This document shows, one piece after another, positions 1-57,681 of a DNA stretch of 57,681 nucleotides. Positions within the stretch are counted from its first letter, which is position 1; every line of letters begins with the position of its first letter. The notes under the pieces were generated by a model. That model saw only the letters and a program-made list of their open reading frames with translations, ran no database searches and was not told where the DNA came from. The stretch is from contig JAUNNO010000001.1 of the NCBI GenBank assembly GCA_030531425.1, positions 1 through 57,681 of the forward strand. The letters run 5' to 3'. The position numbers and the translations under genes are program-made. Source of the stretch: a bacterium (lineage in GTDB: Bacteria; Bacillota_I; Bacilli_A; RF39; UBA660).

Positions 1-38
1 TTCCTCCTACTTTCTAGATTACATTATTATTTTATCGC

Positions 39-93
39 AAAAAAAAAAAAAAAAAAACAAGTCATTTTTTCATAAATCATGAAAAGCACTTGT
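39..93 (-). terminator. Rho-independent terminator after ORF 105..782 with an unusually long T tract
   Basis: On the minus strand there is a two-helix hairpin (ACAAGT..TTTTCAT-GATTT-ATGAAAA..ACTTGT, + coords 57-93). It starts 12 nt after the stop codon and is followed by T19 (A19 at 39-57 on +). Confidence 0.6.
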
Positions 94-104
94 TCTTTAC
101 AGTT

Positions 105-782
105 TTATAAATTATTTAAATTATATTCTATTCCTTTTTTTAACTCTTTATTAATTTTTTTGTTTTTTGAATTTATATTCTCGTTTTCCTCTAATATAGC
201 ATTCATTCTAATTTTAAATTTAGAATCTTCAAATACATGAGGATTTTGATATAAAATGTATGAAATACATAAATAATAAATTTCATCGCATTTAAAATAA
301 TCTATCCAAATGTTGGTAAAATCATCATCTGAAACATTTGAAGAATGACTTGATAAAATAAGTAAATCATAATACATTAAGTATCTTATTTCCTCTTTTT
401 TACTTTCAATATATTCATCCGAAAAAGATAATATTTTTTTACTTTGAAACCTATCATATAATAAATCTCTATAAAAATTTATTGAATCATCTTCTTTTTG
501 TGAATTTATCAATATTATTATTTCATTTATTAAATCAATTCTTTCTTCGTAATCATCATCTTTTATATTTCTTCCTTCAATTAATAATTGATTTATATTT
601 TCTTTAGCATCATAATCTAAAGCATTCAAACTAGTATAATAATTTATTAAAAGTTTTAATTTTTCTAAATTTTTAATATTAAAAACTATATCAAGACCTT
701 CAAATTTAGAGTTTTCGCTTCTAAATATTATAGAATCTATCATCTTTTTTTCATAATAAGTAATTTTTTTAGAATCATTCAT
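105..782 (-). CDS. hypothetical protein, translationally coupled to lon
   Basis: 225-aa ORF whose start overlaps the lon stop by 8 nt. It looks acidic and helical and has no motif I recognise. Confidence 0.7.
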   Translation of the reverse strand: MNDSKKITYYEKKMIDSIIFRSENSKFEGLDIVFNIKNLEKLKLLINYYTSLNALDYDAKENINQLLIEGRNIKDDDYEERIDLINEIIILINSQKEDDSINFYRDLLYDRFQSKKILSFSDEYIESKKEEIRYLMYYDLLILSSHSSNVSDDDFTNIWIDYFKCDEIYYLCISYILYQNPHVFEDSKFKIRMNAILEENENINSKNKKINKELKKGIEYNLNNL

Positions 783-3072
783 TTATATCACCACTTAAAT
801 ACTCATATACCTCACTATATTTTTTTACAGGTATAAATTGTATTCTTTCTTTTATTTCTTTTGGTATAGTATCTATATCACTTATATTAGAGTATGGTAT
901 AAATATTTTATTTATATTATTTATATATGCTCCTATTACTTTTTCTTTTAACCCACCTATTTTTAAAACATTTCCTCTTAGAGTAATCTCTCCTGTAAAA
1001 GCAATATTATCTTTTATTTTAAAATTTGTAAGATCACTTATTATAGATGTTACAATTGCAACTCCTGCACTAGGCCCATCCTTTTTTAAGGATATATTAG
1101 GTATATTTATATGTATATCGCAATTAAATAATTTATTATCTATATTAAATAATTTATAATTTGATTTTATATAACTTAAAGCTATTTTAGAACTTTCTTC
1201 TATTATATCTCCTACTGATCCTGTTAAAATTAAATTTCCTACTCCAGCATAATGAGTAGTTTCAATATTAACAATATCTCCACCGGTATTTGTACAAGCA
1301 AGCCCTGTTACTATTCCAATCTCACTTTCTACACTATCTATTTCATATAGTCTGTTACCTAAATATTTTTCTATTTTTTTTATATTTAAATTAACTCTTT
1401 TATTTGATATTAAACTATCCATAATTATTTTTCTTACTATTTTTGATATACATCTTTCAAGCTGTCTTAAGCCAGATTCTTTAGTATAATATCTAATTAT
1501 ATTAATAATATCTTCATCAGTTATTTTAATATTTTTAATTCCATGTTTTAAACATACTTTTGGTATTATATATTCTTTAGTAATATCTAACTTTTCTAAT
1601 TCTGTATATCCATTTATATTTATAATTTCTAATCTATCTTTAAGTTCATTGGGAATAGTATCAATACTATTTGCAGTAGTTATAAAAAGTACTTTAGATA
1701 AATCATATTCCTCTTCCAAATAATTATCTTTAAAATATTTATTTTGGCTAGAATCTAAAACCTCCAATAAAGCACTTCTGGGATCCCCCTTATAATCACT
1801 TGACATTTTATCTATTTCATCTATTAAAAATACAGGATTTGAACTTTTAGCCCTTTTTATTCCATCTATAATTTTACCTGGAAGTGATCCTAAATAAGTT
1901 CTTATATGCCCCTTTATAAAAGCTTCATCATCTATTCCACCAACAGATATTTTAACAAAATTCCTTTTCATACTTTTTGCTATAGAATAAGCTAAAGTAG
2001 TTTTTCCAACTCCTGGAGGTCCTACTAAACATATTATTGGAGTATCTATGTTACTTGATCCTTTTTTTATAGCTAAATATTCTATTATTCTTAATTTTAT
2101 ATCATCTAATCCATAATGATTTTTATCTAAGCTATCTTTTATTACATTCAAATCTTCTTCATCTTTTGTAATCGTATTCCAAGGAAGACTTAACATAAAA
2201 TCTAAATAATTTCTAACTAAACTAACCTCAGGAGATATACTAGACATATTTTCATATCTATCTATTTCATATTTTATTTTATGTTTAATATCTTTTGATG
2301 CATTTAGATCTTCCAATTTTAATTTTAAATTGTTTATTTCTTCTTCTTTAAATGATACTTCTCCTAATTCATTTTTTAAACATTTAATTTTTTCTTTTAA
2401 ATAGAAATTTTTTTCATCATTATCTAATTCTTTTTTTACTTTTGTATCTATATTTTTTTCTATATTAAATAGCTGTTGTTCTTTATATATATCTTCTAAA
2501 ATCATTTCAACTCTTTTATTAGAATTAAATTCTAACAAATATTCAATTTTTTTAGAATTATCTATATTTAAATTATCTACAATTATATCCGTTACTTTAG
2601 ATAAATCTTCGCAATTAGATATAAGCGATAATACACTATTACTTATATAAGGTACTTTTTGCACATATTCTTCTATTTCATAATTAAGCTTTTTTAAAAT
2701 TATTTCCTTTGTCTCAGGATCGATATGTTCTTTTGGAAAATAAGATATAATACTTTCTAAAATATCGTTAGGTATATCTAGATATTCTAATACTTTTACT
2801 CTTTTTATACCTTTTAATACAACTCTAATTTTTCCATTTGGAAGTAATAATTTTCTAGTAATATAAGCTAAAACGCCTGTTTTAGGTAAAGATTGTAGTA
2901 AATCAGTTTGACTATTTATTAATTGAGGAGTAACAAGAATCTTAGAATCATGAAACATTTCAGCTTCTTCTATAATACTTTTGCTTGTATTATCATCAAA
3001 TTCTAATTTTATTTCAGCTTCTGGTAAAAGGACTGTGCCTCTTAAAACTATAACTGGTAAATTAAACTTCAT
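775..3072 (-). CDS. lon: ATP-dependent Lon protease (LonA type)
   Basis: 765 aa with an N-terminal LON domain, Walker A GPPGVGKTT, Walker B FLIDEIDK and protease serine motif KKDGPSAG. RBS GGAGGTG lies 5 nt before the ATG. Confidence 0.97.
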   Translation of the reverse strand: MKFNLPVIVLRGTVLLPEAEIKLEFDDNTSKSIIEEAEMFHDSKILVTPQLINSQTDLLQSLPKTGVLAYITRKLLLPNGKIRVVLKGIKRVKVLEYLDIPNDILESIISYFPKEHIDPETKEIILKKLNYEIEEYVQKVPYISNSVLSLISNCEDLSKVTDIIVDNLNIDNSKKIEYLLEFNSNKRVEMILEDIYKEQQLFNIEKNIDTKVKKELDNDEKNFYLKEKIKCLKNELGEVSFKEEEINNLKLKLEDLNASKDIKHKIKYEIDRYENMSSISPEVSLVRNYLDFMLSLPWNTITKDEEDLNVIKDSLDKNHYGLDDIKLRIIEYLAIKKGSSNIDTPIICLVGPPGVGKTTLAYSIAKSMKRNFVKISVGGIDDEAFIKGHIRTYLGSLPGKIIDGIKRAKSSNPVFLIDEIDKMSSDYKGDPRSALLEVLDSSQNKYFKDNYLEEEYDLSKVLFITTANSIDTIPNELKDRLEIININGYTELEKLDITKEYIIPKVCLKHGIKNIKITDEDIINIIRYYTKESGLRQLERCISKIVRKIIMDSLISNKRVNLNIKKIEKYLGNRLYEIDSVESEIGIVTGLACTNTGGDIVNIETTHYAGVGNLILTGSVGDIIEESSKIALSYIKSNYKLFNIDNKLFNCDIHINIPNISLKKDGPSAGVAIVTSIISDLTNFKIKDNIAFTGEITLRGNVLKIGGLKEKVIGAYINNINKIFIPYSNISDIDTIPKEIKERIQFIPVKKYSEVYEYLSGDINE

Positions 3073-3095
3073 GTAGCACCTCCAAATTGATTTTT

Positions 3096-3124
3096 ATTAT
3101 AAAGAAATGAAAATTAAAAGTCAA
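3096..3124 (-). promoter_or_regulatory. sigma-A type promoter of lon
   Basis: Minus strand reads TTGACT - 17 nt - TATAAT, about 20 nt upstream of the lon RBS. Confidence 0.6.
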
Positions 3125-3125
3125 T

Positions 3126-3151
3126 AAAAAAAGTGCCTTTTTTACACTTTT
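3126..3151 (-). terminator. Rho-independent terminator of the 526-aa/66-aa unit
   Basis: Minus strand AAAAGTG-TAAAAAAGG-CACTTTT followed by TTTATT, located about 70 nt after the stop of ORF 3221..3421. Confidence 0.5.
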
Positions 3152-3220
3152 ATTGGTTCTATCAATCTATAATTAATCTCAAATAACAAAATTTTATAAT
3201 TGAAAAGCAAATAAAGAATT

Positions 3221-3421
3221 TTAATTTCTAAATATGTCAATAAGTCTATTTTTAGCTTTTTCTACAAGAATAATTTGTTTGTCTAAAAACTGTTCTTCAT
3301 TTAAAGTATTTTCTATGTAATCCTCATATTTTTCTATTTTTCCATCTATCATATCAATTACAGATAACAAACTTCTTAATTCTAAATTCAATTTATTTTT
3401 CTTATCTTCTAATGAATTCAT
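3221..3421 (-). CDS. small hypothetical coiled-coil protein
   Basis: 66-aa ORF whose ATG overlaps the stop of the upstream 526-aa ORF (ATGA-type overlap at 3421). No recognisable motif. Confidence 0.55.
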   Translation of the reverse strand: MNSLEDKKNKLNLELRSLLSVIDMIDGKIEKYEDYIENTLNEEQFLDKQIILVEKAKNRLIDIFRN

Positions 3422-5001
3422 TATCTCACACCTTTTTTAATTTTTTCTTCATATTCTTCTGGGATTTCTAGATTATTAAGTCCATACTTTTCTTTAGTAA
3501 ACTCATTGTAATTCATAGCTTTACTTTTATCGTCTAGACTAGACAAATATATAATATACTCCTCAGCTACAGTTCTTTCTCTTTCTTTCTTTTCTTTTTC
3601 ACTTACTTCCTTTTTTTCTTGTGTTGGAAATTTTATATCCTCATTTAAATAATTTTTTGCTATATCTATTAAAACTTTATCTTCTTGTTTAACATCAGCA
3701 TATTTTTTATCCAACTTATTAAATATTAATTCGCAAAACATTTTTTGAATAATCGCAAGTTCTTGATCTAATTCATTTTGAATGGTTTTATCTCCATAAA
3801 TACTACGATCAACAATATCATTATAAACTTTTTTATATAATTGTTTAACTTGTTCAATATTCATATTTTTAATTAAATTACTATAATAATTATAAACATC
3901 ATCATACTCTTTATAATCAAAGTCAAATAAAGCTTTTTTATCTTCTACTCTAGGATAAACATAATCATAACTACTACCATTTAGTATTCTAGAATTAACC
4001 ATATCTATCATTTTATCTGTTGTTGTTGGAAACCCAAATTTTTCTGTTTTAAAAACTTTTTCAACTATACTACCATCATTAAAACTTGATTTAGTCATTC
4101 CTACATTTTCTATAGAATATTTTTCTTTTTGCGATGCAGATAATTTTTCAAATCTTTTAAAATAATTTTCTCTTATTTGACTATATTTTTTTAGAAGACC
4201 ATCAATATTACTTACACCATATTTTTTAAATATAGTATCTCTTATAAAAGTCTGGTTTGAATTGTTACCTAAATATACATTATTAAATTTAGGATTATCA
4301 TAATCAATATTAGATATTTCAACATGTTGATCTTTTTCCATAAGTAGTAGTATATCAATTGAAAATCCATACAAATATTCCATATCATTTATATTTTTAT
4401 CAATTCCTGATAATGAATCCATTATACTTCTTCTTTTAGGTCCAGCCATTAGCCTATCTGCTTTAGATTCTATTTCACCTTGCAAATCTATTAATTCTTG
4501 TTTTTCATAAGTAGGTTTATTAGCCTCTTCCATTTTTTTTCTTTCTTGAATTTTTAAATTCTCTGATTGTTCTGCTTTTCTTTTAGCATCATTTTTCATC
4601 ATATTTTCATATGAACTAATATTTGAAAGTGTAGAATTATACTCACTTGTTATTTTGGATAATGCTTCATTTATAGTCTTATGCTCTAAACCTTCTAATA
4701 TTGGTGAGTATTGCAACTTAAATTTTTCTAAATTAGATCTTAACTCATCTATAAAATCACTTTGAATATAATATTTAGAATTTTTTAAATTAGAACTAGT
4801 TTTTTTATTATATTTACCTGTATTGTGAGTTCTATCATTTTCTATATATTTATAAAATAACGCATTTTGCTTTTCATAATTTTTTTTATTCTTTGAATCC
4901 TTTAATTTTACAAGATCAACTATTTTTTTATATATAAAATTCAAGTCACTTAAATGTTTTTTACTTTCTTTTATTTTATCATTATAATCCATATCTACCA
5001 T
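3421..5001 (-). CDS. hypothetical protein (large, Lys/Glu/Asn-rich, no TM segment)
   Basis: 526-aa ORF. AGGAG abuts the first ATG, so the real start is probably the second ATG at 4992 (MDYNDK..), which has a 9-nt spacing. No domain recognised. Confidence 0.75.
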   Translation of the reverse strand: MVDMDYNDKIKESKKHLSDLNFIYKKIVDLVKLKDSKNKKNYEKQNALFYKYIENDRTHNTGKYNKKTSSNLKNSKYYIQSDFIDELRSNLEKFKLQYSPILEGLEHKTINEALSKITSEYNSTLSNISSYENMMKNDAKRKAEQSENLKIQERKKMEEANKPTYEKQELIDLQGEIESKADRLMAGPKRRSIMDSLSGIDKNINDMEYLYGFSIDILLLMEKDQHVEISNIDYDNPKFNNVYLGNNSNQTFIRDTIFKKYGVSNIDGLLKKYSQIRENYFKRFEKLSASQKEKYSIENVGMTKSSFNDGSIVEKVFKTEKFGFPTTTDKMIDMVNSRILNGSSYDYVYPRVEDKKALFDFDYKEYDDVYNYYSNLIKNMNIEQVKQLYKKVYNDIVDRSIYGDKTIQNELDQELAIIQKMFCELIFNKLDKKYADVKQEDKVLIDIAKNYLNEDIKFPTQEKKEVSEKEKKERERTVAEEYIIYLSSLDDKSKAMNYNEFTKEKYGLNNLEIPEEYEEKIKKGVR

Positions 5002-5012
5002 CTCCTAATTAT

Positions 5013-5041
5013 ATATTACCTTAAATAAAAATCAATGTCAA
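5013..5041 (-). promoter_or_regulatory. near-consensus sigma-A promoter for the 526-aa/66-aa unit
   Basis: Minus strand reads TTGACA - 17 nt (TTGATTTTTATTTAAGG) - TAATAT, directly upstream of the AGGAG RBS. Confidence 0.6.
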
Positions 5042-5068
5042 CTATTTCCACATATTAAATATATTTTT

Positions 5069-5097
5069 AAAAAAAAACAAAGAATATTATACTATTC
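5069..5097 (-). terminator. Rho-independent terminator of the gap/vWA/SPFH operon
   Basis: Minus strand GAATA-GTATAA-TATTC followed by TTTGTTTTTTTTT. The TAG stop of ORF 5092..6054 sits inside the hairpin. Confidence 0.55.
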
Positions 5098-6054
5098 TTC
5101 ATTATTTTTTAAATTATCATTAACTTGTTTGTTTATAACTCCAGCAATTGTATTACCTAAATTCATTCCCATAACTGATGTACCAGATGAATTTGGATTA
5201 TTAGCTAAATCTTTTAAAGCCTCTGCAGTATTTAATTTAGTATACATTTCTGCTTCTTCATCATTAACTGAAGTTGCTTTCATTTTTATATGAGTTCTTT
5301 CATACATTGATTTTTTTATTTCCTCTGGAACATCTACATCACTTACTATTATTCTAGTTAAAGATATACCTAAAGAATCTAATGATTCATTAATTTTATT
5401 TATTATACTATCTATTTTATCATTAATTTTTGATGGAATTACATCAAAAGAAACATTTAATGAATTTAAATAAGACATCATCTGTGAAAGTATATAATCA
5501 TCTACTTGTTTTTTTAATTGGTAAAAATCATAACTATCTGCATTGCTATTAACATTTGCTAATAAATTAACTGGATTTGTAACTTTTATACCATAAGATC
5601 CTCTAAAAGAAATCTCCATAGCTCCCCATTTTGGATCATTATATAAAATATCATCATTAGTACTAAATCCAATATTAGTAAATTCAGCTAAAGATATAAA
5701 ATAAACTGATTGTGTTGTAATAACTTCTCCTTCGTAAGCTACTCTTTTCATTGATTGTAATAAAGTATCTTTTATACCTTTAAATATATTTACTTGAAAT
5801 AATGATGGAGCAGATGTATCCATAAAATACATTCCTGGTTCTGTTATTATATCTTTAATAGCTCCATTATCTGTATATATTGCACATTGACCTGGTTCAA
5901 CAAAAAGTCTTGATTCATTTTGAATAACACCATTTTCTGTTGTAACTTTTTGAATTAATATATTTTTATCTATATTTTTATATTTTATAACCTCTCTATA
6001 TGTATCTGATAATTGCCCTGACGTTGCAACATTTATTGCTTTAATAAATCCCAT
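5092..6054 (-). CDS. SPFH/band-7-like protein of the YdjI (COG4260, virion-core-like) type
   Basis: 320 aa. The N-terminal MGFIKAI.. start and overall pattern resemble YdjI-type SPFH proteins. Strong RBS AAGGAGG. Confidence 0.6.
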   Translation of the reverse strand: MGFIKAINVATSGQLSDTYREVIKYKNIDKNILIQKVTTENGVIQNESRLFVEPGQCAIYTDNGAIKDIITEPGMYFMDTSAPSLFQVNIFKGIKDTLLQSMKRVAYEGEVITTQSVYFISLAEFTNIGFSTNDDILYNDPKWGAMEISFRGSYGIKVTNPVNLLANVNSNADSYDFYQLKKQVDDYILSQMMSYLNSLNVSFDVIPSKINDKIDSIINKINESLDSLGISLTRIIVSDVDVPEEIKKSMYERTHIKMKATSVNDEEAEMYTKLNTAEALKDLANNPNSSGTSVMGMNLGNTIAGVINKQVNDNLKNNEE

Positions 6055-6065
6055 ATTATACCTCC

Positions 6066-7184
6066 TTAATTTGACAAATAATCTATTAAATTATTATAAA
6101 TATCCATTTTTAATCCAGCTGTAGTACTTGTTATTGACTGTGGAATACCATTTATTCCTATTTTAGACACATCATACACTCCACCTGAAATTCCTACTCT
6201 AAATCCATACTTTTCCCAAGCAATTTGTTGAATATCTTTATCTTCAAATGCTTTTAAATATTTATTCCCTTTTTCACTTAAAGTTGCTATACAATGTGAA
6301 TTCCATATAGTAGGAGTAGGATATAACATTCTAATTGAATCTTTTATTTCTTCATATCCTTTAGGATTTGAATTTTTAAATTCAATAATACTTTTTTCAT
6401 AATCTACAATCATAGGTTTAGATCCAACACCAGTTTTTAAGTATAATTCAAATAGATCTGCTGGTGTATTATTCATATATCCTGATTTTTGATAAAATTG
6501 TTTTAATTTTGGTAAAACATTATTTATATTATTCTCATTAATATCTCCACCACTCATAATAGAAAGTAATAATCCATAATATGTAGCACCTGGTGATGAT
6601 GTTACAGGATCTGTTGAATTAATATTAATATACCCATATATATCAAGACCTATATCACTCCATTTTTTTCCTTGTAATATGTAGTCAATCATTTTATTCA
6701 TATCAGTAATATAATACACACCATCTTTTAAAGTAACTATATTTTCTTTAATTAAAGCATCAACTACGATATCCCAACTATATATTACAATAGGAGTATT
6801 TAATGTTAGTCCTCCATCAAGTACAGTATATCTTTGTGCTTCATCAAACTTTGGACTTGTTTTATAGTAATCATAAAATCTTTGATCTGAGAAAAATATT
6901 AAATCATACATATCTCCATTTTCTCTTCTAACATCTTCTTTTACTGTTTTACCATTGCTCCAAGTGTCAGATACAAATTTTACACCATATTTTTTTGCTA
7001 AGATTTTATTAAAATCTTCATCCGCTAAAAAATCTTCTTTCCCGCCACCTACAGCTCCATAAATATGTGTTAAATTTTTATTTTTATCTACAACAAATGT
7101 CTTTATGATAACTATAAAAACTATAACAAAAATTAAAATACTCACCCCAATAATTTTTTCTTTTTTACCTTCCTTCAACATCAT
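6066..7184 (-). CDS. membrane-anchored periplasmic-binding-protein-fold (SBP-like) protein
   Basis: 372 aa with one N-terminal TM anchor. Its ectodomain is paralogous to the N-terminal half of ORF 7770..9368 (STDPVTSSPGATYYGLLLSIMSGG vs TQTNTGATAYLGFLNSIAGS). Confidence 0.55.
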   Translation of the reverse strand: MMLKEGKKEKIIGVSILIFVIVFIVIIKTFVVDKNKNLTHIYGAVGGGKEDFLADEDFNKILAKKYGVKFVSDTWSNGKTVKEDVRRENGDMYDLIFFSDQRFYDYYKTSPKFDEAQRYTVLDGGLTLNTPIVIYSWDIVVDALIKENIVTLKDGVYYITDMNKMIDYILQGKKWSDIGLDIYGYININSTDPVTSSPGATYYGLLLSIMSGGDINENNINNVLPKLKQFYQKSGYMNNTPADLFELYLKTGVGSKPMIVDYEKSIIEFKNSNPKGYEEIKDSIRMLYPTPTIWNSHCIATLSEKGNKYLKAFEDKDIQQIAWEKYGFRVGISGGVYDVSKIGINGIPQSITSTTAGLKMDIYNNLIDYLSN

Positions 7185-7773
7185 CTATACTCCTTTTTTC
7201 TAAATTTTCTATAACGTCATTATCTTTTCTAAAAATATCAATACTTGAATTAATATCTAACATTTTTGTATAATTCATATTTTTATGTAATTTATCAATT
7301 TCATTACATATTTTTTTAATATAATTACTAATAGATTTCATAAACTTTTCTTCATCAGAAGTAAGATCAGTTTTATCATGCAAATAAATATATTGATTAA
7401 TTATTTTTATAGTTAATGGTAAATAATAATCAAATCCATCATATACCTGAGTAACTTTATTAGGTTTTTGTTCTAACATACTTATTATTTTTTCAGAAAT
7501 ACTTGTCATTTCTAATATATTTTTATTTAATTCCTCATTTTCTATTTTACTAGAATAATTATTTATTTTTGATATTAAGTAACAATAATGCATAATTAGA
7601 TCTGGATCATATTTTCTTACATCCTTTTCTTTATAAAGAAATATTCCAGCAAAATATGTTATTACAGTTAAAATTAATGATAAAATTAAATCAAAATCCA
7701 ATATTAAATACAAAATAATAAATAATATTGAAGCAAGTAAGGGTGCATATAGATATCTTTTTTTTATCATCAA
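7165..7773 (-). CDS. XpaC-like (5-bromo-4-chloroindolyl phosphate hydrolysis family) membrane protein
   Basis: 202 aa with two N-terminal TM helices followed by a roughly 150-aa helical cytoplasmic part, the XpaC architecture. It overlaps both neighbouring ORFs. Confidence 0.4.
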   Translation of the reverse strand: MMIKKRYLYAPLLASILFIILYLILDFDLILSLILTVITYFAGIFLYKEKDVRKYDPDLIMHYCYLISKINNYSSKIENEELNKNILEMTSISEKIISMLEQKPNKVTQVYDGFDYYLPLTIKIINQYIYLHDKTDLTSDEEKFMKSISNYIKKICNEIDKLHKNMNYTKMLDINSSIDIFRKDNDVIENLEKRSIDDVEGR

Positions 7774-9368
7774 TTATACCCCCTAACCTCTTTAAATGCG
7801 CCAAGTAGATTAGTTTTTCCATCAAATATTTTTGAATTTGTTAGATTAGCAATATTTTGTAATTGACTCTCATCTGCTTGTCCAAATGTTATTGAATATA
7901 CGGGTATTTTTTCCTTCAATCTTGTATATTTATATGTTAAAGAATCATATGAACCAGCATTTATCTGACCATCAGTCATAGCTATTATTGTCTTTGTATA
8001 TTCATCACTTTCCCTAGATAAAATATTAAATCCTTCAATTATTGCATCATATAAGTCAGTTTGTCCATCAACATTTTCTGAGTTAATTCTAGAACGTAGA
8101 ATTTCAGTATTTTTTCCATTATCTGTACTAAATATATTTTTTATTTGACTTCCAAATGTAATAACTGAAATTTTATCATACTTTGAAAATTGTAATTTAT
8201 CAAGAGAAGATTTTTCATAATCCAAAATATAATTCATAGCATTTAATAACTCACTTACTCCATCACCATACATGCTGCCAGAGTAGTCAAGACAAAATAC
8301 AACATGAGTAGGTTTCCTTAATTCTTCTATATAAAGATTTATAGCCTTAGTCATAACACTTTTTGAAGGATATTTTGTTGTTACTAAATAAGCATTTGTA
8401 TCAATACCCCAGTTAGTATTAAATATATTCTTATCAGCGTTTTTATTTACTCCACCATACCAAGTTCTTCTACCTTTATTTTGTAACAATTGTTGGCATT
8501 CATCTCCAAGTAAATACTTTTGGAGTTTCAAGTAATTATCTTTTTTATTTTTTGAATTATCTATATATGCAAAAGTTGAATCATTAATTGCTACACCATC
8601 TATTGGGTATATTAAATATAACTGTTCTTTATTTGCTTTTTTTAATTCTTGATTTATCTTAATTAAAGATGATTCACTTGCAAGCATTGCTTCATAGCTA
8701 TCACTATTCAAAAACATTTCTTCTAAATAATTTTCATCACCTGATACTCTTTCTACTCCAGAAAATATATTTTTCATATTTATTGCTAGTGATGGATCTT
8801 CTAACATTTCTTCTGTTAACACTTCAGGAGATCCTGCTATACTATTCAAGAATCCTAAATATGCAGTAGCACCCGTATTAGTTTGAGTAACTGATGACAT
8901 AACATATTTAATTTGTTTGTTTTTTATCAGTTCTAACAAATCTTTATTATATATTTTTTTACCAATTAAGCCCAAACTTTCTGCTTTACTATATTTTATT
9001 CCCATAACAACAGGACTTATACTTATAGATTTTGACTCGGAAATGGTATATGTATTATCAAGCATATATAACCATATTGAATTAGATATCCACACAGCAT
9101 CATAAGATGATGAATTATTATTTAATTCATCAACTATATCTAAATCCCCCATATAACTAAATTCAACATTTATTTTATTTTTTTTAGCATAATCTTTTAA
9201 ATATGGTTCAATATCTTTATTATCATATGAAGATAAGATTTTTATATTTTTACTTTCATGTTTTATTATTACTTTACTAGCCATATCAATTAATAAAGGA
9301 GACATCGCTGCCAGAAAATTAATAATAACAATAAAAGCAAATATACACCAAAATGTTTTTAATTTCAT
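7770..9368 (-). CDS. membrane-anchored SBP-fold + von Willebrand A domain fusion protein
   Basis: 532 aa with an N-terminal TM anchor, an SBP-like module, and a C-terminal vWA domain with the MIDAS motif VVFCLDYSGSM followed by ..AMTDG... Its RBS AGGTG overlaps the gap stop codon. Confidence 0.75.
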   Translation of the reverse strand: MKLKTFWCIFAFIVIINFLAAMSPLLIDMASKVIIKHESKNIKILSSYDNKDIEPYLKDYAKKNKINVEFSYMGDLDIVDELNNNSSSYDAVWISNSIWLYMLDNTYTISESKSISISPVVMGIKYSKAESLGLIGKKIYNKDLLELIKNKQIKYVMSSVTQTNTGATAYLGFLNSIAGSPEVLTEEMLEDPSLAINMKNIFSGVERVSGDENYLEEMFLNSDSYEAMLASESSLIKINQELKKANKEQLYLIYPIDGVAINDSTFAYIDNSKNKKDNYLKLQKYLLGDECQQLLQNKGRRTWYGGVNKNADKNIFNTNWGIDTNAYLVTTKYPSKSVMTKAINLYIEELRKPTHVVFCLDYSGSMYGDGVSELLNAMNYILDYEKSSLDKLQFSKYDKISVITFGSQIKNIFSTDNGKNTEILRSRINSENVDGQTDLYDAIIEGFNILSRESDEYTKTIIAMTDGQINAGSYDSLTYKYTRLKEKIPVYSITFGQADESQLQNIANLTNSKIFDGKTNLLGAFKEVRGYN

Positions 9369-9375
9369 ATAACAC

Positions 9376-10380
9376 CTATAAATTTACTAAATATTTAGCA
9401 GTTCTAACCATTTGAGTTGAATATCCCATTTCATTATCATACCAAGCAATTATTTTAACTAATTGTTTTCCTTCTGTATCCAAAACTTTTGTAAGTTGTC
9501 CATCTACTAAAGCACCTAGACTAGATCCTATAATATCACTAGATACAATAGGATCCATAGTAAACTTTATAGTTTCATTTTGATTTTGTATAAACAGATT
9601 ATTTATTTCTTCTACACTAGTATTTCTATTAAGTTCTAATGATAAATCTATTACAGATCCTGTTGGAACAGGTACTCTTAAAGCCCCTCCATCTAATTTG
9701 CCTTTTAGGCTGGGTATAACAAGCCCTATGGCAGATGCTGCTCCTGTTGATGATGGAACTATATTTGCAGCACAAGCACGTCCCCTTCTTGCATTTATTC
9801 CTTTTTTATGAGCTATATCTAGTGTTGCTTGATCGTTTGTATATGCATGAACTGTAGTCATAAATCCTTTTTTTATGCCTATATTTTTCTCTATTATATT
9901 AAGTACTGGCGCAAGACAATTAGTAGTACAAGATGCTGCACTTATAACTTGCTCTGTTCCATCTAATGTATCTTCGTTTACATTATATACTATAGTTTTT
10001 AAATCTCCCTTAGCAGGAGCACTAATTATAACTTTTTTTGCTCCTGCATTAATATGAGCCATCGCCTTATCCTTATCTGTAAAAATGCCAGTACATTCAA
10101 ACACCTCATCTATATTCAAATCCCTCCAAGGTAGTAAACTAGGGTCTTTTTCTGAATATACTCTTATTTTTCTACCCTTAACTATTATAAATTCACCTTC
10201 AAAAGATATATCATCTACATTATAATTTCTATGATTAGTATCATACTTAAGTAGGTATGCTAACTGTTCTGCATCTGTTAAATCATTAATCGCTACCACC
10301 TCAAAAGTTGGATCTTCTTCCATTATTCTAAAAACCAATCTTCCTATTCTTCCAAATCCATTTATTGCTACTCTTATCAT
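9376..10380 (-). CDS. gap: glyceraldehyde-3-phosphate dehydrogenase
   Basis: 334 aa with NGFGRIGR NAD-binding start, catalytic SCTTNCLAP and WYDNE near the C-terminus. Confidence 0.97.
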   Translation of the reverse strand: MIRVAINGFGRIGRLVFRIMEEDPTFEVVAINDLTDAEQLAYLLKYDTNHRNYNVDDISFEGEFIIVKGRKIRVYSEKDPSLLPWRDLNIDEVFECTGIFTDKDKAMAHINAGAKKVIISAPAKGDLKTIVYNVNEDTLDGTEQVISAASCTTNCLAPVLNIIEKNIGIKKGFMTTVHAYTNDQATLDIAHKKGINARRGRACAANIVPSSTGAASAIGLVIPSLKGKLDGGALRVPVPTGSVIDLSLELNRNTSVEEINNLFIQNQNETIKFTMDPIVSSDIIGSSLGALVDGQLTKVLDTEGKQLVKIIAWYDNEMGYSTQMVRTAKYLVNL

Positions 10381-10394
10381 ATTATTCCTTCTTC

Positions 10395-12086
10395 CTAATC
10401 TTTATCTCTAAAACAGCTTCCCCCAATAAATTCTCTTAATACTGAATCTTGCGGTACATCATCTGATGGTATAGTTAAAAAATTTCTCAAAAAATTTATA
10501 AGTCTTAATGCTTCCGGATATTCAGGCTCATCCTCATTAACATTAAATAAAAGTGGTTCTACATATGTTTTTAATACTCCTATTTCATATAACAAAGATG
10601 AATTTACAACAGCATCAACATTATCTTGAAATTTAAAAATATTAGTTTTTTCACCCTTTTGTACATTAGGCCACATAGCTAAAGTTTCACGAGCCCCAAA
10701 TCCTCTTGTTTTGTTATCTCTTACAATTCTTCTTAACTTTCTTATATCAGATGTATGTATATAATTATGGTCATCTAAGTGAATTGTAGTTAAAGGGCTT
10801 ATATATATTTTGTATTTTTTATCATTATCAATATTCTTTGTAAGTTCCTCATTTAATGCATGAAGACCTTCAACTATAATTATATCCTTACTTCCCAGTT
10901 GTAAATACTCGCCATTATATTCTCTTTTTCCTAATATAAAATTAAACGTAGGAAGTTCAACTTTCTTACCGTCTAATAAATCATTTAAATTTTGATTAAA
11001 AAGTTCAACATCTATTGCTTTAATAGATTCAAAGTCTGGTTTACCATCCTCATCTAAAACCCTTTTATCCATATCAGTAAAATAATTATCTAATTCTATT
11101 GAGTGAGTAAAAAAACCTCTAGCTTTAAGATGCAAATCAAGTTTTCTTGCTGTTGTAGTTTTACCACTTGATGATGGACCTGCCATTAATACTATTTTAA
11201 CATTTCCTCTTGAATTAACTATTTCATTTGCAGCTTTTACAAGCTGATTATTATATCTTATTTCAGATAAATTTATAAGTTCACCTGTTTTAGCCCTTGA
11301 AACAATTCTATTTAAATCAGCTACAGTACTTATATTACCATCACTACACCATTTTTTATACTTTTCAAATTCTTGAAATACCATATCGTGATGTGTATAA
11401 TTTTCGGTAAATTCTGGATTATCTGTTGTAGGATATGATAACGCAAGACCATTATCTTTTACATATGTGAGTTTAAAGCTATTGATTTGTCCTGTAGAAT
11501 AAGCCATTCTACCATAAAAATAATCATAAATAAAATCTAATTTATATAAATTTATATATGTATTTGAAATATACTTTAATAAATTAACTTTATCTCCAAT
11601 ATTAGCCTTTTTAAAGTATTTAATCGCATCCAATCTAGAAGTACTTACTTTAGTTATTTCTATATTACTTGAAACAATTCTTCTCATTTCCTGTTCTATT
11701 TTAGCTACTTCATTTTTATCTATTCTAGCGCCTTCTATATTACAATAAATTCCATTATCCATAGAATTTTCTATAATCACTTTAGTGGTATATCCATAAG
11801 TGCACTTAACCGCATATAATAAAATTAAGCAAGCTGTTCTAGCATACACTGCATTTCCAACAGAAGAACTCCTATCAAAAAATTCAATATTACAATGTTT
11901 AACTAATCTTTCATTTAAATCAACTATATCATTATCAACTTGAACTGATAAAATATCATATTTATAATATGACTTAAAATGTTCTGAAATTTCTTTAAAT
12001 GTAGTTCCTTCTTTAAATTCCATTTCCTCTTGATCTCTAAAAGTAACTCTAAAATTTTTTTCCATAGTATTACCATCTACTTTCAT
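10395..12086 (-). CDS. uridine-kinase-family P-loop kinase with N-terminal TGS/ThrRS-SAD-like region
   Basis: 563 aa with P-loop GPSSSGKTT and a C-terminal uridine kinase-like region. This is the long architecture common in Clostridia. The start may be the second ATG (MEKNF). Confidence 0.75.
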   Translation of the reverse strand: MKVDGNTMEKNFRVTFRDQEEMEFKEGTTFKEISEHFKSYYKYDILSVQVDNDIVDLNERLVKHCNIEFFDRSSSVGNAVYARTACLILLYAVKCTYGYTTKVIIENSMDNGIYCNIEGARIDKNEVAKIEQEMRRIVSSNIEITKVSTSRLDAIKYFKKANIGDKVNLLKYISNTYINLYKLDFIYDYFYGRMAYSTGQINSFKLTYVKDNGLALSYPTTDNPEFTENYTHHDMVFQEFEKYKKWCSDGNISTVADLNRIVSRAKTGELINLSEIRYNNQLVKAANEIVNSRGNVKIVLMAGPSSSGKTTTARKLDLHLKARGFFTHSIELDNYFTDMDKRVLDEDGKPDFESIKAIDVELFNQNLNDLLDGKKVELPTFNFILGKREYNGEYLQLGSKDIIIVEGLHALNEELTKNIDNDKKYKIYISPLTTIHLDDHNYIHTSDIRKLRRIVRDNKTRGFGARETLAMWPNVQKGEKTNIFKFQDNVDAVVNSSLLYEIGVLKTYVEPLLFNVNEDEPEYPEALRLINFLRNFLTIPSDDVPQDSVLREFIGGSCFRDKD

Positions 12087-12177
12087 TTATATTTTATCAA
12101 AAAAAAAGTACTTTGTCGACTTTTTTAAAGTATAAAAGTCTTTTTTTTATACTATTATATTATTAAGGAGGAAATTT

Positions 12178-12756
12178 ATGATAATACCAACAGTAATTGA
12201 TAAAGTAAATAACACTGAAAGAGTATATGATATTTATTCTAGACTATTAAAAGATAGAATTATAATAATAAATGGAGAAATTAATAATGAAGTTGCTAAT
12301 AGCGTTGTTGCACAACTTTTATTTTTAGACTCTTTAAATAATGATGATATAAATATATATATAAATTCACCAGGCGGAAGTGTTACAGATGGGATGGCTA
12401 TATATGATACTATGAATTTTATTTCTAGTGATGTATCTACTATAGGTGTTGGAATATGTGCATCTATGGCAGCATTCTTACTATCTAGTGGAACAATTGG
12501 AAAAAGATATGCACTACCTAACAGTGAAATTATGATACATCAACCTCTAGGTGGTGCTCAAGGTCAAGCAACTGAAATAAAAATAGCTGCAGAGCACATT
12601 TTAAAAACTAAAGACAAATTAAATAAAATATTATCCAAAAATACTAATAAAGAACTTAGTATAATAGAACATGATACTGATAGAGATAATTTTATGACAT
12701 CAAATGAGGCTCTAAATTATGGAATCATAGATAAAATTATAGATAAAAAACTATAA
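12178..12756 (+). CDS. clpP: ATP-dependent Clp protease proteolytic subunit
   Basis: 192 aa with active-site contexts [11 protein letters not shown] and [18 protein letters not shown]. Confidence 0.97.
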
Positions 12757-12828
12757 TTTTTTTCACAAAAAAAAGGAAACTATTACCTTTCACTAAATTA
12801 GCAGTTAAAATTTAATATATTATATTTT

Positions 12829-13625
12829 TTATTTTGGTATTTCGAATTTACTTTCTATACAATAAGAATCGTCTCTATCAACAAAGCATGTATCTGTAAC
12901 CCATAAATTCCCAACAACTCTTTCAGTAACTACTTTTGTAAGTGTATTTTGAATATCAAAAGCACCACAGCTATACTCAAATGTTCCCTTAAAGTTACAA
13001 CTAATTCCTTTACTTTCAAGAATTGCTTTTCTTCCAATAGCAAAGCCTACAATATTACCATCACCATCTCCATCACTTTCTCCAGCTATATCACCAATAC
13101 ATACTGGAGAATCATTAACTGTCTTACATACAGATGAGCCTATTATTTCATTTTTTTCATTTATTATATGTTTTAAATATACATCTTTGTTTAATGTTTT
13201 ATAGTCAGTAGTATATTCTGAATCTTCTAGTTTATCTCCTGTATTTTTACTTGATGAAAATCTATATACTGTTTTTTGCATTGGATCTCCAGGCATAATA
13301 AACTTATAATCTTCTATTTCACCGTCATCTAAAACTATACTTCCACCTATTGGCTTTTTTCCTTCTACATTGACTATTATATCATCATCTATTCCATCAC
13401 AATTTAAATTACTATTTTCTGTTATTTCACATTTTTCTACATCAAAATCTTTTGTTGGATGATTCATTTGATAGTCTGCTATAGCTATCTCTGCTGCTCT
13501 TAAATAATTTTCGGCACTTTGCTTTTTCGCTTCTTCTTTTGAATCTTCAATAATATCTATTATTATTGGAACTGCTATTAGGCTATTACTGCTAAAAGTT
13601 CTATTAATGTAAATCCTCTTTCCAT
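12829..13625 (-). pseudogene. prepilin-type (type IV pilin/ComGC-like N-terminus) gene disrupted by a 19-nt deletion
   Basis: From the ATG at 13625 the frame reads MERGFTLIELLAVIA then a stop. Shifting frame continues ..IAVPIIIDIIEDSKEEAKKQSAENYLRAAEIAIADYQ into the 212-aa ORF 12829..13467. Compared with the paralogue at 54562..55698, 19 nt are missing from the hydrophobic helix. Confidence 0.8.
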
Positions 13626-13984
13626 ATTTTCCCTACTTTCTATTATTAATAGAACTTAAAAAGGAAAGAAAAATCAAGCTTTTTTCTTCAAAATATAATA
13701 AAATGGGAATTTTTATTTGGATTTCAGCTTTTGATATAAAACTGGAAATAAGTCTGATTATAGTTTATAAGATTTTAAAATCAGGGGCGAATGAAATGAG
13801 TTTATGAAATCCTTGATTTTTATATCTTTTATAGTAGTTAATATAATATCGAAAACGGACTTTAGTCTAAAAAGCGGACTTTACTTTGTTATTTTTGTTG
13901 GGTAAAAATTGATTTATTTATATAAAATAATATACTTTTTTCAAGGTTATTTCCGTTTAGCATTTAAAAAAAAACAATAAGTCT

Positions 13985-14132
13985 AATAGATTTAAAAATT
14001 TGTAAAAAATATAATAAAATTAAATTAATTTACATATAAATTTTACTATTATACAATGTATCCAATACCTTTTACTTTGGATGAATATATCTACTGTTTT
14101 TATAAATTATTACAAAACAGTTAGTACATCAA
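13985..14132 (-). repeat. ComEC/Rec2-type 3' gene-tail remnant, copy 0 (most decayed)
   Basis: Aligns by eye with copies 2 and 3 (..KNSRYIHPK*KVLDTLYNSKIYM*..). It ends with CAGTTAGTACATCAA at 14118-14132. Confidence 0.55.
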
Positions 14133-14504
14133 TATACTTATTTTTTTAAAATACTTGTCATTAAATCTTATAATTAGAATATTTTCTAACGAAAAAATTC
14201 TATAATCTCCATTTTGAACAATTAAATAGCAAGCATATCTAGAAAGTTTATAATCTTTTATCTTTCTAATTCCACCTTTGCCATGTTTTATCAATTTCCC
14301 GACCTCGGGAAAATGGTCTTCAACGTTATAGCCACTTTTTTCACATGCAACTTTTGCATTATTTATAGCATTAGAGAATCTTTCCCACTTACTATGCTCA
14401 AGTAAAGGCATTAATTCTCTTGCCAGCCAATAATCATTACCATTCTCATCTATATGTTTTATATTTTCAAATATCTTCTCTGTATATTCTTTTATTTCAT
14501 TCAT
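14121..14504 (-). CDS. DinD (DNA-damage-inducible protein D) family N-terminal fragment, probably a remnant
   Basis: MNEIKEY..WLARELMPLL..AKVACEKSGYNVEDHF..YKLSRYACYLIVQNGD matches the first ~100 aa of E. coli DinD. It then diverges and stops inside the 15-bp repeat. The RBS is degraded (AATAAG). The ORF-track start at 14588 runs through tail copy 1. Confidence 0.7.
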   Translation of the reverse strand: MNEIKEYTEKIFENIKHIDENGNDYWLARELMPLLEHSKWERFSNAINNAKVACEKSGYNVEDHFPEVGKLIKHGKGGIRKIKDYKLSRYACYLIVQNGDYRIFSLENILIIRFNDKYFKKISILMY

Positions 14505-14518
14505 TTTAATTCTTATTT

Positions 14519-14575
14519 CTATGGTGAACATATCTATTATTTTTACCAACCCATACGGGTCAGTTAGTACATCAA
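14519..14575 (-). repeat. ComEC/Rec2-type 3' gene-tail remnant, copy 1 (internally deleted)
   Basis: TTGATGTACTAACTG..GTTGGTAAAAATAATAGATATG is joined directly to ..TCACCATAG. The middle part present in copies 2 and 3 is missing. Confidence 0.6.
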
Positions 14576-14601
14576 ATAAAAACTGCATATATAATGCAGT
14601 T
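14574..14601 (-). terminator. Rho-independent terminator after the GNAT gene
   Basis: Minus strand AACTGCAT-TATAT-ATGCAGTT followed by TTTATTT. The hairpin overlaps the TAA stop. Confidence 0.5.
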
Positions 14602-15064
14602 AAATATTAGTTTTTCTCATTTTAAAACTTAAAACTTCAAAGCCAAGTGATTTATATAAATTTAAGGCTGTTTCATTTTTTGACATTACATTTATATCTA
14701 TAAAACTAATGTCTTTTTCTTTAATTATACTTAAACCTTCAGTTATTAAAGATTTTGCTATACCTTTATTGCGATATTCTTCTTCTACGTATAGTCCATC
14801 AATTAAATATCCAAAAGCATCTTCATCCTTTACAAATTTAAAATAAACATACCCAACTATTTCTTTGTTTTCTTTGTAACCTAACAAAATATTTTGTTCA
14901 TCTTTAACTATATTCTTAAAATAATCTTTAACAATAAAGTTTTCATTTATAAAAACATTATAGTTTTTTTCATCTTGAATTAATTTAGTTAATAATGCAT
15001 CACAATAATTAGCATTTGTTTCATCTAAAATTCTAATTAACATATTATCACATCCTATATTCAT
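14600..15064 (-). CDS. GNAT family N-acetyltransferase
   Basis: 154 aa with acetyl-CoA motif VEEEYRNKGIAKSLI. The start is more likely MLIRILDE at 15043, which is preceded by AGGA. Confidence 0.8.
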   Translation of the reverse strand: MNIGCDNMLIRILDETNANYCDALLTKLIQDEKNYNVFINENFIVKDYFKNIVKDEQNILLGYKENKEIVGYVYFKFVKDEDAFGYLIDGLYVEEEYRNKGIAKSLITEGLSIIKEKDISFIDINVMSKNETALNLYKSLGFEVLSFKMRKTNI

Positions 15065-15068
15065 TATA

Positions 15069-15968
15069 TCACACTAATTCATATTCTCTTGAAATAATTC
15101 TATCATCAGAACAATATTGAATAACATACTGGTTATTCTTTTTACAAATTATTATACCAGCAGTTTTATTATCATCAATATTCTTTACTTCATTATCGAT
15201 ATAATTCATATAATTTTGAATTTGTCCAGTATGACTAGAATTTAACTCATTAACTTTTAGTTCAATTACTACAAAACACTTATATTTGAAATTATAAAAT
15301 AATAAATCAATATAATTGTATCTATCACCCACTTTAATTTTATATTCATTATCTATAAAACTAAACCCTGTCCCTAATTCTTTCATAAATGATGTGATAT
15401 TTTCAAGTATTAATTTTTGCAATAATTTTTCTGATATATTTTCATAATTATAACTATTTTTAATTAATATTGGATTTTTAACAAAATCTACAACATTATT
15501 TTCTTCTTTATTTATTAACTTTAATTTAGTTTCTTCATTTAATCTTTCATATTCATTTGCCTTAATTATACTTCTTAAACCACGAACATCGATATTATTA
15601 ATTTCACATTGATACACATAATACTTTATTTTGTTTATATCGTCTATTGATAACATCTCATACCAATGACTCCATGTTAATTTTCCCGACAATGTCGGGA
15701 CTTTTTGAATTATTATATAAAATTGTTTGATTTTATATAAAAGTGATACAGAATATCTTTTACCAAATTTGGTGATTAACCTATTCGAATACTCTTTAAT
15801 AATGCTTTTACCATATTTAGTATCAACACTACTTATTAATTCTCCAATTTCAAGATAGGTTTTCATTTTCTCTTTTGCTTTTGAATAATCTTTTACACTT
15901 TGATATATTTCATGATTTAATATTTTATTTTCAATTTGATTATATATTATTTCTGTTTCATTTTTCAT
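15069..15968 (-). CDS. DUF1016/YhcG-type PD-(D/E)xK nuclease family protein
   Basis: 299 aa with LTWSHWYEML.. and a C-terminal IDLLFYN..VVIELK nuclease core. It is a paralogue of ORF 16857..17882. Confidence 0.75.
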   Translation of the reverse strand: MKNETEIIYNQIENKILNHEIYQSVKDYSKAKEKMKTYLEIGELISSVDTKYGKSIIKEYSNRLITKFGKRYSVSLLYKIKQFYIIIQKVPTLSGKLTWSHWYEMLSIDDINKIKYYVYQCEINNIDVRGLRSIIKANEYERLNEETKLKLINKEENNVVDFVKNPILIKNSYNYENISEKLLQKLILENITSFMKELGTGFSFIDNEYKIKVGDRYNYIDLLFYNFKYKCFVVIELKVNELNSSHTGQIQNYMNYIDNEVKNIDDNKTAGIIICKKNNQYVIQYCSDDRIISREYELV

Positions 15969-15981
15969 TTCTTACTCCTTT

Positions 15982-16170
15982 CTATGGTGGACACGTCCTA
16001 ATTTTATATCCTTTTTTATTTAATTTAATCTCAATAGATCCATCTAAATCTGTTCTATAAATTTTACTATTTCTTAATGTTTCTAATACTTCATCTTTTG
16101 GATGCCCATATCTATTATTCTTACCAACACGTTTTGGATAGTTACTACATCAGCCGTAAATTCTTTTATT
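15982..16170 (-). repeat. ComEC/Rec2-type 3' gene-tail remnant, copy 2 (open frame)
   Basis: Translates to VGKNNRYGHPKDEVLETLRNSKIYRTDLDGSIEIKLNKKGYKIRTCPP then TAG. It is preceded by ..KEFTADVVT.. in another frame. There is no start codon and no upstream gene body. Confidence 0.7.
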
Positions 16171-16171
16171 T

Positions 16172-16200
16172 CAAAGAAAAAAGAACTAATCAATAGTTCT
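16172..16200 (-). terminator. Rho-independent terminator after the histidine phosphatase gene
   Basis: Minus strand AGAACTA-TTGAT-TAGTTCT followed by TTTTTTCTTT, located 4 nt after the stop. Confidence 0.6.
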
Positions 16201-16204
16201 CAAA

Positions 16205-16831
16205 TTAATTTATAATATCTATATCTATTATTTTATTATTTTCATAACGAATTCTATAAACTCCAGGACTTTTAGGTTTGTTCTCAACAATTAATTTATT
16301 ATTATATTTTACAGTTGTAATTCTACCATCAAATGAAAAGTCACAATTATTTTGTAAAAACGATAATAGCATTATTCCGTGAATTACTATTATAGATTTA
16401 TCAATATCCTTATTTAATAACTCCTTAATAAAATTATTTAGTCTATCATCCATTTCATTTAATGATTCACATTTATTATTTACTTTATAATTTTTATCAT
16501 CAAATGACCTTTTTGTGAAATCATCAGGTAACTCATTTAAATAATTGATTCCAAATTCTCTTTCATTAATTCTTGAATCTAATTTTATTTTTGTATTATT
16601 TGCTTCTGATAAATATTTAGCGGTTGCTATTGCTCTAAACGAATTACTTGAATATATTTCTTTTATTCCTTTTAACTCATTTATTTCTTGTAATTTTTCT
16701 GCTTTCTTTTCTCCTTCAACAGATAAAATCATATTTTTATTATACTCATTCCAATCAACACTTTGATAATCACTATAATTATCTATATCTATAAAAGGCC
16801 CTGAATGTCTAATCAAATATATTTCTTTCAT
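16205..16831 (-). CDS. histidine phosphatase superfamily (branch 1) protein
   Basis: 208 aa with N-terminal LIRHSG, SSNSFRAIATA, and a second His in VIHGIM. Confidence 0.7.
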   Translation of the reverse strand: MKEIYLIRHSGPFIDIDNYSDYQSVDWNEYNKNMILSVEGEKKAEKLQEINELKGIKEIYSSNSFRAIATAKYLSEANNTKIKLDSRINEREFGINYLNELPDDFTKRSFDDKNYKVNNKCESLNEMDDRLNNFIKELLNKDIDKSIIVIHGIMLLSFLQNNCDFSFDGRITTVKYNNKLIVENKPKSPGVYRIRYENNKIIDIDIIN

Positions 16832-16856
16832 GTTATCAACTCCTACCTCAATTATA

Positions 16857-17882
16857 TCACACTAACTCAAGATTTTTCTTTTCACTTTCAATTACATTGA
16901 TAAATTCTTCTTCAGTAGGAATAGTTAATCTAAATTCAGATGAGAATATAGTTTGATTATCTTCTGGTAATGTATATTTAACTATTGTTTCATTTTTATC
17001 AGTAGAAAGTAAGATACCAATTGTTTTATTTTCTTTATTATCCTTAATTTCTCTATCATAGTAATTTACATACATTTGCATTTGTCCAATATCTTTATGT
17101 GTAACTTTACCTATTTTTAAATCAATTATCACAAAACATTTAAGAATTCTATTATAAAATACTAAATCTGGATAATAGTGTTCTGTATCTAATGTTATTC
17201 TAACTTGATTACCAACATATGTAAAACCCTTACCTAATTCTAATAAGAATTCTTTTAAATGATTCAAAATATTCTTTTCTAAATCGGATTCTAAATAATT
17301 TGTATTTTCTTTAATATCTAAGAACTCAAGTACAAATGGATCTTTTATTATATCTTTTGGCTCACTTAACTTATGACCTACAGTTGATAATTCAAATACT
17401 TTATTTTTATCTTTAGATGCTAATAATCGTTCATATAACAAAGTAGTTCTTTGTCTTTGTAGTTCTCTTACATCCCAATTTGAATTAATACATTCATGCA
17501 TATAAAAATTTCTTTTATTAACATCATCTATTTTTATTAATTCTAAATAATGTGACCATGTCAATTGGGACAACAGTGTTGTCCTATTTGAATAACATAA
17601 ATAAAACTTTCTCATTCTTTTTATATTTCTGTTTGAAAAACCTTTACCAAATTCTAATGATAATTTATCAGATACACGTTCAATAAGATAATCTCCGTAT
17701 TTAGCTTTAGGGTTTCCTTCTTGCATATCTACAATCATCTTACCAATGTTCCAATATAAATTGATCATTTCGGTATTTACTGTTTTATATACTCTATTTC
17801 TACTTTCTTCAACTAATAATTTTATATCATTATATAAATTATCAACCTTAGTATTATCTATTATTATAATTTCTTGTTTCAT
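16857..17882 (-). CDS. DUF1016/YhcG-type PD-(D/E)xK nuclease family protein
   Basis: 341 aa with LTWSHYLELIKIDD.. and PDLVFYN..FVIIDLKIGK. This is the typical YhcG layout. Confidence 0.8.
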   Translation of the reverse strand: MKQEIIIIDNTKVDNLYNDIKLLVEESRNRVYKTVNTEMINLYWNIGKMIVDMQEGNPKAKYGDYLIERVSDKLSLEFGKGFSNRNIKRMRKFYLCYSNRTTLLSQLTWSHYLELIKIDDVNKRNFYMHECINSNWDVRELQRQRTTLLYERLLASKDKNKVFELSTVGHKLSEPKDIIKDPFVLEFLDIKENTNYLESDLEKNILNHLKEFLLELGKGFTYVGNQVRITLDTEHYYPDLVFYNRILKCFVIIDLKIGKVTHKDIGQMQMYVNYYDREIKDNKENKTIGILLSTDKNETIVKYTLPEDNQTIFSSEFRLTIPTEEEFINVIESEKKNLELV

Positions 17883-17895
17883 ATCATACTCCTTC

Positions 17896-18130
17896 CTATG
17901 GCGGGCACGATCTAATCTTATATCCTTTTTTATTTAATTCAATTTTAAAACATCAATCTAAATCTATCCTATAAATTTTACTATTTCTTAGTGTTTCCAG
18001 CACTTCACCTTTTGGATGACCATATCTATTATTTTTACCAACTCATATTATCTAATATATCTATTTCTTTAAAAAGTTCACTACATCATTTTTCACTTAA
18101 TTCTTATCTTCTAACTTTAGATAAATATTT
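17896..18130 (-). repeat. ComEC/Rec2-type 3' gene-tail remnant, copy 3 (one internal stop)
   Basis: Translates to VGKNNRYGHPKGEVLETLRNSKIYRIDLD*CFKIELNKKGYKIRSCPP then TAG. Further decayed ..LEDKN*VKNDVV.. lies upstream. By eye it matches copy 2 at roughly four of every five bases. Confidence 0.7.
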
Positions 18131-18258
18131 TATTCATTTGATTTATATTTCCTATATATATCATATTTAAAATTTGTAATCAAAAATAAATTTTTTAGTT
18201 TTTGCACATTATTTTTTAATGTAATTATTTAAAATATATAAAAAAACAATTATTGTAC

Positions 18259-18294
18259 AAAAAAAAAGGTACTAAATATTAATTTTAGTATCTT
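18259..18294 (-). terminator. Rho-independent terminator of polC
   Basis: Minus strand AAGATACTAAA-ATTAATA-TTTAGTACCTT followed by TTTTTTTG. It starts immediately after the stop codon. Confidence 0.7.
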
Positions 18295-21200
18295 TTAATC
18301 AAATAGACTTAATTGGTTTGATTCACTCATTCCATCAAATATACCCATTAATTTCATTTTATCTATTAATGTTCCTGAGATTTTAGATCTATGCTGCACT
18401 TCTTCTATACTTAAAAAAACTCTTTTTTCTCTTTCTTCTACTATATTTTTAGCAACAGTATCACCAAGGCCATCAATGCTTGCAAATGGTGGTATTATTG
18501 ATTTATCATCTTTAACCCCCCACGTTGTTGCATTACTATTATTAAGATCTACATTCAAAAATTTTATACCACGGGCTGATGCTTCTAGGCAAACTTTTAA
18601 ACTTTCTAGTTGACCCATTTCTTTATTTGTAGCTTCATATCCTTTATTTTGAATTTCTATAATTTTTGATTTTATCGCATCATAACCTTTTATCATAACT
18701 TCTACATCTACATCTGTAGCTTTAGAAGTAAGCCAAGATGCATAAAAATATACAGGCATATGTACTTTATACCAAGCTATTCTAAAGGCACTTATTACGT
18801 ATGCAGCAGCATGAGCTTTGGGAAACATATACTTAATTTTTCCACAAGAATCTATAAACCATTTTTCAATTCCAGCACTCTCCATCGTTTCTTTATGCTT
18901 AGCCCAAGTCTCTGGATCTTTAGAAGCTTTTCCTTTACGAACAAATTCCATTATTTTAAATGCTTTTATAGGTTCAACACCATGATACATAAGATACACC
19001 ATTATATCATCACGACACCCTATAACATCTTTAAATGGGACTACATTATTCCTAATTAAATCTTGTGCATTTCCAAGCCATACATCAGTTCCATGTGAAA
19101 GGCCTGAAATTTTAATAAGTTCTGCAAATGTTTTAGGTTTTGTATCTTCTACCATTCCAATAGTAAATGGCGTTCCAAATTCCGGTATTCCTAATGTCCC
19201 TGTTTTATTCATAATTTGATCTTCAGTAACACCTAGTACACTGACTCCAGTAAAAATACTCATAGTTTCTTTATCATCCATAGGTACTTTCAATATATCT
19301 GTTTTAGTTAAATCCTGTATCATTCGAAGCTGTGTTGGATCAGAATGGCCCAAAATATCTAGTTTAAGTAAATCTTGATCTATTGCATGATAATCAAAAT
19401 GAGTAGTTCTCCAAGCACTTGTAGGATCATCTGCTGGAAATTGAAAAGGTGTAAAATCAGATACTTCCATATAATCTGGTACTACTACTATTCCTCCTGG
19501 ATGTTGTCCTGTAGTTCTTTTAACTCCAGTACACCCCAATGCAAGACGTTCAATTTCTGCAGTACGCATAATTATATTTTTATCTTCACAATATCCTTTA
19601 ACAAAACCAAATGCAGTTTTATCTGCGACAGTACCAATAGTTCCAGCTCTATATACATTATCAACACCAAATAATACTTTTGTATATTCGTGTGCACTTG
19701 CTTGATTTAAATCTGAAAAATTAAGATCTATATCTGGTACCTTGTCAGCATTAAATCCTAAAAATGTCGCAAATGGCATATCTTGTCCATCTTTATACAT
19801 AGCTTCACCACAATTAGGACAGGTTTTGTCGGGTAGATCAAATCCACTAGAATAATCGGCACCTAATTCTTTTCCTGTTTCATCTTTAAATATACTGTGT
19901 TTACATTTTAAACATCTATAATGAGCTGGAAGTGGATTAACCTCTGTTATACCCATCATAGTAGCTACGAAACTTGATCCAACAGAACCACGTGAACCTA
20001 CTAAATATCCATCATCATTAGAATGTTTAACAAGCCTTTGAGCTATTAAATATATTGGATCAAAGCCTCCACCTATAATACCTCCAAGTTCTTTTTTTAA
20101 TTTTTTCTCTAATGATTTATCATCAAGCTCTCCATCTTCTTCCTTCCAAGACTCTTTTATATATTTTTTTAACATATCTTTAACTTTCTCAAAACCTTCA
20201 AGAATAACACTATGAACCATATTAAATGTTTCTTTTTCTATTTCATCATCTGTAAAGTTAGGATTATCTTTCACTACAAACTCATTACAGCACTTGTAAA
20301 CTATGTCTCCATATAATTCTTTAGCAATTCTCTCTTCAATATTATATGGCAAAATCTCACCATACCAATCACTTGCTTTTTCATATACTAAATCTGTAAC
20401 AGCTCTAGGACAATCCAGGTAAGAAGTGCCATCATCACTTTTAACTCTTGGTGAAAATGGAATGCCGCCTGTATCTATTATTACTTCAATCTCTTCTACC
20501 ATATCAAGTACTTTATTTGTATTTGTAACTACTATCTCATATGATAAATCATCACCTAAGAAACTAAAATCATCTAACATTTCACGAGTTGTACGAAAGT
20601 GTTGTGATGGAATAGATGTTATTTCCTTTTTAGCAAGTGGATGCCTTCCTCCACCAGGTACTTTTTGATTTACTATAATTTCTCTATAAATTTTATCTTC
20701 TCTTTTAAAATGATGCACATCACCTGTAGCTACTATAATTTTTCCTGCATCAATAGTTGCATCTACTATTTTTCTTATATGTGATTGTAATTCTACTTCA
20801 TCTTTAAAATCCCCAGTTTGAATTAAATGGCCATAAACTTCAGGGCTTTGAACTTCTACATAATCATAAAAATTTATTATATTAGTAAGCTCTTGTCCTT
20901 CTTTACTGCGTGACTCTATAAATACTTCAGACTCATAACAACCACTACCTATAATTAACCCTTCTCTTAATTCTTCTAATTTACTTCTTAGTATTCTAGG
21001 AGTTTTATATAGATATACTGTATTAGCTAAAGAAATTATTTTAAACAAATTTTTTAATCCAGTTTTATTTAATGCGATAGCATTAAAGTGATATGTTCTA
21101 CCAAATTTATGTATTTCATCTTTACTAATTAATTTTAATAAATCATTTATCGTTTTGTAATTTTGAGATTTTAATTTTTGAAGCATTTTATGAAATACAA

Positions 21201-22953
21201 GTGCAGTACCTTCTGCGTCGTAATCCGCTCTGTGATGAGCATCTTCATCCCAAGGTACATTATATCTTTTTACCAAAGCAGATAGACTATGTCTTGCAAA
21301 TCCTTGATCTAGCGCTCTTGATAATTCTAGTGTATCTATTACTGTATTTTTAAATTCACCTAAATTATATTTTTTCATAGCCATTTCTATAAAAGAAATA
21401 TCAAATTTAGCATTATGCGCAACCATTGGTAAACTTGAAGTCCACTCTAAAAAACTTTTTGTAACTTCTTCTTCAGACCTTTTTCCTTTAAGCATATCAT
21501 CTGTTATACAAGTAAGTTCTGTAATTTTTTGAGGTAATGGACGGTTTGGATCTATTAATTCATCAAATCTATCAATAATTTCTCCATTTTTAATTTTTAC
21601 TGCACCAATTTCAATCATTTGATCGACGCCACCAGCATTAAATCCAGTTGTTTCTGTATCAAATACTACATAACAAGAATCTAATAAATTCAAATCAGTT
21701 GGCCTTACTACTATATTTACAGTATCATCTACAAGCGTAAGTTCTGTTCCATATAAACCTTTAAAACGCTCATTTTTTTCTTTGCCTTTATTATAAGAAT
21801 TAATTATACCATAAACAATGGGAAAAGCTTGACAACCATTATGATCGGTAACTGCAACTCCTCTATACCCCATTTCTATAGCGCGACTTACAAGTTCACA
21901 AGTATGTTTACCTAAATCAAGTTTTGTCACGCCATCCATCTGACTCATCATAGTATGTGCATGAAGTTCTACTCTTTTTACTGGAGCATCATCTATTAAT
22001 TTAACCTCTTCATGTTTACTTAAATTTATATCAATAATATTTAGTGAATCTTCATTTGAATACTTATCTTCTTTTATAGCTCCTCTAAATTTATACCAAG
22101 AACCAACTTTTAATAACTTAGATAATCTTTTAGTTTCTTCTTCACCACTAACAAATATTTTCGCATATATACTATCAGTTTTATCAGTTAACTTTAAAGT
22201 AAATATTCTAAGATCTGTTTTAGTTTCCCTTATATCTACACCAAATATGCAAGCATCCACTGTAACTTGTGGCATTTTACCTACAATAGTATCCATCCTG
22301 CTTATAGGAGTATCTATAACTCTTCCAAGTATTACTTCAGGATCATCTACAGTTTCTATTCTCTTCGGAGTATAATTTTTCTTCCAAGAAGGTTTATCTA
22401 TTTGTGTATCATCTTTTAATCTATTTAAATCCACAACTTGTGGTTTACTTTGTAATTCTTCATTTAATTTAGAAGACTGTTCTAAATCCATTAATATTTC
22501 TAATTTAATTTTATAACCTACTTTATTTAAAAAATCTTCTATTCTTACTTTATATTCATCTAATTTATTATATTCTGCCTCATTAGTAACATATATAATA
22601 ATACTATTATCTTTTATATCCAATTTATTATCTAAAAACATTTTAAGCATATAACTTTCTTCACTTAATTTTGATATTATATGTTTAAAATAATCTTCTA
22701 AATAATTTAAATTTACATCTACAACATTTAATACTAAACCTACATTTTCTATATCATTAAATGCACTTTTTATACTAGATTCTAATTCTATATAATATTC
22801 TAATTTAATATTAGAATTAAAAGTAATATAAAAACAGTAATTAGTTTTATCTTTAGAACATATTATTTTATCTAATTTTGCAGAAGATAAAATACTCCTG
22901 CATTCACCACTTACCTTTATTTTATTAATTAATATATTAATTTTAGAATCCAT
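18295..22953 (-). CDS. polC: DNA polymerase III alpha subunit, PolC type
   Basis: 1552 aa with PHP motif HAHTMMSQMDG, 3'-5' exonuclease VVFDTETTG, the Cys4 zinc module CLKCKH..CPNCG, and the Pol III core. Confidence 0.97.
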   Translation of the reverse strand: MDSKINILINKIKVSGECRSILSSAKLDKIICSKDKTNYCFYITFNSNIKLEYYIELESSIKSAFNDIENVGLVLNVVDVNLNYLEDYFKHIISKLSEESYMLKMFLDNKLDIKDNSIIIYVTNEAEYNKLDEYKVRIEDFLNKVGYKIKLEILMDLEQSSKLNEELQSKPQVVDLNRLKDDTQIDKPSWKKNYTPKRIETVDDPEVILGRVIDTPISRMDTIVGKMPQVTVDACIFGVDIRETKTDLRIFTLKLTDKTDSIYAKIFVSGEEETKRLSKLLKVGSWYKFRGAIKEDKYSNEDSLNIIDINLSKHEEVKLIDDAPVKRVELHAHTMMSQMDGVTKLDLGKHTCELVSRAIEMGYRGVAVTDHNGCQAFPIVYGIINSYNKGKEKNERFKGLYGTELTLVDDTVNIVVRPTDLNLLDSCYVVFDTETTGFNAGGVDQMIEIGAVKIKNGEIIDRFDELIDPNRPLPQKITELTCITDDMLKGKRSEEEVTKSFLEWTSSLPMVAHNAKFDISFIEMAMKKYNLGEFKNTVIDTLELSRALDQGFARHSLSALVKRYNVPWDEDAHHRADYDAEGTALVFHKMLQKLKSQNYKTINDLLKLISKDEIHKFGRTYHFNAIALNKTGLKNLFKIISLANTVYLYKTPRILRSKLEELREGLIIGSGCYESEVFIESRSKEGQELTNIINFYDYVEVQSPEVYGHLIQTGDFKDEVELQSHIRKIVDATIDAGKIIVATGDVHHFKREDKIYREIIVNQKVPGGGRHPLAKKEITSIPSQHFRTTREMLDDFSFLGDDLSYEIVVTNTNKVLDMVEEIEVIIDTGGIPFSPRVKSDDGTSYLDCPRAVTDLVYEKASDWYGEILPYNIEERIAKELYGDIVYKCCNEFVVKDNPNFTDDEIEKETFNMVHSVILEGFEKVKDMLKKYIKESWKEEDGELDDKSLEKKLKKELGGIIGGGFDPIYLIAQRLVKHSNDDGYLVGSRGSVGSSFVATMMGITEVNPLPAHYRCLKCKHSIFKDETGKELGADYSSGFDLPDKTCPNCGEAMYKDGQDMPFATFLGFNADKVPDIDLNFSDLNQASAHEYTKVLFGVDNVYRAGTIGTVADKTAFGFVKGYCEDKNIIMRTAEIERLALGCTGVKRTTGQHPGGIVVVPDYMEVSDFTPFQFPADDPTSAWRTTHFDYHAIDQDLLKLDILGHSDPTQLRMIQDLTKTDILKVPMDDKETMSIFTGVSVLGVTEDQIMNKTGTLGIPEFGTPFTIGMVEDTKPKTFAELIKISGLSHGTDVWLGNAQDLIRNNVVPFKDVIGCRDDIMVYLMYHGVEPIKAFKIMEFVRKGKASKDPETWAKHKETMESAGIEKWFIDSCGKIKYMFPKAHAAAYVISAFRIAWYKVHMPVYFYASWLTSKATDVDVEVMIKGYDAIKSKIIEIQNKGYEATNKEMGQLESLKVCLEASARGIKFLNVDLNNSNATTWGVKDDKSIIPPFASIDGLGDTVAKNIVEEREKRVFLSIEEVQHRSKISGTLIDKMKLMGIFDGMSESNQLSLFD

Positions 22954-22995
22954 ACTACCACCACTAATATTGTATCAAAAATAAAAACTAAATTA

Positions 22996-23028
22996 AACAA
23001 AAAAAATAGAATTTTAAACAATTCTATT
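22996..23028 (-). terminator. Rho-independent terminator of the 302-aa prepilin-type gene
   Basis: Minus strand AATAGAATT-GTTTAA-AATTCTATT followed by TTTTTTGTTT. The TAG stop lies inside the stem. Confidence 0.65.
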
Positions 23029-23932
23029 TTAAAGATCCAGCTATAAAATCTCCAGAACCTTGATTTTCATAAAATTTACCTTCTACTAAATCATACATTC
23101 CTACCTCATTATCAACTTTACGATAACAAGGAATAAAATTTCTTAGTAATTTGCCTGTTTTGTAAATTTTAAAAGTATACCAATCTATAGTCCTTGACCA
23201 AGAATTATCTGCCCAAGATCCAAATGCTATATAATTATTTGAATCCGTTTCATAACTAATAGATACATCTTTTACATTACCATCAGTTGCTTCAGATCTA
23301 GTAATCGTATTTGGAGTTACTAAATAACTAGACAAGCCTTGCATATTCCAATTGGATGAAATAGATATATAAGGTTTATTATTTGTTGTAATAGTAGTTG
23401 ATATTGTAGAAGCTACAAACATAATATAAGATTGATTATCGGTAGATTTATATTCAAATTCAATTTTATCTGAATCTTTGAATTGAATTAACGTCCCTAT
23501 GTGATTAATATAACCACTTGTAGCATCATTTTTAATAGTTATGTATTCTAATTCTTGATACTCTTTTGGTAAATGTGTATCAATATACTCGCAATCGAGA
23601 GTTTTATCAGTTAATACTTTAAAATACAAATGATCTGAATTAATACTGTTATTAGTTTTAGGATTAATAATATCACTACTTACATTACCATATTCTATTA
23701 GTGTATTTATATTTATAATAAAACTGCTATCTGGAGTACCTAAATCATAATCAGATATATTAGCATATATATAAGATTTACCAGCTAGACATAGATCTTC
23801 TACCATAGAATTATATTTGTTATCATTTTCCTTTTTAGTAACACCTGTAAGCATTGGAAAACTAACTAAAACTATAGTAGCTAAAATTAATATAATGCCT
23901 ATTAACTCAATTAAAGTAAAACCCTTACTCAT
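23024..23932 (-). CDS. prepilin-type N-terminal cleavage/methylation domain protein with large C-terminal domain
   Basis: 302 aa. MSKG|FTLIELIGIILILATIV.. is a class III signal peptide with Glu at +5. The C-terminal tail is ..IPCYRKVDNEVGMYDLVEGKFYENQGSGDFIAG. Confidence 0.85.
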   Translation of the reverse strand: MSKGFTLIELIGIILILATIVLVSFPMLTGVTKKENDNKYNSMVEDLCLAGKSYIYANISDYDLGTPDSSFIININTLIEYGNVSSDIINPKTNNSINSDHLYFKVLTDKTLDCEYIDTHLPKEYQELEYITIKNDATSGYINHIGTLIQFKDSDKIEFEYKSTDNQSYIMFVASTISTTITTNNKPYISISSNWNMQGLSSYLVTPNTITRSEATDGNVKDVSISYETDSNNYIAFGSWADNSWSRTIDWYTFKIYKTGKLLRNFIPCYRKVDNEVGMYDLVEGKFYENQGSGDFIAGSLK

Positions 23933-23948
23933 ACCATCACCTATTATA

Positions 23949-23977
23949 ATTATAAAGTATATTAAATAATTTTACAA
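23949..23977 (-). promoter_or_regulatory. sigma-A type promoter of the 302-aa prepilin-type gene
   Basis: Minus strand reads TTGTAA - 17 nt - TATAAT, then the AGGTGA RBS. Confidence 0.55.
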
Positions 23978-23993
23978 TATTATAATTATATTA

Positions 23994-24030
23994 TAAAAAA
24001 ATTGGTAGATATTTTTATTATATCACCAAT
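23994..24030 (-). terminator. Rho-independent terminator of the rbgA-sigH block
   Basis: Minus strand ATTGGTGATAT-AATAAAA-ATATCTACCAAT (one bulge) followed by TTTTTTATAA. Confidence 0.5.
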
Positions 24031-24139
24031 TTACTTTTAAAAATTTTATTGTAACATTATATTTTATCAAATGGATTCCTTCATTTAGTCTTCTACTCTT
24101 TTTTGATAAATCATTAAAAATGATTTGCTTTTTTACATA

Positions 24140-24733
24140 TTATTTTAGTATATCTTTTATTTTACCTTTTATTCTTTGAATAGCATTATCTATAGATTTA
24201 TCATCTTTTTCTAACATAGATGCTATTTCTTTATATTTAAACCCTACTATCAAAAGTTCAAATACTTGATTTTCTAATTTTGTAAGTTTTTCTTTTATTT
24301 TGTTTAATAAATTTTCTTCTATTTCAATATTTATAATTTCTTCTTCTGGACTAGGAGATTTTGATTTTATAAATTTAATTAATAAGTTTTCATCATCATC
24401 ATAAGATATAGATTCATTTAATATTTTATTTTTATCTCTATTAGAAGAAATTATAACACTAAGTATTTTTCTTTCTATACATTTTTGTGCATAAGTATAG
24501 AATAATACATTTTCTATTTCCTGATATCTATCAATAGCATGATTTAATCCTATCATTCCTTCTTGTATTAAATCGCTTAAATCTAGACCATTGTTTTTAC
24601 AATTTGGATACATTCTAGAGGCTATTTTTACTATTAATGGTTCATATTTTTTTATTAATATATTATTAGCGTCTTCATTACCTTCTTTTATATAACTTAA
24701 AAGTTCATAATCATTGTAATCTTTATAATCCAT
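24140..24733 (-). CDS. sigH: RNA polymerase sigma factor SigH
   Basis: DLIQEGMIGL and KSIDNAIQRIKGKI match B. subtilis SigH, and the conserved mrnC-rlmB-sigH order is present. The start is set at MDYKDY because GAGGGGAG lies 5 nt upstream. The ORF-track start at 24763 overlaps rlmB. Confidence 0.85.
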   Translation of the reverse strand: MDYKDYNDYELLSYIKEGNEDANNILIKKYEPLIVKIASRMYPNCKNNGLDLSDLIQEGMIGLNHAIDRYQEIENVLFYTYAQKCIERKILSVIISSNRDKNKILNESISYDDDENLLIKFIKSKSPSPEEEIINIEIEENLLNKIKEKLTKLENQVFELLIVGFKYKEIASMLEKDDKSIDNAIQRIKGKIKDILK

Positions 24734-24734
24734 T

Positions 24735-25433
24735 TTACTCCCCTCTTTGAGTTGAGGCTTCAAATAATATTATTCCAGTAGCTACTGAAGCATTAAGACT
24801 ATTTACCTCACCTTTCATAGGTATACTAGCTATAAAATCACAATTTTCTCTAACTAGTTTACTCATTCCTTTCCCTTCATTACCACAAATTATACAAGAT
24901 TTTCCAGTATAATTCAACTCTTTATAAAAAGCACCATCCATATCTGTTCCAAATATCCAAAAACCATTTTCTTTTAATAATTTTATTGTATTATTTAAAT
25001 TTACAACTTTAGCTATTTTTACTTTTTCTGTAGTACCTACACTTGTTTTAATTACAGTTGGATTTACACTTGCTGATCTATCATTTGGTATAATTATCAA
25101 ATCTACTCCTGCGGCTTCTGAAGTTCTAATAATAGCACCAAAATTATGTGGATCTTCTATATGATCTAGCATAACTACTAAAGCAGAATCAAGATTTAAT
25201 ACATCATCAATACTATCATATTTATAATCTTCTACCTCTAATATTATTCCTTGATGCAATCCTTTGATTTTTTTATCCATATCAAACTTTGATAATCTAA
25301 TAATATTAATATTTTTCTTATTTAACAAATTTATTATATCTAAATCATTAAAATTATCTTGCATGAAAGCTTTATATATTTTTTCATTATTATCTAAATA
25401 CTCTTTTACTACATTTTTTCCATATACTAACAT
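24735..25433 (-). CDS. rlmB: TrmH-family 23S rRNA 2'-O-methyltransferase RlmB
   Basis: 232 aa SpoU/TrmH fold with DHIEDPHNFGAIIRT, GNEGKGM and SLNASVATGI. Confidence 0.9.
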   Translation of the reverse strand: MLVYGKNVVKEYLDNNEKIYKAFMQDNFNDLDIINLLNKKNINIIRLSKFDMDKKIKGLHQGIILEVEDYKYDSIDDVLNLDSALVVMLDHIEDPHNFGAIIRTSEAAGVDLIIIPNDRSASVNPTVIKTSVGTTEKVKIAKVVNLNNTIKLLKENGFWIFGTDMDGAFYKELNYTGKSCIICGNEGKGMSKLVRENCDFIASIPMKGEVNSLNASVATGIILFEASTQRGE

Positions 25434-25801
25434 ATTTTACCTCCAGTTATATAATCCATTATTTGTTTTATTTTCTCATAATCATTTTTATAATATAAAT
25501 AACCTATAAGCGCTTCTAGAGCGGTTGCATGTTTATAAGTTATTATATCAGTATTTTTAGGTTTATGATTATTTTTATGATTTCTTGCTTTTGTAACTAT
25601 ATCCAACTCATCTATATTTAACATATTATTATCAATTATTTGTTTTAAGAAGCTTGATTGAGCTTTTGCACTTACATATTTTATAGATTTTTCTTGTAAT
25701 TCTTTTACTTTACATATACCTTTTTCTATTAAATATAATCTTATGTATGTTTCATATATACTATCACCTAAATAAGCTAGCACAAGTACATTTTTATCCA
25801 T
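25427..25801 (-). CDS. mrnC: Mini-ribonuclease 3
   Basis: 124 aa with LAYLGDSIYE, and positioned upstream of rlmB. Confidence 0.85.
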   Translation of the reverse strand: MDKNVLVLAYLGDSIYETYIRLYLIEKGICKVKELQEKSIKYVSAKAQSSFLKQIIDNNMLNIDELDIVTKARNHKNNHKPKNTDIITYKHATALEALIGYLYYKNDYEKIKQIMDYITGGKIC

Positions 25802-25809
25802 ATTAACCT

Positions 25810-26670
25810 CTATATTCTATCAAATGTAATTCCTTTTATATTACCTAGTTTTATATCATTCATTATAACCATATAAATTTTATCATAATCAGGAATTCCA
25901 CCTTTCATAAGGCAACCTCTTTTACTTGCTATAACATTTAATGAATTTTCTATATCATTGTTATCTATGTGATCTATTCCAAACCTACTAACTAATATTT
26001 CATTATAATATTTATCAAGCATATTTAGTATGTGTATAACTACTATATCTATTGGTAATATTTCTTCTTTGATAGCAGTTAAACTAGCAAGATTTAAAGC
26101 TACAATATTCTCATCTAACTTAGGCCATAATATACCAGGAGTATCTAAAAGTTCAATATTACTATTTACTCTTATCCAATTAAGATTAGTAGTAACACCT
26201 GGCTTATTACCTACATTTGCTACTTTTTTACCTACTAATCTATTTATTAAAGTACTTTTTCCTACATTAGGAATTCCAACTACAAGTACTCTAGTTTTTC
26301 TTTCTTTCATACCCTTTTCTAATCTTTTATTATTTTCATCGATCATTAAAGAATTTGTAATATTTATTAAATTATTTAAATTAGTATTGTTATTTAAATT
26401 TAAACAAATAACTTTATAACCTAATTTTTCATAATACTTAACCCACTTATTTGTTTCATTAATATCACACAAATCATACTTAGTCATAATAAGAATTCTT
26501 TTTTTATCTTTTAATAAATTATCTATATCCTTTATTTTAGATGAATATGGCATTCTAGCATCTATTACTTCATATACTACATCAATTAATCCTAAATTTT
26601 CACTAATTAATCTTTTTGTTTTAGCCATATGACCTGGATACCAATTGATATTGGTTTTATTTTCGTTCAT
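25810..26670 (-). CDS. rbgA: ribosome biogenesis GTPase A (YlqF/RbgA)
   Basis: 286 aa with WYPGHMAKT. It has a circularly permuted GTPase layout, with TKYD placed before the VGIPNVGKST P-loop. Confidence 0.9.
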   Translation of the reverse strand: MNENKTNINWYPGHMAKTKRLISENLGLIDVVYEVIDARMPYSSKIKDIDNLLKDKKRILIMTKYDLCDINETNKWVKYYEKLGYKVICLNLNNNTNLNNLINITNSLMIDENNKRLEKGMKERKTRVLVVGIPNVGKSTLINRLVGKKVANVGNKPGVTTNLNWIRVNSNIELLDTPGILWPKLDENIVALNLASLTAIKEEILPIDIVVIHILNMLDKYYNEILVSRFGIDHIDNNDIENSLNVIASKRGCLMKGGIPDYDKIYMVIMNDIKLGNIKGITFDRI

Positions 26671-26711
26671 AAAATCACTCCTTAAAGTTCTAAATCTATT
26701 AAATTATATCA

Positions 26712-26741
26712 TAAAAAAGATAGATTTTCATCTAATCTATC
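26712..26741 (-). terminator. Rho-independent terminator upstream of rbgA
   Basis: Minus strand GATAGATT-AGATGAA-AATCTATC followed by TTTTTTAT. Confidence 0.55.
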
Positions 26742-26936
26742 ATACTTTTTAGGGGTTAAATAAATCGTAATCAAGCACGAAATGGAGACTTTTGAAAAAC
26801 TATTTTCATTATTTCCTGTTTTTTTAGCTTGTCTTTCTTTTCTTTTTTGATACATATCCATAATTATTTGCTTCCATTCTTTTTCCTTTAAATATTTTGT
26901 AATTAATTATTTGTATAACTTGTAATTTTAATCTTA

Positions 26937-27503
26937 CTATAATTCTAATTCTTTATTCTCTTTTGTATTATTCATTTCATGATACATTTCTTCTGTTACT
27001 TCATATATTTCTAAATTTTTAGGTTCTTCAACATTGCTCTTTTCAAATAATCTTTTTAAAGTTCTCATAAATGCATTATGAGTTACTACAAGTATGTTCT
27101 CATCACCCGTATATTTTTTAAACATATCATCCAAAAAATCTTTAGCTCTTTTTTCTTCATCTTCCAATGATTCACCCTCTGGTGGATCCATTAATCCTTT
27201 TTTATACATATCATATTCTTCTTTTGGAAGTTCATCTTTATATAATCCTTGCCATTTTCCAGATGAAACTTCTATAATTCTTGAATCTATTTCAAAATTT
27301 GCATCCCCTTTAATAGCTTTTAATGTTTGATGTGTTCTTTTTAATGGAGAACAATAATAATTATCAAAATTCATAGTTAAACTCTTCGCTAATTTCTTTG
27401 CATCATCTATTCCTTCTTGAGTTAGATTTGTTTCAATTGTTCCTGTTAAAATCCCTTCAACATTTGCTTCTGTTTGCCCATGTCTTATAAAATATAATTT
27501 CAT
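26937..27503 (-). CDS. histidine phosphatase family protein (GpmB-like)
   Basis: 188 aa with N-terminal FIRHGQTEAN, SPLKRTHQT, and VTHNAFMR. Confidence 0.85.
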   Translation of the reverse strand: MKLYFIRHGQTEANVEGILTGTIETNLTQEGIDDAKKLAKSLTMNFDNYYCSPLKRTHQTLKAIKGDANFEIDSRIIEVSSGKWQGLYKDELPKEEYDMYKKGLMDPPEGESLEDEEKRAKDFLDDMFKKYTGDENILVVTHNAFMRTLKRLFEKSNVEEPKNLEIYEVTEEMYHEMNNTKENKELEL

Positions 27504-27532
27504 TCTATCCTCCTTCCAAATTACTATTTGGC

Positions 27533-28324
27533 TTAATCTTTTTTATTACTTTCTTCAATTAACAAATCAAAATCAGATTTATATAGTTTATCTTGTTTTA
27601 TTCTATATTTTTCAAATTCTGTTAATGCTTTGTCACAAGCTATCTCGTGTGATATTTTACCTGCATCTTTTAATATATCTCTATCGTCTGATAATAAAAA
27701 TTTATCAATCCTAGTTGCCCAATCTTCCATAGTCATTGGAATGTGTCTTCTTGCTCTATTTTCTGCAATTTCTAAAAAAGCACTCACTATTCCTTCTAAA
27801 TCTTGCAACTCGTCTTTAAATAAATAATTTTTTGCTGTAACAACGTCTGATTTCATAATTTTACCATTTGGAGATTTTTCCCAATTAGTTAATCCCATAT
27901 TTTCTTTTTCAGAATCTGCTCTATCATAAATAATTTCAGTAGCAGTTTGCCTTGATACTGCATAATGAATTTTGTTTTGAACTTTTTTAAAAAAATCTGT
28001 TGAAATTGGAGATTTAGGATCATAGTCAATACTAGTAGCATATATATCAGTTACTTTTTGATAAAATCTTCTTTCAGATAATCTAATTTCTCTTATTTCT
28101 TCTAATAATTTTTCAAAATAATCTTTATCAATAAATGAGACATTTTTCATTCTTTCTTTATCAAGAACATAGCCTTGAATCGTAAATATTTTTAATACAT
28201 TAGTTGCCCATCTTCTAAATTGAGTTGCTCTTAAAGAATTTACTCTATATCCCACTGAAATAATTGCATCTAAATTATAATATTCTGTTTGATATACTTT
28301 TCCATCTTCGGCAGTATGTTCCAT
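27533..28324 (-). CDS. RhuM family protein, 5'-truncated (probable remnant)
   Basis: ..HTAEDGKVYQTEYYNLDAIISVGYRVNSLRATQFRRWAT.. is the RhuM core. The roughly 70-80 N-terminal residues normally present before this motif are absent, and the apparent ATG lies in a palindromic junction. Confidence 0.7.
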   Translation of the reverse strand: MEHTAEDGKVYQTEYYNLDAIISVGYRVNSLRATQFRRWATNVLKIFTIQGYVLDKERMKNVSFIDKDYFEKLLEEIREIRLSERRFYQKVTDIYATSIDYDPKSPISTDFFKKVQNKIHYAVSRQTATEIIYDRADSEKENMGLTNWEKSPNGKIMKSDVVTAKNYLFKDELQDLEGIVSAFLEIAENRARRHIPMTMEDWATRIDKFLLSDDRDILKDAGKISHEIACDKALTEFEKYRIKQDKLYKSDFDLLIEESNKKD

Positions 28325-28338
28325 TTTGGAACATACTG
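28312..28338. repeat. perfect palindrome CAGTATGTTCCA-TTT-TGGAACATACTG
   Basis: Read directly from the sequence: 12-bp arms and a 3-nt centre. The left arm is rhuM coding sequence and the right arm is its inverted copy, which forms the apparent TTG start of the + strand ORF. Confidence 0.9.
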
Positions 28339-29321
28339 AAATGTATAATAATTCATTTTCTTATATAGAAGATTTTAATAAAGCACAAGAATTAGCCAAT
28401 AACATTCTTAATCAAAAAATTTCAGATTCTTTTGATGGATTAATTAAACAAATTAATATTCATTTACCTAAAATAGAAAAAATATTTAGTCATTCATACT
28501 ATTGGTGTATTGATCAATGTGAATTTGCGACCAATATTAATTTTAAAAATCGTGATGATTTAAGTTTATTTTATAAGACACTAGTTGAAACCACATATTT
28601 CACTTTTAGTTCTGAAGACATATATTCTTTTTTTGGTAGAAATGTATCTAGAATTCATAATTTTTCTAAAGGAGAAATTGTTTCCGATTTAAGAAACAGG
28701 TATCAAGGTTACCGAATAAAATTTAAAATTAATAACAATCAAATTAAAATGTATGATAAAGGAAACAAATTGCGAATAGAAGTTACTATTAATAATCCTA
28801 AAGATTTTTAAGTACTTAAAGAAAAAGAAAATATTATAGAACATAAATCTATTGAAAAAGAAAAAGTTTGGGTTCCTATGGGTAAAAGCATATCTAATTT
28901 ATATAGATATGTTGAAATAAGTAAATCCATAACAAAAAGATATATAGAAGCGTTACCAGAAATTAATACTAATGAAGTACCCATAACTGAAATTAACAAA
29001 GTATCTTCATCTATTATAGTTAATAAAAGAAAATATTCTGGATTTAATATTTTAGAAAAAGATACTATTAAATTGTTTTCTATTATTTCATCTGAAGAAT
29101 ATTTAATTAATGGTTTCTCTAATAAATTAATTAGAAAAAAATATTTTAATGAAGAAATAACTAAGAAAGAAATTAATAAATTAACTCGACTATTATCAAA
29201 ACTAAAAGCTCATGTAATAATAAAAAAAGTAGCCAGAAAAAATAAATATTATCTAACTACTAATGGCAGAAAAATTACAAATAGTATATTGATCTATACT
29301 AGAAAAACATTATTAAATTAA
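28326..29321 (+). pseudogene. conserved hypothetical protein with C-terminal winged-helix-like region, 5'-truncated and interrupted by an in-frame TAA
   Basis: ORFs 28326..28811 and 28878..29321 are in the same frame, separated by the TAA at 28809-28811. The read-through is ..RIEVTINNPKDF*VLKEKE..WVPMGKSISNLYRYVEISKSITKRYIEAL.. I recall this family being annotated as MarR-like or hypothetical. Confidence 0.6.
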
Positions 29322-29376
29322 TCATCAATATTTACTATTGATATGGGGTAAGGGGAAATCTATCCTTTTTTATTTT

Positions 29377-29400
29377 AAACAAGTAAAAACTTGTTTTTTA
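29377..29400 (+). terminator. Rho-independent terminator (+ strand)
   Basis: AAACAAGT-AAAA-ACTTGTTT followed by TTTTA. Confidence 0.55.
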
Positions 29401-29424
29401 TTTATGCATTTAGAATGTAATAGC

Positions 29425-29456
29425 ATAAAAAAAACATATTTTGAACTAATATGTTT
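29425..29456 (-). terminator. Rho-independent terminator of pyk
   Basis: Minus strand AACATATT-AGTTCAA-AATATGTT followed by TTTTTTTATG. Confidence 0.55.
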
Positions 29457-29495
29457 AATTATTAATATATTTACAATATAATATAACCCTTTCAT

Positions 29496-30896
29496 CTATA
29501 TTTTTTCTATCTTTAAAAAATTTGTATGGGCTGAAAACGGTGAACTTCCTATTATAGCTACTAAATCCCCTTTTTTTAAATTTAATATTTTTTTAGCAAC
29601 TTCTATCCCTATTTCTACAATTTCATCTGTTTTGTTTGATATTTTTGTAACTGATGTATAAACTCCCCATTTTAAAGATAAAATTCTAGATACATTTTCA
29701 TCTGTTACAGTAGCAACAATAAAAGCATTAGGTCTAAGAGATGCCATATCTAGTGCAGTTTTACCTGTTGTAGTTGATACTACAATAGCTTTGATTGGAA
29801 GATATAGTGTTGCATTTACCGCAAGTTTTGCTATAGTATTATGAATATCAGTTCCAAGTAATTTATAATCTTCTAAATTATATTTAGTCATTTGTTCACA
29901 TTTTTCACAAATTATTGTCATTTGCTTTACTGTTTCAACTGGATATTTTCCAATTGTAGTTTCAGCAGAAGTCATTATTGCATCACAACCAGATAATACT
30001 GCATTTGCTACATCATTTACTTCTGCATTTGTAGGTCTAATATTATCGATCATACTATTCATCATTTGTGTTGCCATAATTATACCTTTACTGTGTTTGT
30101 GGCAAGCATCAATTAGGATTTTTTGATTCAAAGGCAAATTTTCAATTCCTGCTTCAACTCCTAAATCACCACGTGCTACCATAATATAATCAGACTCTTC
30201 TACAATCTCTTCTATATTATTAATTGCATTTTGAGTCTCAACTTTAGACACAATTGACATATTTGGTTTACCAAATATTTTACATAATTCTCTAACTTTT
30301 TTTATATCCGATCTAGAATTCACAAAAGAAAGAGCTAAAAAATCGCCATCAGATATACAAGCATATTTAATATCTTCTAAATCTTCTTTTGATATAAATG
30401 GTACATCTAACCTAACTCCTGGAATGCATACTCCTCTTCTGCCTTTAATAATACCTGAATTTTGAATTTCACAAACAACTTCTTTATCTTTTTTTTGAGT
30501 AACTATTAATTCATAAAACCCATCATCCAGTAAAATTCTACTTCCTATACTCAATTTATTAATTATATTTTTATAATTAAAGCAAATTTTTTCATTTGTA
30601 CCAATTACATCATCCTCAGTGATTACTATACTTTTCCCACTTACAAGTTGTATTTTATCATTAAAAAATTCACAAGTTCTAAGATCTGGTCCTTTTATAT
30701 CATATAAAATAGCTATATTATGATTTAATTCAGTACGTGCTCTTTTAACTAATGATTCTATTTTTTTTCTATTTTCTATATTAGAATGAGAAAAATTTAT
30801 TCTAGCAACGTTCATTCCATTTATAACCATTTTTTTAAAAGTTCCCCAATTATCACAAGAAGGACCTATACTGCAGATTATTTTCGTTTTTTTCAC
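29496..30896 (-). CDS. pyk: pyruvate kinase
   Basis: 466 aa with MKKTKIICSIGP, NVARINFSHS and MVARGDLGVE. There is no C-terminal PEP-utiliser extension. Confidence 0.95.
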   Translation of the reverse strand: MKKTKIICSIGPSCDNWGTFKKMVINGMNVARINFSHSNIENRKKIESLVKRARTELNHNIAILYDIKGPDLRTCEFFNDKIQLVSGKSIVITEDDVIGTNEKICFNYKNIINKLSIGSRILLDDGFYELIVTQKKDKEVVCEIQNSGIIKGRRGVCIPGVRLDVPFISKEDLEDIKYACISDGDFLALSFVNSRSDIKKVRELCKIFGKPNMSIVSKVETQNAINNIEEIVEESDYIMVARGDLGVEAGIENLPLNQKILIDACHKHSKGIIMATQMMNSMIDNIRPTNAEVNDVANAVLSGCDAIMTSAETTIGKYPVETVKQMTIICEKCEQMTKYNLEDYKLLGTDIHNTIAKLAVNATLYLPIKAIVVSTTTGKTALDMASLRPNAFIVATVTDENVSRILSLKWGVYTSVTKISNKTDEIVEIGIEVAKKILNLKKGDLVAIIGSSPFSAHTNFLKIEKI

Positions 30897-31076
30897 ATCA
30901 TCACCATAATAATTATATTTTCAAAATATAATTATTATTAAAAGTTATTTTTATAATGAAATTCCACATGTTTTTTTATTCTGCATAGAGTTTTGATGTT
31001 AATTTTAAAAAATGAATAAATATTATATAATAATTGATATTTTTTATTTTACAAGATATTACAAAAAAAATATTTA

Positions 31077-31952
31077 TTATTCAACATAAAAATATTTTTT
31101 GGATGACTCAACAAAATATACATATTCTTCTTTATTATTATCAATTAACACAACTTTAGTGTTACCATAACCTTTTTGATTAATTTCCACAACAGAACCA
31201 GCTTCAGTTATATTAACATCAACTATATCATAATTTTCTACTTTATAATCTACAATAATTATAGGATCTGTGAAATATATAGTTTTACTGGTTTCAAAAA
31301 AAACATAATTACAATAAAATAAAATGCAACCTATAACAACTCCAATAATAGTTATAATTAAGGAAATCATTCTTTCTTTTTTGTTTTTTAATATAATAAA
31401 TATAAACAAAAAAGACATAAATAAGCAAATTGAACTATTAAGTAAATGATAAGGAAAATTATTAAATATTGTATTTAATAAACCTTTCGTTCCAATTATA
31501 GATAAATATGATGTGGCAATTGATAAAATTAATGAAGAAAATATATTATTTTTTTTAATCTGATAAGCTATAAATGAACCAGGAATTGTTAAAATTGTCA
31601 AAAAGAACCATCCTGAGCCAATATAATAATTTCTAAAATACAATATAAAAGTATCTTTAAAATTCATACCCCTGAAAAATATATCTATTATTAATTCTAC
31701 AAAGTATATTAATGGCTGACTTATCAAAAAAAACAAAAAGCATTTTATAATAGCTTCTTTAACAGATTTACAATTAACTATTATAAATATTGCAAATATT
31801 ATCCACATATCAACATAAATTGCAATATCTTGAAATGATGTATTATTAAATAATGATATCCTGTTTAATATCGCTACTACAGTTGCTACAATAATAGAAA
31901 ATAATATTAAAAATTTATAACTTATATTAAAATTTCCAAATATTTTTTTCAT
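31077..31952 (-). CDS. polytopic membrane protein with small C-terminal soluble domain, unknown function
   Basis: 291 aa with about 6-7 hydrophobic helices. There is a 4-nt overlap with the upstream ORF. Confidence 0.7.
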   Translation of the reverse strand: MKKIFGNFNISYKFLILFSIIVATVVAILNRISLFNNTSFQDIAIYVDMWIIFAIFIIVNCKSVKEAIIKCFLFFLISQPLIYFVELIIDIFFRGMNFKDTFILYFRNYYIGSGWFFLTILTIPGSFIAYQIKKNNIFSSLILSIATSYLSIIGTKGLLNTIFNNFPYHLLNSSICLFMSFLFIFIILKNKKERMISLIITIIGVVIGCILFYCNYVFFETSKTIYFTDPIIIVDYKVENYDIVDVNITEAGSVVEINQKGYGNTKVVLIDNNKEEYVYFVESSKKYFYVE

Positions 31953-32497
31953 TTCATCATATCCTTTTTATCAAAATTATTATCTACATCTTTAAATTTT
32001 AAAATTGCAATTATAGCAGATATTACTTCTAATATATTTCCTATAACAATTACATATGCTCCTACATATATATTATAAATTCCCCACATAAGTCCTGATA
32101 ATAACATAACCCATCTAATATATTTTGGATTTTTATAATATGTAGATATAAACAATATAATATTTATTAAAAGCGGTAAAATGGACAATATTCCATCATA
32201 AAAAATTATAGAAACAATAAATAATAATACAATGAATACTATAAGAATTGCAAGTGGTATATTTTTACCTTTTTTCTCATACTTAATAAAAACTATATCT
32301 TTTACTTCTTCCAACACTTCTATATAAGCTCCAGAGTATGCTCCTTTAATTAAATATACAATTAAATAACACATTGACGCGAAAAATTGCGTTACTAAAA
32401 TATTTTTTTTAGATTTAAATTGTACACTAGCTACGTATAAAGCAATTGACAAAACTGATACAAAATAATAAATTAATCCTATAAAATTCATAAACAC
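31949..32497 (-). CDS. YgjV-like inner membrane protein
   Basis: 182 aa with about 5 TM helices. Size and pattern resemble the YgjV family. This is a tentative call. Confidence 0.45.
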   Translation of the reverse strand: MFMNFIGLIYYFVSVLSIALYVASVQFKSKKNILVTQFFASMCYLIVYLIKGAYSGAYIEVLEEVKDIVFIKYEKKGKNIPLAILIVFIVLLFIVSIIFYDGILSILPLLINIILFISTYYKNPKYIRWVMLLSGLMWGIYNIYVGAYVIVIGNILEVISAIIAILKFKDVDNNFDKKDMMK

Positions 32498-32499
32498 CT

Positions 32500-33993
32500 C
32501 TATTTATTCTCAAGCTTTTTCATTTTAATTTTATTAGCTTCTTTCTCTATATTTAATTTTTCATTCATATTATTGATTTTATTTTGTTCTGAAACCAAAT
32601 TATTTTCTATAGCATTTATTTTTTCAAATATATCTTTATACTCTGGTAAAATTTCATTATATTTTTTTAATTCATCATTAAAATAATTTTTCAACTTTTT
32701 TATTTCGTTTAGTGAATCGCTTAAAATTAAATCAATATAATTAACTTTATCCTCAACCTTACTAACTTGTTTAGATATATCCTCATAATTATAATTTATA
32801 ATTATCTTTTCTCTTTTTTCTAAAGAATTATTTATTTGTTTTAAACCTTTATTAACCAATGTACTTCCTAAAGCTATTCCAAATAAATTTAACCCACTTA
32901 AAGGAAGAGTTATAATACCGCCAGCTATTTTTAATATAGAAGAAAGCATTTTTCCTTTTGACACATACTCATATTTTTTTTCTACACTTTTTTTAAAATG
33001 AAAAGCCTTTTTATACATATCATCAATTATTTTTTTTTGGTTATTAATTTCTTGTATAATCTCATTTTTATAACTATCTAAATTATTAATTTTTTCCTTT
33101 GATAGATTAAACTTAACTTTAACATTATATTGATCTTTTTTATTTTTTTCTATGTTTTCTCCTACTTTGTTGCTATCTTGTTTTACAAGAGTTATATTAT
33201 CTATTTTAGCAATCTCGTCTTTACAAATATTTACAAGCATTTCCATTTCATTTAACTTAGCAATTTGTTTATAATCATCAATAGAATTCATTAGCTTAAT
33301 ACTTTCTATTACTTTAAAATCACTTAAATCATATTTATCTTTTATAGCATCATACTGAAGTTTTAACTTACATAACTTTTCTTTTAACTTGATATATCTT
33401 AATTCGAGTTCTTCTTGGGTTTTATATTTATTCTTTGTCTCAGTTTTAAGATCTTGAATTTCTTCAGAAATAAAATCCAACTTTTCTTTTGTATCCGATA
33501 TAAATTTATTTACTTCCTTTAATATATTAATTTCATTTTTTGTTTTTTTTATTTCTTTTTTTATATTAACTTTTTTATCTAAATTACTATTTTTAAATTC
33601 TATATTAGATAATTGTATATCTAAATCATCATTGCAAGCAAGTCCTACTTTTTTCGTATTATAATATATAATTTGCTTTCTAATTTTATTTTCTTTGCCA
33701 TCTGAAAAAGCGACTGATTTACTATCCTTTTCGTTTACATAATTTTGAAAATTAGTTTTATAATTTACATTATATGTTAATTTATTAATCTCACTTTTAT
33801 CTTCATCTGGTAAAACATTCACATCAGATCTATCTTTAAATGTATTTAAATTATTCAAATATTTTTCTTTTTTTTCTCTGTTTTCAAGCCTATATGCTTC
33901 TTTTTTTTCCTCTTCTTTATTATATCTAATCCTGTAAAGCATACTTATTATTCTGTCTTTTATTGAGCCTTTTGCTCCTCTATTACCATTCAT
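32500..33993 (-). CDS. coiled-coil protein with one hydrophobic hairpin, unknown function
   Basis: 497 aa, extremely K/E/N-rich with heptad-like regions. It has one hydrophobic segment, LSSILKIAGGIITLPLSGLNLFGIALGSTLV. Confidence 0.7.
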   Translation of the reverse strand: MNGNRGAKGSIKDRIISMLYRIRYNKEEEKKEAYRLENREKKEKYLNNLNTFKDRSDVNVLPDEDKSEINKLTYNVNYKTNFQNYVNEKDSKSVAFSDGKENKIRKQIIYYNTKKVGLACNDDLDIQLSNIEFKNSNLDKKVNIKKEIKKTKNEINILKEVNKFISDTKEKLDFISEEIQDLKTETKNKYKTQEELELRYIKLKEKLCKLKLQYDAIKDKYDLSDFKVIESIKLMNSIDDYKQIAKLNEMEMLVNICKDEIAKIDNITLVKQDSNKVGENIEKNKKDQYNVKVKFNLSKEKINNLDSYKNEIIQEINNQKKIIDDMYKKAFHFKKSVEKKYEYVSKGKMLSSILKIAGGIITLPLSGLNLFGIALGSTLVNKGLKQINNSLEKREKIIINYNYEDISKQVSKVEDKVNYIDLILSDSLNEIKKLKNYFNDELKKYNEILPEYKDIFEKINAIENNLVSEQNKINNMNEKLNIEKEANKIKMKKLENK

Positions 33994-33997
33994 ATAA

Positions 33998-34735
33998 TCA
34001 CCTTATATAATCTTTTATATTTTCACAAATAAAATTATCACAATACTTTTTAGCTTTAATATAATCTTTATTATTTTTTACAGTCCAGCCTAGTATTAAT
34101 TTTGTCCTACTCAATTTTTTTATTCTTTTAGATGGAAGTGATCTTATATCATAAGATATAAAATCTGGTTTAACCAAATAATTAAATAACATATTTTTTA
34201 ATATGATTTTTTTTAATTTCAACATTTTTTTGTTTCTAAAATCAGAAGACAATTGTCCAATAATTACATTAGGCGATTTTTTCCTTATGTAATATATAGA
34301 AAAAGGATTAAAGCTTTGAATAGCAAATATTCCTTTATAATTTTCAAGTAATCTCAAAACTTCTTTTTCTAATAAATAAGATTTTGAATCAGATTTAAGT
34401 TCTATTATTATTGGAACTTTACCGTCTATAACTTTTAACACATCTTTAAAAAGAGGTATATAATCCTCTGTATTAATTAACTTTAATCTAGATAATTCAT
34501 CATAATTTAAATCTTTTATTTTTTTATCTACCCCTGTAAGTCTTTTTAAATTATCATCATGGAATACGACTACAGAGCCATCTTTTATTATATGAAGATC
34601 TAATTCAATTATAAAATTATTTTTAATGGCTAAACGAAATGCTTCAATCGAATTTTCTAAAATATTTTTATTTATATTATGCATACCTCTATGAGCAATT
34701 ACGCTTGATGTCAAAAAATCTAAATTTTTTTTCAT
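33998..34735 (-). CDS. glycerophosphodiester phosphodiesterase family protein
   Basis: 245 aa with the GDPD signature AHRG..ENSIEAF..ELDLHIIKDGSVVVFHDDNLKRLTG. Confidence 0.85.
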   Translation of the reverse strand: MKKNLDFLTSSVIAHRGMHNINKNILENSIEAFRLAIKNNFIIELDLHIIKDGSVVVFHDDNLKRLTGVDKKIKDLNYDELSRLKLINTEDYIPLFKDVLKVIDGKVPIIIELKSDSKSYLLEKEVLRLLENYKGIFAIQSFNPFSIYYIRKKSPNVIIGQLSSDFRNKKMLKLKKIILKNMLFNYLVKPDFISYDIRSLPSKRIKKLSRTKLILGWTVKNNKDYIKAKKYCDNFICENIKDYIR

Positions 34736-34741
34736 AATTTA

Positions 34742-35257
34742 TTAATTAAACTTACCTATTTTTGTAAATGGAAATATTCTAATTGAAGTTTTTCCAACTA
34801 TATCTTTTTTATTTATATATTTTACTTGCTCATCTCTACTATCTCTAGAGTTTGTTCTATTGTCTCCCAATACAAAATAACAATCTTTTGGTAACACTTC
34901 TACTCCATATAATTCTTTTAACGAAAAATCATATGTTCTAGTATTATATTTATCTTTTAATAATTTACCATTTATATATAAATCATTATCCTTATATTCA
35001 ACACTTTCTAAAGGTAATCCTATAATCCTTTTAACAATTCTAGTTTTCTTACCATCTATATAAGCATTTATTACAACAATATCAAACCTATCATAAGTTT
35101 TATCAAATTTGTTTAAAATTAATATATTACCATTATTTAATGTAGAATCCATTGATGAGCCATCAACTCTTACTGGTGTAACTATAAAACTTCTAATTAA
35201 TACAACTACTACAATTATTATTAAATAAGGATACAATTCTTTTAATATTTTTTTCAT
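34742..35257 (-). CDS. lepB: signal peptidase I
   Basis: 171 aa with an N-terminal TM helix, the catalytic Ser box VDGSSMDSTL, the Lys box VKRIIGLP, and GDNRTNSRDSR. Confidence 0.92.
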   Translation of the reverse strand: MKKILKELYPYLIIIVVVVLIRSFIVTPVRVDGSSMDSTLNNGNILILNKFDKTYDRFDIVVINAYIDGKKTRIVKRIIGLPLESVEYKDNDLYINGKLLKDKYNTRTYDFSLKELYGVEVLPKDCYFVLGDNRTNSRDSRDEQVKYINKKDIVGKTSIRIFPFTKIGKFN

Positions 35258-35298
35258 TATACCACCTCATATAATATATTATAACATATATTATATAT

Positions 35299-35322
35299 TA
35301 AAAAAACAACTATAAAGTTGTT
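35299..35322 (-). terminator. Rho-independent terminator of rplS (bidirectional shape)
   Basis: AACAACT-TTAT-AGTTGTT flanked by A and T runs, located 5 nt after the rplS stop. Confidence 0.6.
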
Positions 35323-35326
35323 TTTT

Positions 35327-35683
35327 TTATTTATTTCTTTCTTTAATTTTAGGTGTTTTAGAAGATTTTCTAATATAACCTAATTTTGCTTGTCTTACTT
35401 TACCTTTTTTAATTACTTGTATAGTATCAATTCTTGGTGAATTAACAGGTAATGTTTTTTCTACACCTACATTTCCTGATACCTTTCTTACAGTAAAAGT
35501 CTTACTAATTCCTGATCCTTGAATAGCCATAACTAATCCTTCAAAGGCTTGAATTCTAGTTTTCTTTTTTCCTGTAGAATCTACTTCATCGATTTTTAAA
35601 TCAACTCTTATAGTATCACCAACTCTAAATTCTGGTAAATCAGTTCTAATTTGTTTTTTAGTAATCTTATCGATTAAATTCAC
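35327..35683 (-). CDS. rplS: 50S ribosomal protein L19
   Basis: 118 aa with FRVGDTIRV..RIQAFEGLV...R. GTG start with the AGGAGAG RBS. Confidence 0.95.
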   Translation of the reverse strand: MNLIDKITKKQIRTDLPEFRVGDTIRVDLKIDEVDSTGKKKTRIQAFEGLVMAIQGSGISKTFTVRKVSGNVGVEKTLPVNSPRIDTIQVIKKGKVRQAKLGYIRKSSKTPKIKERNK

Positions 35684-35746
35684 AATGTCACTCTCCTTTA
35701 TAAATTTATGATCATATTCTAATAAAATTTATATAACAATTAAAAA

Positions 35747-35770
35747 ATATTGAAATATTGAAATATTGAA
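35747..35770. repeat. perfect tandem octamer (ATATTGAA)x3 in the rplS upstream region
   Basis: Read directly from the sequence. On the minus strand this is TTCAATAT x3, 64-87 nt upstream of the rplS GTG. Confidence 0.9.
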
Positions 35771-35835
35771 AAGCGGATCACGCTATTAATAATATCATAT
35801 TTTGTTTAGTTTTACAAGTATTTATTGACAAAATC

Positions 35836-35859
35836 CAAAAAAAGAAGCTATTTTGCTTC
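35836..35859 (-). terminator. Rho-independent terminator of rny
   Basis: Minus strand GAAGC-AAAATA-GCTTC followed by TTTTTTTGG. The TAG stop lies in the loop. Confidence 0.5.
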
Positions 35860-37413
35860 TTCAACTGCTCTAGTTTCTCTTATTACAGTAACTTTTATAG
35901 TTCCTGGATATTGCAATTCTTCTTCTATTCTATTTTTTATGTCACGTGCTACCTTATGACTTTCAACATCTGTTATTTCTTCTGGCTTAACAATTACTCT
36001 AAGTTCTCTACCCGCTTGCATAGCAAACGCTGTATCTACACCTTTTTGATCGTTTGCAATATTCTCTAAATCATGTAATCTTTGTACATAATTTTCTAAC
36101 GAATCATTTCTAGCGCCAGGTCTTGTTGCAGATAATGTGTCTGCGATTGCTACTAAAGAAGCTATAATAAAGTTAGAATCAGTATCGCCGTGATGTGATT
36201 CAATAGTATTTATAACGACATCATTTTCTTTATATTTTTTTGCAATACTAGCTCCTATTTCAACATGACTTCCTTCAATTTCGTGATCTATAGATTTTCC
36301 TATATCATGTAAAAGTCCTGCTCTTTTAGCTAAATTTTCATTTTCGCCTAATTCACCTGCCATTATACCAGCTAGTGAGGCAACTTCAATAGAGTGTTTT
36401 AATGCATTTTGACCATAACTTGTTCTAAAATGAAGTTTACCAATTAATTCTATAAGTTCAGGATCTATTTTAGTAAGCCCTAATTCGAACAAAGCATTTT
36501 GACCATATTCAACTATTTTTTCTTTCATTTCCTTGCAAGTTTTATCATAAATTTCCTCTATTCTTGCAGGATGAATTCTACCATCCTTGATTAAAGTTTC
36601 AATAGTTATTCTAGCAATTTCTCTTCTCAAAGGATCAAATGATGATAAAACAATTGCTTCAGGTGTATCATCTATAATTAAATCTACTCCTGTAACTGAC
36701 TCAATAGTTCTAATATTTCTTCCTTCTCTTCCTATTATACGTCCTTTCATTTCATCATTTGGTAAATCTACAACTGTTATAGTCTGTTCTTCTACAACAT
36801 CACTTGCATATTTTTGCATACTTTCAACTAACATATTTTTGGATTTTTTATCAACTTCCAATTTTGCTTCAGCTTCTTTATCTTTGATGTATGAAGCAAT
36901 CTCTAAAGTCATTGATTCTTCAACTTTTTTCATTACTTCTTCTTTTGCTTTTTGTTTATCATATCCACTAATACGCTCTAAAACTTGCAACTGTTCTTCT
37001 TTTAATTTCTCCACATTTGCTTCTTGTTCTTGAATATCTTTTTGTTTATCTAATATATTTTTTTCTTTTTCTTCTAATAAATTTTCTCTTTTTTGAAGAT
37101 TTTGATCTCTTCTATCAATATTTTCTTCTCTAGTTATAAGTCTATTTTCAGATTCTTTTATCTCACTTTTTTTCTCCCTTATAGCTTTTTCTGTTTCTTC
37201 TTTTAATTCATTAGCTTCTTTTTTAGCTTCTAATATATATTTATTTTTTATCTTTTCTGCTTCTGTTTTAGCTTCATCTAATATTTTTGATGATTTATCT
37301 TTAGCAGAATTTTTTCTTATAAGATTTAATATAAACATTACGACTATTCCAACAATAAGTCCTATTAAGACTAGCAAAATGGAGATTATAATATTATCCA
37401 TATTATCCTCCAT
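35848..37413 (-). CDS. rny: ribonuclease Y
   Basis: 521 aa with an N-terminal TM helix, a coiled coil, KH domain [12 protein letters not shown], and HD domain LLHDIGK. Confidence 0.96.
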
Positions 37414-37497
37414 TTCTATTCGAGTTATTAACTCTATTATTATTATAAAATATCATAGAAAATAAATCAAGCCAAAACAAAAAAAACAGACATAAAT

Positions 37498-38688
37498 CTA
37501 TTTTTTTATTCCCTTTAAACCTTTTAAACCTTTAATTCCATAATTACTTAATATATTAGATTCAAAAGAATATACTTTGTTTGATCTTCTTTTATAATCT
37601 TTTATACATAAAGTAATCATTTCATCTAATAAATCTTCATATTTTTTTCCAACTGGTTCCCATAAGTAAAAAGCTAAACTACCAGGAATTGTATTTGGTT
37701 CATTTATGTAAAATTTATTAGTTTTTTTATCTATAAGATAGTCTATTCTACATACACCACTTAAATTTAAAGCTCTAAATGCTTTTTTTGATGTATCTTT
37801 AATATCTTTTTCTAAATTTGAATCTATTCTAGCAGGTATTATTCTACTTGCACTTGCCATACCTTTAGTTTGATTTAATTTTCCTTTAGAGCCACTAGCA
37901 TATTTATCTTGATATGTTAAAAAATCTTCATCAGAAGTTACTTCTTCTATAACACTTGCTTCTTGATTCTCATAGTTTCCAAACACACTACAATTAACTT
38001 CTACTAAATTTTGAACTGCACTCTCTACTACGACTTTAGTATCATACTTCATGGCTTCTTCTATAGCACTAGCTAATTCTATTTCGCTTTTGACATATGT
38101 AATTCCAACACTACTACCTAGTGTTGCTGGTTTTACTATTACAGGATAACCTAACTTTTTAACGTCTTCAAATATTTTTTCTGAATCATCTGCATAATCA
38201 CTATCAAAAAACCAAGTATAATCAACAACAGGTAATTTCATATCTTTAAATATTTGTTTCATTACAACCTTATCTTGTCCTAATGCACTACCAAGTACTC
38301 TACTTCCAACATAAGGAATGCCTACGCTATCTAAATAACCTTGAAGTGTGCCATCTTCAGCATTATTTCCGTGAACAATTGGGAATGCTATATCAATATC
38401 TGTTATATTACGTCTAAATAACCCTTTTGTATTTTGTAAATAAAATCCATTTTTTGACTTTGTTAAAACTACTTGTTTGGCATATCTTTTTAGTTCGTTA
38501 AAATCTTTATATATATCTATTTCTTTTAACATAGCACCAGTATACCAAATTCTATCTTTACTAATATATATAGGAACAACTTCATACTTATCTTTATTTA
38601 TGTGTTCCATAGCTTGAACTGCAGTTATAATACTAACTTCATGTTCTACAGTTTCTCCTCCAAATATTACACCGACTTTAATTTTCAT
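37498..38688 (-). CDS. ddl: D-alanine--D-alanine ligase (long form)
   Basis: 396 aa with VIFGGETVEHEVSI, an ATP-grasp core, and EPNTIPG. Adjacent to murF. Confidence 0.9.
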   Translation of the reverse strand: MKIKVGVIFGGETVEHEVSIITAVQAMEHINKDKYEVVPIYISKDRIWYTGAMLKEIDIYKDFNELKRYAKQVVLTKSKNGFYLQNTKGLFRRNITDIDIAFPIVHGNNAEDGTLQGYLDSVGIPYVGSRVLGSALGQDKVVMKQIFKDMKLPVVDYTWFFDSDYADDSEKIFEDVKKLGYPVIVKPATLGSSVGITYVKSEIELASAIEEAMKYDTKVVVESAVQNLVEVNCSVFGNYENQEASVIEEVTSDEDFLTYQDKYASGSKGKLNQTKGMASASRIIPARIDSNLEKDIKDTSKKAFRALNLSGVCRIDYLIDKKTNKFYINEPNTIPGSLAFYLWEPVGKKYEDLLDEMITLCIKDYKRRSNKVYSFESNILSNYGIKGLKGLKGIKK

Positions 38689-38699
38689 AAAACACTCTC

Positions 38700-40286
38700 C
38701 TATTCATTAAATAAATCTGGTAAATCATTTTCTAAAAGCACATAAGTATTTCCTTTAGCAAGTCTATTCATTAAAGGAAAGGCTTCTTTTACATCATTAA
38801 GTATAAAAATCTTCTTATCATCATAGCCACTTTTTATTAATCCATCATAAATTGGTTTTGTCTGATTTTTACCAATTAATATTGCATAATCACAAGAAGA
38901 TGCCATATATTCTCCAAATTTATAATTTAAATTATATTGCTCACTACCTAATTCTATCATACCTGGAGTTACTACAATTTTAACTCCATCCATAAGTTTT
39001 AAAACTTCTAAAGCTCTTTTTGATCCCACAGGATTTGAATTATAAGCATCATCTATTATAAATATATTTCCATACTTTTTTAATTCAAGACGATGTTCTA
39101 TAGGTTTTATACTACTTACTCCTCTTTGAAGTTGTTCTATAGTAAGACCTAACTCATATCCTAGCATAATACCATTAAGTATATTATATATGTTATGAGT
39201 GCCTAATAATTTTGTTTTAAAATTATAAGATTTTTTATCACCTTTAAATATACAATCAAAACTAGTCCCATTACTAGATAATTTTATATTAGTAGCTTTT
39301 AAATCTACATCATCATTATTAATTCCAACCCAAAGAACTTTACATTTATTTTTTAATTTATATTTAACTTGATATTCGTCATCTCTATTTAATATAGCAA
39401 CTCCATCTCTACCTAAAGATTCTATAAGTTCAAATTTACCTTTCATAATATTATCTCTAGAGCCAAATGTTTCTAAATGAGCTTCTCCTATTGTAGTAAT
39501 AATACCATATTTAGGTTTTACTAATTTACAATTTTGTTTTATTTCTCCTAATTTAAAAGCTCCCATTTCAGCTATAAAAATATCATTAAATTTATCTAAA
39601 TAATTATTTATAGAACGTATTAATCCATAAGGAGTATTAAAGCTTTTTGGCGTTGCAAATGAGTTTAGTTTAACATTTAGTATATCATTAATTATATTTT
39701 TACTACTGGTTTTTCCATAACTTCCTGTAATTCCAACAACAGGAATATTCATAGTATTTAATTTTTTAATAGCTTTATGTTTATAATATAAATATACACA
39801 TTTTTCTATTGGCTTATTTACAAAATTAGCGGTCATTACAACAAAATAGTTTAAATAAGTAATAAGTCCCAAAAGTAAATATGCATAAACTAAATTATCA
39901 TAATCAAAATTAACTATAAATGGAATTATCATAATAAAATAAAAAATAAACATAGTAAATATTAATCTTTTAATTCTAGATGTTATGACTAATGGTTTTT
40001 TTACTTGAACTGGCTTCTTTTTATATAATAAAAATATAATACCATATAAAACAATAAATATACCTATGCAAAAACCAATTTCGAAAAACAAAGTGCAAAT
40101 CATAATAACAAATAATATATCACTATCATAAGCTATTTTAGTTATATTTGTTAAAATCCATTTGAAATATCTATTATCATCATCATAATAATTTTGCTGT
40201 AACATATGAAAAGATTTTTTTGTTTTTAATATCGTAAATAGTAAAAAAGGAATTAATGATATTAAAAATAATGTCATATTATTCAT
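38700..40286 (-). CDS. murF: Mur ligase (MurF-like) with N-terminal polytopic membrane domain
   Basis: 528 aa. Residues 1 to about 170 form about 5 hydrophobic helices. These are followed by the Mur ligase P-loop GITGSYGKTS and middle and C-terminal domains (DDAYNSNP). Confidence 0.8.
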   Translation of the reverse strand: MNNMTLFLISLIPFLLFTILKTKKSFHMLQQNYYDDDNRYFKWILTNITKIAYDSDILFVIMICTLFFEIGFCIGIFIVLYGIIFLLYKKKPVQVKKPLVITSRIKRLIFTMFIFYFIMIIPFIVNFDYDNLVYAYLLLGLITYLNYFVVMTANFVNKPIEKCVYLYYKHKAIKKLNTMNIPVVGITGSYGKTSSKNIINDILNVKLNSFATPKSFNTPYGLIRSINNYLDKFNDIFIAEMGAFKLGEIKQNCKLVKPKYGIITTIGEAHLETFGSRDNIMKGKFELIESLGRDGVAILNRDDEYQVKYKLKNKCKVLWVGINNDDVDLKATNIKLSSNGTSFDCIFKGDKKSYNFKTKLLGTHNIYNILNGIMLGYELGLTIEQLQRGVSSIKPIEHRLELKKYGNIFIIDDAYNSNPVGSKRALEVLKLMDGVKIVVTPGMIELGSEQYNLNYKFGEYMASSCDYAILIGKNQTKPIYDGLIKSGYDDKKIFILNDVKEAFPLMNRLAKGNTYVLLENDLPDLFNE

Positions 40287-41022
40287 CTCCTATAAAATTT
40301 TTTAATATATTAACAGTCTGAGATAGTCTTTCTATATAAGCGTAATGACTACATCCTTCATAAGGTATTACTGCTGAATCAGATATTAATTTTTCTAATT
40401 CATATGCATCTTCTATAGAAACTTCTTGATCCATAGTACCCCATATTATTAATGTAGGACACTTTATACTTTTTACTTCTTCTGTTATATCTAAATTAAC
40501 GTGATCTACTAATACTTTTCTCATAAAATCACTAGATTCTTTATAATCTCTTGATCCAATATGTCTTTTTGCAAATCCTTCTAATTTATTTAATATAGGT
40601 ACTTTCTTTAAAAATTTTAATATTCTAGTCTTAATACTTAATTTTTTTATTTGTTTTTTAAAAGGGCTTCCAAATAAAACTAATTTTTTTACTTTATACT
40701 TGCTAGCATATATTAAACTTATCTTACCACCAAATGAATGACCTATTAAAATAGGATTATCTACATTTAGTTCATCTAATAATTTTTTAATACAAAAAGC
40801 ATAATCATAAATAGACCATATACAACTAGGCTCTTTTGACAAACCAAAACCTGGTAAATCTACTATTATTATCCTATTCTTTTTTTGTAGTTTATCTCCA
40901 ATAGGCTTCATCATTTCAATATTTTGACCCCATCCGTGAAGTAAAACTATGGTGTTTTTGCCTTCTCCATAATCTATATAATTAATTTGTGTATTACAAA
41001 TTTTTTTAATCACTTCTATCAC
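40279..41022 (-). CDS. alpha/beta hydrolase
   Basis: 247 aa with HGWG and nucleophile elbow GHSFGG. The alternative GTG start at 41013 has a better AGGTGA spacing. Confidence 0.85.
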   Translation of the reverse strand: MIEVIKKICNTQINYIDYGEGKNTIVLLHGWGQNIEMMKPIGDKLQKKNRIIIVDLPGFGLSKEPSCIWSIYDYAFCIKKLLDELNVDNPILIGHSFGGKISLIYASKYKVKKLVLFGSPFKKQIKKLSIKTRILKFLKKVPILNKLEGFAKRHIGSRDYKESSDFMRKVLVDHVNLDITEEVKSIKCPTLIIWGTMDQEVSIEDAYELEKLISDSAVIPYEGCSHYAYIERLSQTVNILKNFIGDE

Positions 41023-41287
41023 CTACTATATTATAACACCTTTAATAAGAAAAAAAAAGTGGTGATTATAATTTCATTTACTTCAAAATCACTAAAATTC
41101 AGTTAATGCTTTTTGTTAGTCGATGAAAAAGTAAATTTCATATATAAATTGCCATTTTACTAAAAAAATTGATAGTTTTTTTAATTTTTCTACCAATTTC
41201 TTACACTTCATAATTAGTCGCAGATAATGAAATTTAACGTTACATTTGACTAACCAAAAAAAATGATTTATTTCTTTGCAATTCTAT

Positions 41288-42379
41288 TTAAAACATTTTT
41301 ATAAAATTTATTAATATATCATTAGAAACATATATATATTTTGGATTAATGTATATATGTTTTTTATCTTCTAATAATTTTTCTTCATTTAATAATTTAT
41401 TTACTATTTCTAAATCTTTTATATTCATATTATATTTCTTATTAAACAGTTCTTTATTTATACCATTAATTTTTCTAAAACCTAATATAAATTCATTTTC
41501 TATAGTTTCATTTATACTAAGTTTATTAGATTCTTTTATATAATTTCCTTTTAAATATTCATTAAAACTTTTAGTATTATCGTATCTTACACTATCTATA
41601 TATCCTGAAGCACCTATACCAAATCCATAGTATTCTAGATTATTCCAATATACTAAATTATGTTTTGATTCATAACCTTTCTTTGCAAAATTACTAATTT
41701 CATAATGATTATAACCATTACTTTCTAACTTTTTACAAATAAGTTTATACATTTCATAATCTAAATCTTCTTCTATATCAGATTCTTTATTAATATATAG
41801 TTTTGTATTAGGCTCTATTATAAGTGAATATGTAGATATATGAGTTATATCTAATTTTAAAAATTCATCTATATCACTTTCTAATTCATTTATTAATTGG
41901 TTAGGAAGTGCATAAATTAAGTCTATATTTATATTTTTAAAGCCAATATTTTTAGCCAAATTTATTTTATTTATTACATCCTCTTTAGAATGATTTCTAT
42001 TTAAATAATTTAGAAATTTAGAATTAAATGTTTGTACACCTATACTAATTCTATTAACTCCATTTTTATATAAAAATTCTAATTTTTCTTTTGTTAGATT
42101 TTCTATATTACATTCAAAAGTAAATTCTATATTCTTATTTAATTTAAATATTTTTATTATATTAAACAACTTATTTAACTCATCAATATTTAAACAAGAT
42201 GGCGTTCCTCCACCTATATACAAAGTATTAATAACCTCATTTTTATAATTTTTTTTAATTTCATCTTCTAGGGCCATTAAATACTCATTAATCCATTTAT
42301 CATTTTTTATAAATTTACAAAAATCGCAATAAGAACAAATAGAATCACAAAATGGAATATGTATATATACCGATTTCAT
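41288..42379 (-). CDS. hemW: radical SAM heme chaperone HemW (HemN-like)
   Basis: 363 aa with the CxxxCxxC motif as CDSICSYCDF, and GGGTPS. Confidence 0.9.
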   Translation of the reverse strand: MKSVYIHIPFCDSICSYCDFCKFIKNDKWINEYLMALEDEIKKNYKNEVINTLYIGGGTPSCLNIDELNKLFNIIKIFKLNKNIEFTFECNIENLTKEKLEFLYKNGVNRISIGVQTFNSKFLNYLNRNHSKEDVINKINLAKNIGFKNINIDLIYALPNQLINELESDIDEFLKLDITHISTYSLIIEPNTKLYINKESDIEEDLDYEMYKLICKKLESNGYNHYEISNFAKKGYESKHNLVYWNNLEYYGFGIGASGYIDSVRYDNTKSFNEYLKGNYIKESNKLSINETIENEFILGFRKINGINKELFNKKYNMNIKDLEIVNKLLNEEKLLEDKKHIYINPKYIYVSNDILINFIKMF

Positions 42380-42705
42380 TATCTTCTTTTTGATCCTTTA
42401 AAAAGGCCCTTTGAATCTTTCAAAGCAACATAATCGCTAGCAAAAGTATCTCCACCATTTTTATTACCAATTTCTTTATTTTCTTTTAATCTTCTTTTTA
42501 TTTCTTCAATTATAAAATCAGATTGATCTCCATAAATATATCTTATAATATCTTCATCATTTAAATATCTATGGATTGAAGATTTTGAGATACCTAAACT
42601 TTTATCAGCAGCCATTTCATATATAGTTTTTCTTTCTTTAAGAAATATTTCAACTACTTTTTCTACTTTATATACTTTATTTAAATATTTATCTTGATTT
42701 AACAC
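42379..42705 (-). CDS. SpoIIID-like helix-turn-helix protein
   Basis: 108 aa. GISKSSIHRYLND and a downstream ..NGGDT.. resemble B. subtilis SpoIIID (GVSKSTVHKDLTE ... RGGEAT). Confidence 0.5.
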   Translation of the reverse strand: MLNQDKYLNKVYKVEKVVEIFLKERKTIYEMAADKSLGISKSSIHRYLNDEDIIRYIYGDQSDFIIEEIKRRLKENKEIGNKNGGDTFASDYVALKDSKGLFKGSKRR

Positions 42706-43291
42706 TATTTTCGCCTCTATTTTTTAATCTAGACATAGTTAAGTGAAAATTAGAAAGTTCTTCTATTTTTTCTTTTAAAACATTATCTGTTAATTTTTTT
42801 TCATTAGCTCTTAATCTATCTTTATCTATACCTAAAGCATTTAGTATACCAGATTTTGGAATACAATACTTAATCCTATACTTAGAAATTATTATTGTTT
42901 CTTCTTCTGTTAAAGGTTTATCAAATTCTTTATTTTTAATCTTATTAAAGTCCCTATCTGTTTTGGTTAATCTATCTATAATTTCTTTTTTCGTATCGTC
43001 ATCAGACATTCTTTTTGCAAAGGCATAATCTCTTAAGAAACTAGCAGCATTTTTATATGCTAAATTAGATGCCTCTTCAGATTCAAACATAGTTTCATAG
43101 TAAAATAGGTATTGATAAACATTTTTTCTTTTTGTTTCAAAATCTAATGTACTAAATATTGAATCATATATTTCTTTTTGATTTACCTCAGTAGCATCTA
43201 TATCTAAAAGTTTACATAGATTCTTTAATGACACTCTATACTCTAGTGCTACCTTCCCAATAAATGAATAAAATTCTTTGCTTTTTTCCAT
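42689..43291 (-). CDS. hypothetical protein
   Basis: 200-aa ORF wedged between lepA and the HTH gene, overlapping the latter by 17 nt. No motif recognised. Confidence 0.65.
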   Translation of the reverse strand: MEKSKEFYSFIGKVALEYRVSLKNLCKLLDIDATEVNQKEIYDSIFSTLDFETKRKNVYQYLFYYETMFESEEASNLAYKNAASFLRDYAFAKRMSDDDTKKEIIDRLTKTDRDFNKIKNKEFDKPLTEEETIIISKYRIKYCIPKSGILNALGIDKDRLRANEKKLTDNVLKEKIEELSNFHLTMSRLKNRGENSVKSR

Positions 43292-43292
43292 A

Positions 43293-45098
43293 TTAATTCT
43301 CCTCCATAGAAAGTACAGATAAAAATGCTTCTTGAGGTACTTCTACACTCCCTACCATTTTCATTCTCTTTTTACCTTCTTTTTGTTTTTCTAATAATTT
43401 TCTTTTTCTTGATACGTCACCGCCATAGCATTTAGCAAGTACATTTTTTCTTACTGCTTTTATATCTGTTCTAGCTATTGCTTTAGTTCCAATTACAGCT
43501 TGTATTGGTATTTCAAATTGTTGACGTGGTATTAATTTTCTTAAATTTTCTACTATTGCTTTTCCTCTGTTATAAGCAAAATCTTTATGAACTATTAAAC
43601 TTAAGGCATCTACTATATCACCATTAAGTAAAATATCCATTTTAACTAAATTACTAGGTCTATAACCTATTAATTCATAATCAAAAGATGCATATCCTTT
43701 AGTGTAGCTTTTTAATTTATCAAAGAAATCATATACTATTTCGGACAAAGGTATCTCATAATGTATATTAACACGAGTTTGATCTATATACTCCATAGAT
43801 ACATAATTTCCTCTTTTATTTTGACAAAGTTCCATAATAGAACCTATATAGTCACTAGGTACAAATATATTAGTTTTTATATATGGCTCTCTTATTTCTT
43901 TTATTTTAACTTTATCTGGCATTTTTGAGGGGCTATCTACATTTATTATGGACTTATCAGTAAGTTCTACTTCATAAATAACAGAAGGAGATGTAGCAAT
44001 TAAATCTATATTAAATTCCCGCTCTATTCTTTCTTCAATTATTTCCATATGTAATAACCCTAAAAAGCCACATCTAAATCCAAATCCAAGTGCTTCTGAT
44101 GTTTCTGGTTCAAATTCAAGTGAAGCATCATTTAATTTTAATTTTTCTAAAGCTTCTCTAAGAAGTGGAAATTTACTTGATTCTATCGGATAAATACCAC
44201 AAAACACCATAGGTTTCATAGGCTTATATCCCTTTAAAGGAATGCTAGGATTAGAATACAAAGTTATAGTATCTCCAACCTTTACATCCTCTATTTTTTT
44301 GATACTAGCACATAAATATCCAACTTCACCTGTTGTTAATTCATTTTTCTTATTTATATGTGGAGTATTAACTCCAAGCTCAACTACATCATATTCTTTT
44401 GAAGTTGCAAGCATTTTTATTTTATCTCCTACTTTTACACTGCCATTAATAATTCTAATAAGAGTAACTATACCTCTATAAGAATCAAAATAGCTATCAA
44501 ATATTAGAGCTTGCAACCTATCTTCTTTTTTTCCTGTAGGAGATGGTATTCTAGTTATTACAGCTTCTACCAATTCTTTTATTCCTATACCATTTTTAGC
44601 ACTACAAAGTATTATTTCATCTTCACTAAAACCTAAATTATTTATTAATTCACTTTTTACTTTATCTACATCTGCATTAGGCAAATCTATTTTATTAATA
44701 ACAGGAATTATAGTTAAATCATTTTCCATAGCAAGATATAAATTAGCAAGTGTCTGAGCTTCTATTCCCTGAGCTGCATCTACAACAAGAATTGCTCCCT
44801 CACAAGCTGCAAGGCTTCTAGACACTTCATATGTAAAATCCACATGTCCTGGTGTGTCAATTAAATGTAATATATAATCTTCACCCTCATATTTATATTT
44901 TAATTGAACCGAATTTAATTTAATTGTAATTCCACGTTCCCTTTCAATATCCATACTATCTAATAATTGTTCTTGTCTTTCTCTTTCTGTAATAGCGCCA
45001 GTAATGTCAAGGATTCTATCTGCAATTGTGCTTTTCCCATGATCTATATGGGCTATTATAGAAAAATTTCTTATATTTTCCTGCTTCATCAATTTCAC
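43293..45098 (-). CDS. lepA: translation elongation factor 4 (LepA)
   Basis: [24 protein letters not shown] and NKIDL. The likely true start is the ATG at 45089 (MKQEN..), preceded by AGGTGA. An extended -10 TGGTATAAT lies just upstream. Confidence 0.96.
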
Positions 45099-45251
45099 CT
45101 TTAATTATTATACCAAAAAAAAGATGCTTTAGTAAACTTTTTATTGCAATTTAAAATAGCATCTCCATTTTTATCAAATTTGTCAAAATTATAAACCTCT
45201 TATAAAGTGTTAATCATGATGTTTATTTTTTTACAAAATATAATAACACAA

Positions 45252-46349
45252 TCAAATATATTTATAATTATTATTTATATATTCTTTTAATTTTTCTTTA
45301 TCATTTTCTATTAATTTATTAACCAATTTATATTCTAAATCATTATATATTTCTTTTAAAAATTTACCAGGTTTTTTATTTAACAAATCGCATATTTCTT
45401 TAGCATCTATATTTATATTTGTTTTATTGTGTATATACATACTATTATACTTTTCATTTACAAGGTTTTTATCTATACCTTTTATTTCACTAACTATAGT
45501 AGATATATATAGTCCATATTTATATAGATTATTAAAATCCAAAACATCTTTATTCATTAATTCATTTATAGCTATAATAGACTCTTTTTCTGTATTATTA
45601 AATGTATATTTATCTACAACATCTAACTGAGCCCATATTCCTATTAAATAAGTTGTGGGTATAACATTAGATAGATTTGATAATTCCAACTCACTATCAA
45701 GGCCTAATTCTCTTATAAGTCTTATGCCATAACTAGAATTATTACTAGAAAAAATTTTATCTAGTTCTTCTTTTTTTCTATAATAAGATAATCCTTTAAG
45801 CAAACTTTTATGTTTCTTTATTGCAAGTTTTAATTCATCATCTAATCTAAAATTTAATACAGTAGCAAATCTTATAGCTCTTAAAATTCTAAGTGAATCT
45901 TCATATATCTTGAAATCTGGATCACCTACTGTTTTAATTATTTTGTCATTTATATCAAATCTGCCATTTAAAAGATCTATTAAATTTCCATTTTTATCTA
46001 TGCACATAGTATTCATAGTGAAATCTCTTCTTTTAAGATCATCTAAAAGATTATTAACATATTCTATTTCTATTGGCTTTCTATTATTTAAATATTTAAT
46101 ATCTTTTCTAAAGGTAGTTATTTCATAACGAATGGAATGATCTATTAGAGTTACTGAACCATACTGTTCTGCAGGAAGTAACAAACTACCAAAAATTTTT
46201 TTTAATTCTTTTGGTGTTGCGTTGGTACAAATATCATAATCTATAGTTTCTCTTCCTATATATAAATCTCTAGGGTACCCACCTACCAAATATGATTGAT
46301 ATCCACTACTATCAATTTTTTTTAGTATTTTTAAAGCATTTTCATTCAT
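45252..46349 (-). CDS. cca: CCA-adding enzyme / poly(A) polymerase family nucleotidyltransferase
   Basis: 365 aa with GGYPRDL..DYD head-domain motifs and RRDFTMN. Confidence 0.85.
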   Translation of the reverse strand: MNENALKILKKIDSSGYQSYLVGGYPRDLYIGRETIDYDICTNATPKELKKIFGSLLLPAEQYGSVTLIDHSIRYEITTFRKDIKYLNNRKPIEIEYVNNLLDDLKRRDFTMNTMCIDKNGNLIDLLNGRFDINDKIIKTVGDPDFKIYEDSLRILRAIRFATVLNFRLDDELKLAIKKHKSLLKGLSYYRKKEELDKIFSSNNSSYGIRLIRELGLDSELELSNLSNVIPTTYLIGIWAQLDVVDKYTFNNTEKESIIAINELMNKDVLDFNNLYKYGLYISTIVSEIKGIDKNLVNEKYNSMYIHNKTNINIDAKEICDLLNKKPGKFLKEIYNDLEYKLVNKLIENDKEKLKEYINNNYKYI

Positions 46350-47475
46350 TTAAATTCATCCTTTTTTTATATGAAAAATTTGTATAATTATTTATATACT
46401 CCATTTTACTTTGAATATCAGATAATAATTTCAATTGATTTCTTGCTCTTATCAAATTATGTTTATCTTTTACGGTCTTAAAATAAGTATCACCATTTAT
46501 ATAATCATTTAAAAACCTCATAGCAAGTTCCAATGTTAAAACTTCTATTGATCTTCCTAGATTAGATACTTCATATTCATTTAAGAAAGGCGCCATTTCA
46601 CTTAGATAACCATCTGTATATTTTTCAAACAAATTATTATCTAGATAAACTTTAGCTAAGTCTTCCTCATCTTCTAATGCATTTGACGCACTACTTCTTA
46701 TACCATCTCCATAATCATATAAACAGCTTCCAAGCATTACTGTATCTAAATCTATTACTGTTAAATAATCTTTTGTATCAATATCTATCATTACATTATT
46801 AACTTTAGTATCATTATGAGTAATTCTTATTGGTATTAAATTATTGTCTACTAAATCTGTAATACTAGAAATTATACTTTCATTTTTCTTTACTAATTCA
46901 ATTTCATCTTTAACAGACTCACATCTTTTACAAACATCTTCTTTTATATCATTTAAAAATTTAATATATCTTAACTTTGTATTATGAAAATCAGGAATAC
47001 TTTCTTCTACTTTTTCTATTGGATAATCTATAAGTAGTTTTTGGAAATGACCAAATGCTTTACCACTATTATAAACAATATTAGGATCTAATGATCTATC
47101 ATAAGTTATAGCGTTATCTATGCAATTATATGCCCTATAATACATTTTTTCTCCATTAAAGTCTTCGATAGTTGCTAAACTATTTCCTGATTTTGTTTTA
47201 ATTACTTTTAGGCAAGGCTTATTGTCATTTAATAATTTAGTTTTATCCTCTATCCAATCAGTAATTCCACTTATATTTTTCATTAATTTGTAAGGTTCCT
47301 TAAAAACAGTTGTATTAATTTTTTGAAAAATAAATCTGTTTGTAGAACCATCCATCATTTTGTAAGTACCTATATATGTTTTATTTATATTTCCATTATT
47401 TTTACACTTAATATCTAATAGGTTCCCTTTTATATCAAATTGATCTGTTACTTGTTTTATTATATCTAACATCAT
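46342..47475 (-). CDS. APH-fold phosphotransferase (N-acetylhexosamine-1-kinase-like)
   Basis: 377 aa with the Brenner-type HNDTKVNNVM and VIDLDTVM. It overlaps cca by 8 nt. Confidence 0.65.
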   Translation of the reverse strand: MMLDIIKQVTDQFDIKGNLLDIKCKNNGNINKTYIGTYKMMDGSTNRFIFQKINTTVFKEPYKLMKNISGITDWIEDKTKLLNDNKPCLKVIKTKSGNSLATIEDFNGEKMYYRAYNCIDNAITYDRSLDPNIVYNSGKAFGHFQKLLIDYPIEKVEESIPDFHNTKLRYIKFLNDIKEDVCKRCESVKDEIELVKKNESIISSITDLVDNNLIPIRITHNDTKVNNVMIDIDTKDYLTVIDLDTVMLGSCLYDYGDGIRSSASNALEDEEDLAKVYLDNNLFEKYTDGYLSEMAPFLNEYEVSNLGRSIEVLTLELAMRFLNDYINGDTYFKTVKDKHNLIRARNQLKLLSDIQSKMEYINNYTNFSYKKRMNLNE

Positions 47476-47513
47476 ACCACCTATATTAATTATATCAAAT
47501 TTTAAAATTAATA

Positions 47514-47540
47514 TAAATAAAAAAGCATTAATTTAATGCT
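47514..47540 (-). terminator. Rho-independent terminator of hup
   Basis: The palindrome AGCATTAA-T-TTAATGCT spans the stop codon and is followed on the minus strand by TTTTTTATTT. Confidence 0.55.
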
Positions 47541-47800
47541 TCTTTTAATTTAGATCCAGCTTTTCCTTTTACTGCTACTCTAGCAGGGATTTTTACAGTT
47601 TCACCAGTTCTTGGATTACGTCCTGTTTTTGCAGCTTTTTTATCTGCTGTAAAAGTGAAGAAACCTGTTAATGTAACTTTTCCTTCCTTTTTTAAACCAC
47701 TTGTAACTCCACACATAAATGCATCAAGTGCACGAGCAGCATCTGCTTTTGTTAATCCAGCTTCTTCAGCCATGTAATTTACTAAATCTGTTTTAGTCAT
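47528..47800 (-). CDS. hup: DNA-binding protein HU
   Basis: 90 aa with MTKTDLV..GFF.F....KAAKTGRNPRTGE. Confidence 0.95.
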   Translation of the reverse strand: MTKTDLVNYMAEEAGLTKADAARALDAFMCGVTSGLKKEGKVTLTGFFTFTADKKAAKTGRNPRTGETVKIPARVAVKGKAGSKLKEALN

Positions 47801-47977
47801 ATAAAACTTCCTCCCTATCTAATTGATAAGCTATCTTGCTTACAATCTAATATTATCATATTCTAAAAGTGTTTGCAACATTTTTTAATAAAATTTTAAT
47901 GTTTTTATACGTTTTTAAACAAATTATCAATATTTTTTTATATATATAAAAAAACTATATACTTTCATATATAATTT

Positions 47978-49090
47978 TTATTTATTTTTTTTCAAATAAT
48001 CTTCAATTTTTTTAAATTCACCCGTTTTTAAATCAGTTTCTCTAAGCTCTTCAAATAATTTTTTTTGTTTTCTGTCTAATTTATCTGGTATTACTACATT
48101 TATAATAACATACATATTTCCTTTTGAACCGGAATGTAAATCTTCTACGCCTTTGCCTTTTAATCTATGTTTATCTCCTGTTGTAGCACCAGATTCTATG
48201 CTTATTGTTACATTACCATATAATGTAGGAATTTCTTTTTTACATCCTAAAACAGCATCTGTTATTGTTAGTGGAAGTTCTAAATAAATATCGTTACCAT
48301 CTCTTTCAAATAAAGAGTGATCTTTTACTCTAAATTCTAAATATAAATCTCCATTAGCTCCTCCATTATATCCAGGATCACCTTTAGAGGCAATTCTAAG
48401 TCTATTACCAGTATCTACTCCAGCTGGAATTTTTACTTCAATGTCCTTATTTGTTTTTACTTTACCTTTTCCCCTACATTTAGAGCAAACAGTTGAATAA
48501 GTTTTTCCTTTACCATTACAATCAGGACAAGTGGTTCTTGTCATAAAAGCGCCAAAAAGTGTATTTTGTTCTCTAGTTATAGTACCAGATCCATGGCAAG
48601 AAGAACAAGTTTTCTCACCTTTCCCCCCCTTACCATCACACTCAGAACAGTTCTCATAAAAATCCAAATTTATAGTTTTTTTACATCCAAATACGGCTTC
48701 TTCAAAGCTTAAATCAACTCTCATTAATTTGTCAGATCCTCTTTGCCTTGTAGTATTTCTACCTCCGCCAAATGATGAAAAGCCAGAAAATCCTCCACCA
48801 AATAAATCACTAAAAATATCACTAAAATCAAAATTTGAAAAATCGAATCCAGCTCCACCATTCATTTGATCAAATGCAGCATGACCATATCTATCATATT
48901 GACTTCTTTTTTCAGGATCCGAAAGAACTGCATAAGCTTCCTGTGCTTCTTTAAATTTAGAAGCTGCATCAGGTTCTTTAGATACATCTGGATGATATTT
49001 CTTTGCTAACTTTCTAAAAGCACTTTTAATTTCTTTATCATCAGCATCTTTAGATACACCTAAGACCTCATAATAATCTTTTTTATTCAT
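47978..49090 (-). CDS. dnaJ: molecular chaperone DnaJ
   Basis: 370 aa with a J domain (YHPD), a G/F region, and four CxxCxGxG zinc repeats. Confidence 0.97.
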
Positions 49091-49101
49091 ACAACATCCT
49101 C

Positions 49102-50892
49102 CTATTTTATTAATTCTTTTAATTCATTAAGTTTTTCCTTAAACATATCAAGAGCATCTGTAACTGGTTTTGTAGTAGTCATATCAACTCCTACTTTTGA
49201 TAAAATATTTAAAGGATAATCAGAACCACCACTACTTAAAAAGTTCAAATAATCTTTTCTCGTTTTTTCATCATTTTTTATTATTCTTGAAGCTATTGAA
49301 AGCGCACTTGAAAGTCCAGTTGCATACTTATAAACATAAAATGGTGTATAAAAATGTGGTATTCTAGACCATTCGTATCTAATATTATCATCACTAATAA
49401 CATTAGAGCCATAATATAATTTATTTAATTCATAATATGTGTTTGATATTTCTTCTTCTGTTAAAGGAATACCCTCTGCCTCTTTTTCATGCATTATCAT
49501 TTCAAATTCTGCAAACATAGTTTGTCTATATATAGTTGTTCTAACTGTATCTAAAAAATCAGTTAAATAATATATTTTTTCATTTTTAGTTTTTGCAGTT
49601 TTATATAAATAATCATTTATTAAAACTTCATTTACAGTAGATGCAATCTCTGCTAAAAATATTGGATAATTTGAATCTATATAATTTTGAGATTTTGAAT
49701 AATATGAATGCATTGAGTGGCCTAATTCATGTGCCATAGTACTTACTGAATCTGTAGTATCATTATAATTAAGAAGTAAATATGGATAAGATTCATAACA
49801 TCCCCAAGAATAAGCTCCAGATCTTTTTCCATCATTTGGATATATATCTATCCATCTTTCTTCAAATGCTTTATTTAGATCTTTAAGATATTTATCTCCT
49901 AATGGTTTTAACGCTTCAAAAAGGATTTTTTTACCTTCTTCAAAAGGAATTTTATCTTGATTAATTTCTATTAAATCTACATAAATATCATACATATGCA
50001 TCTCATCTAAATTTAAAGCTTTTTTTCTTAAATCCATATATTCATACATAAGATAATTATTATCATGTACTACTTTTATCAAATTATCATAAACTGATTT
50101 ATCTATATTATCTTGAAATAATGATCTTTCAAGAGTTGAAGTATAATTTTTGGTATTTGTTATGAAGGATGATTCTTTAATTTCTCCAACATATAAAGCT
50201 GAAAGAGTATTTTTATGATTTTTATAGTAATTATACATAGCATTAAATGCATCTTGTCTAACAGTTCTATTTTTACTTTTCATAAAAATAGAATAATTAC
50301 TAGAAGTTAATTTTATATATTCCCCATTTTCATCTTTTACAAGACCTAAATCTATATCAGAATTATTTAAATTACTAAATGCTTCAGAACAATTTCCAAA
50401 AGAATTTAGTGCTTTTGTAAATATTTCCTCTTCTTTAAATGATAGTGAATGATCTTTAAATCTATAAATTGTTTCCAAATAAAATTTATATTCTTCTAAT
50501 TTTTTATTTTCTTTAATATATTTTAATACTAAATCATAATCAGCTTCTAACATTTCTGGTTCAATAAATGAATATTTTTCACTTATACCCTCATTTAACT
50601 TTTCAATTTTCATTTTTAAAGCTTTAGCTTTATTATTTTTAGTATCAACATCATAATTCATTTTAGCATATATATATAATTTTTCTAATAGTTTATCTTG
50701 ACTCTCTGTAAGAGATAAAAAATCATATAAATTATCTGCATTATCCATTATATGTGACTTATACTCTAGTATTTGAGGTGTTAGAACATTTACTTTTTCA
50801 ATATCTGATTTGATTTGTTTATCTGATTCATACATTTTAGATAAATCCCACATATATTTTTTTGGTACTTCTTCTCTTGATTTGTATTCCAT
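49102..50892 (-). CDS. pepF: oligoendopeptidase F (M3B)
   Basis: 596 aa with zinc site [20 protein letters not shown]. Confidence 0.9.
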
Positions 50893-50912
50893 ATTTTCTC
50901 CTTTTAATTTAA

Positions 50913-50936
50913 GAAGTTCTAGTTTCCTAGAACTTC
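50913..50936 (-). promoter_or_regulatory. intercistronic stem-loop between dnaK and pepF
   Basis: Perfect 10-bp stem GAAGTTCTAG-GAAA-CTAGAACTTC with no following U run. It sits 3 nt after the dnaK stop. Confidence 0.6.
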
Positions 50937-50939
50937 ATT

Positions 50940-53395
<2,456 letters not shown>

Positions 53396-53408
53396 AATTA
53401 CCTCTTTT

Positions 53409-54398
53409 CTAATTATCTATGTTATTTTTTATATATTCTAAAAGTGTTACAACTCTGTCATATTCCATTCTTTTAGGTCCAATTAAAGCTATTGTTCCCT
53501 CTTCACCATTTATCGTATATTTAGTTTTAATTACTGTAACATCATCATCAAAATCATTTTCGCTTCCTATGTAAATATTTATACCATTATCTTCTTCTTT
53601 GATACTATCTATAAGATCCTTATCTTCAAATTTATTCAATATATCTCTTATTTTATCAGTATTATTAAATTCAGGTTGCATAAGAATGTTTTTTGTACCA
53701 TTAACTTTAACTGACTCTGATGCGAAATCACTAAATGCATTATAAAAAGCATAAAAAAGTACAACTTTTTGTTTTACATATTTAGCAATTATAGGTTTAA
53801 CTTGATACTCTAATACTTCACTTACGGAATCAATACTTGTACCAACAATTAATTTATTTATTAAATCAACCGTTTTTTTGATTTCTTCTATATCAACCAT
53901 ATCAGATAAATGTATGTTCCTGTGCTCTACATGACCTTTATCAGTAACTACTATAGCTACTAAATTAGATTTATCAATTGGTATTACTTCTACTTTTTGA
54001 ACTAAATTTTCACTAGATTGTTTACCAAGTACAACAGTTGTATAATGAGTAAGCTCAGATATAATCTCCATACTTTTTAAAATTATATCATTAACAACTA
54101 ATGATTTATTGTCAACTATTGTCTGAAGTTTTAACATATCTTCGCCGCTTAACTCTTTTGGCCTCATTATATTATCAACATAATACCTATAACCTTTTTC
54201 GCTTGGTACTCTACCAGATGATATATGTGTTTTTTCTAACAAGCCAATTTCTTCTAAATAATTCATTTCAGCCCTTATAGTAGCACTAGAACATTTCATT
54301 TTAACGCAAAGTGCTTTTGAGCTAACAGGTCTTACAGACTTTACATAGTCCTCAACAATTAGTTTTAACAATTCTTCTTGTCTTTTACTAATCACCAT
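53409..54398 (-). CDS. hrcA: heat-inducible transcription repressor HrcA
   Basis: 329 aa. It is the first gene of the dnaK operon, has an N-terminal wHTH (RQEELLKLIVEDY), and CIRCE operators lie upstream. Confidence 0.93.
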   Translation of the reverse strand: MVISKRQEELLKLIVEDYVKSVRPVSSKALCVKMKCSSATIRAEMNYLEEIGLLEKTHISSGRVPSEKGYRYYVDNIMRPKELSGEDMLKLQTIVDNKSLVVNDIILKSMEIISELTHYTTVVLGKQSSENLVQKVEVIPIDKSNLVAIVVTDKGHVEHRNIHLSDMVDIEEIKKTVDLINKLIVGTSIDSVSEVLEYQVKPIIAKYVKQKVVLFYAFYNAFSDFASESVKVNGTKNILMQPEFNNTDKIRDILNKFEDKDLIDSIKEEDNGINIYIGSENDFDDDVTVIKTKYTINGEEGTIALIGPKRMEYDRVVTLLEYIKNNIDN

Positions 54399-54432
54399 AT
54401 CACCTCTATTATTATATACATAATTTCATATC

Positions 54433-54459
54433 TTAGCACTATTTTCTTTTGAGTGCTAA
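54433..54459. promoter_or_regulatory. CIRCE operator (proximal)
   Basis: TTAGCACTA-N9-GAGTGCTAA, against the consensus TTAGCACTC-N9-GAGTGCTAA. Confidence 0.9.
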
Positions 54460-54463
54460 AAAA

Positions 54464-54492
54464 AGTATAGCACTATTTATTAGCACTGTCAA
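54464..54492 (-). promoter_or_regulatory. sigma-A promoter of the hrcA-grpE-dnaK operon
   Basis: Minus strand reads TTGACA - 17 nt - TATACT. The -35 lies inside the distal CIRCE spacer and the proximal CIRCE lies just downstream of the -10. Confidence 0.7.
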
Positions 54493-54506
54493 TAGTTGTG
54501 TGCTAA
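54480..54506. promoter_or_regulatory. CIRCE operator (distal, degenerate)
   Basis: TTAGCACTG-N9-GTGTGCTAA. Confidence 0.75.
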
Positions 54507-54511
54507 TTTTA

Positions 54512-54551
54512 TAAAAAATTAAAATCGTATAAAGTAATACCTATACGATTT
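54512..54551 (-). terminator. Rho-independent terminator of the 378-aa prepilin-type gene
   Basis: Minus strand AAATCGTATA-GGTATTACTT-TATACGATTT followed by TAATTTTTTAT. Confidence 0.55.
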
Positions 54552-54561
54552 AATTATTATT

Positions 54562-55698
54562 TTAATTTAGTGAGAGCGTTATAACTGGGCGCACACCATA
54601 TAAAGGAATAGCTGGATAGATACCTTTTACTTCTCCACCACCATTCACGCAAATTGCATTGTTATATGCAGAATCAGAAGACAATAACCAATATCCAGAT
54701 ATTCCTGCAATGCTATTTGTTGGTTTAGATGGTTGATCCGTCATCCAAATGTTTAAATAATCAAATAAATAATTATTTGTTCCGTCAGCCTCTGAAACTT
54801 CATTATAATATGGCAATCTTGTTTTTAGGTTTGTAAGTTCAAATCCTGATACATAATTTCCTTCTTTATCTTTTATTTTAGTCACTCCTGATAGAGTTTC
54901 TATTCCGGTATAACCATATGAACCTTCATGGCCCATACCTTCATCTATGTAATTTAAATTTATATTTGGAACATTAGTCCAAGACTTTGTTGCATTATGT
55001 AAATATGCAAGAGCATCACTTGGCCCCCAAAATGTACCACCGCCTGATTTCCAATCTACTAATCCTTTATTAGTTTCATCTGCAAGTCCATAATCTGAAT
55101 CTGAATTATAGTATACATTTCTATCTAATATTAAGTTTACATTGGATCCTTCCTTGCTTAATACATAGAATGTATAATTCTTTTCATCATTTACTTGGCA
55201 TGTTGCCTTTTCTCCTACATCTATTGTCTTATTAAGATTTAAATCCTCTACATCACATATATTAGCTAAATTTATATGTCCATCATATGGTTCTTCTATT
55301 TCTTTTGTTATTATTAACTTATTATTTTCATCGTATGTTAATGTATCTTCATTATATGTCAATGTTGTTTCTCCTGTTTTTACTATAATTCCATTTTGTA
55401 GTGATATTGTTCCACTTTCTGGTAGTTCACCATCTACTGTGACATTTAATGTTTTGTCACCACATTTTGTTATTCCTGATTCAATAGTACAACTATTTGG
55501 ATTAAATTCTCCATTTAAGTTCTCTTTTGCAATAGCTAATTCTACTGCTTTTAAATAATTTTCTGCACTCCTTTTTAACGCCTCTTTTTTTGAATCTTCA
55601 ATAATATCTATTATTATTGGAACTGCTATTAGAGCTATTATTGCTAATATTACTATTACTGCTAAAAGCTCTATCAATGTAAAACCTTTTTCTTTCAT
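54562..55698 (-). CDS. prepilin-type N-terminal cleavage/methylation domain protein with large C-terminal domain
   Basis: 378 aa. MKEKG|FTLIELLAVIVILAIIALIAVPIIIDIIEDSKK.. is the prepilin N-terminus. The C-terminus ..GYWLLSS...YGVRPVITL is a motif frequent in Firmicute surface proteins. RBS GAGGAGG. Confidence 0.88.
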   Translation of the reverse strand: MKEKGFTLIELLAVIVILAIIALIAVPIIIDIIEDSKKEALKRSAENYLKAVELAIAKENLNGEFNPNSCTIESGITKCGDKTLNVTVDGELPESGTISLQNGIIVKTGETTLTYNEDTLTYDENNKLIITKEIEEPYDGHINLANICDVEDLNLNKTIDVGEKATCQVNDEKNYTFYVLSKEGSNVNLILDRNVYYNSDSDYGLADETNKGLVDWKSGGGTFWGPSDALAYLHNATKSWTNVPNINLNYIDEGMGHEGSYGYTGIETLSGVTKIKDKEGNYVSGFELTNLKTRLPYYNEVSEADGTNNYLFDYLNIWMTDQPSKPTNSIAGISGYWLLSSDSAYNNAICVNGGGEVKGIYPAIPLYGVRPVITLSLN

Positions 55699-55729
55699 AA
55701 TTACCTCCTCTATTTTGACCGTAAAATTT

Positions 55730-56588
55730 TAACTGTGTAAGTTTGAATTTTTTAATTATTTTACCTTTCTAAAATTTTACTTTTCTATCTTTCTTGTACT
55801 CTTCTATCGTACAATTCTATTGTAACATAAATAAATAATTAAATAAATATTTTTTATAATTTTATACGCATTTGTTTACATCTCTATATATTTTTTTATT
55901 TTTTCATTATTATTAAACACTTTATATTCATCTAGATTTTTTACTATTCTAGCCCTCATTTTTAAATATGAAAATGTATACGAACTTATTGTTCTGGCTT
56001 CTCTACTATATTTTACTACTTCCATTATATCATCAATATATTTATCTACAACCATTAATAGTAATTTATTATCTTTATACTTATTTTTTATTTCGTTATA
56101 TAACATTTTTGCTTCTTCTATATCTTTAGATTTATATATATTCTGCATATCTCTCATAAGTTCTCTATGATTTTTTTGTAATATATATGGTCTTGTATTA
56201 TTATATATTTCCATCATAGAAGGCATTAATATCACTCCAGGATATGCCATTTTGATTGCTTTTTTCATATGATCATTATCAAGCATAGAAACCATAAATA
56301 GTTCATTTATTCCTCTAGATTTTAATTCTGACATTTTATTAAACCAAAAACTTGTTGTTTCTTCTTCTAAAACTATAATATCTATTATTCTTTTATATCC
56401 TTTTAAATTAATCCCCATAATCATATAAACATCTTGTTTTTTTGGAACATTGTTCACTTTTTTATACACTCTTTCCTTCATAATCATTGTACTTAAATAT
56501 GTATCATCTAATTCTCTTTTCATCCATTCTTCTAAATTCATTTTTCACCATAAAAATAACTGTATAAGTTTTTCTACTTACACAGTTA
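55730..56588 (-). mobile_element. possible decayed mini IS256-family element bounded by 13-bp perfect inverted repeats
   Basis: TAACTGTGTAAGT at 55730-55742 and its reverse complement ACTTACACAGTTA at 56576-56588 bracket the IS256-like ORF. A third copy with one mismatch lies at 56557-56569. Confidence 0.35.
55876..56541 (-). CDS. IS256/Mutator-family transposase-like protein, N-terminally short and catalytically degenerate
   Basis: 221 aa. EW..R.L...Y..., GIN..G.KRII, W...M.ELK.RGI and ..D.DH...AI align by eye with the IS256 Tnp core. The first Asp and the Glu of the DDE triad appear substituted, and the roughly 150-aa N-terminal region is missing. Confidence 0.55.
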   Translation of the reverse strand: MNLEEWMKRELDDTYLSTMIMKERVYKKVNNVPKKQDVYMIMGINLKGYKRIIDIIVLEEETTSFWFNKMSELKSRGINELFMVSMLDNDHMKKAIKMAYPGVILMPSMMEIYNNTRPYILQKNHRELMRDMQNIYKSKDIEEAKMLYNEIKNKYKDNKLLLMVVDKYIDDIMEVVKYSREARTISSYTFSYLKMRARIVKNLDEYKVFNNNEKIKKYIEM

Positions 56589-56589
56589 T
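56556..56589 (-). terminator. 14-bp stem hairpin + T run (terminator-like) just upstream of the IS256-like ORF
   Basis: Minus strand ATAACTGTGTAAGT-AGAAAA-ACTTATACAGTTAT followed by TTTTTATGG. The stem has one G.U-type mismatch. Confidence 0.4.
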
Positions 56590-56618
56590 TCTTACAAGGT
56601 CCATTATTTATTTTATCA

Positions 56619-56663
56619 CAAAAAAACAAATAATTTTTTCACAAATCATGAAAATTTGCTTGT
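56619..56663 (-). terminator. Rho-independent terminator; second copy of the terminator-like element seen at 57-93
   Basis: Hairpin with the same TTTTCA-TGATTTG-TGAAAA core as the element at the left window edge, followed by T7. It starts 10 nt after the stop of ORF 56674... Confidence 0.55.
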
Positions 56664-56673
56664 TTTTTTACAA

Positions 56674-57681
56674 TTACTTTTTTAATAAATAATACTCAAT
56701 ACTATAATAATTATCATCTACATTTGCATATTTTATAATTATTTTTTTATTATCTAAAATAAATATATTATTATTTTCAAAGCAATCATTAACCTTACCA
56801 TTATAACAGTTATACATTTTTTCTACAATAATTGGATAATTAGGTTCTATATCTGAATTTTCATAAATATATTCAAGAGTCTTATAACCTTCAATATCTA
56901 TTAAATTTATATTATTATCATAGTAATAAAAATTATTGTTTTCAAAATCATATTTATTAATTAAATCAATTTGTTCTCTAGTTAATAAATTTTTAATTAA
57001 TGTTTTACCTTTAGAAAAATTATTTAAATATTCATATGAACTTTTAACTTTATTTGTTACTTCATTACTATTTTTATATTCTAATAAATATTTATATTGA
57101 CTACAAATTGAAAAATCATAACAGTTTATAAATGGAATTATTAAAGTTATTACTAATTCAAATATTATAACAAAAATTAAAAGAGATTTATCTTTATTTA
57201 TAATATGAAATATTATATAGATAATTTCAAAAATAATTAGCATAACACCTAAATATCTAAAAATAGTAAATCCATTATCTATTATTCTTATACCTAGACA
57301 GTAGCACTGTAAAAACACAAATGGTATAAATAAATATGGCAATAACTTGTTAATTTTTATCAAAATATTGTTATTTTCAATATCATAACTCATAATACTT
57401 ACTATCATACTTATTATAAAAAGTAGTGATAATATTCTAAATACTATATTAGATGGCATAGTAAGTGTTAATAAAATTTTAAAAATATAAATATATATAA
57501 CTATATAAGATATTAAAATTAATATAAATAAAATTTTTGATACTAATATTTTAATAAATTCATTTACTTCATAATACTTATAAATAGAAAATATGCAAGA
57601 AGGTATAAAATATATTCCTAATACTAAAACTAAAATATTTTCATAATCATTAAGTATATTTCTATTTAATATTAATAAATT
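56674..57681 (-). CDS. polytopic membrane protein with C-terminal soluble domain, 5' end outside window
   Basis: I translated 57460-57681 in the frame of the 261-aa ORF. It has no stop and is hydrophobic (..ENILVLVLGIYFIPSCIFSIYKYY..ILFILILISYIVIYIYIF..), so the ORF probably runs off the right edge. Confidence 0.65.
   Translation of the reverse strand, partial: NLLILNRNILNDYENILVLVLGIYFIPSCIFSIYKYYEVNEFIKILVSKILFILILISYIVIYIYIFKILLTLTMPSNIVFRILSLLFIISMIVSIMSYDIENNNILIKINKLLPYLFIPFVFLQCYCLGIRIIDNGFTIFRYLGVMLIIFEIIYIIFHIINKDKSLLIFVIIFELVITLIIPFINCYDFSICSQYKYLLEYKNSNEVTNKVKSSYEYLNNFSKGKTLIKNLLTREQIDLINKYDFENNNFYYYDNNINLIDIEGYKTLEYIYENSDIEPNYPIIVEKMYNCYNGKVNDCFENNNIFILDNKKIIIKYANVDDNYYSIEYYLLKK

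Follow-up and report, generated by a model that had tools for sequence, protein, structure and literature searches.

Why would a stretch of DNA without a comEC gene carry the end of comEC four times, and how did different genes come to follow it? The window, by which we mean the whole 57.7-kb stretch analysed, holds, in our reading, the decaying remains of four modules from a comEC C-terminal displacement array, with homologous recombination as the most likely driving force; we give this reading a probability of roughly 55%.

ComEC ends and their cargo in the window

Four diverged remnants of the ComEC C terminus lie in direct orientation on the minus strand, each in the state that an earlier note on this DNA had described. 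Tail copy 3 (17896-18087) is a decayed comEC 3' remnant with its VGKNN codons starting at 18042, one internal TGA and the stop TAG at 17898-17896. Tail copy 2 (15982-16151) retains an intact 48-codon frame (16128-15985; stop TAG, 15984-15982), which lacks a start codon and translates without interruption (16128-15982) to VGKNNRYGHPKDEVLETLRNSKIYRTDLDGSIEIKLNKKGYKIRTCPP plus stop; an in-frame TGA (16152-16150) is located just upstream. In tail copy 1 (14519-14573), an internal deletion joins the VGKNNRY codons to the ..CACCATAG end, and tail copy 0 (13985-14130), which contains repeat families D2 and D4, is heavily decayed. Over their 147 coding nt, copies 2 and 3 have 86% identity, and 41 of 49 translated positions (48 residues and the stop) agree; repeat family D1 (15905-16135 versus 17819-18049) has 79% identity over 231 nt.

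Upstream of its tail, every copy carries the GATGTA block pointed out earlier. The form GATGTASTRACT occurs exactly at 14119-14130, 14562-14573 and 16140-16151 (chance expectation, 0.87), that is, as GATGTACTAACT in copies 0 (14130-14119) and 1 (14573-14562) and as GATGTAGTAACT in copy 2 (16151-16140), where remnants of the KEF..NPK codons flank it. Copy 3 has a boundary-like block, GATGTAGTGAACT (18087-18075), a variant of the same type that is longer by one base. The in-frame DVVT that had been read from this block does not hold, because the TGA at 16152-16150 breaks the frame in copy 2. In copy 1, TTTTATTTGATGTACTAACTGAC matches the flavour-B boundary block of related loci at 19 of 23 positions (z = 6.5). 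The short tails of the window belong to a short class common to L009, L057 and L026, which either derives from the long form by internal deletion or is a truncation class of its own.

The tails are remnants of the ComEC C terminus, as had been proposed. The 48-aa tail aligns with the extreme C terminus of the solved ComEC chain 9vc6_A (residues 759-796 of 827; E = 0.004) and with chain 30bt_A (residues 749-795 of 801), and it has 92% identity to the final 48 residues of the intact ComEC from L057 (a related gut MAG) and 90% each to those from L035 and L030. Pfam and NCBIfam models gave no match to the tail because the piece is too short. Among the 120 tail homologues listed of 244, all were free-standing ORFs of 45 to 84 aa on mostly short contigs, as expected of a multicopy remnant. 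Tails fall into two discrete types, ..IMFKIKNNKLKIETCSP and ..IEIKLNKxGYKIRTCPP.

A tblastn search of the window with intact ComEC matched only two tails (copy 3 with 57% identity to ComEC codons 618-670) and no comEC body, and neither motif searches nor phmmer revealed a tyrosine or serine recombinase in any reading frame of 100 aa or more, in agreement with the earlier note. In the lineage of the window itself the DUF1016 locus follows polC, not comEC, and all four tails are dead remnants after polC.

Through a conserved stop/RBS/ATG junction, present three times as quoted before, the tails lead into different genes: DUF1016 plus a histidine phosphatase (module 3), DUF1016 plus a GNAT acetyltransferase (module 2), and a truncated DinD gene. 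All of them are on the minus strand. The 341-aa DUF1016/YhcG PD-(D/E)xK nuclease of module 3 (16857-17882; YhcG_C, 2.8e-55; DUF1016_N, 4.1e-46) starts 13 nt past the tail-3 stop, is preceded by the RBS GGAAGGAG and has an intact PD..DLK motif (PADLOC PDC-S02, 5.6e-135). It is 89% identical to the gene after the intact comEC on a 313-kb contig of L030, the nearest relative of this module, and the tail-3 region is colinear with the functional comEC end and the DUF1016 gene there (86.8% over 1241 nt). The variable second gene, a 208-aa histidine phosphatase (16205-16831; His_Phos_1, 2.3e-16), is preceded by the junction GTGTGATATAAT..GGAG..ATG, whose TGA is the stop of the nuclease gene (16859-16851). 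In module 2, the 299-aa DUF1016/YhcG nuclease (15069-15968; D..ELK motif intact) is 89% identical to the gene after the intact comEC in L057, the nearest relative of that module (88.5%), and the GNAT gene (14600-15064; Acetyltransf_1, 2.8e-16) likely starts with the ATG at 15043, after the conserved TGATATAAT (15071-15063) and an AGGA junction. The junction repeat before the second genes (D5) is 80% identical. Both modules end in a hairpin, as noted before: AGAACTA-ttgat-TAGTTCT with a T-run (16175-16200), terminator-like as read from the sequence and of a type also seen ahead of the boundary blocks at other loci, and a terminator at 14581-14601. A conserved, covarying hairpin, TCCCGAC-ATT-GTCGGGA (15684-15700), lies inside the 299-aa nuclease gene and has its counterpart at 17584-17568 in the 341-aa nuclease gene; such a hairpin is found inside every DUF1016 gene.

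The DinD (Bro-N) fragment (14121-14504) is bracketed by the 15-bp direct repeat reported earlier, CAGTTAGTACATCAA, which is the end of family D4. Its residues 3-102 correspond to positions 4-103 of the 288-position DinD model and the remainder is lost; owing to this truncation, it reaches only 141.7 bits against PRK11525 (cut-off, 242). It is 60% identical to a complete DinD encoded behind a short tail in L057. Both nuclease genes, the GNAT gene and the phosphatase gene are intact. The view of the cargo as small defence or stress islets fits only the first-position genes, DUF1016 and DinD, which match defence-candidate families; the GNAT and phosphatase genes gave no such match.

Could the modules have arisen in place, by tandem duplication of one tail-DUF1016 module and later divergence, or in the assembly? 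Their direct orientation and similar layout would fit, and duplication has produced tandem DUF1016 arrays elsewhere (L052). However, non-functional tails are 79 to 86% alike at the DNA level, whereas the functional nucleases behind them share only 34% of their amino acids (their DNA is alignable over just 244 nt, at 68%), a contrast that the earlier note had made by eye and that speaks against duplication in situ. Furthermore, modules 3 and 2 are closest to different genomes. The repeats are too diverged for collapsed or expanded reads and lead into different genes, and an independent Logan contig (L189) carries the polC end, the 341-aa DUF1016 gene and the phosphatase gene before it breaks inside the next tail; these points speak against an assembly expansion. 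We rejected duplication and artefact alike as extremely improbable.

Exchange at the comEC end in related genomes

A common design emerges from over 50 related genomes and over 120 stretches of metagenome, of very low-GC uncultured gut Bacilli or 'Tenericutes'-like bacteria: comEA-comEC is followed, directly past the stop, by DUF1016 or DinD and then by a second gene that varies, a terminator and additional comEC copies truncated at the 5' end. L001 and L004 (comEA-comEC-DUF1016, then truncated copies) are examples, as are most of the 57 genome loci. Most related genomes have an intact comEA-comEC with DUF1016 or DinD and then 0 to 4 more truncated copies with differing cargo, close relatives differ by entire modules, and holA bounds many of the loci on the far side. 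No array modules were found on viral contigs. These loci uphold the proposal of a variable-cargo hotspot with stacked alleles at the comEC 3' end; tail identity and the question of one fixed arrangement in relatives had been set beforehand as tests, and both came out in its favor.

Tails are exchanged between gene bodies: bodies are 0.38 and tails 0.66 identical in pairwise comparison (Spearman correlation between them, 0.24), L025 and L033 have a body identity of 0.36 and a tail identity of 0.90, and the near-identical bodies of L004 and L022 (0.98) bear different tails (0.72), with the DNA switching at CATGG in the HGDxDH codons (to within 5 nt) although the tails are ~77% identical. Modules are also inserted between close relatives: the orders body-Y (L042), body-X-Y (L040) and body-Z-X (L018), with 96 to 97% identity of functional and displaced copies, indicate serial insertion at the front. 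The exchange point is at the HGDxDH codons, ~190 codons upstream of the stop, rather than at the stop codon, and replacement tracts extend from there through the nuclease gene.

Conversion acts on the same segment. Tails are homogenised within a genome, L081 and L102 differ by a ~190-nt conversion patch that begins at most 14 nt from the boundary, and L028 differs from L029 by a patch at codons ~620 to 660. These patches connect functional and displaced tails, and an open 189-codon frame is kept in 50 of 121 displaced tails (41%), in keeping with turnover of the arrays. Together with the two discrete tail types, this might also suggest silent cassettes kept by the host, a conversion reservoir for variation of the surface-exposed ComEC nuclease domain or for a change of the co-expressed downstream nuclease, after the model of pilE/pilS-type variation. 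We consider this very improbable: tails are conserved (0.66 to 0.84 identity) and not hypervariable, breaks or internal deletions affect most of the displaced copies, every tail moves together with a cargo and terminator of its own, as in allele stacking, and the array of the window has no expressed gene to convert.

A conserved boundary and the movement of modules

Long truncated copies share one start: ATTCG..TCACCA|CATGG was found in 25 of 25 copies, which had been collected by tblastn without use of the motif, and a metagenome scan raised the boundary instances to 129 unique sites. The ~28-nt block before the HGDxDH codons, with a pairwise identity of 0.85 to 0.92, exceeds in conservation the synonymous sites of the adjoining tail, with a minor-allele fraction of 0.28 to 0.32, but these measurements are partly biased by the way in which sites were collected. 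Shorter tail classes retain the block despite large internal deletions. It comes in discrete flavours, all ending in TCACCA, with a 5-position symmetry to the HGD codons (TCNCCA-CA-TGGNGA) that displaced copies have and intact genes lack. With these traits, the block resembles a protein-binding site, which pure homologous recombination would not require; alternatively, it may have no resident conversion partner, and its conservation would reflect a young cassette family.

A binding site would suit an unlinked recombinase that acts in trans, with the block and the CATGG as an att-type site. Circular cassettes would then integrate and carry in a new comEC end, in the manner of islands that target tRNA, tmRNA or icd genes, and arrays would be tandem accretions of recombinase-less islets, like CIMEs. 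The uniform and conserved boundary, its flavours and symmetry, its persistence through large internal deletions, and the sharp switch between L004 and L022 all argue for this, as might the XerC/D-type gene 0.7 to 1.7 kb past the array in six loci. However, that gene is a conserved chromosomal neighbor (followed by tdk and ppdK) of one sub-lineage only, and a serine-recombinase element in L009 is unrelated to the array. Apart from these, no recombinase gene was detected in or next to the arrays of ~180 loci, where array-adjacent ORFs were covered by LSR-seeded phmmer, a search for the tyrosine box-II motif and one Pfam scan, the last with ten representatives of the cargo clusters. The symmetric site shows no covariation, and the terminal hairpins are too diverse for an attC-like element. 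In L018 and L040, displaced tails of different modules share the block and the same internal deletion, which fits inheritance by homologous recombination and not fresh site-specific events, and the variable right ends of the conversion patches show homologous recombination at work here. Both mechanisms offered by the earlier note, site-specific islets and serial homologous capture, are possible; we regard the site-specific one as unlikely.

A nuclease-assisted, homing-like spread is a further candidate, in which the gene in first position (DUF1016 as the nuclease, or DinD through an action on RecA) would cut, or bias repair at, the HGDxDH region or the cassette boundaries, and the break would be repaired from a cassette-bearing template with co-conversion of the comEC end and the nuclease gene. 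Homing targets are typically the most conserved codons of catalytic motifs, and the exchange point lies in such codons. The replacement tracts and the catalytic residues retained in both nucleases of the window are consistent with this idea, the covarying hairpin could serve as a recognition structure, and, in the motif-based metagenome set, the gene directly past the stop is DUF1016 or DinD for 20 of the 26 full-length genes and for 55 of the 93 displaced tails. On the other hand, ~40% of the displaced tails in that set precede another or an unrecognisable gene, and we know of no activity or target of the DUF1016 family. Homing replaces sequence and does not stack it, cassette-bearing alleles retain the same HGDxDH codons, which leaves self-immunity unaccounted for, DUF1016 also forms plain tandem arrays without comEC pieces, and the structure model was too poor to add information. 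We find this spread distinctly unlikely, even though, in Type I R-M loci, both families also adjoin genes that have truncated copies (PMC9881135).

In our preferred model, ordinary RecA-type recombination would use the tails as portable homology. The exchangeable unit comprises the boundary block, the last ~190 comEC codons from the metal site to the stop, a DUF1016 or DinD gene whose RBS overlaps that stop, an outward promoter-like TGATATAAT on the stop codon of this gene, one variable small gene and a terminator. An incoming unit would join the resident body at the HGDxDH point and provide a fresh working 3' end, while the former tail and cargo are pushed downstream; a column of 5'-truncated tails would result, the newest adjoining comEC, which later lose internal segments and gain stops. 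Units may arrive by Campbell-type integration of circles looped out between neighboring tails, or by double crossover of imported linear tail-cargo-tail DNA, the hosts presumably being competent. The dependence on RecA, the arrival of DNA by transformation or as circles, and why DUF1016 and DinD occupy the first position are points that we infer. The model has its own difficulties: tails of different species, with ~70 to 80% DNA identity, are poor RecA substrates, we saw no circular form and no empty site, and neither the arrival of new second genes between conserved flanks nor the array position after polC, away from any comEC, is accounted for.

In sum, the comEC 3' end is a little-known site of exchange for candidate defence nucleases and various small genes, with no visible recombinase. 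The C-terminal displacement that we propose here is likewise a feature of Rhs and CdiA arrays; in this lineage, the displaced ends are those of comEC.

Tails and cargo in the window

The array lies on the minus strand downstream of polC (22953-18295) and contains four copies of the 3' end of comEC, numbered from tail 3 to tail 0. Tail 3 (18087-17896) is followed by the gene of a 341-aa DUF1016 protein (DUF341; 17882-16857) and a histidine phosphatase gene (16831-16205) with a hairpin and T-run behind it; tail 2 (16151-15982) by the gene of a 299-aa DUF1016 protein (15968-15069), a GNAT gene (15064-14600), and the terminator that closes this module (14601-14581); and tail 1 (14573-14519) by a DinD fragment (14504-14121). 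Tail 0 (14130-13985) comes last, and a prepilin pseudogene is next to it. The repeats that an earlier note had claimed from the sequence alone are present and diverged: the repeat family (D1) is 79% identical over 231 nt, and the coding parts of tail copies 2 and 3 are 86% identical. The three junction sequences and the 15-bp repeat read as quoted in that note, and the block GATGTASTRACT occurs three times exactly (0.87 expected) and once more as a variant. With 79 to 86% identity at the DNA level, the tails are indeed more alike than their cargo, the two DUF1016 proteins sharing only 34%. The window has no tRNA genes, its 12.5-19 kb region matched no Rfam family, and no recombinase was detectable in it by motif or seed search. 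In situ duplication and an assembly artefact were both rejected as readings of the array. The GC content of the window is about 24%, and almost every gene is on the minus strand.

The 48-aa tail matched no family in Pfam or NCBIfam (E <= 0.01 / 1), and the translated tail gave none of the curated ComEC or Lactamase_B profile matches that the earlier note had looked to; the piece is very short and falls at the margin of the models or outside them. Since Pfam and NCBIfam were silent, the identity of the tail was settled with PDB sequences and intact relatives. The tail aligns with the last ~45 residues of solved ComEC chains, tblastn of an intact 670-aa ComEC of a relative against the window matched codons 618-670, and the C-termini (last 48 aa) of intact ComEC proteins at the related loci L057, L035, and L030 are 92%, 90%, and 90% identical to it, which bears out the assignment of the pattern GxxNxYGHP..YRTD to the C-terminal end of the ComEC metallo-beta-lactamase domain. 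As had been noted before, the window contains no comEC body; no single ORF in it combines DUF4131, Competence channel, and MBL domains. In relatives, comEC is a single ORF of 663-705 aa. A search of 5.8 billion proteins with the tail returned 244 matches, and the 120 matches listed are all stand-alone ORFs of 45-84 aa, mostly on short contigs. This pattern first pointed to a remnant present in many copies that disrupts assemblies, and such remnants explain the hundreds of "ComEC" ORFs of that size as well as contig breaks at the locus.

Both DUF1016 proteins contain DUF1016_N and YhcG_C above the Pfam cut-offs and keep the catalytic D..(D/E)xK residues (PD..DLK and D..ELK in the alignment), which makes them predicted PD-(D/E)xK nucleases of the YhcG family. 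DUF1016 matches PDC-S02 of PADLOC and full-length DinD matches PDC-S13, families of "phage defence candidates" rather than proven systems; the GNAT protein and the phosphatase of the window had no match in PADLOC. Against PRK11525 of NCBIfam, the DinD fragment scored 141.7 bits, below the cut-off of 242, and covered model positions 4-103 of 288; the full-length DinD of a related locus (L016) passes with 333 bits. For DUF341, no relatives of known structure were found by sequence, the AlphaFold model was poor (mean pLDDT 60; 30-65 in the nuclease domain), and Foldseek against the PDB returned nothing below E = 0.1. No other contig was found to carry an exact match of the GNAT protein.

For 57 of 138 DUF1016 genes, the TGA of TGATATAAT serves as the stop codon (in the window at 15071-15063 and 16859-16851); TGATATAAT is an extended -10 consensus and is followed by AGGA as the ribosome binding site and then by the start of the variable second gene. 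The case for this junction was argued from conservation, because a promoter scan in the AT-rich DNA of the window showed no excess over chance (55 found, 48.5 expected). The 84 ORFs behind the junction fall into 58 families; the flanks are conserved and the gene changes, and therefore the second position is a free-choice slot behind a built-in promoter-like element. Upstream of 92 boundaries, 65 families were counted. An attC-like conserved hairpin at the cassette ends was rejected, as the hairpins there are diverse and go with the cargo.

A hairpin was also seen inside the DUF1016 genes of most loci (window 15700-15684 and 17584-17568, minus strand). It is G+C-rich, has 7-10 bp and a 3-nt loop, and lies at a fixed codon position just before the L-T/S-W-S-H codons. 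Stem sequence and encoded residues vary freely with pairing kept: the stem is perfect in 71 of 83 copies, there are 30 different stems, and in 32 sequences 93% of cells pair, compared to 56% in shuffles, with 8/8 pairs changing on both sides. On the antisense strand CTTTTTC follows, as in an intrinsic terminator.

comEC arrays in related genomes

Related loci were collected as contigs bearing the short ORFs and, with the DUF1016 protein as query, as 57 species-level genome loci. Arrays occur in at least 120 metagenome stretches and ~50 species-level genomes of uncultured low-GC bacteria of gut and rumen, which carry names such as Bacilli, Tenericutes, Mycoplasmatota, Clostridium sp. CAG:524 / CAG:433, Mycoplasma sp. 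CAG:472, and Coprobacillus sp. CAG:605; the literature searched held no description of comEC-tail arrays. The common layout starts with comEA and comEC, and DUF1016 or DinD begins ~13 nt past the comEC stop. Then come the variable gene, a terminator, and 0-4 more 5'-truncated comEC copies (displaced tails), each again with the stop/RBS junction and DUF1016 or DinD behind it. The arrangement around intact comEC is thus variable in copy number and cargo, as the earlier note had proposed for this lineage. The far flank in many loci is holA, as in Bacillus. In loci gathered via the boundary motif, and hence without bias toward DUF1016, the gene after the stop of full-length comEC was DUF1016 in 12 cases, DinD in 8, and another gene in 6; after displaced tails, the counts were 35, 20, and 38. 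An open frame of 189 codons is kept by 41% of the displaced tails, which argues for recent turnover.

Other forms of the modules were observed as well. At locus L001 (10265-10680), only 137 aa are left of a DUF1016 copy: a deletion between two repeats of GAATATGAA (at ..NEYE|RL.. and ..REYE|LV*) fused the middle of the gene to the conserved 3' junction. It is an example of module shrinkage by microhomology. Head-to-tail arrays of 2-6 DUF1016 genes without comEC pieces are found at L052 (6318-10900) and also at L050, L056, and L043, and each stop (..TTAGTATAG) directly abuts AAAGAAGGA, followed by the next ATG.

The polC gene of the window is 87-88% identical to that of three relatives (L039, L043, and L051), in which a terminator comes after polC. 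Downstream of it lies a DUF1016 gene without a comEC piece, directly in L039 and L043 and ~3 kb on, past another gene, in L051. Since the relatives' polC leads to DUF1016 without comEC, the window array, which has displaced-type tails only, sits in a different chromosomal place. One possibility is that it arrived after polC via recombination through a resident DUF1016 gene. The prepilin-type gene of the window (MERGFTLIELLAVIA..; 13625-12829, minus strand) has an in-frame TAA at 13580-13578, and another pilin-like ORF (23932-23024) lies on the other side of polC. The broken prepilin gene and the missing comEC body hint at competence decaying in this genome.

Tail exchange, the boundary block, and the route of transfer

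Pairwise comparison of 33 intact ComEC proteins gave median identities of 0.38 for the body, encoded upstream of the HGDxDH codons, and 0.66 for the tail (codons 482-670), and body and tail values hardly correlate (rho 0.24). Among single pairs, L025 and L033 have a body identity of 0.36 and a tail identity of 0.90, and L004 and L022 have 0.98 and 0.72. The DNA of the latter two is 96-100% identical up to the base before CATGG and 68-88% identical from CATGG through DUF1016 and beyond. The distal displaced module of L004 was considered as the displaced L022 tail and rejected, with an identity of only 80%; replacement has taken place in both lineages after their split. The orders in related genomes (body-Y in L042, body-X-Y in L040, and body-Z-X in L018), with displaced copies of one genome 96-97% identical to functional copies of another, are direct evidence for insertion at the gene with displacement of the older tail. 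In the window, modules 3 and 2 are colinear with functional comEC ends and their DUF1016 genes in relatives: module 3 with those of L030 (DUF341; 86.8% over 1241 nt), and module 2 with those of L057 (88.5%), where the next unit is likewise a short tail with DinD. Furthermore, the otherwise nearly identical loci L081 and L102 differ by a ~190-nt mismatch-dense patch in the functional tail (+14 to +200 after CATGG), which in L102 is 94% identical to a displaced copy of L081 compared to 86.5% to the functional tail of L081. A second patch distinguishes L028 from L029 at codons ~620-660 of the functional comEC tail. Both patches are gene conversion between tail copies.

The long truncated comEC copies found by tblastn all begin at one and the same point (25/25, from more than 15 species), and all have a block of ~28 nt directly 5' of the CATGG of the HGDxDH codons, in flavor A (ATTCGTATGCATAAACGTATGTCACCA) or flavor B (ATTCGACTTACTWWTTGACAATCACCA). 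The sequence upstream of the block is unrelated among copies, intact comEC reads ..GATTATTTAATTTTAACT|CATGG at the same point, and a comparison of the blocks with the inside of comEC gave no consistent match. A metagenome scan for TCACCA plus HGDYDH codons yielded at least 120 stretches, which together with the loci from other searches give at least 129 unique boundaries. The copies of the "564" class and several of the "618-627" copies (L016 and L019) are the same long copies, internally deleted with the block kept. Short tails (window, L009, L057, and L026) begin with TTGATGTACTAACTGAC. The start of tail copy 1 matches flavor B in 19 of 23 positions (z = 6.5); in tail copy 2, KEF..NPK codon remnants flank the block, with z = 4.4 to comEC codons ~605-616, and an independent truncation near codon 605 is a conceivable origin of the short-tail class of the window.

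Homologous recombination with circular intermediates is the published model for Rhs arrays (PMC2935791). By analogy, we favor a corresponding model for comEC, in which circles or imported linear DNA with a tail and its cargo would recombine with the resident tail, and the boundary block would be the end of homology and pass on with the unit. It is favored because the tails are homogenized within a genome, displaced tails of different modules have one common block-plus-deletion structure, the conversion patches exist, and no recombinase was found in or next to the arrays by motif, seed, and cargo-cluster searches. What goes beyond the needs of this model is chiefly that the block is so strongly conserved, with a pairwise identity of 0.85-0.92 compared to a minor-allele fraction of 0.28-0.32 at adjacent third positions, a measurement partly biased by ascertainment. 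A site-specific recombinase acting in trans at the boundary site could account for it, and also for the invariant TCACCA end, which is symmetric with TGGNGA: in displaced copies, positions -6 to +8 around CATGG are TCACCA-CA-TGGNGA, a symmetry of only 5 positions that was noticed after the fact, and intact genes read TTAACT-CA-TGGAGA. However, the proposed symmetric core has no support from covariation (positions -7/+9), and the cassette-end hairpins are ordinary, diverse terminators; we consider such a recombinase unlikely.

The search for recombinases combined motif and seed methods (tyrosine box-II motif; phmmer with large serine recombinase and Xer seeds) with one Pfam scan of ten cargo-cluster representatives, which turned out to be miscellaneous enzymes with no recombinase among them. 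Within 4 kb of displaced tails, it revealed only XerC/XerD-type genes of housekeeping type, at six loci (L023, L024, L030, L059, L080, and L081; e.g., L024 11588-12481), and one element at L009. In five of the six loci, the XerC/XerD-type gene lies 0.7-1.7 kb past the last module; L023 lacks a displaced tail, and there the gene lies ~3.9 kb past DUF1016. In at least four of the six loci, tdk and ppdK come next. The XerC/XerD-type gene is probably a conserved chromosomal neighbor in this one sub-lineage, though it is the sole recombinase type that recurs near arrays. At L009 (6568-8223 and 8224-8710), the element sits in dinD and ends in a 551-aa large serine recombinase, with the 3' part of dinD beginning directly after the recombinase stop. 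A short comEC tail with 94% identity to window copy 2 comes immediately downstream; the element is unrelated to the arrays. Viral contigs had neither a close DUF1016 relative nor the boundary motif, and a phage vehicle is therefore unlikely.

A third and still weaker option is that the nuclease or DinD in first position acts in a homing-like way. It is improbable, but imaginable, that comEC is the docking site of a recombinase-free cassette system, with the first gene (DUF1016 or DinD) as its engine and not just cargo. This gene would be expressed with the competence operon, its target would be a specific DNA structure, either the HGDxDH boundary site or the covarying hairpin in every DUF1016 gene, and its action would promote the copying of itself and the replacement comEC end into incoming or resident DNA. 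If true, this would be a free-standing homing-type element that spreads via natural transformation and drags along a market of small genes, and the same logic might account for DUF1016 and DinD beside truncated hsdS copies in type I restriction-modification loci.

Comparison with known systems

The closest known parallels to the comEC arrays are the C-terminal displacement arrays of Rhs and CdiA, with their "orphan" tip and immunity modules (Jackson et al. 2009, PMC2935791; Poole et al. 2011, PMC3150448). Like these, comEC arrays start with a full-length gene, behind which 5'-truncated 3' ends are lined up, each with a partner gene (seen in relatives, the window holding the displaced part only), core and tip evolve separately with the break at a conserved motif, the newer tips are nearest the gene, and no recombinase is involved. 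Unlike in Rhs and CdiA, the host gene is a housekeeping DNA uptake channel and not a polymorphic toxin, the displaced part is the conserved end of the ComEC nuclease domain and not hypervariable, the partners are DUF1016 or DinD plus a free-choice miscellaneous gene instead of immunity proteins, and a conserved noncoding boundary block precedes every displaced copy.

Islands that bring a replacement end for their target gene are known from tRNA and tmRNA genes and from icd (phage 21 and e14), and CIMEs in Streptococcus are recombinase-less derivatives of such islands, stacked in tandem. Common to them and the comEC arrays are direct repeats of the target 3' end that flank each unit, a gene that stays intact, and tandem accretion at a single site. 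In contrast, no integrase was found in any comEC array, the units are small (1.5-2.5 kb), the duplicated segment of ~570 nt is unusually long, and the conversion patches and shared deletion variants point to homologous and not site-specific exchange. With integrons, the arrays share the one-directional column of small, mostly single-gene, functionally miscellaneous cassettes and a resident promoter, here a promoter-like element, that reads into the variable gene. They differ in lacking intI beside the array and a conserved imperfect palindrome like attC; in addition, part of a chromosomal gene is repeated in each unit, and a fixed first gene (DUF1016 or DinD) stands beside the variable one. 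Functionally, the variable slot is thus comparable to an integron, but its components differ.

The minimal mobile elements of Neisseria, like other defense hotspots with core genes on either side, also have variable content between these genes (here comEC and, in many loci, holA), presumably transformable hosts, no mobility genes, and exchange by flanking homology. In comEC arrays, however, the left homology arm is copied with each unit, and hence units stack instead of simply replacing each other, and they can move to a genome with a different downstream flank. According to the literature, comEC of streptococci is also a target of incoming DNA, in that mobile elements insert into and disrupt it. 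Tn1207.3/phi1207.3 are elements of this kind. The streptococcal elements are large and carry their own recombinase, and they interrupt comEC, whereas the arrays described here restore the gene each time a unit is added.

The arrays extend C-terminal displacement, known until now as characteristic of polymorphic toxin genes, to a conserved housekeeping gene, and to the very channel by which transforming DNA enters the cell. The spot is a widespread gene exchange site in abundant but uncultured gut and rumen Bacilli, where poorly understood, defense-associated DUF1016/YhcG and DinD genes gather with dozens of unknown small genes, which is of interest for competence, defense islands, and gut MAG genomics alike. 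If the first-position genes act on incoming DNA or recombination, competence, defense, and selfish spread would be linked.

In sum, the anatomy of the arrays is well supported. By their defining features, they are neither toxin/immunity systems nor integrons nor integrase-bearing islands; they work like Rhs/CdiA displacement and like the tandem accretion of target-restoring islets.
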